Positions 1 to 64,000 of a DNA stretch of 64,000 nt are shown piece after piece. Both the position numbers and the translations under genes were made by a program. How positions within the stretch are numbered: position 1 is the first letter of the stretch; every line of letters begins with the position of its first letter. Source of the stretch: Vitrella brassicaformis CCMP3155 (lineage: Eukaryota > Protista > Chromerida). Location: NCBI GenBank assembly GCA_001179505.1, contig CDMY01000397.1, positions 1 through 64,000 on the forward strand, in the 5' to 3' direction. The notes beneath the pieces were generated by a model that was not told where the DNA came from, did no database searches, and worked only from the letters and a program-made list of their open reading frames with translations.

Positions 1-44
1 GGGGGGGGGGGGGGAGGGGGAGGTGTCGCTTTTCATGAAGCCGA

Positions 45-2000
45 TCTGTGTGTGTTATGCTTGAGGAGTGGCTGCATATGTGCCACGCGATTAACTCATC
101 TGCGTATGCTTCTGTGCATGGTCTGAGGGTTGGAACAGAAACTTCATGGGTGTGAGTCGGCGATGAATTTATTGGTGCGCCTGACATGGAAGCAGGGATG
201 GCTAGCTGGATGGATGGATGGATGGATGGATGTCGGTCGTGTCATCGAATGTGGATGAGAGAGAGGAGGGCTGCTTGATTGCTTGTACGCGCGAGCTGCG
301 TCAGTTGCGTAGCTAAATGTCTCCCCTCCTTTGTCCCTACCTCGTACTGTGTTTTTTGGGCCAAAACCTGGCGGCCCTTTGTCGAGTGTGCCTGTGGGTG
401 TGGGTGCGTGGGTGTGGGGTGGCAGTCATGTGTGTGATGCAATCGACAACTGACTACACGGGCCTCCTGCTGTGTTTTTTGGGCCAAATTGTGGCGGCCC
501 GAGACCGCCGCATTTGTTACGTGGCGCGTGGAATGGGTATTCTCTGACTGCGAGAAAGACGAAGTAGATCGAAGAAAGACCGTTCACTGCAGAAAGACAA
601 ACAACTCACCAATTTAAAGCCGTCCTCCGGCAAAGGATGTGTCTCCGGCAACACATGTGTCACACTTGACGGAACAAATCTGTCCATCCATCCATCCATC
701 AAGGCAATCAGTCCCTCCCCCACCACCACCTGTGCCATCCCTTTTTGCCATTCCTTTGCTTAGGGAAATGGGACACGGGACACGGGGGGATAAAGAGTAG
801 GCAGTGATCTGCAGAAAAAATGAAGGCACGCAGACGAGCAGACACATGGAGACACGCACCTGGACATGATGAGCAGGTGTCCTCAGCACACCCGACAGAC
901 AGAGACAGCCTCAGACACCTTCCCGCCTCACTACAGCAGTCGTGCAAATGGGTCAATCACAGCTACCTACCAGGTAATATGTGTGCAGGCGAGTGTGTGT
1001 GTGTGTGTGTGAGTGGGTCACCGCATGCATTGGAATGCATATAAGAAAAATAGGTAGGTCACGGCGAGTAAGTGTAAGTCGTCTGACTCACTGCACTGCA
1101 CACATGGACGCCCGCCACGGCAGCCCAGCAGCCAGCATGCCACTAGAAAGTCCCGTGCCAAGGCGCGTGTGTCCGTCACCCTCCCTCAACCAGCACGCCA
1201 CGCGACCACGCCGAAGAATCCGCCACGGCACGCGATGCATGAATGAATGTCACCGCCTGTCTGTCGTGCCCTGAGTGTAAGTGAGTGAGTGAGTATGTGT
1301 CCGCCTCGCACATCCATCCATCCATCCATCGAACACATCGCATACACGCACAGCTGACCCTCACTTCAGCAGTCCCGTAGGGGGTCCTTGTCACCTGGGT
1401 ACATCTCGGATACGAGTCGTTCTTTGCCTGTGTCTGGTGGGTCACCGATGTGCATTGGGGCAGCAAGTGATATGGCTGGTGCGAGGGCGGGAACAGGGAC
1501 GTGGGCGCGAGCATCGGGGTCGGCCAGGGGGAGACCCGGCGCAGCATGTTGGCTGGATTGTTGCTGGGTTGGCAGGGGATGGGCTTCTTGGCGCGGTAGT
1601 CATCGCCCCTTCGCAGGTACCTGATGGACAGACACAGATGGATAAGGGTACGTCTGTTTGTGTTCCTTCTCCTCTCTCTGCTGACGTACGGGCTGGTGTG
1701 CGGCCACTCGGCCGGATGACACACTCAGACCTCTGGGCCTCTGTCTACGAACTGGACAGCGGAGAGCTGTCGGTCTGTCCCTCCGGACGTTGCAGGCGAC
1801 TTCACAACTTATGCCGGTTGTAGGGCAGTAGTTCACCGCACGGATGCTTGTCGGTGTGTTGGTTGAAGTTGGTGTGTGTGTGGCACAGCCCAGCCCGCGG
1901 ACACGCCACCGATGAATGTCTACATGTTGCGTTGTCGGTCGCCGCAGTGCCATGATCCTGCGGCTGCTGGGGCTCGTCATCGGCCGCCAGATCGGAGGCG
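45..2000 (-). pseudogene. Degenerate partial paralog of the 4000-5310 region (3' part of the HAD-like gene locus)
   Basis: Collinear similarity with the downstream region: RYLRRGDDYRAKKPIPCQPSNNPANMLRRVSPWPTPMLAP (~1440-1625) vs RYLRKDPGHNKGRPIACPPTINPANLLRRVSLWPSPLLAP (~4590-4710). TTGACGGAACAAATCTGTCCATCC (~667) vs TTGACGACACAAATCTGTCCCATCC (~4195). ~45-180 resembles ~4000-4140. No HAD motif I exon or clear start found; it could instead be an intact short gene. Confidence 0.4.
208..231 (+). repeat. (GGAT)n microsatellite, representative of many copies
   Basis: Perfect GGAT run; similar GGAT/ATCC runs recur near 680, 1310, 3920, 7040, 27780 and 40020. Confidence 0.95.
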
Positions 2001-2428
2001 CAGCTGACGATGGACGAGTGGCCTTGGTTGGTTGGTTAGTGTGTTTAACGAGACTCGTGTCTGTAACCCCGGAGGGATCCTGTTGTCTCACGCACTAAAC
2101 TAGCAGCATGTACATGCCTTAGCTGTAGCTCATGCCGTGGTAAATTCATTCGGTCGTGCGAGCTTGGCATGAGGAAGCCCGGGGCTCGAGAGGATGCCAT
2201 CCTGCTGGACGATCTGCCTCTGACCAGCCTAGATCAGGCTCTTTCTCTCCGAGAGAGCTCCGTTGGAGAGCTCTCTGTGTTTGTCGCGGGAAGACAGTCT
2301 TCCCTGTCCTGGGCCCTCAGCTGCGGTGTGCGTCATCTGTTCCGCCGACAACCCATTGCCATCTCTTTCCTTCCGCTTTTGTGTCGATTGCATCATCGCC
2401 TTGGGAGTCACTTTCTCTTGCCGTCGAG

Positions 2429-3538
2429 ATGAAGCTTCAGATCTTTCTGTGCCTTGTCGGCCTCGCTGCAGTGCGCACTGCTGCCCCCTTCGACACCAAC
2501 GCGGCGGCCACTGCGGCCGGCCCATCAGCTGCCGATGCCGCCACCAACAAAACGGTAGGCAGGCTGCCTGTCACTGTGCGTCGGTTCTCTCTTCATCTGC
2601 TGCTGTGAATGTGTGTGTGTGCAGTCAGTGTCCACCCCCCAGGAGGATCATGATGCCAGTCGTCTCGATAACAATGTGGGCAATCATCGCTGTGCTGATA
2701 CATTTGTACTTGTGTGTATACGAATGTGATGTATGTGGCGTCCGTGTGTGTGCAGGTTGGTGGTGAGGGCGGCCACGGCGAGGAAAGCCGCCGCCGTCTG
2801 CAGCGCAATGAGCAAGTCATCCAGAACACCGTTTATCACTATGGCCCGTGTCACAGTGAGGTGCTCCTAGACGACGCAAAGAATCTAGCTCGTGAGGAAG
2901 CAGACTCACGGGGGGACGAATGGAACGTCCAGTCTGTACGGCTTGTGGGAGACCCCCGCTACATTCCGGATGATGGACGGGGGTCGTGCGAAGGCGACGT
3001 GGAGATCGTGCTTGTCAAGGTGCGAAATACACACACGGCGTACACGCAAGTCACTTGTTGTCATCGTGCGATTCGACTGACTGACCGTGTTTTTACTTCT
3101 CTGATATGCGTGTGTGAACAGGGGAGGGAAATCTGGGTTAGCAACAGCTGCAATGAGCCCGTCGACCTTACCCTCCTTATGAAGTCGTCGACATTGGGCG
3201 TGTGGGTCTGCCCGACCTGGACGATCCCTCCCAATGAGAGCGATTTCTTCAGGTCGAACGGCAAGCGTCAACGGACCGCAGGCACAAGCAATCTCTACTG
3301 GCACGCGGAGAGCGCTTATGACGGGTCGACGTATGCGGGGATGACGGGCGACCATATCAAAGAGTGCAACAGCTCTCCTGGTACGCGGGGGCGCTATCTG
3401 GACATGAACAAGGCAAGTGCAAGCAGGGACCGCAACAGCTACGGCAATTGGAGCCTTAAAATAACGTGCAATCGGCGCCTCCGAGCGGCTACAACCGACG
3501 ATAATCGGGCTGATACCAGCTCGGTCGACGAAGCTTGA
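2429..3538 (+). CDS. Secreted protein of unknown function (signal peptide, RRL-flanked Cys-containing domain)
   Basis: ATG 2429 starts MKLQIFLCLVGLAAVRTAA (hydrophobic signal-like). Phase-0 GT-AG intron 2555-2755 joins in frame to VGGEGGHGEESRRRLQ; second intron ~3020-3121; ends ...SSVDEA-TGA at 3538. Confidence 0.7.
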
Positions 3539-4334
3539 GACCACGTGGGAGCAAGGAAAGTGCGTGAAGTGTGTGTCCGGGGGGGGGGGAAGGGGCATGC
3601 ACGTTGGGGGACACAGCTGTCTGTCTGTCTGCCTACTCCTCTTCTGCCTGCTCGACTGCACGTTTGATTGCTCGTTTGCTTACCTGTTTGTATGAGTTGC
3701 GAATGTAGTTGAGTATCCTCTCCCTCTCGCCTCTCGTGGTTTGTCTGGTTTTGGCCGAATGGCCTGTGTGTGTGTGTGGGTGGGCCTGTGGATGGGTGTT
3801 TGGTCGGTGTCGCATTTGATATGACTCGATCTCTGTGTGATGAGATGGAGGGACGGTTTCCCCTCGTGCGTTCTGTTGAAGGGCTGGAACAGGCAATCCC
3901 GCCTGTGCGTGCGCGCGTGTGTGGATGGATGGATGGATGGATGTGTGTATGGTGGCGCTCGTGTGTGTGTTCGGACCGTCCTGGCCAAATTTGATGAAGC
4001 CGATGTGTGTGTTCTAGCCTGAGGAGTGGCTGCATGAGTATACTGCACACGGTTTGTTCGTATGTGTCGCGTCTGTGCGTGGTTCAAAGATTGGACCAGA
4101 CACTTTATGGGTGTGGAAGTCGTCGCTGAATGGATTGGTGGATCGATTGAATCATGCCTGCACAAGAGGCGTCCAACGAACAGCGAATGTCTGTTGACGA
4201 CACAAATCTGTCCCATCCATCCACACAGTCCCTCACCTCACACACTCACACCCTTAGGCACAACAGCCAGCTGACAATGTTCCATGGAACACACACACTA
4301 CACCCACAGCTGCCTTCCTCCTATCCCCCGCCCC

Positions 4335-6070
4335 TCATCCCTTCCACCCGAACAATCTCCCCGGTTTGTTGGCTTCCAAGAAGGAAGTCCTCTGCAGATG
4401 GCTGACGGCCTTCCGTGCCCTTTTGGCCGCCGGCTGCTGGGTGGCTGCCTCTTCTGTGCCGGCCTCCTCGCTGACGACCGTGATCTGGGGCCGCTTCGGC
4501 TTCGGGGGGGCCAGTCTGAGTGGTGTGGGGAGTGGTGTGTCCGGCGGGCTGGGCGGCGGGACGGCCTGTGGTGTGGAGGGGGGAGCGGGGGCGAGGAGGG
4601 GGCTGGGCCACAGGCTCACACGCCGCAGCAGGTTGGCAGGGTTGATGGTGGGCGGACAGGCAATGGGCCTCCCTTTGTTGTGGCCGGGGTCCTTCCGCAG
4701 ATACCTGATTAGACAGACAGACAGACAGATCTGTCTGTCCTCTGTCTCACACACACACACACACAGATCCACACGTACGTGTCTGTGGTGCGGCGGATGT
4801 CAGCGTACAGCTCGGCGATGGCGGCCTGCCGTCTCCTGGAGAATCGAGTGTCCTATATGTGTGTGTAGATGGACAAAGAATACCAATCAACAAAAGGAAA
4901 GGCGTCACGCACAAGCGAGAATGGCTGTGGAGTGGTTTGGTGTGTGTCTGCAGACAGACAGTGCGTACCAGGACGAGATTCTCGCTGTGTGTCTGCCCAA
5001 TCATCTTGTCCCACTGCCGAACAATACCCTCTCGTTGCTGCGTGGGCACACACACACACACACACACACACACGTGTGACACCGTGGGTGAAGTCACACA
5101 CTGCGTATGTGTCTGTGTGGGGTACCCACCAGGGTCAGTAGTTGCTCTGTCGGTGTGGGCAGCATCTTGACTTTGCGCACCACGCCGCCACCGACAAACC
5201 TGTGGGCAGAGACGAACACACGGGTGGGTGGATGGAGGAATGTCGTGTTGCATTCTGCTGTCGGTACCCTCTGTTGGCCTCGAGAGCAGAGAGGTCATGC
5301 GGCTGGTCCGCAAACGACCACACAGACTCGACGTTGATGCCCCGTCCTCCACCACCTTCAGTGCGTCAGCAAAACACCCCCCTCTGCACACAGCAAAGCA
5401 GACACACACAAAAGACGCACAGACACACAGTGTCCTCCCTTGTGGTGATGTGTGGATGCATGGGCCCCTCTCTCATGTCACACACACCTTCCACGTGTAG
5501 GACAGTCGCGGGTCCGCCCGCCCGCACAGGTCGGCATGGCGGCGCGCCGATACGACGGGGATCTGGTTGGCGGTCAGAAAGGTCCGCACCTTCTCATACC
5601 CCGACTGTGCGAGGCAGGTCGTCAGCCTGCACACACACACACAGACAAATGTTTGCAGTGACACGTGTCACCAGCGTGTCACACACTGACCACCCAGGGG
5701 AGCCGTTGGAGATGATCATGACCCGCCCGTCCTCGTGTGCCCGCCGGATGACGGCCAGGGCGGCCTCGCCGCTCTGCAACGGCGCGGGGGACGGCCCGGC
5801 GTTGCTGAAGAAGGACGTGGGGAACAGTGTGTCGTCCTGAACAGATGCATTCAGTCCATAACATGCATGTGCATCCACAAACCATGGAGATCTTTTGTGG
5901 TTTCCGCCCCTCACCCAGTCGAATATGTACAGCTTGAACCCGCCCTGCACCATGGGAACCATCTGCAGCGCGGGGCTGGCCGCCAGGGTGCCCTCCCGTC
6001 CATGCGGCTGCTGGGGCTGCTTACCGCCGGCCGCCGCGGATTCGCCCAACATGTACACGCCGAACTTCAT
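4335..6070 (-). CDS. HAD-superfamily-like protein (FDWDDTLxPT family), probably with a Pro-rich C-terminal tail
   Basis: Spliced motif I KLYIFDW|DDTLFPT; motif II region VMIISNGSPGW; then IPVVSARR...YTWK, SFADQPHDLSAL and RKVKMLPTPTEQLL in successive exons down to ~5110. Attachment of the Pro-rich 4335-4710 exon and the start (ATG 6070) are uncertain. Confidence 0.65.
5047..5072 (+). repeat. (CA)n microsatellite, representative of intronic CA/TG runs throughout the window
   Basis: Perfect CA run; similar runs next to splice sites in most genes (e.g. 7424, 16445, 16665, 23550). Confidence 0.95.
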
Positions 6071-6286
6071 GAGGCTCGGCACGGCGATGCGTTCCCGCCT
6101 TGAGGGCAGACGGGGCGTGCCTGTAGGGCCGTGCTGTTGTCGAATGCGGAACGACGAGTGCCTTCTGACGGCGATGGACACTGCTGCTGGACGACCCAGC
6201 CGGTTGTCACAATTTGCCTTTGCAAATCACTCGACGCCGCGGTTTTCAGCTGACACCAGGGAAGAGCGCTGGGTTTTTCTCATCCC

Positions 6287-6300
6287 GATCTGCGAGCTGA
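6287..6300. promoter_or_regulatory. Candidate promoter element GATCTGCGAGCTGA (core TGCGAGCT)
   Basis: Lies in the HAD/PP4 divergent spacer; its exact 14-nt reverse complement is at 18310-18323 in another divergent spacer. Confidence 0.55.
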
Positions 6301-6483
6301 GAGCTTGTGTCTTCGGGAAGGCATTCGCTGAACGGATGATTAGCACAGCTGGGGGGCTCACGTAGATGCCATTGTGCTGGAAGATCTGCCTCTGAACCGC
6401 CTCTTTCTGTCCTCTGCCTGCCGCCCTGCATACACACAGACAGACAGCTCATCGGCGACTGATCGGTGCAGGCATCGACCGTC

Positions 6484-8072
6484 ATGACAGATCTCGACCG
6501 CCAGATAGAGCAGCTGAGGAGGTGCGAGTACATCAAGGAGGCCGAGGTCAAGGCTCTCTGCGCAAAGGCGAGAGAGATACTCGTCGAGGAGAGCAATGTG
6601 CAGCGAGTGGATGCTCCAGTCACGGTGAGGCGTGCAGCACGCAGGAGGGCGGGAGAGCCTCATTGCATTCTCCACTCATTGCCTTTTTCTGCGCGCGCAC
6701 GTCTGTGTGTGACGTGTTCAGATCTGCGGTGACATTCACGGTCAGTTTTATGACCTGGTGGAGCTCTTCAAAGTGGGCGGCAACTGCCCCGACACCAACT
6801 ACCTCTTCATGGGTCGGTCAACGGGGAAGGAGGGGCCGCCACGATGGGCACCGCGTGGCTCGTGTGGCTTTTGGGCGCGTGCAGGTGACTTTGTTGATCG
6901 GGGTTTCTACAGTGTGGAGACTTTCCTCCTGCTGCTGGCTCTCAAAGTCCGATACCCAGACAGAATAACACTCATCAGAGGTCAGTATGCCGACATGCGG
7001 ACGCCCTCACATGCACATGGATATCCCGCTCTGCTTGTGTCAATGGATGGATGGATGGATGGATTGGTCAGGGAACCACGAGTCGCGTCAGATAACGCAG
7101 GTGTACGGTTTCTACGACGAGTGTCTTCGCAAGTACGGCAGCGTCAACGTGTGGCGGTACTGCACCGAGATATTCGACTACCTCTCACTCGCCGCACTCA
7201 TCGAAGACAAAATCTTCTGTGTCCACGGCGGCCTGTCCCCGTCCATCAACACACTCGACGATGTGCATGAGAACCAGCATGCAACATCAGAACCCATGAA
7301 TGTCCACGTGTGCGCGCGTGTGTGTGTTGGTCAGATCCGTATGTTGGACAGGAAGCAGGAGGTGCCGCACGATGGCGCCATGTGCGACCTCATGTGGTCA
7401 GACCCTGAGGGTAGGTACACACACACACACACGCACACACACACACACACGAGGGGAGCAAGACACACGGGCAGACGGCTGTTGGTTCTTGTGCCTCCCG
7501 TGTCGGTTGGGTGCAGACATGACTGGGTGGGGTTTGAGTCCTCGTGGTGCGGGTTACCTGTTTGGGGGCGACGTGGTGTCGGAGTTCAACCACCAGAACA
7601 ACATACAGTGCATCGCACGGGCACACCAGCTGCAAATGGACGTAGGCGACCACAATGTACGTGTGGATCGGATTGTGTGTTATTACACCTTTCCACCCGT
7701 GTGGTGTAGGGTTACCGGTGGATGTTCAACAAGACGCTGGTGACGGTCTGGTCGGCGCCAAACTACTGCTACAGGTCACTCCACTCTCACCCACATCCAC
7801 ACTCCCACTGATACCTTTGCACAGGTCGATGTGTCGTGTTTGTGTGTTCAGGTGCGGCAACGTGGCTGCCATACTGGAGCTCGACGAGAACCTCCACCAG
7901 AACTTCAAGATATTCGAAGCCGCACCACCAGTACGCAATACACAGACACGCGCATCGCCCGCGTGTGCGCTTCTCGGGGCACGTGTGTGTGTGGTGTGTG
8001 TGTGTGGTTTGCTGATTGCAGGAGTCGAGGGGCGTGCCTTCCAAGAAGCCCGCACCAGACTACTTCCTCTGA
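6484..8072 (+). CDS. PPP4C: Serine/threonine protein phosphatase 4 catalytic subunit (PP2A family)
   Basis: N-terminus [47 protein letters not shown] is PP4-typical. Spliced PPP motifs [27 protein letters not shown] are present. C-terminus ...[11 protein letters not shown]-stop at 8072. Confidence 0.96.
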
Positions 8073-9382
8073 CGAGAGCTCGTGTCGTGTCGGCCCGAGA
8101 TGGCCTGTTGCTGCTGTACAGATGCCAACCCACCCCCTGCTACCTTACCCCCTCCAGCCATCCATATGTACGATGATCGACAGCTGTTCTGTGTGCAGTA
8201 AAGAGCAGACACAGCAGAGAAAGCGCCACTCGCTCAGAGAGATTGATGGGTGTTGAGTTTCTGCTGCTTAGACGGATTGGTGTGTGCCTGTCTGTGAGTG
8301 AGAGGTACGTCGGCGCTTCTTTCGCCGGCCAGCCAGGTCTGTGTGTGTGGAATGGACTCCATTGGTCCACCGATGGACTGATTACGACGCAATTTGTGGT
8401 CAAAGCCTTCCTTGTATGTGTGGATGAGGCACGGATGAAAGCGAGTGCGTCAAGATGGCGCATGTGCCGACATCACATCTCTTCAGTCTGCCGCTGCAGC
8501 CAGAGCCACATTTCGGCCTCTTGCAATGGATTCGGCGTGACACAGCTGTGGCTTGAATCGCGCATCGCCTCGTGCACCCATGTGTGTCCATCCAATGGCA
8601 TCCATTCATTCACTCATTCCTCCCTCCCTCACATGCATCCCGCCCATGACACAGCAACGCGAAAACACCAACACGCTAAATGTGCTGGTGCTCTGGCGTC
8701 GCTGAGCCATACGATATGCATGTGAGAAAGAGAAAGACATACCACGAATCAGTCTTCTTACAGCCCACTACAAAAGGCGTAAATTACGGATAGGCTGACA
8801 CAGCCCACAGCCGCATCACTCAGCTGCGTGTATCTATTATCTATCTACACGAGTGGCAGGACGCCAAAAGGCGCTCTTCAAGTGAGAGCACACACGCAAT
8901 CGATTCATTCACCCACGTGTTGTGCACAACCGTCCCACAACCAAGGAACAGAAAGCATTGACGTGTGTTGAGTGCCTTCACCCGCATCCCCCTCTTGTCT
9001 GCATCTCATGGGACATGGACATCTCAAAGCGACAGACACATTCACATGCTGTCACTCTAACGGACACACAGAGGAGAGCAAAGACGACACAGATATAAGT
9101 AGATACGCACCCACATGTGTGAATGGGCGTGTGGTTGCTACGCTGTTCGCTTGTCTGTCTGTGCGTCGGCAGTGTGTGACGTCTGCACATCAACCAGAGA
9201 TAAGACCACTCTCGCGAGCAGGCGTACCACTCAGCCATCTCACAGACAGCAAACTGAACAGCACAGACAACATGACGATGCACACAGCAAGTGACACGAC
9301 AGATCCAAGAACACGAGACGGATACGACGGCTCTCTGCAGCCAGCCATGCATTCACGCGACAGAGAAAGCGACTCACTCAGC

Positions 9383-10470
9383 TCAGGTCAGCAGCAGCTC
9401 ACTCGACGCATCGGCCGATCTGCCTTCCATGAACACGACCGGCAGCATCCTGCAGCCTATGGCAAACTGGGCGAGGGCAAATTGGGCAAGGGCAGCAGAG
9501 AGGGAGGGGGCGAAGGGGGGCGGCGAGAGTGTTGACGCGCTTGTGAAGCCGGACTCGGCTGCCGGAGATCTTGCGGAGCTGTGGGCATCAGTCGCCACCG
9601 CTGTTCCACCACCATCTGCAGCACGCGCCACACACAGACGGCCAGATCACATGCGGCCAGAAATGCATCCCTCTGTACGCATCCGCACCTCAGCTGACGG
9701 AGGAAGGCTGTAGATCCATCGCCTATGAGCTCGCAACCCGAAAGGGTGGGTTGGTTGGGCATCCGGCAGCACGCTCTGCGTGCAAACCACCGCCCTCCAA
9801 CCTGGGAGGCCTCCTCCCGAACAAATCCAGGGAACTGCCGGCGTGTCCGCCCCTTGGTCCCCGGCACAGGAGTTGGGGTGCTTCTAAAAGACTGCGGTGA
9901 TCAGAAACCACCCAGTCACAGACCGTTCCTGCACGGGAGTGGTCTGCCGATGAAAGTGCGCGAGTGCGAGTAATCGGACGGCACAGTGCGGGAGCTGGTG
10001 AAGCGGTCCGTTCGCCAGCGACTTCCTCACTATAAACGAAGCCCAGGACCTGCACCGCCACCCGACACGCGGTGGTGACCTCCCCCTCTCTCTCGGCTAC
10101 ACCGCACCGCACCGCATCAGGAAGGTATGCACAGCAGACAGTGAGGCAGCCGACACGAGACTTGAATGCATGAGACCAGACATGTGCCCATATCGTTGTG
10201 TGTGTACTTGCTGTTGGTGCAGACTGCCGGCATTGCCAAGGCGACATACAGCCGCGGAATTAAGCAGCTCAATCAGCTGGTCATCGCCCACGGCCGAAGA
10301 AGTCCCCCCGCGACCTTGATGGGCGAGGGAGAGAGAGGAAGGGATGGCGATGTCGCTGAGCCGCTCCTCTGACGAGTCTCGCGACCCATCCAATCAGGGT
10401 CGGTCGCGAGACTCACAGGAGAGCGACTCAGCGACACACAGACATCCCCTTCCTCTCTCACGGCTCACAT
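9383..10470 (-). CDS. Possible multi-exon hypothetical protein
   Basis: Several exon-like open stretches (DDQLIELLNSAA; EREGEVTTACRVAVQVLGFVYSEE; ...SELLLT-stop 9383) separated by microsatellite-rich intron-like DNA; no motif recognised and splicing not resolved. Confidence 0.3.
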
Positions 10471-11170
10471 GCCGCGGTGTCGTCGTCCCCGTCTGACGAT
10501 CAGCCAACAGCCGACGAACACAGCACAACAACCGCTCTGGTGCCACTGGGCACCACCACGTGACCCCTGCCATGCCATCCATCAGGGCACTGCATGAGTG
10601 CCGTGTATCCTGTGGGCCCTTCTTGAGCGCATTTGTGTGTGAGAGGGTCTGTGTGTGTGTATGTATGCCAGGTAGCCCCTGAGGTGTCGGCAGTCGAGCT
10701 GGCAGTGAAATCCATTCCTTCCTCTGCTGTTTGTTGCCTTATTCTATGCCCTTCAGGTCCCACTGACGTGCCTACGCTCAGCCGGGTCACTCGGCCTCTC
10801 CTCCAAGGCCATGAGAATTGTGGTGCTGCATTCAGAGCGGACAAGATGCCCTCACACCCACAGAGATTTCACGTTTGATGAGTGGGCGGAACGTCTGTCT
10901 GTCTGCGTGTGGAATGGACTCGATTGATGCACAGATGGATGGATTATGTATGACGGAATTTGTGGTCAAGCCGTATGGATATATTGTATTGTATGGGTGT
11001 TTGCACAGTCTGTCGTCATACAGCCCCACACCATCCATCCCTACACACCACATCTCTGCACGCCTCCAGTCTCACTCATCACACAGACTCTATAGACTCT
11101 ACATCGGCGGATCGAAATCGTGTCAGACGCACGGACCATATGCACCGCCGCATCCGTGCAGCGCCGCCAC

Positions 11171-12682
11171 TCATCCGCTCACACGTACATATACTCTATC
11201 CGCTGGATCGTCCCGCGGCACTTGGCGCACTGCCGCTCGGCAGCAGGCAGGGCTATCACCTGCTGGGCGCACGCCGCACACATGTACAAATGCCTCTGAC
11301 ACACACAAACACAAACACACACACACACACACAGAGGACGCACAATGAACATGGAAGGACGGCAGATCCTTCGCTACTCTCTCAGGCCGGTCGATTGACT
11401 TACACATGGGAAGACGGCGACCGACTTGTCGGCATCCAAACACACCGCACACTTGGTCGCTTCCTCTAACCTGCACACACACAACCCACAACAAAGGAAA
11501 CAGGAAGGCATGTGAGAGCCCACGTCTGCAGCTGATGTGCATCGGAATACCTTTCCTTGAGTTCGTCCTTCTCCTTGCTGACGGCCCTCAGCCTCTCCTC
11601 GGCCTCGTCCAGGGCGCTCTGCACCGCCTCTTCGACCTCTCCGAAGTTCCCACGATCAGCAGTGTGGAGTGGGGCTGACGGTGGTGGCGGTGGTGGTGCA
11701 GGGGCCGCAGACGGGAAGAAAGGCGGGGCATCGGGATTCAGCCCACGATTGGTGGAGGGAGGAGGAGGGGGAGGGGGAGGGCAGAGGGGAGGGAGAGGGG
11801 TGAAGGGAATGAGATGGGGAGGAGGGGGCGGCCGACGCTGCCTGCGGATAGCCGTGAGGATGCTGTTGTATCGCGTCAAAGCGAATACCTCTGTGGGTCC
11901 GAGCTGGAAGATTGGCGGCAGCTGGGCAGACTGTCTGAGCGGCATGCGGATGTGCCACAGCCCCCTGACGCTGGCCAACGATGAGAGGCTCGTGTGCACG
12001 AAGGTCTCCCCCTCCTGTCTGCTCCATCTGTGACGCTCACGCTCTGTACAGATACACACAGACAGAACAAGTGCATCAGATGCGTCCGTGCGCTCATATC
12101 AACAATATCACTCCATTGCTGATCACTCAGAGTGACGACCACCCCTAGCTGCTGTATCTCGGGTATCTCGTCCCTCCTCTCGCCCCACGTGAATGGCGTC
12201 AGCTTTTCCACCTCCCTCATCTCTACATGCATGTGCGGGATGGTCTTGCCAGGTCCCATCTCCAGCAGCAGACCCAGCACCTCATCCGCACTCCCCTTGA
12301 CGTGGAGGTTCTCCAGCTTAGGCATTGCATTCGCCAGCCATCCACCCGCCTCACACATGCGGTCGCCCACATAAAGGTCCGTCGCCTCAGGGAAGGCGCC
12401 GTGGCTGAGATGGCGCAGGAGGGCTGGCTGCTCGTAATGACAGGTGGCGGTTCCGGCCGTGTAGATGTAGACGCTTCTGGCGTAAGGGAACGTCAGTGCC
12501 GAGATGACGGCCACCTCGCCCCATTCTGGAGCAGTCAGCCGTCGGGTTTGGAGAGGACCCGGCGCAGAGCTGATGTCCCATTCGATGGCGTCTGCTTGGC
12601 TGGCGAGTTGCAGCAGGTTGTGGCGACTGGGGCGATCTCCGGGGAGGCTGATGGACAGCCTTCGCGTGCACGAAAATGTCAA
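11171..12682 (-). CDS. C-terminal C3HC4 RING E3-ligase-like protein with PAM2-like motif, coiled coil and LRR-like N-terminal region
   Basis: Spliced RING: LEEATKCAVCLDADKSVAVFPC|RHLYMCAACAQQVIALPAAERQCAKCRGTIQRIEYMYVSG-stop (11171). Upstream exon has poly-Pro, GLNPDAPPFFP and the helical EEAVQSALDEAEERLRAVSKEKDELKERY. The N-terminal exon (MPKLENLHVKG) is LRR-like. No ATG found at the 5' end of the ORF. Confidence 0.75.
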
Positions 12683-12790
12683 CCGCCGGTTTTCGTATAC
12701 AAATTTACGCAGCCGTTAGGTGCGTTTTAAAGCTCAGCCAAGAGAAGGAGAATCCACGAGCCTCACAGAGACAAGCGTCACATACACACC

Positions 12791-13770
12791 ATGGGCGGCG
12801 AGTCAGTGAGCACCGCGAGCACCACCAACGGGACCACCCCCTACTCAGTGCCGGCTGGTGTGGCCACCAAGGCGCAGAACATCTACTTCCACGAGGGCAA
12901 CCTCAGCCGCGATGAGAGGGAGGCCCTCATGGGACACAAAGGTGCCACCATTTGGATGACCGGACTCTCGGGGTCAGGCAAGTCTACCGTTGCAGTCGCC
13001 TTCGAACAGGTCAGCCAGGGAGGGGGGGGGGGATGCAGAGGAGGAGGGCAGCAAGCACCGCCGCCTGTCGATGCTTGCCAACGGCACCTTTTCGTTCTGT
13101 GTGTTGTGTGTCCAGGTGTTGCATCAGCGCGGCATCCACGCGTACCGTTTGGACGGCGACAACGTGCGTTTCGGCCTCAACAAGAACCTCGGCTTCTCCG
13201 CTGAGGACCGCGCCGAGAACATTAGACGCATCGGGGAGGTCGCCAAGCTCTTTGCCGATGCCGGTAGGTAGGCAGGGAGGGAATGGAGGGAGGGAGTAAT
13301 GGACAGACGCACAGCCACACGCCACTGCTGGTCTCCTCTCTGTGTGTGTTGGTTGGTGGCATAGGTATGGTGGTGATCACGTCGTTCATTTCTCCCTACA
13401 AGGCCGACCGCGACGCCGCCCGTGAGCTGCACAAGGCGGCCGGCCTGGCCTTCTACGAGGTGCACGTCAACTGCCCTCTCGAGGAGGCCGAGAAGCGCGA
13501 CCCCAAGGGCCTCTACAAGAAGGCTCGCGCCGGTCAGATCAAGGGCTTCACCGGCATCGACGACCCCTTCGAGGCGCCCGAGCAGGCCGAGATCGACCTC
13601 AGGACCGACCAGCTGTCCGTCGAACAGGCCGTTCAGGTCAGTCAACCAGCCACACGACAGATGGCAGACGTGTGTTAACTCTCGTGGTGTTGCCCGTGTG
13701 TGTGGGTCAGGTGATGTTGGACAAGCTGGAGGAGGGCGGCATCCTGTCGGCGGCCGGCTCCCAGGTCTAA
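12791..13770 (+). CDS. cysC: Adenylyl-sulfate (APS) kinase
   Basis: [17 protein letters not shown]-loop, [77 protein letters not shown]; three GT-AG introns; TAA at 13768-13770. Confidence 0.97.
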
Positions 13771-14437
13771 ACGACCAGGACAACACACCCACACGACACC
13801 AGAGGGGCCACCGAACACCTATCGCATCACACGACTCTGCTCGAGAACAAGAGAAAAGGGGAAAGACAGGAGGGAGGAGAGGGAGCGAAGGCGAGAGAGA
13901 ATTATTCGTGTTTATCGCTGTGTGTGTGTGCGTGCATGGGTCTGTGGCTTTTCAGGGGTGTCGATAGATACGTATACTACATGTGGGCTCAGCTCTGCTC
14001 GATCAGAAAGTGGTTTGATGCGTGCCTTTATCACACGTACGAGTGTATGATGGGGTACCACGAGCCCGATGTCCGTATTTCCGTGGCTGTCGTGAGCGGT
14101 AAATGGTGCCACATGGATGGGGGGAGGGGGGCGAAAACGCCTAATTCTTTATCGGCGTGCGTCGTCCCTTGACTCTCGACGCGTGTGTCCGTCGCTCTCT
14201 CTCTCTCGTGCCCTGTGTGTATGTGCACGTCAGTGAGTGGATGAGCATAGCGTGGCATTGCGTAGCGCTGGGTCGTGAGGGTGGGTGATGCTCGTGGGCG
14301 AAAGCGTGACGAATGAATGCGATTGCGTCGTAGATGGCAGACAGACGTGACGGACACATGTTATGTACGTCTACTGTTGACGTCCAATTCATCCAAGTCC
14401 CCACGAACACACACATACACACACACACACACATCCA

Positions 14438-16456
14438 TCAGTAAAAGTCGCCCTTCTTGGCCTCTGCGGTGCGAAGCCTCTCGGCGATGTTCTCCTCCCT
14501 GACGCGCTTGTGTGAGATCTGCACCTCCCTGATGCGCTGCTTTATCAGCTCAGTGCGCTCGTCCGCATACCCTTCCAAGCGCTGGTACCTATCACACACA
14601 AAGCACACAGCATGAGAGGCACGTGCACGTGTGTGGAAGGTGAGCTGTGTGTATCTGTCTGTGGACAGGACAGACCTGATGTCTTGGCTGAGTTGTTGAA
14701 TGAGTTTGTCGAACTCTGGGCCGTCCTCCTTGGACGTGTGTGTGATGAGGGTGCAGCTCTTGAGGTACTGACGGAAGGCATCCTGGTACTCCTTGGCCTG
14801 ATGTGTGGATTCACGGATGCATCGACACACAAGACGACGGTGTGCTGACCAGTGGGTGGGTGCCTGCCGTGTGGATGCGTACCTGCATGGCCCTCCACTT
14901 CTCGTACTCGTCTGTCAGCACTTGCTCAGGCATGTGCTGGAACCGCTTGTCGCTCATCACACTCAACGCATCCATCGCCTGACAAACACACGGACAGATC
15001 GACCGCAGCAGACACACAAACATCTCAGGCCATTCCCCTGGTGATTTCTCTCCCGTGGTTCGCACCTCTTTGAACGTCATTGATGGTGAGATCTGTGTGC
15101 TCTGCTGCAGCACCAGAGACAGCAGCTTCCGACGCTCAGCCAAACACTGCCTGATGGACAAAGATAGAGACCGCAGGAAACGCACAGACGGGTATTTATG
15201 TCACCATGGTCGTCTGGCTGTACATCATGCTCACTTCTCGAACATATCGAAGAGCCGTTCCTTGTCTTGCTGAGAGAGCAGATCTGACGAGTCTCGGGGG
15301 TCGTTCGCCAGCTGACTCGACACGTCAGCATACCTGAACACACATACGTCCCTATCTCATTGAGCGGGCACCATAGCACGCTCACTTTTTGCCGAATGGG
15401 TTCTTGACACGTTCAGCGAGCATGTTGCGGAAGCTGCTCTCAGCCTCTCCCTTCATCAGCTTCTGGCGCTTCTTGTCGACATCGTCGCCCTCGTCCTCCT
15501 TGCCAGCCTCATCCTTGCCCCCCTCGCCCCTCTCCCTCTCCCTCTCGCGCTTCCGGCCATGCGCACGGAAGAACTCACCGCACACCTGATGGATGGATGG
15601 AAGAGTGCATCACACAAGTGTTCGTGTTTCTCTTTGTGTGGTTTGTGTGTGCCGCTAACTCTTTCGAAAATGTCTTCACGCGTGGCCGACGTGACGGCGC
15701 TGTACCTGGGGTCGTCGCGCAGCCCCTGCTTGACGCGCTGCCACCGGGGAGGCTCGACGCGAGAGACGTCTGTCTCTCTGCGGCTTTCCTTCTCCCGTGA
15801 CTCAGTCTCTCTCTGCACATATGACTGCACACAAGGGGAACGACCACAAGAGAGGGGGGTCGACAAATGTGTGTGTGCGTGGTCGTATGAGTGTGGCTCA
15901 GTCACTTGTAGGAACTCGTAGATCATGTCCCTGAACGCCTTTCGCGCCGCCTCCCGCCTCTCCTCGCGAGCCTTCTTGCGCACATTGATCCTGGTCGATG
16001 GATGGATGACACACAGATGGCTGTTCGGTGGCTGGCTGTTCCCTCCTCCCATCCATGCACAGCATGGCATCCATTCATACCTCTCCTGTACGAGTGTGCG
16101 TCGTGTTTTCGAGTCCATGGCCTTCCACCTGTGGTCGTCCTGGTACCGAAGTGCGACGGTCTCGACGGTGCTGGAGGGGTGGATGTCGTCACGCCGCTCG
16201 GCCTCGTCCAACAGCTCCACAAACTTGTCATGCACCTGCAAGCACACACAGGCAGACAGAGGGCTGGATTGATGGTTCTGTTGGTTAGCTGGCTAGATGG
16301 ATTCCTGACCTCCTTTTTGGATTTGGTCCTCTGTCTTCGTTTCTCCTCAGCGATCTCCTTGATGAACTTATCGTACATGATGCGGCGCTGGTCAGTCGAC
16401 ACGGCCGTGAACCGACTGTCGTACATGAGCTTGGGCAATGCCTGCACAAACACACA

Positions 16457-16491
<35 letters not shown>

Positions 16492-18034
16492 GGATCCTGT
16501 TTTGTTTCTCTCTCCCACTCTGTGCAGTGTGTGTGGGTAGGGATGCTTTACCTTGTCGTACGGCGGAATGCCTGTGATGTTGATCTCCCTGAGCACGTCC
16601 TTGAAGTCCTCCACCTTCTTCATCTGCTCAATCAGACGGCGCTTCTCCTCATCCAACTGATACCCACACACACACACACACACACACACATAAACACACA
16701 CCAAAGGCACCTGCACGACACGCCGGCCTGTCTGTGTGTCTGCCTGCTTGCCTGTTGTTCGTCGTCGGATTCTTCCTCGTCCGAGCTTTCCTCGCCCTCC
16801 TCCTTCTCTGGCGGCTCCCCGCCCTCACCAGCCATCTTCTCATCGCCCACATCGTTCTCACCACCGCCCTCCTCAGGCTCTTTCGCCTCTCCCTCTCCCT
16901 CACCGTCCCCCTTCTTGTCGGCGTCCTGCTGGGCCTCTCCCACCTGCTGCTGTTGCTGCTGCATTTCTTCCTCTGTGGGTGGGGGGATCTCGCCGTCGAG
17001 CTCCCTGACGATGGTGAGGATCTCATCAGGGCACGCCCACCTGCTGACGTTTGTCTCCTTGTTGCGGAAGTAGGTCATGCCATTCTCGCCGGTGATCCGC
17101 AGCCAGGGGGTGTTGCCAATCGTCTCATACTCGAGCACCTCACCAGCCGCCTGCATACACGAGGGAGGGGAACGCACATGCACCTGACGCATCTCCCTCC
17201 CTGCCTCACTCACTCACTGACCTGTTGCGGGTTCGTCCCGGCCACCACGACCACGTCTGTCTTGCCAGCCGGCCGCACCCACCGTGACTCCTTGCTGGTT
17301 GGGCAGTGGTAGTACTTGTGCCCGTTGGGCGCCAGATGCTCCTCCCACACCACCCGCTTCTCCACAGGCGGGGGCGGCTCAGCGAGGGCCGCCGGTGAGG
17401 GCATAATCACGGGCATGATAGGAGGTCCCGGGGCAATGATGTGTGGTGGGAAGGGGATGGTCCCCGGCGGCCTGTGCATGGACATCTGCATGTGCATCAT
17501 GAGGTGAGGGTGCATCATGTGAGGGGGGATGGGAGGGAGCAAGGGAGGCCGGCCGGTGGACACGATGCGCGGCTGGTAGGCAAGTCCAGGTTGAAGAGGA
17601 ATGTCGCCCTGGGCTGATGGGTAGACAGGGGCGGCCATTGAGTCGCCTGCCTGGCCTGTTTCTGCGCTGGCGGCAGGTTGCTGTGCGGGCTGTTGGGTGG
17701 CGGCAGCAGGCACCATGCCTGGCGGACCCATTCCGGGCGGAGGACCATCTGCACACACACACACACAGATCTCATGACAGCACCCATCCCTTCTGTCGCC
17801 CTCCTTCCCCCACACCTGATGCAGTGACAACCGTCGGCTGGTGCTGCAGTGCCGCCGCAGCCGTATCGGACGCAGCTGCGGGTGAAGCACCAGCAGCGGG
17901 CAGCGGAGCGTCACCAGACGGTGTACTGAACACAACACACAATGGCAAATGGACAAGCATCGGCATGCAGACAAATCATCGCCTGGCTACCGACATCTAT
18001 CTCTACAGATGCACCTAGTGTTTCACCTGCTCAT
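14438..18034 (-). CDS. TCERG1: WW- and FF-domain protein, TCERG1/CA150-like (Prp40-related)
   Basis: WW domains WEEHLAPNGHKYYHCPTSKESRWVRP and PWLRITGENGMTYFRNKETNVSRWACP. FF repeats e.g. EDFKDVLREINITGIPPYDKALPKLMYDSRFTAV, DKFVELLDE...DDHRWKAM, QGLRDDPRYSAV. First exon ATGAGCAG|GT; stop after KKGDFY at 14438. Confidence 0.85.
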
Positions 18035-18309
18035 GTGCTTCCGAACTTCGACACGATATGCTGCGAATCAATATTGATCTGATCCGGCAGCGCCTGCAGC
18101 TCAGCCAGGCCTCTCGCTTTGCGCAAAAGAACAGAAAATCTGCCCTGCGCTTTCAACTCACGCAGCAGCGGTTTCAGGGAGCACCCTAGGTGGCCTGACG
18201 GCCAAGTCCCCTGTCGGTCTGTCCAACATGAAAACAGGCACCCCAACATGCAACCCGGACACGAAACACGCAGCACGCAGAGGGCAGATGCAGCAGACAG
18301 GCTTTCAAC

Positions 18310-18323
18310 TCAGCTCGCAGATC
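18310..18323. promoter_or_regulatory. Candidate promoter element TCAGCTCGCAGATC (core AGCTCGCA)
   Basis: Lies in the TCERG1/GT-NT5C divergent spacer; the same core occurs at 2157, 6291, 24793, 37542 and 45480. Confidence 0.55.
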
Positions 18324-18514
18324 TGCTAGGGTGCTCCTGTGAAACCGCTGCGGTGCTGAGCGGAAGCGGCGGAGAAACTGATCAGGACACACAGAAACAG
18401 ACGACCCTACTCTGCCCTGAGCACCTTACACTGAGATCTGCTTCTCTGTTTCTTCTTTGCTGCTCTCGAGCCACTGGTGACCTTGCTTGATTTTGCGACT
18501 CGAATTGCACAGTC

Positions 18515-21500
18515 ATGTACGGCACGGTGCTCTTATGCGCTCAGAACATGGTGCGAAGACGGAACACAACACAATACATACACACAGGGCAGAAATGACT
18601 GTCTGTGTCATGACGTGTGTGGTGCAGGCTGTGAGCGGCGCGAATCAGGTGCTGCTCAACATCGTGGAGGGCGGCCTCTTCCAGGGACAGATACTCCTGC
18701 TGTCGCCATCCAGAGGGGTGGGCAACCACATTGCAACTCTCATTGACTAATGACCGATGAGTGTGTCTGACTGTGTGACAGCCATTTGAGGAGTTCTTCA
18801 ACAAGCATGGTGTCGGTGTGGTCATCGGCACACTCGACACCGTCCTGCAGAAAGCGAGAGATATCAGATATGCCGTACGAATGCACTCATTGAGACGGCG
18901 TGGCCCATTCACTCACTTCAGTTTCGGCCGCCGTCCGCCCGTGTGTGTGCGTGAATGATTAGGTGTGCAACACGATCATGACTGCCCACATCGTGTGTCG
19001 GCTGGCGGACCTCAACATCCCTCACTTCTGGATACTGCACGAGTGGTGGCCCCTCGATGACATGTACACGCACACACACGACACAAGCAGGAGAGAAGGC
19101 CATCAAAACACACGTTCTCCTTGCCGCTGTCAGGTTGCCCGATGAGCTTGCGAAGCGGAATGTGAAGTTCATGGACACCAAGACGGTGCGGCAGGCCTTC
19201 AAGGTCTGCAACTGTGTGGTCAACGTGTCGCACAACCAGAGGGCCATGTACGGGCTCAAAGACGCCGACAACGCCGACGTGGTGCATGTCGGGGTGCCGC
19301 CGCCCAACGACGCGACGAGCTTTGTGGAGGCCAAGCTGTCGACGGCAGGCAACAAGGAGGAGATGATCATACTCGTACAAAACCCATCCACACAGACGTG
19401 CTGCCTCAATGTGACTTCCCTCTGTGTGTGTTGTGCTTGTGTGTGTAGGTGTTGGGCATCGTGTGTCCGCGGAAGAATCAGCACACGGCCGTGCGCATAT
19501 TCAAGAAACTCGCCGGCGACAGGAAGGTCAGCCAAGCAGCAGGCCAGCTGCACGTGCCTCGAGTATGCACACGTGTTTGTGTTTGTGTGTGGTGTGGTCA
19601 GGATGTGCGTCTGGTGATAGTGGGTGCCCGTTACATCCGGGACTATGAGATCGAGTACGTCGAGCAAGTCAAACAGGAGATTGGAGGTCCGCACACAAAT
19701 GACACAAAATGATACACACAACTGACCACGAGTCTGTGTCTGTGTCTGTGTCGTGTACGTGTCAGACGACAGCCGCATTGAGCTGCACGAGGTCACCAAG
19801 GAGCCTGACAGGTATCCACACACACTCACATCGCCTCCCGCCACCTCCCCGGCCATTTACTTGTCCATCCGCCATACATGCAGGTTTTATCGCCGAGCCG
19901 ACGTGTTGCTGGTGACGTCACTCAACGAGGTGACGCCCATGGTCATCCCCGAGGCCATGATGCGCGGCCTGCCAGTCGTCACGACCGACATCGCCGGCAT
20001 CCCAGAGATGCTCACACACGGCACTCACGGATTCGTATACCCACCGGAGCAAGAGGACTCCTTTGTCGAGGTGCGTGCCTTTGTCTGTCAGGCCGCCGTG
20101 TGATCTCTCTTTCTCACGTGTGTCTTTCTGTTTGCACCACCATGTAGGCGTTGTCAAAGCTGGTGGATGACCCGCAGCTGCGGGCAGACATGGGCAAGGT
20201 ATGCAGGAACGGATTGAGATAGCAAGTAGACCGCACCATGAGTGTGCTGTGCTGTGTTGCGTCGTGTTTTGTTGGTTGGTCCAGCGTGCGTCGGAGCATG
20301 CGATGGCCACTTTTGCGCTGAGCGTCATGACGTTTAAGTACTGCAAAATCGCCCTTTCCATCTCGCCAACCATCATACTCATCGACATGGACGGTATACA
20401 GGCAGCCAGACAGGCAGGCAGGCAGGCAGGAAGCAACCACATCGAGACACAGAGACACATTTGTGCTGTGCTGTGTGGGCATGTCAGGAACATTGGTTGA
20501 CTGGGACGCCGGATTCTATGCGCATTGGAAGGACCGTTCGAGTGTGGACCGGACGGTGTCATACGCGATGGAGGAGTGCGTCCCCAAGAACTACAGACAG
20601 GAGGCCATGGACATCTTCCACTCAAAGGGCTTCTTCCTCAACCTCCCTGTACGCACCCCTCTCCTCCATTCAAAGCAATCAAACAGCGTCCATCCATCCA
20701 TCCATCCATATCTATCTCTGTGTGCAGCCGTACCCTGGTGCGATTGAGGCGTTGAAGGCGATGACGGCCGCGGGTTATGAGGTGTGGATAGCCACCAGCC
20801 CCATCAAGACCAGCCACTACTGCGCCCAGGAGAAGCTCGAGTGGGTCCTGAAACACCTCGGCCAAGAGTGGATCGCCAAAACCATACTCACACAGGTATG
20901 GTAGGCTCCTACATAGGGCACCCGCCACGTGCCGCGTGCGCACAGCACGTGGTGTTGTGTGTCGGTTTCTTTCTCTCTCTGTCAGGACAAGACGGTGTTG
21001 CGTGGTGACTTCCTGATCGACGACAAGCCTTTCATCAAGGGGGCACAGCAGGCACACTCATGGCATCAGGTACGCACAATCAGCACACACACTCACACAC
21101 ACACACGCACACGTCTTCTCACCTCCACCTCTGCTCTGTCCTCCCCTCCTCCCTCCCCTCCTCCCTCCTGTCTGTCTGTGTCTGTCAGATCATATTCGAC
21201 CAGCCGTACAACGGGCATCGGGGCGACCTGAGCCGCATGTACCGGTGGACAGAGTGGCAGGAGGTGCTGGACGAGGCACTCAGCCAAGTGGCACACCTCG
21301 ACGACGTCCCCTCCTCACCACCCAAGTCACCCCTCTCGCCCTTCTCACCCGACGCACTGGTCAGATGAGTGGATCGATGGACGGATGGGTGTGGCGGATG
21401 GCTTCATCTGTTATGCTGTGCTGTGCTGTGCTGGTAATCGACAGAAGTGGCAGAAGTTCAAGGAGGAGGTCGACGCGCTGCCCGACTTCTCGTCATACCT

Positions 21501-21912
21501 CAAGGGGGTTGATGAGTGGAGGAAAGACTACACGTCATGGAGGACCGGTACGGTGGACACACACACACGGCAAGACCGGTGTGTGTATGGTGCGTGAATG
21601 TGTGTGTGGTTGAATGGCTGCAGGCAAGGGCCAGGGCGCCAAGGGTGACGTGCGCGATGTGCTCAAGTCGATTGAGAACATCAAGCGCGAGATGGCCCTG
21701 CTCAACATGGACGAGACGCAGGGAGACCCCGCAGAAATGCACATCTTCAGGAAAGGTAAAGACGTCCACACATCCAGAGAGAACAAGACACCCACCACAC
21801 ACACACAGGTGCATCCATGATGGTCACGATTGTGTGTTGGTCATTTTTGATAGGCTACACGCAATGGAGGCGGGGCAGCCCTTCCGGTGCTCGCGGCGGG
21901 CCACTGGGCTAG
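18515..21912 (+). CDS. Fusion protein: GT-B/GT4-type glycosyltransferase + 5'(3')-deoxyribonucleotidase (NT5C-type HAD) + C-terminal extension
   Basis: GT half: MYGTVLLCAQNM|AVSGANQVLL, WILHEWWP, GIVCPRKNQH, ADVLLVTSLNEVTPMVIPEAMMRGLPVVTTDIAGIPEM (E-x7-E motif). It continues in one exon into IILIDMDG|TLVDWD, then ATSP and EKLEWVLKHLGQEWIAKTILTQDKTVLRGDFLIDDKPFIKG (NT5C hallmark segments). Stop TAG 21910-21912. Confidence 0.88.
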
Positions 21913-23478
21913 CTACACAGACCTGCACATCTGCCACATACAATGGTTTCATTTTCTCGTCGACGCATCCATCACTTTCTCTGTCTCTGTGTGCCGGCGG
22001 CCGAGTAGACACAGAGAGCCTCGATCACACTGCATTCGGTGGGATGTCTGGCGGTTTTGGACTGACCTGACTCGTCGTGTCGTGTCTGTCTGTGTCTGTG
22101 TCGTGTGTGTCGTGCATGTTGGATGGATGAAGGATTTTTGATGCCCTGCTGAGCTAGACATGGAGAGACGGCGGGGGCCTGCATGTGCGTGTTTTGTTCA
22201 TCGAAGGATTGTCCAGAGAGACATGGGGAATGATTTTGCTGCATGGCATGTGCGGGTGTTTGTGTGCGTCCTCTTTTCCGTGCGAGGAGCGTCCTGTGGG
22301 CTGCTGGGTTGTCTTGTGCCGGTGGTGTGTGTGGGTGGGTGCCACACACTGCAGTGCAGCTGTCGCCCACGTGTGCTGTGTCCATTCTCATTTTCTCGGC
22401 TGATCGTCTCCGAAGGAGCATAGCACAGCGTTCCACTACATCGATCCTTTTGCTTGTGCGCTTCGCATGGTCCGTTCACGTTTCCTTGTTTGTTGTTTTG
22501 TCATGGCTCTCCCTGGGTCACCGCTCTCGGTGCCGCCCTGGGTAGCGCCGCTATCGCCAACGGCCACACGTCCCCTGGGTAGACGGGAGGGTGTGTGTGC
22601 GGTGACGGTGGCGGGTGCGATCCACGCGGCAGCCAAGATTGGCGACGTGAACGAAGAGAAAGAGCCCCAACTGAATGAATGAATGACTGGCTGACTGACT
22701 CGCTGATTGCAATGCCGTGTTCCATGTACATAGACCAACCATCACATTCATACAGACATACACACACACATTCATGCCGTGAGAGGGGAGGTGAGAGGGG
22801 AGGGAGGGAGGGACGCACCTGGTAAAAAGAGAGATCCATCGCGATTTCTTGTGTTTCTGGTGCTCACACTGACATGCATGGATGTCCACGGACGTATGTG
22901 TGTGTGTGGGGATCCATCCTGCTTGCAGTTGGGTGTGAGGGTGGGTAGGACTGTTCATGCCCTTGATGCCACGCCCGTCGAGGCTTATCGTACACCGTGA
23001 GGACGCGTCTGTGGATGGATGTGCGAACGTCTCAACGGTCTCTACATCACATCGCTGTCTTTCGAGCCTGAACACACTCCCCACATGAGCATCCCGCCAC
23101 TGCAGCAGAGATATCCGCCACCATGTGCAAGGCGACAGACATAGCTACTGCACATGAAGCTGTAGATGTCAGAGAGCGTCACAAGACTCCATACACAACA
23201 ATACTGCACAAGAAAAGGCACCCGACCAACAGCATGAAGCAGCCATGAAACCAATGAAAGAGGCAGCAAGCAGCAAGAGGTCATTCCTTCCTGTGTTGTG
23301 CCTGTCTGTCAGCCGCCGCCCCGCCAAGGCACGCAGTGAGTGACAGGCCTCACTCACTGTGTTCCTTGACAAGAGGGCGGCTAACAGCCAGCGCAGCAAC
23401 ACGCACCACGCGGCCACACCAAGGAAAGCACCAGAGAGAAAGAGAGAGAGAGAGAGAGGGACAGAGAGAGAGAAGGCG

Positions 23479-24704
23479 TCATCTGACGTCTCGGTTGTAC
23501 TTGGTCATGGTCTGCCGTATCATCCGCATCATCTCGACATCCTGACACCAAAACACACACACACACACACACACACATGCTGCCTCCCTACCCGGCTGGC
23601 TGACTGACTGACTGCCTGACCTTCTTGTAGTCGTATGTCCTGGCCAGCGCGTCCTCGGGCAGCGTGTCCTTCGGGCCATCGGCCTCTGCACAAACAAACG
23701 CACACGCAGGGGGAAACAAGCGGCCATCCATACCTACTTTCTGTGTGGGTGTGAGCCGCCCCCGTCTCACGTACTGTCTTCATAGTTGATGATCCTCCGT
23801 TTCTGCACAAAAACAGGTCAGTCGTATCGCACCAAGCCTCAGTGTGTGTCTGGCTGGTCAACGCTTATCCGTTGTCGGCCCACCGATTCTGGCCATGGGA
23901 TGACGGTCCCTGTCTTCTTAGAGATGCGCACTGATACATAAGGGGGGAGAGGAGGGATGCTTCCGATCAGAAACCATTTGCCCGCCATCTCACCTTTCTG
24001 CCCGTCATCAGTGTACCGCAGTGCCACTCTCGTCGTCTCTCTGCAACACACACACACACACAGATGCAGAGATCATGGGCGTATCGACCGCTTGGCGGGC
24101 AAGTGATGTGTGGACCTGAGGACAGGGTCGAGGAGCAGCACATTGGAGTAGTGGATCTTCTTCTCAATGTAGATCCACTTGTTCTGCCAGAAGATCTTCC
24201 GCTGAACACCAGACACACACACACACACACGGGCGACACAGGGTCAAGAAACCATGGAGGCCTTGCCCGTCTTCCCTTTTCCAAGCTGACCAGGTTGCAT
24301 CCCTTGACCTTGACCTGGTTTCTGAGCGCATCGGTCGCCAGCACCTTGCCCGTCTTGCCCTTCTCCTTACCCATTATCACGCCAACCTGAACACACACAC
24401 ACAAACATGCACTCACTCACTCCCACCTGAGTGGTGCACCACCCCGCTGGTCCTTCGAATCTCTCACCTCATCCCCCGGTTTGATCTTCCAGTGTCTGAT
24501 GATGTTGCGCGGCTTCACCATCTTCGGGCCGCGGGCATCCCACCGCATGTAAGGGGCCGCGCCGGGATGAATCAGGCAGACTGAGAGGGCGGGGTGGGCA
24601 GATGGCGGGGCTGCCGAGGACGTGGCTGAGGCCGACAGGCATCCTGCAGTGGCATCAGCAGCACTGCTCGTTCCTCTCACGCCTCTCGTTGCAGCACGGA
24701 ACAT
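23479..24704 (-). CDS. MRPL24: Mitochondrial ribosomal protein uL24m with transit peptide
   Basis: Arg/Ser/Ala-rich leader MFRAATRGVRGTSS...; WKIKPGDEV|VGVIMGKEKGKTGKV (KOW); EEKIHYSNVLLLDP; RISKKTGTVIPWP; DGPKDTLPEDALARTY; stop at 23479. Confidence 0.9.
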
Positions 24705-24895
24705 CGGGCAGTGGCAGCAGCAGACGGTCAGTGGCACACGGCGGCCTCTCTCGCCCGCTCGTGTGCTCTTCTCTCTCCACGCTGGGGGACTTAGCTCGCA
24801 AGTGTCGCAACAGTGGCAGACGAAATGGCGTCAGCGATGGTCCCAGGAACTGCCATTGAGTCAGCGGAGAAGACGCCGGCCCTTGAGTTTGATAG

Positions 24896-27414
24896 ATGCA
24901 AGCCCACGCGTCGCCGATGAGCGCCACCGCTGCTGCAGCAGCATCAGCATCGGAAGCATCAGCACAGGCGACGTCTGCTGCTGCTGCTGCAGCTGCTGCA
25001 GCTGTTGGGTCTGCACCATTAGCCCAGGTACGAATGCACCATCACCATGCATCGTACTTGGACGGACTCCTCTGTATCGTGTTGCTGCCTTGGCCGACCA
25101 GCAGCCACCTGCCGACGCCCCTTCTCGCACGCACGACAGCCGCCCACACTCTGTCGGCTGTCGCCTCATCAGCCGCCCTGATGGCGTCGCCCTGTCAATC
25201 GCAGCTGCGGCCTCATCAGCTGCCTCTGGGGCGGCACCAGCGGTCGAGCAGACGACACCAGGGATGGTCCTGGCGGGGCTGCTGGGGTCGCAGGAGCACC
25301 AGCCGCAGCTACAGATAGAGGAAGGGACAGTAGATCGTCCGGTAGGTACACATTGACGCACTGAATGGGCAGCCAGACACTCTCACATGGATCCATGTGG
25401 GTGCCCTGCTTGGTCTCACATGTGTGCAGGTGTCAGGTCTCACGCATCTCCCCGTCAGCTCGCCCCCTCTGCCCGCCGCCCAGCCGCCCTCTCTGCACGA
25501 GGCATTCCCACCACCACCACCAGCAGCGTCATCAGCAGCTGCATCTGCATCAGTATCACCATCAGCATCACCATCACCGGCAGTGGCTGAGCGGGCGCGG
25601 GACGTGCTGCCTCCCGCCGGAGGGATACTAGCTGAGGTATGCACGCATACAGGCAGAAGAGAAAGGCGCCGCATTCATGGAAGCGCTTTTTTGCGTTGTT
25701 TGATGCAGGACCGTGACATTGGGGGGCCCGCGGCTGCAGCGGCAGCTGCTTGGGAGGGGCTGTCGAGCGGCATGGATTTCCTTCTTGAAGCGGCGGACCC
25801 TCCAGGTGACAGCTTGGAGGCTGCGCTGTACCAGATGGAGCACATGATAGGTAGACAAGGCAAGACAAGGCAAGCCACACGCTGGCAGCCACACCTGTCG
25901 TATGTATCTCGCCTCTGCAGAGGGTATCATTCGTTGCTGCGGGCCCCCCCAGATGGCCAAGACGCACAGCAGGTAATCCCCTGTACAGAACCGGGATATA
26001 TCCCGATACAGATCATCTGTGCGCTGTTCCTCGCTCACAACAGGCGGGTCCGAGCATCACTGGACCGGTTGCTGGGGGACCTCCAGACATACACACACTA
26101 CTCCATGTAAGTAGACGGATCAGCGAGCGTACGATGGACGTAAAAAGTCAAATTTCATCATTGCATCAATCAGGTGTCGGCTTCTGTGTCTGCTGCTGCT
26201 TCTGCTGCTGCCGGCCTCCTTCACGCTCAGCCGTTGCCGTCCTCCGCCCACCAAGAAGGAACGCTCAACATGCCCACTCACCCCCGCCCACCGCACCGCC
26301 CCCCATTCCGACCACCCACACCCTTCGCGTCACACCGCCCTGCTGTCGTGCCCTTCGCCAATGCGCCGATCGCTCTGCGGCCTCGATCCTCGCTTGGCCC
26401 CGGCGTGGGCCGCCCCGCACTCACCCCAGCACAACCCTCACCACCACCACCAGCATCAGCAGGGGCGTCAGCATCACCGGCAGTGGTGGAGCTGCCACCG
26501 AGGGACGGGCCGTCGCCGGTCGGAGGGATACGGGATGAGGTATGCACGCATACACGGGCCGAAAAGAAATGGCCCGCATTCATTCATGGATGCGTTTCTT
26601 GCGTCGTGATGCAGGAGTGTGTGGGCCCGGCGTCGGCCGAGTTGCAGTCTCTGCACACGATGCTCAGGAGCTTGGCGACTGCGTCTGGTCCTGTACAGGC
26701 TACCGGCTCCAACGCGGCACTGGATCAGATGGGCCTCACGATAGGTAAGCCAAAGCCAAGCCGGCGGTGCGATGAGCTGTCTCATACCCTCCCTGTCCCG
26801 GTGTCTGTGCAGCTGGCATGGCGGAGAGGTGCACGCTCACGGGGCATCAGAACCTGGTACATAGAGCAATAGTAATCCAATCAACACATGCAGCCCTCGG
26901 CCCGCCATCTCTGTGTCGATGTGTGGTTCACTCACTGCAGACTGGCGCGGCCACGGCAGCCATCGCCGCGCCATCGAACGTGCCTGTAAGCAGATGGATG
27001 AAGGCCTAATTGATGCATCCAAAGATGTCGTTCGTCGTCGATCGATGTGTGCATCGGTCTGTGCCTCAGGTGGCAGCACCGGTGTCTGCTTCTGCTCCCG
27101 GCTTCTCATTCTCCCCTATGCCGTACCAGGCCCCTCACCTCCGCCCGCCAGCCTTCACATATCACCACACTGCTGCCATGCCGCACCCGCCGTCGGCACC
27201 GCCTCCTGCAGTGGTCCTCCCCGCCCCATCCCCAGCCGCAGCACATGTGAGAGTGATGCCAAACCAAGTACCACTGCAGTACCCGACGCATCACGGCATC
27301 CCCGGGCCGGGGGGGCACCCGATGCCGCCGCCGGGCAACACAGCTGGGCGGACCACCAGAGGGGCGTGCCCGTGGGCGACGCATGGCAGAATTGGACAGG
27401 GGGACGTGCAGTGA
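24896..27414 (+). CDS. Low-complexity Ala/Pro-rich hypothetical protein with two internal repeated exon modules
   Basis: ATG 24896. Modules at ~25440-25970 and ~26174-26860 share PSPAV...GGI(L/R)(A/D)E|intron and AAL(Y/D)QM..(M/T)IG|intron. Pro/His-rich last exon ends GRIGQGDVQ-TGA at 27414. Could be two genes. Confidence 0.5.
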
Positions 27415-27876
27415 CAGGGGTGAGGCGACTCACTCACTGACTGACTGACTGACTGACTGATCGGGTGGGGGGTGGAGAGAAAGAGGCTATACGTAGACAC
27501 TCATGTTGGTAGCTATGACAGGGTGAATTGGATGGATGGATGGACTCATGAGTCAGAATTGGACCTTCCTCGCATAGATTGACTGACTCATTGACTGACT
27601 GACTGACTGCCTGGCTGATCGAGTTGCCAGCACCGCACGCAGGCTGACTGACTGGGTGGTTGGGTGGGGTCTCCACCAGCATGAATGTCTGTCTACGTCG
27701 GTTCACAGGGATGTAATGGCTATTACATACTTGTGTGAACCGACGTAGACAGACAATCATGCTGGTGGAGATGGGGTTGTGCATAGATGGATGGATGGAT
27801 GGATGGGGGAGGGTGCGGGATCGAGCACCTGGCCGTGGCGGGCGGCCATTATATTTACTAATCGAAATTTACGAGA

Positions 27877-29267
27877 TGGAGGAGAATCCTCCTGGGCAGC
27901 AGGAGAACACCAACGAGGACACCGACCGCATCCAGCCCGCCAACGCCGACCAGGACGCACCAACGATGGCCGCCGCGCCATCCCGGAGTTCTTCGCCGCG
28001 CGAGCGCGAATACTAGCAGCAGGAGGTAGAGGGCAGTGCGCGGGTGGTCCAGCTGGGCGAGGAGGATGCTGCGTCGGCTTCGGGGTCTGGTGCCGCGCAG
28101 GTGTTCGATATGCACGCCGACGGGGAGCACAAGTTCAACCTAGACGGTAGGGTGGCCACAGAAAGGCAGGAGGAGGGTTTCTATGGACATATTTTCCATC
28201 TTTGTGGGTGCGCATGGGTGTGCAGCCGACACCACAGGTGCCCGATGCCTCACATCGCAGCAGTTCAAGGACTTCTTCAACAAGAAGGGTACGGAGGGAG
28301 GATGCTACCGACACGCCACACGCCTCCATAACTGCACCACACCGCACTCATCCTTCATCCACTTGTGTGTATGGGTGCGGTGCAGTGGCGGGGTTCACCT
28401 CCGAGACCTGGAGAAGTTCTACCAGCTCATGCATATCAAGGCCGCGGAGCAGCCGGAGGGCGCTGCTGCCGCTGCCGCTGCTGCTGGTGCGTCGGGCGAC
28501 GGTGTGGACTTCGAGGAGTTCGTGAACTTCTTCGCGCCGCCGGCGGACAGCAACGGCAACAACCCCGTGCGCAGCGTGTCCGACAACATGAAGACACTCA
28601 AGGAGGAGATGAACAGTAAGCACCCCAGCCCACCCCATCCCCACAACAACACAACATACCACACCGCACCGCACCACCCTCCTCTCTCCCCCCCTGTTGT
28701 TTTCTTCCTTTGCAGAGTTCGTGGCTCAGTCGCAGTCCATCCTCGGCACCACCGGTGCGACCGCGACGGCCACCGAGGCCCAGAAGGACCAGGAGGGCCA
28801 GGAGGGCGGCAACAAGGAGATCGTGGAGGACGGCGACCAGCGGCAACAGCAGATGGAGGAGGGACAGGGGCATGGTGAGGGCGAAGGTGAGGAGGGCGAT
28901 AGCAGTGGTGACGGTACAGTAACTGCCGCGGCTGGGGGCGACGGTATCGAGGGTGGCGAGGGGGGAGCTGGTGTGGGCGACGGCGAGGAGGGTAACGAGG
29001 CTGAGGGTGAGAGGGGCGACCCGGCCATGATTCTGCGCAAGAAACTGTTCCTGCACCGCGTCTACGCACTGTAAGCCACACGACACACACACACACACAC
29101 ACAAGAGAAGGGCTAGGGATGGGTGTGGGGGATGAGGGGAAGGACCATCCATCTGTGTGTGTGTGTTGATGTGTGGCATGTGTGCAGGATGATGATAGAA
29201 CGGTTTGAGGAGGCCGTCACCCAGCTGCGTGGCGTCAACTTCGAGCTCACCAACCACACCAGGAAGA
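27877..29267 (+). CDS. Degenerate EF-hand, acidic protein; in-frame TAG near the 5' end; 3' end runs into the assembly gap
   Basis: EF-like segments FNLDG|ARCLTSQQFKDFF and ASGDGVDFEEFVNFF; Glu/Gly-rich exon; helical MIERFEEAVTQLRG. TAG at 28014-28016 interrupts an otherwise continuous frame. Confidence 0.5.
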
Positions 29268-29308
29268 TAGGTATCCAGCTGCCCACCCCCCCCCCCCCCC
29301 CCCCCCCC

Positions 29309-29608
29309 NNNNNNNNNNNNNNNNNNNNNNNNNNNNNNNNNNNNNNNNNNNNNNNNNNNNNNNNNNNNNNNNNNNNNNNNNNNNNNNNNNNNNNNNNNNN
29401 NNNNNNNNNNNNNNNNNNNNNNNNNNNNNNNNNNNNNNNNNNNNNNNNNNNNNNNNNNNNNNNNNNNNNNNNNNNNNNNNNNNNNNNNNNNNNNNNNNNN
29501 NNNNNNNNNNNNNNNNNNNNNNNNNNNNNNNNNNNNNNNNNNNNNNNNNNNNNNNNNNNNNNNNNNNNNNNNNNNNNNNNNNNNNNNNNNNNNNNNNNNN
29601 NNNNNNNN
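29309..29608. other. Assembly gap (300 N) flanked by poly-C tracts
   Basis: N run with roughly 23-24 C on each side. Confidence 0.99.
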
Positions 29609-29659
29609 CCCCCCCCCCCCCCCCCCCCCCCCTGAGACACACACAAAACCAAAACACCA

Positions 29660-30562
29660 TGGCCTGTCTGACCGTCCGTTCTCATCTCGTTCGTGCGTTC
29701 AGACGGTTTTGACGAGTTGCCGTGTGAAAACCCTCTGCCCGCCGCCCAGCCGCCCAGCGTGGGTTTCCTCCTTCTCCAATCGACGCTCAAGAGTTTGGCG
29801 GGTGGAGCTGCCACCGGCATCAACGAAGCATTAGATCAGATGTACCAGATGATAGGTAAGCCAAAGCCAAGCCGGCGAGCGCTGCGATGACCTGTCTCAC
29901 CCTCCCCGTCTCGGCCTCTGTGCAGCTGGGATAATGGAGACATACACGCTCCCGCCGGATCAAAACCTGGTACACCAATCGACATACAGCCCTGCACGCC
30001 ATCTCTGTGTTAATATGTCGTTCACTCACTGCAGACTGGCGCGGCCACGGCAGCCATCGCCGCGCCATCGAGCGTGCCTGTAAGTAGATCGATGAAGACC
30101 TAATTGATGCATCCAAAGATGTCGTTCGTCGTCGATCGATGTGTGCATCGGTCTGTGCCTCAGGTGGCGGCACCGGTGTCTGCTGCCGCTCCCGGCTTCT
30201 CATTCTCCGCTATGCCGTACCAGGCCCCTCACCTCCGCCCGCCCCCCTCCTTAGCGCCCCCAGTGAGGCCTAACACACCCAGCTACATCTGCCCGCCGCC
30301 CTTCACATACCACCACACTGCTGCCATGCCGCACCCGCCGTCGGCACCGCCTCCTGCAGTGGTCCTCCCCGCCCCATCCCCAGCCCCAGCACATGTGATG
30401 ATGATGCCAAACCAAGCACCACTGCAGTACCCGACGCATCACGGCATCCCCGGGCCGGGGGGGCACCCGATGCCGCCGCCGGGCAACACACCTGGGCGGA
30501 CCACCAGAGGGGCGTGCCCGTGGGCGACGCATGGCAGAATTGGACAGGGGGGCGGGCAGTGA
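29660..30562 (+). CDS. Paralog (3' part) of the 24896-27414 Ala/Pro-rich gene
   Basis: GINEALDQMYQMIG|, TGAATAAIAAPS and the final exon VAAPVSAAAPGFSF...GRIGQGGGQ-stop are near-identical to 26740-27414, including introns and the downstream GACT repeats; 5' end lies at or in the gap. Confidence 0.55.
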
Positions 30563-31367
30563 CAGGGGTGAGGCGACTCACTCACTGACTGACTGACTGA
30601 CTGAACGACTCACTGACTGATCGGGTGTGTCAGACAGGCCGAACTGAGTTTCTTTTGATGGCCGTGGCTTCGCGCAAGCGATGGCTTTCTTTGCACCCAT
30701 CAGCTTAGACTCCCTTTTCGTTCGTTCTGTGTGTGTGCGCTGGTCTGCCCGTCTCTCTCCGTGTGGTTTGTTGTCATGCATTCGCATCGACGGCGTTGTT
30801 CTGCTGTTTGTCTCCGCGCCCCCTGCACATGAGGCAGGCAGCAGAATGACGCCAACGAATGAAAATGCGGTGACACACCACATGGGACGAGGAAGCCCCA
30901 CACGCAACATGGGCGGGTGAGTGGATGATGACTGTCGATGGACGCTACATGACTGTGTGTGTGTGATGGACCGTGTGTGTCAAGAGGAATCATCGAGATG
31001 AGAGTGCCCCGGTGTTGTCTGTACAGCCTCACACGTATGGATACGTGCAGCACGCCACACGCACACAAGTCCGTCGATAAAGGGATTCATTCCATCGGCT
31101 GGCTATAGACATGAAGACACACACAGACTTAGATGGATAGAATCCTCTTCGATGGCTTAAATGCACCCGCCGCCCCCAATTGGCCAAAAGAGACACTGTG
31201 CGCACACCGACAGCCAAAAACGAGTCGCCGCCTCCCATACACACACACGGACGCCATGTGTGTTTGTGCATCGTCGGTGAAAAGAAATCGGCTATTCGAC
31301 GTGTCAATGCACCTCAGACACGTCTATCACACAAACACACGTTTGCCTGTCTCTCTCTCAGCAGCTG

Positions 31368-33859
31368 TCACGTCGATCGTGAGTCCATCATGACAGAGGC
31401 GACGGCACTCACCCACTGCCACCCAGCAGACGGCTGCACATACACACAGGGAGATGGATCATTCATCGTGTGTGTCTTTCCTTCTCTTTCTGACCTGCAG
31501 TGTGAAGATCTCCATGTCGGCAGCCGTGAAGTTGAAGCTGGAGGCCAGCCACACGCGGCCCTTGTTGTCGGTGGTCCCGATGTACTTCTTGTCGGCCGGT
31601 AGCTCCTCCTTCTTCTCCCACTGCTGGCAGCTGCGAACATCGGCTGCCGAGCCGTGATAGCCGATCCCCAGCCACAGGCGGCCAGGAGAATCGTCGGTCA
31701 TGTCACCGATGCACACTATGGCGACTGGCTCACCGTTTCTGTCCTGGACCGCCCCCTGTGTGCCCGCCACCCTCACGTCCTGCTTGTCCTGTGGCAGCTC
31801 GATCTTGGTGATGCCGTTGCCCTCAAACGCACCACGCACCGAGAAGAGCGACACAGCGCAGGGGGTCGTCGCCACTGCGGTGGGGTCGGCGGGCGAGGTG
31901 AGACCGCCCTCGATGTGGGAGGCGATGATGGGGCCGCCGAGGTCTTTGAGGAGCAGCAGGAGGTCGGTGGCATCGCCCACATTCTTGAACATGGCCTCGG
32001 GCTCCCAGCCGTCACGCTCACCCCTGAAACACAGACAGGCAGACAGACAGACCAAGGCAGCCAGCAAGGGGATATCATTCACGAGGCACCAACAGCCTCC
32101 CTGTCTGTCTGTCGTCGGTTGCTCACTTGTACAGTAGGTGAGGGGTCGCATCCGTCTTGCCGGTGGCGTCGACGAGTGCTCGCAGGTCAGCCTCAGACAG
32201 GATGGGGTCGGCCGGCCGGCACAGCACTCCACACCTGCACAGAGAGAGCACAAAGGTCTCATGATACCCCACCCCCACCCAGATCTCAAATGCCTCGCTG
32301 GCTGACCTGGAAGACCTCCACCCGCTGGGCGGTGAAGTTGTGGGTCTTGCCCAATTTCCTGTTGCCCGGTAGCTCCTTCTTCTTCACCCACTGGCTGCAG
32401 TTGAGAAGGTCGTCAGTCGGGCCGTGCTCGCCATTCCCCAGCCACAGACGGCCGCCAGCGATGCACATTTTGCCCCAGGGCTCACCGTTCTTGTCCGTCA
32501 CCGCCCCCCGTGTGCCCGCCGCCCACACGAAGTGCTCGTCGTGGAGCAGGTCGATCTTGGTGATGCCCTCCTCAAACGCACCGCACACTGAGAAGAGCGA
32601 CACGGGGCAGCCGAAGTACAGCTGACACGTGGGGTCGGCTGGCAGCTGCAGCTTGGTGTCGGCGAAGACTGCGATGGTGTTGGTGTCGTCACACTTGATG
32701 ACGAAAAGGAGGCCGCGCCGCCCCAGCACACGCTGCATCATGTTCGCATACGACGAGCCGTGCAGCGAACTCCTGACACACACACAGACCACACACAGAC
32801 ACCCCAGACGGGCAAAGGCACAATCGCATAGAGAATGGCGCGATGCCCTTCGTTTGTCTGCTCTCACTTGAAGATGCAGGTTTTGTTGGGTTGTTTCTTG
32901 CCGATCATTATGAGGAGGGTCTGCATGACGTCGTTGGCGAGATGTTGGGGTACATGGCCTCAAGGACGCCGTACATCTCACTCACACGGACCAGCTCATC
33001 CTGGTCAGCACACGAGGGCGGCGGGACGACGGCGCCATCGGGGGAGAGGCGACACCGACGAGCGAAGTCGGCGATCCTGAAAACACCAACATGCGCTCTC
33101 TTCAAGTTGCCTGTGGTGGTTGTCTGGGTGCTTGCAGGTCGAAGTGGTGGGCCGACACATCGACAATGGGAGTGCGACCATACCTGCCCACGCGACACAC
33201 AAGGGAGGCATGAAGACATCCATCCAATCATCCCCACAAGAGCCTGTCTTCTCACTTGGTGAATCGGTCGTTGAGTGTGTCGAAGTCGGCCAGCGTGGCA
33301 TCGGTGGTCGCCACTGTGCGGCCGTCCACAGTCACACTGAGCACCTCCGCCCCTCCCCTGCCGCCCCGGACGGCCGACGACTTGATGAACATGCCCATCA
33401 TGGCAATGAAGCTGTTGAATGCCGATTGGCTCTCGCTGTCCTCAGTAGGTTTGTCGATGGCGATGGGCGACTCGGCGAAGAAAATGCCGTGGTAGAAGGG
33501 GATGGGCTGCACCGCGTCGAAGATCTTGATCTCGTCGACCCACCCATGCTTCAAACGGCAGAGCTTCTCACCCAACCTGACACGCAGACAACCAACACAC
33601 ACACACAGCCAGCAGTGAGTGAATGAGTGAATGAGTGAATGAGTGTCATTGGCTGCATGCTCCCCTCGTCCCACCAGGAGAAGTAGAGTGGGTATGCGTC
33701 GATGAACAGAGTCCCGTCGGCATCCTGGAGCATCCACTCGTCGAACCGGTGGAGCAGCACCGCCACACACGTGCCCCGCAGCCCCTTGCGCAGCAGCACG
33801 CCACTCGGGAACGTCATGGCAAAGCCGCCGACATTGATCTGCATCACGCCGCCACTCAT
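31368..33859 (-). CDS. BTB/POZ (K-channel tetramerisation-like) protein with two TLDc-like domains; apparent frameshift near 32940
   Basis: N-terminal MQINVGGFAMTFP...FIDAYPLYFSW (T1/BTB-like). Two homologous C-terminal units, each with SLFSV(C/R)GAFE-GITKI(D/E)L, GRLWLG and (H/F)NFTA..(V/M)E(V/I)F (TLDc-like ending). The first unit begins CIFK|SSLHG. Confidence 0.72.
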
Positions 33860-34209
33860 GCTGCCTCTGTGCCCTTGCTGCTCGTCGATGATGACGCCTG
33901 CATGTGACGGGATGCCGATCAGACAAGAAGATAAATCACGAGACGATCTCGTGTGCTGGTGGAGCTGGGGACGCAAAGCACTCTCGCTCCACCCGGCGGA
34001 TGGACGACGGGCCGACGGGCGGATGGAAATCTGAGCTTGCACGATCGCGAATCACTGGGCAAACTGGAGAGATGATATGACAAGTCGTCGCCGTCGTTGA
34101 TCAATCTGCATTGGAGTGAGTTGGATTTGTTTTCATCATCATTGCAATCAGCCGCAAGCGAGATCTCGGCGAGGGGAAGGGGAGCAGGGAGCATCAGAGC
34201 GCCATTGAG

Positions 34210-35982
34210 ATGCTCAAGACAAAGCGGCTGCTGCCAATCCTGCTCTCTGCCCTCGTAGCCGTCTTCGTCTTTGCCCGCTGCGGCGTGGCGACGCTGAGGT
34301 CCATCAGCAGCTCATCTGCCGTGGGTAAGTATGCGATGAACACAAAAGCGCGATGTGCCTGTCTGGCTCATTATGTCTGTTGCTTGGGTGTGCTTGTTCA
34401 ATCCAGGTGACAGTGTGGCGGCTCGTCAACTGGTAGCTGTTGTGGCGGTGTGCCGACACGGCGCCCGATCCCCCATAGATTTCTTTGCCAATGATGAGAA
34501 TACTGCTGCGGTAAGCTAATGGCCGTGCACGCGGAGAGAACAGGTGACCGACAAGTGCGATTGTCTGTCCCTGTTGTCCGTCTGTGGTTCACACAGACGT
34601 GGCCGATGGGTCGAGGATTCCTGACGCCACTCGGTGTGCGGCAGATGTTCCTGCTCGGGGCAGCTCTGAGGCATCGCTATGTGGACAAGCACCAGCTGCT
34701 CAGTCCATCGTACACGCGGCAAGAGGTGTTTGTGAGATCCACTGCTAAGCTGAGGACGGTGCAGAGCGCTTCGGCACTGATGATGGGGATGTTCCCGGCG
34801 CCCCAGCGTGTGTGGCAGCTCAACGAAGACCAGGCATCGTCTCACGCCGCCCTGCCACCGATGTTAGTAGGAGAGGAGCGATACGACGGCCCCTTCGACG
34901 TGAGCTCTGTCTTGGATCATCTCGGCGACTCGGCCCTCCCATTCATGCAGACCGCCGTACCTGTCCTGTCGCTCGGTCTGTCCTCCGACCACCTCCTGCT
35001 TGGCTTTGAGGTGAGGGGGCACCAAGGCGACTTCTGTCTGCTCGTCCCAGCTTCTCTCTGTCTCTGTGTGCAGCCCAATACGTGTCCGCCGTTATCCAAG
35101 GTAATGGACGAGCTGCTAAACGACGAGGAGGCCAAGGCAGCCAACGCCAAGTGGCTGCAGGAGATCAACGAGGCCCACACTCGCTTCGACACACGGCCGG
35201 ACGCGTTTGGTCTGGGTGCTCTCGGCGACACATTAGCCTGCGAGAAAGCGGATGGCCGGCAGCTCCCTGTGAGCGAAGACTCAGCCTTATACCGCGCAGC
35301 GATTGAGGCCAAGGACTTCGGAATCTCGCACTTGAACGGCCACCCCACCATCGCCCAGATCGGCGCCACCCCTTTCTACTCTGTCTTGGTGGACATACTG
35401 TCGAGCAAAGCGCAGACGGGCAAGATGAAGATATCCGATGCGGCCAGCCCCTTTCTCGGCACACCAGAGCTACACGAAGACACCAGATTCGTGCTCCTTT
35501 CGGCCCACGACTCGACCATCAGCAACTTGCTTGGGTTTATCGGTCTGAACGACGGCAAGCAGCCCCCCTTCGCCTCTCTGCTGGCTTTCGAGCTGTGGAG
35601 GGAGCCATCGGGAGAGTTCACTGTGTCGGTCCTCTACAATGCGGCAGAAAAGCCGGTGCCCGGTTGCTCGAGCGATCCCTGTTCGCTGGAGGCCTTCCAG
35701 CGCATAGTTGATGACAAGAAGGTGCCAGGGGGCTACCTCCCCTACTGCGGGAAGGAGACTTCGTCGGCCGCGTCAGGCGATGCGGGGAGGGGCATCCAGG
35801 CCGCCCCCGCGAGACGCCTGGGACAGCCCGAGGAGACGGACGACATGGAGAGTGGCGATGCACACGATGAGCTGCTGCAGCTGCATGACGGCAGGCGGGG
35901 CAGGGTGGCGGGCATGCGATCGCTGGAGCCGTGGCAGGACCTGGCGGCTGAAGAGGGGTCGCCTGAAATGGCCGGCATATAG
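34210..35982 (+). CDS. Histidine acid phosphatase (branch 2), secreted or membrane-anchored
   Basis: Hydrophobic N-terminus LLPILLSALVAVFVF. Catalytic RHGARSP in the exon at ~34454, LTPLGVRQMFLLG, VRSTAKLRTVQSA, LLSAHDSTI (HD motif), PPFASLLAFELW. Confidence 0.93.
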
Positions 35983-36259
35983 TTAGGGCGAATGAGGGGA
36001 GGGGTGCTTTGTGTGTTGCAATGTCGATTTTGTCGTCCCTTTCATGCGGCGAGAGCGACAGTGTACAGAGTTTTGTGGGAGCGTGCGTGTATTTGTCCTA
36101 TGTATGTGTGTGTGTGTGAGGGCCATAGCGCTCAGAACGGACTGCTCGCATCATGATGACGTGATGTGCTGGGCAGATGAGATGGATGAGACATGGGATT
36201 CACGACCTCAAAATTTGACTCACTCAAGGCACGCACTGAATCCTTTGTCCTTTTGTTCC

Positions 36260-37418
36260 CTACGGCCCCACGTGGCGCTTCAGCGCCTGCACGAGCTCCT
36301 GAATGTCGTTGGTCTCCATGTACCGAATGTATGTGAACAGCAACGACCTGACGTAGGCACGGGAACAATCAGTTCATGCACCATCCCACCCATCCCATTT
36401 GTTTCACTATCTACCTGTCTCTGTCTATCTGCCTGGCGTCACTGTGCAGCCTGTCCCGTTCTGCGTCTGTGATCCAGCCGTCCTCGCACAGGGCAGAGAA
36501 GAGCGCAGTCAGGTGACTCCTCCTGCACACATCACACATGACCCCCACAGCACATCGACTCCTCCCTGCCTGTCTGTCTGCGTACAGGAGGAAGTTGTGC
36601 ATTCTTCCCATCGCAGCGGCCCTCTTCTGCTCTGCAGAGACATCATCCGTCCGCACAGACGTGGTCGCCGACGAGGCAGACTGGACGGCCCGCCGGAAGG
36701 GCCCCTCGCCACCATCCCCCTGCCCACGGAAATCGACAGTAATGCGCATCGGCTCTTGTGCCTGTTCGGGTGAGACGGGCGCAGGGGGGGCAGGGGATGG
36801 CTGGGAAGCAACAGTCGGCACATCAGGAGACGCAGGCACGGTCGTTGGCAAGGTTGAAGGAGAGGTCACACGTCTCTCGACGGGCGGCGGTGTGCCGTCA
36901 AGGAACTCCAGCACCCCTTTCCCCTCGATGGATATATGATAGAGGTCGTCCAGTCGCCGTGGCTGGGCCGCCCCAGCGGGTGTGCCGCGGATGGTGCGAT
37001 TGGTGGAGTTCATGTACTTGGGAGTCATGCAATAGGGCAGGTCGTCCTGCTCGAAGGAGGTGCGATGGGGGTGGATTGTGCGAAGCTTCTCTTGGACGGT
37101 GATGGGCAAGGGGTGGTGGAACGAAAAGGTCATATACGACCTTCGATGGGCGGCGGAATATCCGTGGTCACGCGCAGACAGCCCTGTGCGTCCCAAGGAA
37201 GAAAGACACACAGAGAGAGAGTACAATGACAAGGCCTCAAAATGCGAGTGAGTGTTCGCCTTACCGAGAGGGAACTTCTCGAAGGTCTCCTGGTGAGCGT
37301 AGAGAGCACATGCATACAGTACGTTGTCAAAAAGAAAGAACCAGGCAATTCCCACCCATGTCTGTCACTGTGCCGAGCTCACCGAGAATGTTTCGTCCCC
37401 AGAAACGCCGTGACTCAT
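36260..37418 (-). CDS. Hypothetical protein
   Basis: Phase-consistent GT-AG exons MSHGVSGDETFS|ETFEKFPL|GLSARDHG...; long open exon 36590-37190; last exon ...QELVQALKRHVGP-TAG at 36260. No family recognised. Confidence 0.5.
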
Positions 37419-37570
37419 CCCCACTCTGTGCCGTCAGCCCCTCCCTTGACCAGCAGGAAGGCGCAATTAGGGTACTGAAGGGTAGAGCCCGAAAAGGGCG
37501 CGTGAATGGAAGTTGATCTCCGCATGCGCGCCCCCCTTTCCAGCTCGCAGGCCCCCCGTCTTCCCCAACA

Positions 37571-39005
37571 ATGCAGTGTCAGAAGCGGACAGATTGCACA
37601 CACGGCAACCCGATCATAGGGGAGCTCTTCCACAGCACTCAATGGAGAATCCACAGCGACCGACTCCGCAAGAGCAGGCCCCAAATCGACACGGCCGTGC
37701 CGCTGTCCACCGTCTACTCCCGCGGGCTGCCCAAGGACTACCCCTACCAGCAGAACAAGAAGAAGGAGGCAGCCTACCAGAACTACAAGATGCTGCAGAG
37801 CATCGCCAAAACCATGACAAGGGTGCCGCAGCTGCCTGAGCGGATCAAGGGGTGCCCGCCCAGCCTCAACAGACACGCACGGCAGAAGGAGCTGTTCCGC
37901 ATCATGGGCGAGAACCAGGTGAACAAACCAAGCCAGAGTGGATGAGTCATGCAGCCTTCTGCTGTGTGACTACTTGCAGAGGTTGTTGCACCGGTTGGAG
38001 ACGTGCAAGTCGGTCTATTCCGTGCAGAAGCTCAAGGAGGAGCGCAAGGTGCAGCTCAAGTATAGATTCAACTGCAGCTATGCGTGCAGGAGACAAAAGA
38101 TGGGCAGTGGCGCTTGTGGTACGCTGCCACCTCTCGACGCCAGCAAGCGCTTCCGCGGCTTCCATTCCTCTCGAGCTAAAGCCCAGTCCTCTCCATCACA
38201 GTCCCATGCCTATCCGGGATCAGCTGTGCATTCGCCGGGCTCCAAAAGCTGTCCTGTCCTCCCCCCTATCGAAGCGCAAGACTCGTCTGCAGAGCCGCCG
38301 CCCCCTGCTGCTGCAGCTGCTACCGAGAGTGACTTCCCCCCGCCCCCAGAGGAGATCGACGGCGAAGACGGCGGCCTGCCTGATCCCTACGGGCCTGACT
38401 TCGTCACGCCATCGAATGAGTCTCCGGTGCCCTCCTCTGCGTCACTCACCGGCCGTGGCCGCTCATCGCGCGTGTCTCGAGGGTCCAAGAGCAGCAATGG
38501 CAGGCCGCCAACCAGCAGTGTGGCTGGAGGGGGGAAAGGAGAGAGGGGTCTTGCCAAGGACAGTGCTGGTGGTGGCGAGAGGGAAAGCGACGACGCTGAG
38601 GCTGTGCTTGCGGCCATGCCACCGCCTCCCGACAGACCGCCGGGCCGGAGAGGCGGCCCCTCACATTTGAGGGTGGAGACGGGCGATGAGGGCCGGGGGC
38701 CGGTGCCGCTGAGAGCGACAGAGGAGGGTGCCCGGCTGGCACCGCAGAAGCAGAGGAAAGCCGGTGAGAAGAAGGCCAAACAGAGGGTGAAGGAGGAGCA
38801 CTGGAAGGACAAGCAGCTGGCGGCTCTGCTGAACGAGCTGGACGGTGCCAACCCGTACTATGAGGAGGTGTCTGTGGGTGAAGGTGAGTCGAGGGCGCAG
38901 GGGGTTCTGCAGAGGGCGCAGCTGGAGAAAGAGCATGAGCGGTCCCGGCTGATGCAGTCTCAGGACAGGCCACACATGGCTGGCAAGAGGATGCCCAGAC
39001 GGTGA
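37571..39005 (+). CDS. CFAP97/KIAA1430-domain cilia/flagella-associated protein with long low-complexity tail
   Basis: HSDRLRKSRPQIDTAVP, NKKKE...NYKMLQSIAK, SLNRHARQKELFRIMGENQ|RLLHRLETCKSVYS match the CFAP97 domain pattern as I recall it; one intron; TGA at 39003-39005. Confidence 0.75.
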
Positions 39006-40631
39006 GTGATTGTTGGACTGATGGTCGGGCGGGTATATGGAAGTGCGGATGTCTCGATTCGTTTTCTTTCTTTCGGTGGCCATGTGGTGTCTGTTCTGAC
39101 GTACTACTATTATATGGCTGGTTGAAATCGCACCCTCCGATTGTACTGTCCCATCCGTCCATCATGAGACATGACTCACGGGGGTGCGTGCAGCACCGCA
39201 GCAAAAATATTACTAAATGCACACAGCATCCACACAGCCATCCATCCATCCATGCATCCATCCATAATGTGTTGATAGGGAGATGCCATACAATAAAGCC
39301 TGGACACCACACACCAAATCATGGGCCACTTCTTGAAAAAGGGAGCATGAAGCGATATAGATGGAACGTGGATGGACGGAAAGGAACGATGGCTTGCCTG
39401 TACATTTACTCTGTCTGCCAGCCGAATTGTGTTGACGCCCCCCCTCACACACACATGGACAGACCGATACAGTCAGTCAGTCAGTCGTGGGCGAGTTGAC
39501 GTAGACAGATACGTCCGCCGCCTGCAAGCCAGCCACATCCAGGTAGGCACAGCCAGCTACCTCAACACGCGCACACCTACACACACTGAACAGACGGGGG
39601 AAAAACGATGGCAGGACATGACTATCACCACACACACACACACCCTCCCCCTCCGGCTCACCAGTGAGTGCTGGCTGTCAATTCGAGAGCGTTACGCACA
39701 CATGGAACAGCCGCCTGCCTTCCTTGAGGTTTAAATAGCGCCCCTTTGAGCCGACAGACACGCACACAGACAGACGGACAGACAGACAGACAGACACGCA
39801 GACATGCAGACAGACAGAGAGATAGACCGAAAAAATGGTCATTCATGTGTGCAATGTAATGGTCATCCATGTGTGTGTTAGCACCGAGCGGGCTGCAGGT
39901 GCCAGCGATGCTCTGGCGCAGGAGAAGGATACGCGGGGAAACATGGCCCAATCGCAGGCACGCATCCCAGCGTACCAGTGCCCAGCACCAGCATCCCTGA
40001 CACACACTGCCGCCCAGATGATGGATGGATGGATGGATGGATGCATAGACAGACAGAAGGAAATGGCCCCAGGTGCGAGTTGGGGGCGGACACACATGGC
40101 ATACACATACATGAATAGCCAGTCGATGGGACAACAACACCCGGCTGATGGTTGCTCGCTGAACTAAACACATGAACATGAAATAGCGACTTGCAGGACC
40201 ACTGATGACCGCCGAAAAGCCAAAACCTGCCTGTCTGATCTGATCTCTCTACACTACACACACGCACACCCACACAGACAGACATGAAGGCACAGACACT
40301 CACGCACGCATGCATTCACTCATTCACTCATTCATTCATTCATTCAAACACAGGGATGGAATGTGCCCGTCCGGTATTCGACCACATGTAATCCATCCCC
40401 CATGCGACGGATCAGCAGCAGGTATGTATATATTATATAAACAGCACTCCCACTCACACCGAACCAAACACCAGCCGGCCGCAGACAGCCACACCAACCA
40501 AAAAGAGGCTCTCTCTACAGTCTGCCTACCTACCTAGCTAGCTCTCGTCCCGTACGTATGTACACCCACAGCCCTACACATGAGGAACGCGTACATAGAC
40601 GTCAGACAGACCGACAGACACCACTCATATA

Positions 40632-43600
40632 TCATGAATCGAATACGAATTGCCCCATGGCCACCAAGTCATAGCCCAGCCTTTCCGCGTTCCACTTAGC
40701 CTGCAGCGTGCCCTCGGCCCTCCCCCTGCCGAGCTGCGCGTGGCCGTCTCTCCCCCCCAGAGTGTGAGTGACAACCGCCTGCCCACCCAGTGTCCGCTTC
40801 ATGGGCGAATCGCTCTCGAACGGAATGATCAGCGGCTCGCATGGCAGGAGGGGTGAGGGGAAGGAGGCCTCGCGCTCCCACGAGCAACCCGCCGGCGGAT
40901 CGATCACATACATCCCTGCACAAGGTGCACAACCACACACACAGCAGAGATGTGTTTGGTGTGTGGTCGGTCCGTCGCTGCACTCACTCACCCATGAGTA
41001 TCATGTCTCCATGCAGCAGGTCGCCGACGTCTTGGCCACTGAAGCCCCCCTTGCCCACCACATACCTCCACCCGCCCTCGTGAATCGTCGGCTCCTTCCC
41101 CGTCAAGGACGACGCACCGCTGCCCACCACAAAGGACAGGCTTCTGAAATCTGCCGCCCTGTTGACCACGTAAGCCTCCACCCGACCGCCCGGCACGTAC
41201 ATGGTGGCCGTCAGGGGGAGGGTCGTGGCCGTGCCGAGGATGTCCTCCGAGATGGGTATGCCGAATCGGTCACCGAGGACGCGCTCGAGGAACTCCACAC
41301 GCATCGCTGCGTCAGCACGGGAGGGAGGACAGGTAGATGGTGGAACCGGGTGAGGGGCCTGCTTGTCGTGCGTCGCTTACCTCTGATGTCGGCGTCACTG
41401 ACGATGGTTGTGTGTGTCTTGAGGAACTCGATGCCGGCACCGCGGACGAAGTGGTGGGCTGTGGTGGCGGGGAAGGTCGCGACCCCAGCATTAGCCTGGG
41501 TGACCGGCATAAAACCTGACCAGAGAAAGAATCATACATGAGTCACCGTGCTGTTCGTCCCTCGTTGCCTCCATTGGTCACTTACCGTCTTGCATCCAGG
41601 TGATGGCGTGCTTGTAGTTGCTGAATGACAGCCCCCCCACCCGCCCCACCTTGCTGAACACTGGCTCCGTCCGCACACTCATCGCCGGCTGCACAGCAGA
41701 CGGGGAAAACCGCCATAACATGGACCCATCAAACTCTCCCGGCTGGGTCACGAACATGACACCCACGCCCCTGCCGTGGCCCCACTCAGAGCTGTACAGC
41801 CCGTAGTCAAACACGACGGGCGTGGACGGCGCTTGTCTGTCCTTGGCCTCAGGGAAGAAGAGTGGCGTCTCGGTTTGGTACTGAATGACCAGGTTGGGCT
41901 CGCCCTGCCGGTGCATCGTGGGGTTCTCCACCACCATGATGCCGTAGATGAGCAGAGTGCCGGGCGGCAGCCACCTGCCGCCGCCGCCGCCCCACGTGCC
42001 GGTGACTGTCAGCCCGTCCTTGCCCACATGCACGCCGTGGCACACGTCGATCACAGGAGACGATCGCAGAGGGCCCGCGCAGTGAGATGAAGGCAACGAC
42101 GCGTCCGTGCTCCACTCGCAGTAGGTAGCCAGGTGGAATGAGTCCCGCTCCAGGATGCCGGCGCTGAACTTGGTGCCTCTGCGGTCGAGTTCAATGGCCC
42201 TCTCCAGGGGCGTGTCCTCGACACCCTTGATCTTGACGCCGTAGTATGACCTGAGCCACTTGACGGCCGACCGCCTGAAGGCCCGAAGCTGCTCGTCGCT
42301 CTGGTAGGGCGTGACCATCCGCATGAAGCCGACGGCTTTGGGGGAGGGGCCCATGAGACCCTGGCGCACCCGGCCGCGGACCATCGAATGGAGGACCACA
42401 TGGCCGCTGCCCCTGCCCGTGCCGATGGACTGGACGGTCAGTATGGGGCCCTGAGTCTGCTGCCTGCTCACGGACGGCGAGCTGAACTGGGCGTTCATGC
42501 CTGGCGTAGCGACGGCAACGGCCTTCTGAGAAGGACCAGCCTCCAGGTGGTCGATGAGGATGTCCTGCAGGTCCGCGCCTGCGCCGAGTTCATCGGCCGG
42601 TGAGTGGACACCGTTGCCGTCCATGAAGATGCCGTGGACTGGCCCGTGGCGTGACAGCAGGTTCTCTACGGTCACGTGCTGGAGGGTAAGGCCCCACGAC
42701 GATGTGGCGGTGATGCCACGAACGTCAGCTCCCTGAAAGAAAAAGACAGAAAAATGATGCAGTTGTCGCTGCTCCGTGGTCACTGACCTGGTATTCGTGT
42801 GGTCTGAATTTGGTTGCCTTGACTGGGAGCTTGTTGTCGAGTTTGAAGGCGGCCATCTCGCTGCACAGCCACTCCTGGTGCTCGCCTACGTTGACCAGGT
42901 TCTGGATAGACACGTGCTTCATCTTGACGTCGTGCGCAAAGTCCGCTCGCACACCCATCAGGCCCTTTGGCGTGTGGAACATCACGTCCTGACATGCACA
43001 CACACACACACACACAGAGAGAGAGAGATCGAGAGATCATGGATTCTCCATATGTGTGTCCCGTCGTGCATTGTGTCTGTGTGTATTGTGTCTGTGTGTA
43101 GGTACCTGTCCGCACACAAGATAGTGCTCTTTCTCGCCAGGCTGAAACAGGTCCCCCATGACGGCTCCAGGTGTAGTCGCCCAGTCGAAGAACTCCTGTG
43201 TCAGCGCCAGTCCGCCGAAGTACCTCTTGGTGATGATAGCGGGGTCCCTTGGCTCCAGGTGCGTGTCCTTGATGTTGCCCTGCGAGGCGCAGACGGTCTC
43301 GGCCGAGGTGCGGTTGGTGTCGGTGTTGCCGCAGGGCGAGTTGAGGACTCGAGCCTTGAAGTAGCTGTTGCTCAGCTTCCACATGGCCAGGACGGCGTCG
43401 ACCAGGAAGGTGCCCCGGTACTCGCCGTAGGGCGTCAGAAAGTCGTCATCCACCACACGCTGGATGTCGATCACATCTCGGGTGGGCCCCTGCATGAACT
43501 TGCCATCCTGGCCGACGAGTGATGGCACGTTGACGGGGTTGTTGGTCAAGCCGACAATCTTGACGTCCAGCAGAGTGACGTCCTTGGTCACTCTGGGGCT

Positions 43601-45197
43601 CGTGCCGTCGTAGTAGTTCTCCTTGGGCTGGCCGTGCTCATCCACAGCACCCCCAAGTCGATGCAGGAGGATGCCGTACATGGACCCGCCGTCGGGCAGA
43701 CCCGACGGGTTGTCGAACCAGTACTTGGCCTCTGCAAACACAGAAATGCATAACACACGGATCGTACTGTGGTCGATAGAGGCGCTCTGTCACTGCGATG
43801 TCCTGACCATTGAGCAGCTTTTCGTCTTCATCGCTGACGGGGGTTCGTTGCCTCTCGAAGAGATGAAGTCCTGCCCTAAGCCGTGCGAAGACGTCTTGGA
43901 TCACCATTTGTTGGTCAGGCCTGTCTGCGTATGAGATGGTGTCCCTCAGCAGGTCGGCGAATTGCGGCCCCTCACGGCTGAACCCCATCGGGATGAGACG
44001 ATTCACATAATGGTCCACGAAGCGAGCGGCAGAGTAGAACCCTGATGGATGGATGGGTACAACAAAAGAAAACCACTGCAAAAGCGTTTGGGAGGTGTTG
44101 GTGGCGCTGTGTTTGTGTACCTCTGACAGGGACTCGTTTGGAGCTGGGTCCAATCTGTGTGTGCTGGATGACCACTCGCTTGGCCCCGTTACATTGGATG
44201 CCCGTGACCTCGAAGTCTCGAACCTCCAAGTTAGATACCACAATGTCATACGCTGACCGAACACAAAGGCACCGGCCAATACACGCACACGTGTGTGACT
44301 CATTAACCCATCTGCTCTGGCATGCCTGTCCCGCCACACCTCCGTTTGAGTGAATGCCGGCGTGCGACGACAGGCCGAGGATGCCGTTGGAGATGAGCGT
44401 CTTGGATGCCACCTTGGGCACCGAGTTGCGTTCCTTCAGTGGCGGTGAGGGCTGGCCGCCCGGCCGGGGATGCTCGAGCGACGGGTCGTTGTAGAGCTTG
44501 TCATTGACCTCCAGATTGAGCGACGACACCCCTCCGTTGAGCTCAAACGGCCCGTCGTTGAGCTCAATGCACGAAAAGAACCTGACAGACGAAAAACAGT
44601 GGATGCAGAGAGCCAGCTGCACGTTGGTTGCTGCTCGCCGGCGCACCGTTGTTTGAGGTAATGTTCATCGCTCTGTTTGATGGTGTGTCCGTTGAGGTCC
44701 AGCCACACCCCGCTGGTCTCGATGGTGATGGCCGAGAAAAAACCCAGATAGAACTTGCTGACGGGGTAATCGGCATCACCAAACTCGGGCCAGAAGTCCG
44801 TGTCCTACCAGGCACACAACATCAGTGTTACATCACACATTCACGTGCCCGCACTGCTCTCTCGAGGTGCCTGCACGGCTGCTCACCGGCCTTGGATTGA
44901 AAGTAATGTCCTCCCCGAGTCGGTACCTGCCCGGCTCTCGTATGCGGTATGTGCCCTTGTCGAAGTCCCGCTGCCTCAGCGTCTTTTTCACGGGCAGCCG
45001 CTGATATTTCGCCGCCCAGTCAGGCATCGCATCATCATCGGGGGGGCCCTGCACAGTGAACCAGCCCACAAGTGAGCACGTGAATCGTCCTCTGGTCATC
45101 CGTCTGATCTGCCTTGCGCTACCTGGGCTGTGACAGTGGCGATGAGGGAGGACGAGACGAGCAGAGAGTGCAGGATAGACTTTGTCCCGCAACACAT
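40632..45197 (-). CDS. Large secreted protein: predicted right-handed beta-helix region plus two tandem C-terminal beta-rich domains
   Basis: Signal-like MCCGTKSILHSLLVSSSLIATVTAQ|GPPDDD. Consecutive exons LRQRDFDKGTYRIREPGRYRLGEDITFNP, LGFFSAITIETSGVWLDLNGHTIKQS, LGLSSHAGIHSNG, VSNLEVRDFEVTGIQCNG, DVKMKHVSIQNL, GLTLQHVTVENL; stop after GQFVFDS at 40632. Confidence 0.7.
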
Positions 45198-45730
45198 CTC
45201 CTCTTCAGGCTCAGTGTGTAAGTGAATTGGCTGCCGCAGGTTATCGTCCCGGCTGGTTGTTCTGCTTGCCGGCGGTGCGCAGATCTTAGAACAAGCGAGC
45301 CGGTTGACCAAGGCGCACGGGAGCCCGCTCCAGACAGTGCTGCTCGCTGACCCAAGGAGGCGGCAAGGAGAGATCAGTCCTGGTATCGACAGACGGCAGC
45401 GACAAGCGAAGATGGGCAACGCGGCCGTTGACAGGGAGCGCCCTTTGACGCGCCATCCCCCCCTGCCTCTGCACGTCTAAGCTCGCACGTTTTATCGATC
45501 CACCCCGTTTTGCCGCTTTGGAGTGTTTTGGGGGGTATTCAGTTGTGCATAGCACGGCAACGCTGCCGAAGACGTCACCTTCACTGCAAGAACCCCGCGG
45601 AAGGAGAGACTGGGGGCCCCAAGGGGGCCAGCGAGCTTATTTCAGCCAACAGAAGACCTCAGGGCGAATTCCGGCCTTGTAAAGGCCGGCAGAGGCAAAC
45701 AAAGGCAGACAAGCTTCATAGCAGTGAATC

Positions 45731-48700
45731 ATGTCGCTCGAGCGCCCGCCAAAAGGTAAAAAGAAGGCGAGAGCGAACCTCGCTGTGGCCAGGCTCAGCA
45801 GCACACCCGCAGCTGGCGCCAGTTCTCTCACATCTGTCCCTGCTGTGCCCTGGCTGTATCATTTGCGTGTGCAGTGGGGCCAAAGCTGAAGGTCAAGTTC
45901 CCTGTCTTGAGACGAGCGGACTTCTCTGAGGAGATAGCGGCGCTCGGAGATCTCTCGCGGACGCTGTGCGCCACCAAGACGTCTTCCAAGGCAATCCTCC
46001 TCACCCTCTCCAAGTATGAGAAGTCGCGGTACAGTGACGAGTCCCAGGAGATCGGCAGCGAGGAGCCATCCACAGTCACAGCACTTCCAGCGATCCTGCC
46101 GCCTCCCTTCACGGGCGGCCCGGGAGGCGGTGGCGGGGCTCCTCCATCCAAACCAGCAGTGCGCCGCCTCGCCCCTCCCAGCCCTTCGCTCGGCCCATCG
46201 TCCTCTCTATCAGCCCTGGAGCCAATCGATGGGTCGAGGGGAAGGGGCAGAGGGGCGGGGAGGAAAGGCAAGTTCACCGACCTGGGAGCGCCTGAGAGCA
46301 GGGAGGTTCTCAGCTCGTGGCTAGACGACATCTCCAAGAAAGACCAGCACATTGGGCCCAAGACGGAGATCTCACCAGCAAGAAAACTGGTGGACCACTC
46401 TTCATTCGGTGCCGCGGCAACGAGAGGCACTACGACCCTTTTGGAGATGAGCAAGAGTGCTTCCGAGGGCACACTCAAGAAGCCTCGACCCCCAGAGCCA
46501 AAAGTGACCCCTGAAGACACCCAAGTCGATGAAGGGCAGAAGGTGCCCCACAAGGGCGCGATGGGTGACGGCCTGCCTCTGGAGCTCTTCGACGACCCAG
46601 ACGCCTTTGAGGACCTGCCGCCCGACGAGTGGGTGTCCCAATGCCAGCAGCGCCACACCGATGTGGGCATCTCTTTCGAGGAGGGGGCTGTGGGGCCGTC
46701 ACCAGAGGCTGCGTGTGCGGCGCCAGACGCGCACGTGCTGCACTATCGCGGGAACAACGTACGTGAGATGGATGCTGAAGTTTGCTCGCTCATTTGTCGG
46801 GCACTCATTTTTATGTCTGTGTACGTGCAGCTGTCGATGGTGCCATGCTATGTGCTGGGGTACAATGAGAAGCTGAAGCGCTTCCAAGTGGAGCTTGCTG
46901 ACAAGACAAGAGTTCGGAAGTTTGTGAGAAGACTCGCGCTGCGATTCCATTCGGAAGATCCAGAGTAGGCACACAAGCAAGAGACACACATGGACAAGCC
47001 CATGTCACTAAAGGTGGGTGTTTGCAGCCGTTTTGGCGACCGTGTCAAGTCGTGTTATCGCAAGAAGGATCATGTAGAGCTGCAGCAGAAGTTCATCCGC
47101 TCCATTGAGAGCATCGACACGGACAGAATAAGCCCCATGCTCAGATCGACAAAAGAGCTGTTTATTCGGCACTGCCTCAATAAGGCGCACATCGACGTGA
47201 GACAGAGACACTGCCACCTATCCCACAGGCAAAGACTCAGAAAGGACTGCCTCTTGGAGTGTGTGTCAGCGTCCGCAAGATTATGTGGCAGAGATAAGAC
47301 ATTTGCTGATAGAGATCGAGCAGAACTATGTCATCTCGATGAAGTTTGCGACGATCAAGGACCAGCTGATCGAGCTCAACGGCACTTCAGAGGCCTAGTA
47401 TGCGCGGCATGACAGAACCACACTGGGAAGTCAGAGCTGGGAAGTCAGAGTACAGAGGCGGCGCTTGTGCCTGTGTCTGTGGTCTGGTGTCAGTGTAGCT
47501 GAGGAGACATTGCAGTCGAACGAGTATGCGTCCTTGCTTGGCCCCTTCCTCCCCCCTCCCGTCCCCCTCTTTGCCCTGGCGGAGGTGCCGCCGCCAGAGC
47601 CACTCTACACCACTGCCAAAGAGAAACTCAGCCAAAACTTCAACTTCTCCAGGCCTAGACTAAGACCTGTGAGCAAAAGCATGGGCAGACCTGAGAGATG
47701 GTGATTCAATTGCGTGAATGCATCCATGTGTGTAGGTGAGTATGGATGTGTGGCGTCGGTTTGAGGAGGTGTGCAAGCTGCGCATTCTGGACACCAACCG
47801 AGGCCTGAACGAGACCTACATTCCTGGCATCATGACACACATGCACTCACCCACAGCCGGACCAACTGCTGTAGGCGAGTCACGATATGAAGAGCAGTGG
47901 GCAGCATCACACACATCCGTGTTCGTTCAGTCGTTCCGCCCGGCTGATTTTCTGGAGCATCTGAGGGTGCACAGACAGGAAGTGACGCTCGCACTCGACA
48001 GGCACTGGAGAGAATTCATCGTGTCAGAGGTATGCAAACACATACAGGCGGCATGACACAGTGCGATCACCCGACTGCTGACTTCCTTCCCATCTTGTCT
48101 CCTTCACCCACAGGTGATAGACAAGTTGTCGGAGGAGTTCAACTTCTTTGTAGACCAGGACGCCAAGTACACCCGGTCTGACCTGCACCGCTTCCTCAGG
48201 AAGCAGGACCTCATTCTCAACCAACAGATGCGGTTCTTCGTCCAAGACTCCATCGACGAGTGGACACGATTCCTTGAGTCCTTCCTCCCCAATCCAGATG
48301 TGGTATGGAGCACATAGCGGAGCTGGGTGTCATGCCTCAGGACAGCATTTCTCCCTGGTTTGCATGTCAGGTTGCGCCCACGCCGTTGCTGGTGCTCCAT
48401 ATTATGGATAAGTACAATGCAGTCAGACTCGACCCTGATGCAAAGACGTGACCCGGAGGAGAAACAAACTCCCTGACATACACAGTATCCGTGCTTGTGT
48501 TTCCAGGCTCGTCAAGTCTATCTTGGAGGCCATGAATGGCATTGTGGAGTGCTGCAACGCCATCAGAACCGTGGGTAGGTGAGACACAACACAAAAGCAG
48601 AGGGCAGCCACACGCGGCATGCTTGGCTGCCTTGTATGTGTGTCAGAGTACGAGTTGGTGCCCTTCTGCAACATACCAGAGACACAAATGTACCCCATCA

Positions 48701-51700
48701 CCATGACCTTCCCTCCCCTCCTCGACGCACAGAAGAGAGTCACCGAAGTGCTCGACCAGTGCCTCGAAGAACCAATCGTAGGAGGCACACATGTGTGATG
48801 CGACACAGGAGCTCAACGCGACCTCACACTATCTCGCTGCAGGCGTTGCTTGAGGAGTACAAGAGGTACGAGTATCTACTGGGCGAGAGGCCGGACCCGG
48901 AGCTCGATACCAACGACGTAGAGGTCATGCAGGAGCGAGTGGCGGCACTCGTCAAGGCGGCAGAGGAGGTGGAGTTCCTCTCGGCATCCGTCATGCGCTA
49001 CCCGCTCTTCGAGGTCCACACCGACGGCATTGTGCACAGCCTGGTGACCAAAGCACAGCAGCTCGTCGAGTACTATCTGGAGAAGGTGGTGGAGCACATC
49101 ACCAAGGGCAGCCAGGAGGTGCTTGAAAAGTGGCACGAGGTGCACGTGAGGATCCTCACGACGCCCTCCAACGAAGACGACCTTGCGAAGCTCAAGGACT
49201 TCATGGCCAACATCCACAACGTCATGGGCCCGCTTATCAACCAGACTGACTACCTCCACAGACAGATCCAGATGGTCAGCGAGTTCCGATACCAAGTGCC
49301 TGAAGAGGTCATCGAGGTACGTGAGAAAGAGGACGCTTTGGAGGAAATCCTTGATGTGGTCTTGTCTGTGCCGTTGTTGGGTCAGTCAGCCTTCAAGGCA
49401 TACAGCTGGCCGCTGCAGGTCCAGATGGATGTCCAGGATACCACACGGAATCTCGACCAGGAGAAAGAAAAGGTACATACAAAACGGTGTGCATACTATT
49501 TGTCTCATGTGTCTGCCCTGTTTGCTGCTGCCATGGATCCGTGCAGTTCATGGAGCGTCTCGAGGAGGAGAAGGAGGCGTTCGAGAAGGATCTCGCGCAG
49601 TACAGCAAAGACCTCGACTTCGTCCGCTACGAGATGGGCGACTTCTCACAGGCACTCAAATACGCAGTCAAGATCAATGGCCTCAAAGAGGCTCTCGATC
49701 GGGCAAAGGAGCGTGTGGTTTCCTTCCAAGAACGCGAGAAGCTCTTCGGCGTCGAGGTCTCCGGTATGGGATGAGACCAATGGGCAGATGCAATCCTCTG
49801 ATTGATGTATCCCTTGCCTCCACCCTGCAGACTTCTCCAATCTGGATGAGATGGTTGAGCTCTTCCTTCCCTACAACAAGGCAGGCGCATTTACACATCA
49901 GCGTGAGTCTGACAGACGTTTCGTTGCCGTGTGTTCAGTTGTGGACGATGGCGATCGACTTCAAATACTCGGAGGACGACTGGCTCAACGGGGCGCTCAT
50001 GAAGCTTGATGCCACAGAAATCGAGACCAGCGTCGACACATGGTTAGCACAAAAGTCGCACACACGCTGCTGCATCGGAGACCTATGACGACTGCTTTGT
50101 GTTGCCAGGTACAAGGATGCTTACAAGCTTGCGAAGGAGTTTGACACAGAGCCTGTGCCAAAGGGTGTGGCCGAGGAGGTCCGTGCCGCCATTGACGCGT
50201 TCAAAGGCAACTTGCCCGTCATCCGTGCCCTCTGTCAAGAAGCCATGCAGCCGAGACACTGGTCAGCCCGACACAGACAGCGACCTCCTCGGACTCCGAG
50301 ACTGTGTACAGTGGTACTTGGTCAATGTGTAGGGTAGAGCTCTTTGAGAACCTCGATGCTGATGTGGACCTTGAGGATCAGCTGACCCTCCAACAGCTCA
50401 ATGAGATTGGTCAGCAACACAGAAGGATCATGCCTCGTCTGTACCGACTGCTTTGCCTTGTGTCGCTTGTCAGGCATCCAGAAGCACATCGAGAAGGTCG
50501 AGGAGATCAGCGCCGTAGCCCAGAAGGAGTTTGGACTGAAGAAGACTCTGGCGACAATGAAGGCGGAATGGAAGCCAATGGAGCTCGAGGTCACACTGGC
50601 TTTCGACCGGCTGTCATGGCATTTTGTATTTACTTGCCTTTCTCGATCCTATCAGGCCTTGCCATACAAAGAGAGCGGCACATACCTGCTCAAGGGGGTG
50701 GATGACGTGCAGACCCTCCTGGATGACCACATTGTCAAGACGCAGGCCATCCGTGGATCGCCGTTCATCAAGCCAATCGAGAAGGAATGCCGCGAATGGG
50801 AGGCCAAACTCATCTACATACAGGTGACGTGGACGCGCTGACACATCCACGTAGGTTGCATGTATCTTGCGTTTGTCTTCTTTCGTATTTGCAGGATCTG
50901 ATGGAGGAGTGGTTGGCCACCCAGCGGTCATGGCTCTATCTCGAGCCAATTTTCAGCTCCGAAGACATCATCCGACAGGTGACTGACAAGGGAAGCGCAC
51001 GGATGGCTAGCAGCAGCTCATGAATGCGTGTCTGTGTGTTTCAGATGCCTGTCGAGTCCCGCCGCTTCCAGCAGGTCGACCAGCTGTGGAGAACAACAAT
51101 GGCGCAGGTACACATCAAATCATCTCTTTGTAGTGGTCGTGGTCAATCGTCTGGTGCGGTCTCGCAGGTGCACGAGACGCCGAATGTCTTGGAGATATCC
51201 GAGATCGACAATCTCCTGCAGGTGACAAGAGCCCCCCTTCTTCCAGCAAGTTGGCTTCCCTCTTCCATGTATGTGTGTGTTTCTTCAGAACTTCAGCGAC
51301 GCCAACAAGAAGCTGGATGAGATCCAGAAGGGCCTCAACGACTACCTCGAGACCAAACGGTAATAAAATCCGATCCCTGGTCCACGCCATGGCTCACTGG
51401 CTTTTGTGTCTCAGTTTGGCGTTCCCTCGCTTCTTCTTCCTGTCGAATGACGAGCTGCTGATGATCCTGTCCCAGACCAAGGACCCCACGGCTGTGCAGC
51501 CGCACATGAACAAGTGCTTCGAAGGCATCAACAAGGTCAAATTCGACCCAACCAACTCCATCATCCAGGCCATGGTCAGTGCCGAGGGCGAGGTGGTGCC
51601 GCTCAAGAAACACGTGGACGTCAACCACGGAGAGAAGAAGGGCAACGTCGAGAAGTGGCTGGTCGAGGTGGAGGAGTCCATGCAAAACTGCCTCCGGGAG

Positions 51701-54700
51701 GTCATGAAGGAGTCCTTCTCGGTGAGACGGTCTCATATCCTGTCTCCGTGTCAAAATGTCTCCTCTTCTTTTCCTTCGTCGGCATGTACAGGCTTACGTG
51801 ACGAAGGGTCGCACAGAGTGGTGTTTGGAGTGGCCTGGCCAGATCGTCCTGTGCGTCGATCAGCTCTACTGGACGTCAGAGACTGAGGAGGCCATCCAGA
51901 ACAAGCAGCTGCCACAACACAAAGAGAAGCTCGACAAGGAACTTCAAGACGTAGAATGGACAGTGCACACACGGAGGGAGTGACACACGATCATTCACCC
52001 ATGCTGTGTGTGTGTGGTCAGATCGTGCGTCTAGTCCGTGGCGATTTGACCAAGCTGAATCGCAGGACCCTCGGTGCGATGGTCACGATCGATGTGCACG
52101 CGCGTGACACCATCCAGGCGTTGATGGACCAGAATGTGAAGAGCGCCGATGAGTTCGACTGGCTGGCGCAGCTGAGATACTACTGGAAGCCACCCGGCAC
52201 CTTCACCATGCGCGACGGCAAGCCAAACCCAAAGGCTGAGTGTCACGTCTCCATGGTCAATGCGACGCTTCTGTACGGATTCGAGTACCTGGGCAACTCT
52301 GATCGACTGGTCATCACGCCATTGACCGACCGCTGCTACCGCACTCTGCTGGGAGCCTTTCATCTGTTCTATGGCGGGGCGCCTGAGGGGCCTGCGGGGA
52401 CGGGCAAGACGGAATCGACCAAGGATCTGGCCAAGGCGGTGTCTGTGCAGTGTGTCGTGTTCAACTGCTCTGATGGCTTGGACTACCTCGCCATGGCCAA
52501 GTTCTTCAAAGGACTCGCCTCATCGGGTCAGGCACGAAAGACGATGTAGGTGCTTTGTTTCTGCAGACGTCGCTTCGTGTGTTTGTCAATCAGGTGCTTG
52601 GTGCTGCTTCGATGAGTTCAATCGTATAGACCTGGAGGTACTGTCTGTGATTGCCCAGCAAGTGCAGTCCATTCAGAACGCCATCCGCAATCGGCTCAAC
52701 GTCTTCCTTTTCGAAGGTGAGACACCATGCAAGGGACGCCGTCGACGTCACATCCGCCTGTTTTACTAGGTACGGAGATCAAGCTCGTGCCGACATGTGC
52801 CGTCAATATCACCATGAACCCGGGATACGCCGGCCGATCGGAGCTGCCCGACAACCTCAAGGCGCTGTTCCGTCCCTGTGCAATGATGGTGCCCGACTAC
52901 TCTCTCATTGCCGAGATCGTCCTATACTCGTTTGGCTTCGAGGATGCACGCAACATCGCCAGGAAGGTACACAAAGCGACATCGGTGGATAGCCTGCCGA
53001 TATACCTTGTGTCTCTCTTGCGGTCGCCAGGCAGTGGGCAGTCTACGGCTGTCGTCTGAGCAGTTGTCGTCACAGGACCATTATGATTTCGGTATGAGGG
53101 CGCTAAAGGCCATCCTTACGGCCGCTGGACAGCTCAAACGCAAGCTCGGACACGTCCTCGCAGAGGTGAACCCGCCAGACAGATGCAACAACTTCCTTCC
53201 AATTCCATTGCGTTGTCGCGTGCAGGATGTGTTGGCGCTGAGGGCGTTGAGCGATGTCAATGTGCCCAAGTTCACAGCCAATGACATTCCACTGTTTATG
53301 GGTATCATCTCCGACCTTTTCCCCGGCGTCGAGCTGCCGCCCTCCGACTACGGCAAACTCGTGCCACAGATGGAGGAAGCTGCGAGGTCAAAGGGCTTGC
53401 AGCCGAAGGAGGCCTTCATCAACAAGTGCATCCAGCTTTGGGAGACAGTGATGGTGCGACACGGGCTTATGCTCGTGGGCAAGACCATCAGCGGCAAATC
53501 GGCCGTCATGGACTGCCTCGCAACGGTAATAATTGAGCGACACACAGCGACTGCTGGCATAGCGTGCCTCTTGTATATGCAGTCGCTTGGGGCGATAGCT
53601 GACGGGCAGAGTGACGTCTTTCTGCCGTGTGAGATCCACAAGATCAACCCTAAGAGCATCACGCAGGGCCAGCTGTACGGCGAGTTCGACGAAAACACAC
53701 ACGAATGGGCTGACGGGGTAACCACAGCTATCCAGGAGGATTATGGACATGAGATTGTGTTCTGCTTCTTTCAAAGGTGTTGGCACTGACTGTCCGCTAT
53801 GCTGCCGGAGCGGAGCCCAGCAAGCGGCAGTGGATCGTGTTGGACGGGCCTGTGGATGCGGTGAGTTACCACGGCAAAGCGATTCCTCTCGCCCCTTCTG
53901 CTTCTTATGGGCCTCTCCGTGTTCAGGTGTGGATTGAGAACATGAACACTGTCTTGGACGACAACAAGAAACTATGTCTGAACAGCGGCGAGATCATCAA
54001 GCTCTCGCCAGTGACGACCATGATGTTTGAGGTAGAAGACCTCGCCGCTGCGTCGCCAGCCACCGTATCACGGTCAGTGGCCGAAAGCATCTTCAACAGA
54101 GCAGTATGCATATGCATGCCTTGTTGATGCAGGTGTGGGATGGTTCTGCTAGAGCCCGAGCAGACATTGGGGTGGCGTCCGCTGGCGCAGTCATGGGTCG
54201 GTGCTCTGCCTCAAATCATCCAAGAGGCTCACGGACAGATGATCCTGGACATGTACGAGCGGCTCATGGATTTCGCTTTCCAAATCGTCACCAAGAAGGT
54301 CAAGAACCCCGTTCCCGTGTCCGAAAACTGGTGAGCGGAAGACAAGGAGACATAATGCGAAGCACGCATGTCTCTGGCAATTTTATTCAGGCTGATGCTC
54401 TCCAATCTCCGCATGTTTGAGGCGCTGCTGCACCTGCACCTGGGCGAGATGAAGGAGGGAGACGACATTCTGACCAAGGACAAGAAGGTAACCGATTGAA
54501 CGTTTCCCGGTATGCTATGTCTGATGTCTCTATGTATCCCTTTCTCTTCCATCAGGCAGCCCTTCCTCCAAAGGAGCGAGAGGCGCGGATCGAGGCCTTG
54601 TTCTACTTTGCGATCGTGTGGAGCATTGGCGCCTGCACGGATCAAGAGGGGCGGGTGGTCTTCGATGGATTCCTCAGGGGATTCATCAACGGACTGCCCG

Positions 54701-57700
54701 ATCTGGCAAAGGTCGGGTGGGGAGAGATATCCACGTGTCATCAGCACCCTCTTCTCTTCGGTGCAGGAGTATGACCTGATTGGGACCTACGAGCCTCGAC
54801 AGGGGAAGGGCGGCCTACCCGACAAAGGTCTGCTCTACGACTACTTCATACACGAGAGCAGCGGCAAGTGGACACCATGGACGGCACGCATCGGCACATT
54901 CGATATACCAAAAGTACATACAGCACAAGCCGAAAAAACGAGTGTCGGTGTCTGTCTGTCAACCCTTGATGCAATTCATGCAGGACGCCCAGCCCCACAC
55001 GATCATCGTGCCAACTGGCGACACCGTCAGCAACGCCTACTTTCTCCAGGCCCTTGTAGCGCGGCAGTTTCATGTGCTCTTCTCGGGCGTCACGGGCACC
55101 GGCAAGACGGTCTCAGTCCAGTCTCAGCTGCTCACTGGCTTTGACAAGGAGTCGTTCACGTCGATCGCCTTCAGCTTCTCAGCGCAGACGAGTGCCAACC
55201 AGACACAGGACATTATCGACGGCAAGCTGGACAAGAGAAAGAAGGGCACGTTTGGTCCACCCCTCGGGAAGAAGTAAGAGGGTGCAGCACAGGCGACGTA
55301 ACAGACATAGGCAGTGAGAGATGGCTGCTGTGCTCCCTGCAGGTGTTTGATATTTGTGGATGACCTCAATCTGCCTGAGAAGGAGAAGTACGGCGCCCAG
55401 CCACCCATTGAGATCCTCAGACAGTGGATGGACACCAGAGGTCCGACACACAACCACACGTATATTGACTTATCGTCGACTGCCTAACTCCATGTGTCTC
55501 AGGTTGGTATGACCGCAAGACGTCAGAGTTCCGTGAGCTCGTGGATCTGACGTTCATTGCGGCCATGGGACCGCCCGGAGGTGGCCGGAACAACATCACC
55601 GCCCGCTACAGCCGGCATTACAACCTCATCTTCCTCACGCCCTTCGAGGAAGAGTCACTTGTCCGCGTCTTTAGCACCATCCTCACTTGGTATTTCGACA
55701 AGGTCGGATTCCCCAACTCGATCACATCCGTCACACAGAGCATCGTCAAGAGTACGCATGCTGCCAGAGAACCACCACACACACCAGTGGGAAGATGTGC
55801 CTCTGTCCTTATGTCGCAGGCACGATTGACACATATCGGCTTGTGAGTTCCAGCCTGCTGCCGACGCCAGCCAAGAGCCACTACACGTTCAACCTTCGTG
55901 ACATGAGTCGAGTCATCCAGGGGCTCTGTCTCCTTCGGAAGGAGTCACTCCAAGGCACAGACGATGTGGTCAAGTGCTGGGCACACGAGTGCGTGCGTGT
56001 CTTTGAGGATCGCCTCATCGACAAGGCTGACCACAACTGGTTTAAGGAGCAGCTCAAGCAGATTATGGAGACCAACTTCAAGCGCAAGTGGAGCTCTCTC
56101 GTCACCGTCGAGCCCCTCCTGTTCGGTGACTTCTCCGATCCCAAGAAGAACCACTACCAGGAGATGTCCGACCAAAGCTCGCTGCAGGAGGTCATGAGGA
56201 GCCTACTGGCTGACTACAACTCCATGAACAGCAAGAAGCAGATGAACCTCGTGCTCTTCATGTCAGCCATCGAGCACGTGGCACGGATTGTGCGCATCCT
56301 TCGACAGCCGCTGGGCAATGCTCTGCTGGTGGGGGTGGGTGGATCGGGGCGCAAGTCACTGACCACGCTGGCGACTTTCATGGTCGACTATGAGCTCTTC
56401 CAAATCGAAATCAGGTGAGAAAGCAGACCAATGATCGTACGCACTGTCTTTGTCTTTCTTCCATTCTTCGTCCAGCAAGTCTTACGGCGTGGCCGATTGG
56501 CGTGAGGATCTGAAGAGGCTGCTGATGAAGGCTGGCGGGCTGATGAAGGAGGTCGTCTTCATGATATCCGACACGCAGCTGGCCAAGGAGACTTTCCTCG
56601 AGGACACGAGCGGTCTCCTCAACACAGGCGAAGTGCCCAACTTGTTCGGCGCAGAGGACAAGATGACAATTCTCGACATGTGCAGCAAGCCTGCACAGGC
56701 AGCTGGCAGAAACGGACCGGCAGAGATCATGGCATTCTTCGTCGAGCAGTGCCGCAAGAACCTCCACATTGTCGTGTGTCTGTCGCCTATTGGAGAGGCC
56801 TTCAGACGCCGGCTGCGCATGTTCCCTTCCCTGGTCAACTGCTGCACGATCGACTGGTTCATGGAGTGGCCCGAGGAGGCCTTGAGGTAGCGAGACATGT
56901 ATGTGAAATTTAATGTCCATGCTTGACTGTTCCGCATTGTGTCAGGTCTGTGGCCAATCACTTCTTGGCTGGCGAGAATCTGAGCGCCGACGTCACCCAA
57001 GGCGTATCCAATGTGTGCGTGGCCATGCAGACGTCAGTCACACAGCTCACAGAGAGGTAACAGATAAGGGACGACGCTGTGCATTCAGATCTGCTTCTTC
57101 TTCTCTTCCTTCACAGGTACAAGCAGGAGGCGCGGCGATACTATTATGTGACACCGACGTCTTACCTGGAGCTGATCAATGCCTTCAAGAGCCTCCTGAA
57201 GAGCAGAAGGAACGACGTGGGCACGCTCAAGAGCCGCTACGATGTGGGTCTGGAGAAGCTGCTGACGACGGCCGACCAGGTGGCGGTGATGCAGCAGGAG
57301 CTGGAGGAGCTGCAGCCAAAGCTCAAGCAGACGTCCCAGGAGACAGCCAACCTGATGGTGCACATCGAGCAGAAGCAGAAGGAGGCCGCCGTCACGCAGG
57401 CGAACGTCGAGAAGGAGGAAGCCATCTGCAGCAAACAGGCTGCTGACGCATCGGCTGTCAAGGAACAGTGCCAAACTGAGCTCGACAAAGGTCAGAGGGA
57501 GAGCAACTCATTCAGAGCTGAGTCTCACGTTTCCTTTGTGTATGTGTGTCGGTGAAGCCATGCCTGCATTGGAGGCCGCTCTGGATGCGCTGAAGAAGCT
57601 GTCCAAGGGTGATATCACCGAGGTGAAGTCGATGAAGTCGCCTCCCCCCGGTGTGGTGCTGGTGATGGAGGCCCTGTGCATCATGTTCGGCATCGCGCCC

Positions 57701-60700
57701 AAGAAGGTCCCCACAGCAGATGGCAAGGGCAAGAAGGACGACTACTGGGAGCCGGCCAAGAAGAGTCTTCTCGGAGACGCCAAGTTCCTGCAGCGTCTCT
57801 TCGAGTACGACAAGGACAACATCGCTCCCGCCATCATGGAGAAGATCAAGCCCTACGAGATCAATCCCGACTTCGATCCTGAGGTCATCAAAAAGGCATC
57901 AGTGGCAGCCACGGGCCTGTGCAAGTGGGTGCGAGCCATGGTTATCTACGACCAAGTGGCAAAGGTCGTGGAGCCCAAAAAGAAAGCTCTCGCGGAAGCT
58001 GAGGCCGAGCTTGACACAGCGACAAAAGATCTGGCCGTAAGCACCCTAACGGGAATGCCCTCTGGAGACCGCACATAGATGCCGTTTGTACATGTCTTGT
58101 GCAGTCCAAGAAGGCGGAACTGAAGCAGGTGCAGGATTTGGTGGCGACGCTGCTCAGCGACTTCGACAAGGCCAAGAAGAAGAAAGAGGACCTGGCCAAA
58201 CAGGTGGACGACTGCAGTAAACGGCTCGTGAGAGCAGACAAGCTCATCAGCGGGCTGGGCGGTGAGAGGAAGAGATGGACAGAGTCATCAGAACGTCTGG
58301 GGGTGAGACTGGGCATGACACCAACTACCTCACAACACCCCCACTACTAATTGCTTTCTCACCCAGGCCGAGCTTGCGAGTCTGACTGGTGATGTGCTGA
58401 TCGCCTCCGGCATCATTGCCTACCTCGGTGTGTTCACGGCCACCTACCGACAGCAATGTGTCAATCAGTGGCTTTCTCTGCTCAACCACGAGAAGATCCC
58501 ATCCGGCGAGGAGATCACGTTGCAGGGCGTGGTTGGCGATCCGGTGCAGATCCGGCAGTGGGTCATCAACAAGTTGCCCAACGACAGCCTGTCCATCGAC
58601 AACGGCATCATCCTGTCCAAGAGCCGCCGGTGGCCTCTCATGATTGACCCTCAGCTGCAGGCCAACAAATGGGTCAAGACACAGGAAGAAAAACTCAAGG
58701 TGAGACGAGACGGACTGAAACGCAGATGGTCTAATTGATTCGCTGCTGTTCAGGTGCTGCGCCTCTCCCAGTCAGACTATGCCCGCACCCTGGAGACGTG
58801 CATCCAGTTTGGCACGCCAGTGCTGATTGAGAACGTCGGCGAGTCGCTGGATCCCCTCCTCGAGCCCCTGCTCGAGAAGGCCATCTTCAAGGCCGGCAAC
58901 ATCGAGATGATCCGGCTTGGCGACTCGACCGTTGAGTATTCCCGCGAGTTCAAGTTGTACATCACCACCAAGCTGCCAAACCCCCACTACCCGCCTGAGC
59001 TGTGCGTCAAGGTCACGCTGCTGAATTTCCTTGTCACGCCAGAGGGCCTTGAGGTGACAGCCTGGACATATATAAATAAGGCCACACACGAGTGTAGAGA
59101 CATGTTGCTTTGAGTGCAGGATCAAATGTTGGGTATTCTTGTGGCGCGTGAGGAGCCAGACACAGAGAGGAAGCGACAGAATCTGGTGGTGGAGAGTGCC
59201 CAGTCTAAGGCCCAACTCAAGCAGCTGGAGGACAAAATCCTGGAACTACTCAGTGCCGCTAAGGTTGGTTTGATACAGGGCACTGGCCCGGAAAGACGTC
59301 TCCGTGTGTGTGCAGGGCAACATATTGGACGATGAGGAGCTGATAGAGACGCTGAGCAACTCGAAGGTGGCGTCACAGAGGATCGAGGAGAGAGTCGTCG
59401 AGCAGGAGAAGACACAGGCTCTGATCAACGAGACACGGCAGTCCTACCGTCCAGTGGCATTACGAGCGGCCCAGCTGTTCTTTGTGATATCTGACATGGG
59501 CAACGTGGACCCCATGTACCAGTACTCACTCGAGTGGTTCATCGACGTTTTCAACTCCGGCATCGACGTAAACAACCAGACAAGCCAGTATGCACCAGCC
59601 ATCTTATGCTATTCTTTCACGTCTCAGAAAGCCGAGAAGTTTGAGAAGGGTGTGGATCAGAAGCTGCAGAAGCGCCTCACGGCCCTCATCACCAAGTTCC
59701 TGGAGCTGCTGTTCAACAACGTTTGCAGGTAACAGCTATGTCACAAAGGTGGCTGCCATGCACATCTCTGTGGCTGGTCAGGTCTCTCTTCGAGAAGGAC
59801 AAGCTGCTGTTCTCATTCCTGCTGGCCATCAAGATGATGACTGTCGACAATGAGCTCAACCACGAACAGCTGCGGCTCTTCCTACTCGGCGGCGGGGGAG
59901 GCGGCGAGCCATCACGGCCCAGACCTGCGGAGCCGTGGCTCACCGACGTAGCCTGGGGCCGTCTGCTGGAGATTGAGCGGCTTGGCGGGTCATTCGACAA
60001 GTTTGCCGAGAAGTTCGAGAGCAAAATAGCCTCATGGAAGGCCGTCTTCGACTGTGAGAATCCCCGGGATGAGTCTGTCCACTGGCCCGGCGGATACAAG
60101 GAGAGCCTTACGCCGCTCGAGAAATGTCTGGTCATGCTGGCCGTCCGCCCTGACACCGTTGTGGGCTGCATCCAGGAGTTCATCGAGGCCAAGCTGGGCC
60201 GCTACTTCCTCGAGCCCCCGACCTTCGACCTTGACGCCTCATACTCTGCCTCTCGATGCACGTCGCCTCTCGTCTTTGTCTTGAGTGCTGGCGCCGATCC
60301 GATGGCTGAGCTGATGAAGCTGGCGAGCGCCAAGGGGATGGAGCACAAAGTGGCCGCGATCAGTCTGGGGCAGGGGCAGGGCCCCAAGGCTGAGACGGCC
60401 ATCAGGACTGGAAGGGAGCAGGGAGGCTGGGTGGTGCTGCAGAACTGCCATCTGGCCGTGAGCTGGCTGCCGACGCTGGAAAAGCTGATAGAAGAGTTCA
60501 CCCCTGACACGATGGAGGACTCGTTTAGGCTGTGGCTGACCGCAATGCCCTCGCCCCACTTTCCCGTGTCAATCCTGCAGGTCAGAAGAGAGGCCGAATA
60601 AATGAAGATTTATCCATCGACAGCCTTCTTTTCGTCCAATGTTGTGTGCAGAATGGCGTCAAGATGACCAACGAGCCGCCCAAAGGGCTGAGACAGAACC

Positions 60701-62490
60701 TTTTACGTTCATACTACTCATTCAATGCAGAGTTCCTGGTACTCACAAGAGGAGGGAGAGAAACACCACATGCACACACATGTCTCTATTACGCTTGTTT
60801 GCAGGAGGATCACACCCGTGTGCACGCCTGGAAGAAGCTCCTTTTCGGCCTCTGTTTCTTCCACGCGTCGATCCTCGAGCGGCGCAAGTTCGGTCCCCTC
60901 GGCTGGAACATCCCCTATGAGTTCACCGAGTCGGATCGGCAGATATGTGTCTCTCAGCTCAAGATGTTCCTCAACGAGTTCGCCGAGATTCCCTACAAGG
61001 CCCTCAACTACATGGCCGCTGAGGCCAACTACGGCGGGCGTGTGACGGACGCATGGGATAGGCGGACCATCAACTTCATCCTGTCGGACTTCTATGCGCC
61101 CGACGTTCTGGAGGACGATTACCGGTTCAGCCCCAGCGGCATCTATTACGCCCCCGCATCAACGACCACACACGAGGGATACCTCGAGTTTGTCCGGTCG
61201 CTTCCCCTCAACGAATTCCCGGAGTGCTTTGGGCTGCACGCCAATGCCAACCTCGCCGTCGCCATCTCAGAGGTACAAATAGACACAACCGTAACAGAGA
61301 AACAGCGCAGCTTCATCGCTTTCTTTGACACATATGTCCATCTTCAGGCGATGAATGTGATCCGCACGGCCATGTCGCTGCAGCCCAAGACAGGTGCGGG
61401 AGCGGGCAAGTCACCGGAGGAGGTCTTCAGTGCCACGGCCGCAGACATTGTGGCCAAGCTGCCGAAGCTCTTCGATGTGGAGGCCGTGGCCCGCAAGTAC
61501 CCCGTGCGCTACGACGAGAGCATGAACACCGTCCTGGTGCAGGAGCTCATGCGCTTCAACAAACTCCTCAACGTCGTCCGCCGGAGCCTCGTGGACGTGC
61601 AGGCGGCCGTCAAGGGCCTAGTGGTGTCCACACCTGAGCTGGAAGAGGTGGGCTCGGGGCTTTTTGACAATCGTGTGCCCGCCTCATGGAGCAAGGTGAG
61701 CCAATGCTGGGTGCACGGGTGAGCATATTGGCTTTGGTGGACAAGGGCTTCGTTTCTGTGCAGGTTGCATACCCGTCTCTGAAGCCTCTCGGCTCGTGGG
61801 TGCGGGACTTCCTCGCCCGTCTGGACTTCATGCAGAAGTGGATTGACGAGGGCCCGCCACCGAATTATTGGATATCGGGATTCTTCTTCACGCAGTCGTT
61901 CCTCACCGGCACTCTGCAGAACTACGCCCGCGCCGCAGGCGTGCCCATCGACCAGCTCATTTATGACTACACCATATTGGACAGAAGTCAGACCAAGGTA
62001 GGGACATATACACACTCCACCTTTCCCGTTCCACCATGTCTCGCTTGCGTGTGTGTGTGTCTGTGCGCGTGTATGTGGCAGGATGTGTTGAAGGAGAAGC
62101 CTGAGGCGGGTTGCTATGTGTATGGTTTGTTCATGGATGGGGCCCAGTGGGATGACGACAAGAAGGTGGTTGGCGAGTCGTCGCCCAAGATGCTGTTCAG
62201 CGATATGCCCATGGTGTGGCTCAAACCCATCGATGCCAACGACCAGGACAAGACCGCTAATGTGTACCCATGCCCCGTCTACAAGACTTCCAGGAGGGCC
62301 GGCACGCTCTCCACAACTGGTGGGTGGCAACGGAGACAGACACGGGCAAGTAAGGAGACACTCGCTGTCTTGTTGTTCAGGTCATTCCACCAATTACGTC
62401 ATGACGATCCGGCTGCCGATAGCGCCTGAGCACTCTGAGAAGTACTGGACTAAACGAGGAGTGGCCCTGCTCACACAACTCGACGACTAA
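45731..62490 (+). CDS. DNAH1: Axonemal inner-arm dynein heavy chain, DNAH1-like
   Basis: First exon MSLERPPK; N-terminal LPLELFDD...EWV and [11 protein letters not shown] (DNAH1-type). AAA1 [20 protein letters not shown]2 [11 protein letters not shown]3 [11 protein letters not shown]4 GVGGSGRKS; stalk/[13 protein letters not shown]; AAA5 [11 protein letters not shown]; C-terminal [25 protein letters not shown]...[14 protein letters not shown] at 62490. Paralog assignment is less certain than the family. Confidence 0.95.
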
Positions 62491-63033
62491 CTCAGAATGG
62501 GTGGTTTCCGGTGCGCGCCTTTGCTCTTGGGGGACTGCAGTGTTTCTGTGCTGGCGCTCTTCTGCCCTCTGTCTTGCTCGTCCACAGCCAAGTGCGTCTT
62601 CGCCTGTCTCGTTTGAGCCTCCCTCACTTTGCGAAGTTGATGAGTCCATGTGCTCGACGTGACTGACCTTACTTGTCGTTCTCTATGTCCACACATACAC
62701 ACACACACTGCGATACATGAGTGTACGCCGCCTCGTTGGCACATAAATATACAGGCCATGCCATGCCATGAGCGAGTGTATGCACGTGTGTGTACGGTAC
62801 GCACTGCACTGCATGTGTGTCCGCCCGACCGCATCAGCACCACTATAGCTATACGTGTGTGTCTCGCTAAATGCATGGCACGCGTGGCACGGCATGGTAT
62901 TATGGTGTGCCACAAGCGCTATGATCGGCCCCCTGTATGTCTGTACGCATCGACTAAGTCACCCGCTCACTCGATCATGGCAGCATGCACTGCGTACACA
63001 TATGAATTGCACACACACGCGGCGAAGGCTCGT

Positions 63034-64000
63034 CTACTTGAGTATGCTTCTGCACAGCTGCAGGACCTCCTTGGCCAGCAGCACCCGGCACACGCACACG
63101 CGCTCGAACGCATCCCCACACGGCAGATCCTTCACCTGACCAACCACACGCACAGAGAGAGAGTACATTCATCCGCTTCCCATCGGCGCTGTGGTTGCAT
63201 TTGCGGGTACCACGTGTGGTTTGTGGTCGGCCAGTTGATTGATGAGCCGCGACGCTGATGCACAGATCTTCAGCTGCAACCTGCACACACATTCACACCC
63301 ACAACACGGAAACGCAGGTGGCCAATCTGCCTCGTCCACGGTGCCGGTGCTGCTCACACGTCCTGTCCCCTCCGGAATCTGGCGATATCCGAGCCGACGG
63401 TGCACTCGCTGATGATGTCGGGCGACAGCTGTACAACGCTGTCAGTCGATATCTCGCGATCCAAACGGAGCTTGTCAGCTGCGTGTATCACGACACAACA
63501 CAGGAAGGAAAAAATGGATGAAGGGGAGGGCCGCTGCATGTCTGTGTGTGCGTCTGTGGGTACCTTGCTTCATGAGTCGGGTGTATTGCTCCTCCTGTAT
63601 GCGATTCATTTCCTCTAAGTGGTCCAGGAAGGACCTCTGCGCGCTGTTCAGATCGATCTTGGCCTGTACACCCACACAGGGCATCGCACCCATCCACTTT
63701 TGCTTTTCAGCCCTCCCCCTGGTCTGTACGCACTGACAGGCGTGTGCACTTACAACGATCTGTGTGAGCAGGTCATCAAACGCCTCCCGAGTGCCCTCGT
63801 CTGCAACCGTACTCATCATGCCGCCCTGTACACGCACCCAGCATGGAGACCGGATGGTTCTTCTGTGATCGTCAATTGGTCTCACCTCTTCGCTGGTGGG
63901 TTTTGGTACGAGGCGAGCTCGTCTGGCAGCGTGCGATAGACTCTCCGGCAGCTCCTTGCGGAGGATCTCCTGTACACGACGCTCAACCCATGGACCCTGC
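63034..64000 (-). CDS. 3' part of an unidentified helical protein (truncated by window end)
   Basis: Spliceable exons ...VQEILRKELPES...PTSEE|GGMMSTVADEGTREAFDDLLTQIV|AKIDLNSAQRSFLDHLEEMNRIQEEQYTRLMKQ|...; probable end VLLAKEVLQLCRSILK-TAG at 63034. Confidence 0.45.

What the first reader, a model, noticed from the sequence alone, without database searches (positions are those of the whole stretch)
18515..21912. Glycosyltransferase (GT4-like) fused to an NT5C-type deoxyribonucleotidase: candidate two-step nucleotide/sugar-phosphate pathway in one polypeptide
Seen: the GT-B domain (E-x7-E motif NEVTPMVIPE) and the HAD domain share an exon; ...FKYCKIALSISPTIILIDMDG is one continuous frame at ~20283-20392, so this is unlikely to be a gene-prediction merge. 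The HAD half carries NT5C/NT5M-like segments (DMDG, TSP, EKxxWVxxHLG, DKTVxxGDxLIDDK, SWxQIIFDQPYN). Known: GT-B + HAD fusions exist as synthase/phosphatase pairs (sucrose-phosphate synthase, trehalose-6-phosphate synthase/phosphatase), but those use different HAD subtypes; NT5C enzymes act on deoxynucleoside monophosphates such as dUMP and dTMP. Inference: the protein may glycosylate a phosphorylated acceptor and then dephosphorylate it, making either a novel compatible solute or a glycosylated (deoxy)nucleoside. A glycosyl-hydroxymethyl-pyrimidine route is a speculative option, since related dinoflagellates carry 5-hydroxymethyluracil. I do not know of a characterised enzyme with this architecture.
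Basis: partly seen in the sequence, partly recalled or inferred. Interest (0 to 1): 0.82.

Follow-up and report, generated by a model that had tools for sequence, protein, structure and literature searches.

The report
Glycosyltransferase fused to nucleotidase-type phosphatase
This Vitrella gene really does encode, on a single mRNA, a sugar-transferring enzyme joined to a phosphatase; it belongs to a widespread but uncharacterised protist family that probably makes a small sugar compound (perhaps a galactosyl-glycerol osmolyte) in two steps.

Summary
Spliced cDNA contigs from four public runs (three studies) cross all 17 GT-AG introns. In three runs a single contig covers the whole gene. The 18-exon CDS (18515-21912) gives 664 aa, identical to Vitrella brassicaformis CEM09910.1 (A0A0G4FB90), which is annotated only as a GT1-domain protein. 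Exon 20285-20393 encodes both the last glycosyltransferase (GT) helix and the phosphatase DMDG motif.

Residues 1-362 are a GT4 domain with an invariant E-x7-E motif. Residues 365-545 are a full-length relative of human 5'(3')-deoxyribonucleotidases (1MH9, E 2e-33). Residues 546-664 are a conserved, unannotated tail with a repeated WR-G-GAKG motif.

The architecture is not rare. More than 100 sequence clusters carry it: Perkinsus, dinoflagellates, Amoebophrya, chrysophytes and many uncultured eukaryotes, several as intronless ORFs. The nearest relatives of the GT half are nearly all fused. I found no paper characterising the family.

Function is inferred, not shown. The best reading is a synthase-phosphatase that makes a neutral alpha-glycoside. 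In three chrysophyte contigs and one divergent lineage, GH36 alpha-galactosidase genes lie nearby, which points to a galactoside such as (iso)floridoside. A nucleotide substrate is not excluded. The 5-hydroxymethyluracil idea fits the taxon range poorly.

The parts
18370..22700 (+). Transcribed span seen in cDNA contigs: 5' UTR from about 18362-18370 and a 3' UTR running past 22689, where another junction or the end of the laid stretch begins
   Evidence: X1 record 2, X7 record 6 and X8 record 8
18515..21912 (+). CDS of 18 exons, 1995 nt, 664 aa plus TAG. Exons: 18515-18550, 18628-18717, 18782-18874, 18963-19063, 19134-19374, 19449-19526, 19602-19686, 19766-19811, 19884-20070, 20148-20198, 20285-20393, 20488-20648, 20728-20895, 20986-21069, 21189-21359, 21445-21547, 21624-21755, 21854-21912
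   Evidence: identical to P0213 = CEM09910.1
18515..20362 (+). GT4 glycosyltransferase domain (aa 1-362, GT-B fold), introns included in the span
   Evidence: Pfam Glycos_transf_1 on aa 180-340, 1.4e-30. Predicted structure pLDDT above 90. Foldseek matches HepE, BshA, SPS and MshA with TMt 0.70-0.83
19927..19953 (+). E-x7-E motif, E272...E280 (EVTPMVIPE)
   Evidence: Both Glu residues are invariant in 82 family members
20285..20393 (+). Junction exon (aa 337-373). It encodes the last GT-B helix (RASEHAMATFALSVMTFKYCKIALS), a 3-residue linker and HAD motif I (ILIDMDG; D370 at 20384-20386, D372 at 20390-20392)
   Evidence: Joints 20198|20285, contig arithmetic for 20393|20488, translation
20369..21293 (+). 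NT5C-type HAD phosphatase domain (aa 365-545): motif II T449-S450-P451 (20794-20802), motif III K484 (20989-20991), motif IV D494-D495 (21019-21024)
   Evidence: Pfam NT5C 1.2e-22. Human mdN 1MH9 at E 2e-33. Foldseek TMt 0.81-0.85, rmsd 2.2 A. Motif residues present in 72-82 of 82 sequences; S450 is S in 53 and A in 23
21294..21909 (+). C-terminal module (aa 546-664): a low-complexity linker, then helices carrying two copies of [FY]R..Y..WR.G...GA[KR]G (aa 592-609 = 21517-21547 plus 21624-21646; aa 643-660 = 21746-21755 plus 21854-21897)
   Evidence: Conserved in Perkinsus, dinoflagellates, Amoebophrya and uncultured lineages. No Pfam or NCBIfam hit. pLDDT 35-75

Best explanation
This is a genuine single gene of Vitrella brassicaformis. 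It encodes a cytosolic three-part protein: an N-terminal retaining GT4 glycosyltransferase, an NT5C-type HAD phosphatase joined by only about three residues to the last GT-B helix, and a conserved C-terminal tail. Shown: one mRNA, both domain identities, intact and family-wide invariant catalytic residues in both halves, and near-obligate coupling of this GT4 subfamily with NT5C across many protist lineages. Inferred: the two halves act in sequence, as in sucrose-phosphate or trehalose-phosphate synthase/phosphatase pairs. The GT would transfer a sugar from an NDP-sugar to a small phosphorylated acceptor, and the HAD domain would then remove the phosphate, releasing a neutral alpha-glycoside. 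More speculative: the sugar is galactose and the product is a galactosyl-polyol such as isofloridoside or floridoside (UDP-Gal plus glycerol-3-phosphate), with the tail acting as a regulatory element.
For: Single transcript and exon model. Uninterrupted fused ORFs in other species: Symbiodinium natans, L001-L006, L011-L013. Domains. Conservation: D370, K484, E272, E280, R195 and K196 are invariant; D372, D494 and D495 are in 81 of 82 sequences; the HAD cap has its own fixed signature of W378, R394, Y398 and M400 (76-80 of 82), which varies in stand-alone NT5C proteins. Coupling: all 120 listed full-length hits carry PF00534 plus PF06941. The nearest relatives of the GT half are nearly all fused, and the two 'GT-only' hits I examined are followed at once by an NT5C ORF. 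Geometry: the GT-B C-terminal helix (aa 348-362) runs straight into HAD strand 366-370, which tethers the phosphatase beside the acceptor-binding N-domain. Domain order matches the known synthase-phosphatase fusions. Galactoside hint: GH36 Melibiase genes lie about 0.55 kb away, divergently, in two chrysophyte contigs of very different GC (L009 56%, L010 36%); about 3.7 kb upstream in a third (L048, 48%); and about 1.3 kb away in the very divergent L008. Chrysophytes (Ochromonas/Poterioochromonas) use isofloridoside (PMC8703398; Kauss 1967 as cited in PMC7179215), Symbiodinium accumulates floridoside (PMC5559212), and a GH36 enzyme can form isofloridoside by reverse hydrolysis (PMC8509150).
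Against: No activity, substrate or product was tested. To my knowledge, every characterised NT5C-family member is a nucleotidase, and the HAD half keeps about 35-45% identity to human mdN/cdN with an aromatic pocket. GH36 adjacency is absent from the Vitrella window, Perkinsus, Symbiodinium, L011-L014 and the other loci with a GT domain. Three of the four positive contigs are chrysophytes, so shared ancestry explains part of the signal. In red algae floridoside is made by TPS-like GT20 enzymes, and Symbiodinium has homologues of those (PMC5559212). The N-terminal acceptor domain aligned to no solved structure by sequence, so nothing shows a phosphate-binding acceptor site.
Confidence: 0.45

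Rival explanations
1. Nucleotide-directed enzyme. The NT5C half is a true (deoxy)nucleoside-monophosphate phosphatase and the GT half glycosylates a nucleotide or nucleoside. The product would be a glycosyl-nucleoside, or the protein would serve nucleotide-pool sanitation or modification. This includes the reader's glycosyl-hydroxymethyl-pyrimidine idea.
For: The HAD half is a full-length relative of human mdN/cdN, cap included (E 2e-33; TMt 0.81-0.85). Aromatic residues persist at the base-stacking positions (F49 to W378, W76 to Y398, F102 to F422; residue roles are from my own recollection of the mdN structures). NT5C domains are fused elsewhere to nucleotide enzymes, for example NUDIX-NT5C in P0004. 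A 2025 paper on dU-DNA phages is the only one that cites the NT5C Pfam accession PF06941 (PMC12697855; not read further). PF20706 GT4-conflict scores just above its cutoff.
Against: The family is equally conserved in chrysophytes and many lineages not known for 5-hmU DNA. Several mdN substrate-contact positions are replaced and then fixed differently (F75 to S, S78 to M, R163 variable, new R394). The only informative neighbours are alpha-galactosidases. The PF20706 match covers only the generic donor-binding half.
Confidence: 0.2
2. Two activities that are not sequential. The GT half works on a polymer, lipid or protein acceptor, like most GT4 enzymes. The NT5C half acts separately, for example by clearing nucleotide by-products or as a ligand-sensing regulatory domain.
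For: Top sequence and structure matches of the GT half include polysaccharide and glycoconjugate enzymes (HepE, PglA, WaaG, stp2, EpsE). No acceptor site could be identified.
Against: Coupling of this particular GT4 subfamily to NT5C is near-obligate, with a fixed 3-residue junction across deep lineages. The HAD catalytic residues are invariant, so it is not a dead domain. GT4 releases NDP, not the NMP that an NT5C enzyme would use. There is no signal peptide or membrane segment; the protein starts directly with strand beta-1.
Confidence: 0.2
3. Annotation or assembly artefact: two neighbouring genes merged by gene prediction.
For: None beyond the general frequency of merged models in protist genomes.
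Against: Single cDNA contigs from three studies cross the junction. One exon encodes the end of the GT half and the start of the HAD half. Intronless single ORFs with the same architecture occur in other species.
Confidence: 0.02

Closest known systems
Sucrose-phosphate synthase with its SPP-like domain (GT4 plus HAD), and mannosylfructose-phosphate synthase/phosphatase
   Same: A GT4 retaining transferase sits N-terminal and a HAD phosphatase-type domain C-terminal. The logic is to glycosylate a phospho-acceptor and then dephosphorylate it. Thermosynechococcus SPS (6KIH) is among the structural and sequence matches.
   Different: The HAD here is the NT5C type (helical C1 cap, nucleotidase lineage), not the S6PP/TPP-type IIB cap. 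The N-terminal acceptor domain has its own signature (SGANQ, CNTIMTAH, WILHEWW, KRN). The acceptor is unknown.
Floridoside/isofloridoside-phosphate synthase-phosphatase of red algae (TPS-like, e.g. Galdieria Gasu_26940)
   Same: A bifunctional synthase/phosphatase polypeptide that makes an alpha-galactosyl-glycerol osmolyte. This is the candidate product class suggested by the GH36 neighbours.
   Different: Those enzymes are GT20 plus a TPP-type HAD (PMC5559212, PMC6642608 abstract). This one is GT4 plus NT5C. If it makes the same product, it is a non-homologous route.
Human mitochondrial and cytosolic 5'(3')-deoxyribonucleotidases (mdN 1MH9, cdN 2I7D)
   Same: The HAD half aligns over its full length with all four HAD motifs, TSPIK identical and the same cap topology (E 2e-33, TMt about 0.82).
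   Different: Those are stand-alone 200-aa enzymes. Here the domain is fused behind a glycosyltransferase, and the cap pocket residues are changed and fixed (W378, R394, S397, Y398, M400).
BshA and MshA (GT4 enzymes acting on small acceptors: L-malate, inositol-1-phosphate)
   Same: They are the best profile and sequence matches in the PDB for the GT half. They use small soluble acceptors, and in the mycothiol pathway a phosphatase step follows MshA (own knowledge).
   Different: Only the donor-binding C-terminal Rossmann domain aligns. There is no similarity in the acceptor domain, and those enzymes are not fused to a phosphatase.

Membership tests
CAZy GT4 / Pfam Glycos_transf_1 (retaining GT-B) | Profile match above the curated threshold | tested here: met
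   PF00534 scores 106.6 bits against a cutoff of 26.4; PF13692 scores 93.7
CAZy GT4 / Pfam Glycos_transf_1 (retaining GT-B) | E-x7-E motif with both glutamates | tested here: met
   E272 and E280 are present and invariant in 82 of 82 sequences
CAZy GT4 / Pfam Glycos_transf_1 (retaining GT-B) | Two-Rossmann GT-B fold with a C-terminal helix crossing back | tested here: met
   AlphaFold model with pLDDT above 90. Foldseek matches HepE with TMt 0.79-0.83 for chain A (0.76 for 4xsu_B), and BshA, SPS and MshA with 0.70-0.77
CAZy GT4 / Pfam Glycos_transf_1 (retaining GT-B) | Retaining transfer from an NDP-sugar | not testable with these tools
   Needs an enzyme assay
NT5C family (5'(3')-deoxyribonucleotidase, HAD superfamily) | Profile match above the curated threshold | tested here: met
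   PF06941 scores 81.1 bits against a cutoff of 24.8, over aa 365-536 and profile positions 2-173 of 180
NT5C family (5'(3')-deoxyribonucleotidase, HAD superfamily) | HAD motifs I-IV (DxDG, T-S-P, K, DD) | tested here: met
   D370/D372, T449-S450-P451, K484 and D494/D495 are present. Conservation in 82 sequences: D370 and K484 82, D372, D494 and D495 81, P451 81, T449 72, S450 53 with A in 23
NT5C family (5'(3')-deoxyribonucleotidase, HAD superfamily) | Core plus four-helix cap as in mdN/cdN | tested here: met
   Foldseek matches to 1MH9, 1Z4I, 2I7D and 4YIH with TMt 0.81-0.85, rmsd 2.1-2.5 A
NT5C family (5'(3')-deoxyribonucleotidase, HAD superfamily) | Nucleotide-contact residues of mdN (F49, F75, W76, V77, S78, W96, F102, I133; roles recalled from the mdN structure papers) | tested here: inconclusive
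   The alignment gives W, S, Y, A, M, F, F, I. Aromatic character is kept at four positions, but the other positions differ. The fused family fixes its own set
NT5C family (5'(3')-deoxyribonucleotidase, HAD superfamily) | dNMP phosphatase activity | not testable with these tools
   Needs an enzyme assay
Glycoside-phosphate synthase/phosphatase fusions (SPS-SPP, TPS-TPP type) | Synthase and HAD phosphatase in one polypeptide, synthase first | tested here: met
Glycoside-phosphate synthase/phosphatase fusions (SPS-SPP, TPS-TPP type) | HAD domain of the S6PP / Trehalose_PPase (IIB cap) type | tested here: not met
   The Pfam scan lists NT5C, Hydrolase, HAD and HAD_2 only, with no S6PP or Trehalose_PPase
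Glycoside-phosphate synthase/phosphatase fusions (SPS-SPP, TPS-TPP type) | Phosphorylated acceptor and sequential dephosphorylation | not testable with these tools
   Inferred only from the obligate coupling
Known (iso)floridoside-phosphate synthases (TPS-like) | GT20 (Glyco_transf_20) catalytic domain | tested here: not met
   No GT20 hit; the domain is GT4

The most novel reading that the evidence does not exclude
The family glycosylates a nucleotide rather than a polyol-phosphate. The GT4 half would add a sugar to a (deoxy)nucleoside monophosphate, possibly a modified pyrimidine such as hmdUMP in alveolates, and the cdN-like half would then release a glycosyl-nucleoside. That would be a eukaryotic small-molecule nucleoside-glycosylation pathway with no described counterpart.
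Probability: 0.1. Interest if true: 0.85.

Novelty: new variant of a known kind. Interest (0 to 1): 0.55.

Why it matters
Synthase-phosphatase fusions are the standard way cells make compatible solutes such as sucrose, trehalose and floridoside. This family would add a version built from different parts: GT4 plus a nucleotidase-lineage HAD domain. It is spread across ecologically important protists, including coral symbionts, Syndiniales and Perkinsus parasites, chrysophytes and abundant uncultured marine eukaryotes.

The isofloridoside pathway of Ochromonas/Poterioochromonas has been characterised with enzyme preparations since the 1960s-70s. I found no gene assigned to it in the paper library. 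The GH36 neighbourhood makes this family a concrete, cheaply testable candidate. It also questions the homology-only assignment of floridoside synthesis in Symbiodinium to TPS-like genes.

If the substrate instead proves to be a nucleotide, the finding would be more surprising still.

Tried and rejected
- **Upstream start:** I first took ATG 18595 as the start.
- **Pfam on single exons:** only weak NT5C signal. This was resolved once the full protein P0213 was found through the big search with exon 20728-20895.
- **Bacterial or viral origin of the fused contigs:** rejected. Neighbours are eukaryotic (LTR retroelement, P-type ATPase, SMC, gelsolin, DDAH, MINDY).
- **Unfused relatives of the GT half:** the two 'GT-only' hits I checked are split calls of fused genes.
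- **Stand-alone NT5C in Vitrella:** none found, but the word search scored only 116 candidates, so absence is not shown.
- **GH36 in the Vitrella window:** none.
- **Acceptor-site inference from solved GT4 structures:** failed. Only the donor domain aligns, even with a family profile.
- **Paper searches:** searches for the architecture, the accession numbers and an isofloridoside-phosphate synthase gene found nothing relevant. The GT4 fusion in preprint 10.64898/2026.09.25.754361 is a different protein, BE2-GT4.
- **ESM Atlas look-alikes:** only generic bacterial GT4 clusters.
- **High-depth element at 18128-18301:** Rfam and folding gave nothing.
Full report
**1. What is in the sequence**

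The region is a multi-exon eukaryotic gene on the + strand (window GC about 57%). I drew exon borders by hand from the three forward frames and tested them against public reads.

- Four runs hold about half of the sampled words of 18400-22100, as spliced RNA would.
- Laying their contigs on 17800-22700 showed 14 junctions directly, all GT..AG.
- Three junctions beside simple repeats (20393|20488, 20648|20728, 21069|21189) were dropped from the joint table. The coordinates of the contig pieces fix them:
  - X2 record 4 runs 20487-20648 and then 20728-20892 without a gap.
  - X1 record 2 has 575 nt between 20068 and 21189, exactly the sum of my exon pieces.
- In X1, X7 and X8 one contig runs from about 18365 to beyond 22700. 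Its 2928 nt on the stretch equal the sum of the 18 exons plus UTRs.
- The CDS is 1995 nt, or 664 aa.
- Exon 20285-20393 encodes RASEHAMATFALSVMTFKYCKIALSISPTIILIDMDG. That is the last helix of the glycosyltransferase, a three-residue linker and HAD motif I.

**2. Identity**

- No tool takes a spliced protein by reference, so I searched the representative library with exon 20728-20895.
- Long hits had the NT5C stretch in their C-terminal half, and Pfam showed Glycos_transf_1 plus NT5C in nine of ten tested.
- A word search with the closest full-length hit (P0009) returned P0213, 664 aa. It is letter-for-letter identical to my model.
- P0213 is CEM09910.1 / UniRef100_A0A0G4FB90 of Vitrella brassicaformis CCMP3155, named only 'Glycosyl transferase family 1 domain-containing protein'.

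So the window is Vitrella, and the protein is deposited but has no functional name.

**3. Anatomy**

- **Domains.** Pfam on the whole protein gives Glycos_transf_1 on aa 180-340 (1.4e-30) and NT5C on aa 365-536 (1.2e-22). Nothing hits aa 545-664.
- **Model.** An AlphaFold model built on 82 family members has mean pLDDT 88 and pTM 0.79. Both enzyme domains exceed 90, and the tail scores 35-75.
- **Structural matches.** Foldseek finds GT4 enzymes for the first half: HepE with TMt 0.79-0.83 for chain A (0.76 for 4xsu_B), then BshA, SPS, MshA, TreT and GlgM. For the second half it finds human mdN/cdN with TMt 0.81-0.85 and rmsd about 2.2 A.
- **Sequence matches.** The HAD half matches mdN 1MH9 at E 2e-33 over its whole length, cap included. 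The GT half matches MshA, TreT and PimA. With a family profile it matches BshA best, but only through the donor-binding domain.
- **Junction.** The GT-B C-terminal helix (aa 348-362) leads straight into HAD strand 366-370. The phosphatase is therefore held next to the acceptor-binding N-domain; this is an inference from the secondary structure.
- **Location.** The protein starts directly with strand beta-1, so there is no targeting peptide and it is presumably cytosolic.

**4. Family**

- All 120 listed relatives of P0009 carry both Pfam domains.
- Named members:
  - Dinoflagellates and relatives: Symbiodinium natans, Effrenium voratum, Amphidinium massartii, Ansanella granifera, Amoebophrya sp. 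A25, and Perkinsus chesapeaki (there named a cytosolic 5',3'-nucleotidase).
  - Chrysophytes: Mallomonas, Ochromonas, Chlorochromonas danica and Epipyxis.
- Many more come from marine metagenomes and metatranscriptomes.
- Several are uninterrupted ORFs: L001-L006, L011-L013 and Symbiodinium. These are independent proof that the fusion is one protein.
- Searching with the GT half alone gives almost only fused proteins. The two 'GT-only' hits I examined are followed immediately by an NT5C ORF on eukaryotic contigs.
- In an 82-sequence alignment the catalytic residues of both halves are invariant or nearly so: E272, E280, R195, K196, D370, D372, K484, D494 and D495.
- The acceptor domain has its own near-invariant signature: N11, S15-G-A-N18, C75-N-T, W96, H99-E-W-W102, R115, Q142 and Y146.
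- The HAD cap pocket is fixed as W378, R394, Y398 and M400 in 76-80 of 82 sequences. The same positions vary among 82 stand-alone NT5C proteins.
- A quick tree shows several deep clades: dinoflagellates with Amoebophrya; chrysophytes with allies; Vitrella with Perkinsus and a compact-genome marine group; and a large environmental clade. It has local support values only and is not a tested phylogeny.
- The tail carries two copies of [FY]R..Y..WR.G...GA[KR]G, conserved across most clades.

**5. Function**

Nothing here measures activity. Near-obligate coupling, the fixed short junction, the domain order and two live active sites best fit a synthase-phosphatase that releases a neutral alpha-glycoside.

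The only informative genomic context is GH36 alpha-galactosidase (Pfam Melibiase):

- Two tandem copies lie about 0.55 kb away, divergently, in chrysophyte contigs L009 (GC 56%) and L010 (GC 36%).
- One copy lies about 3.7 kb upstream in chrysophyte contig L048 (GC 48%).
- One 1301-aa copy lies about 1.3 kb away in L008, whose fused protein is very divergent.
- No other neighbours are shared.

Background from papers:

- Chrysophytes are the classic isofloridoside organisms (PMC8703398; Kauss 1967 as listed in PMC7179215).
- Symbiodinium accumulates floridoside (PMC5559212).
- A GH36 enzyme can form isofloridoside by reverse hydrolysis (PMC8509150).

This suggests UDP-Gal plus glycerol-3-phosphate as substrates, but it is a lead, not a result. 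GH36 is not near the gene in Vitrella, Perkinsus, Symbiodinium or the compact-genome group. Red algae use GT20 enzymes for the same product. An earlier unchecked note of this scan reports a GH36 gene elsewhere in the Vitrella genome.

The rival nucleotide reading rests on the close kinship of the HAD half with deoxyribonucleotidases. It cannot be excluded. Its 5-hmU version fits the taxon range poorly.

**6. Novelty and verdict**

- The architecture is common in sequence databases, but I found no paper that characterises it.
- I class it as a new variant of the synthase-phosphatase kind, because the HAD subtype differs from all described fusions of that kind.
- Interest is moderate. The family is widespread in ecologically important protists, and a cheap enzyme assay could settle whether it is the missing (iso)floridoside route of chrysophytes and alveolates or something stranger.

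Noticed in passing
window 18128-18301: Contig depth here is 40-60 times that of the gene in all four runs, and many different contigs leave the element on both sides. An A/C difference at 18264 and a 1-nt deletion at 18231 occur in some contigs. It looks like a dispersed transcribed repeat. There is no second copy in the window, no Rfam family and no unusual fold.
   Followed up: partly
window 21362: In X1, X2 and X8 a contig with 190-255 unlike letters on its left joins the stretch 2 nt inside intron 21360-21444. It could be an alternative 5' exon, an intron-retaining form or an assembly chimera.
   Followed up: no
window 17210-18190 (- strand): The upstream neighbour is a minus-strand gene. 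Its ORF at 17210-17974 encodes a proline-rich protein with a WW-domain-like segment (WEEHLAPNGHKYYHCPTSKESRWVRP; my reading, no domain scan run). A spliced intron lies at 17926-18026 (CT..AC on the + strand), and cDNA contigs reach about 18190, so the two genes are head to head.
   Followed up: partly
window 21854-22700 and beyond: The 3' UTR is at least 780 nt. All four runs leave the stretch at 22689 with the same unlike letters. This is either a further junction in the UTR or a result of the laid stretch ending at 22700.
   Followed up: no
window 21517-21897 (aa 592-660): Two copies of a [FY]R..Y..WR.G...GA[KR]G motif sit in the C-terminal tail. They are conserved from Perkinsus and dinoflagellates to uncultured marine lineages and match no known domain.
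   Followed up: partly
P0004 (Logan contig, 373 aa): A different fusion of the same phosphatase type: NUDIX (aa 53-159) plus NT5C (aa 185-355). This suggests a two-step NTP-to-nucleoside sanitising enzyme.
   Followed up: no
L009 1475-9447 and L010 2652-9435: Two tandem GH36 alpha-galactosidase copies lie next to the fused gene in two chrysophyte contigs that differ by 20 points in GC content.
   Followed up: partly
L055-L098: Stand-alone NT5C genes lie on long metagenome contigs that I took to be prokaryotic (not checked). They are 38-44% identical to the Vitrella HAD half, about as close as the human enzymes, so the source of the fused domain is open.
   Followed up: no
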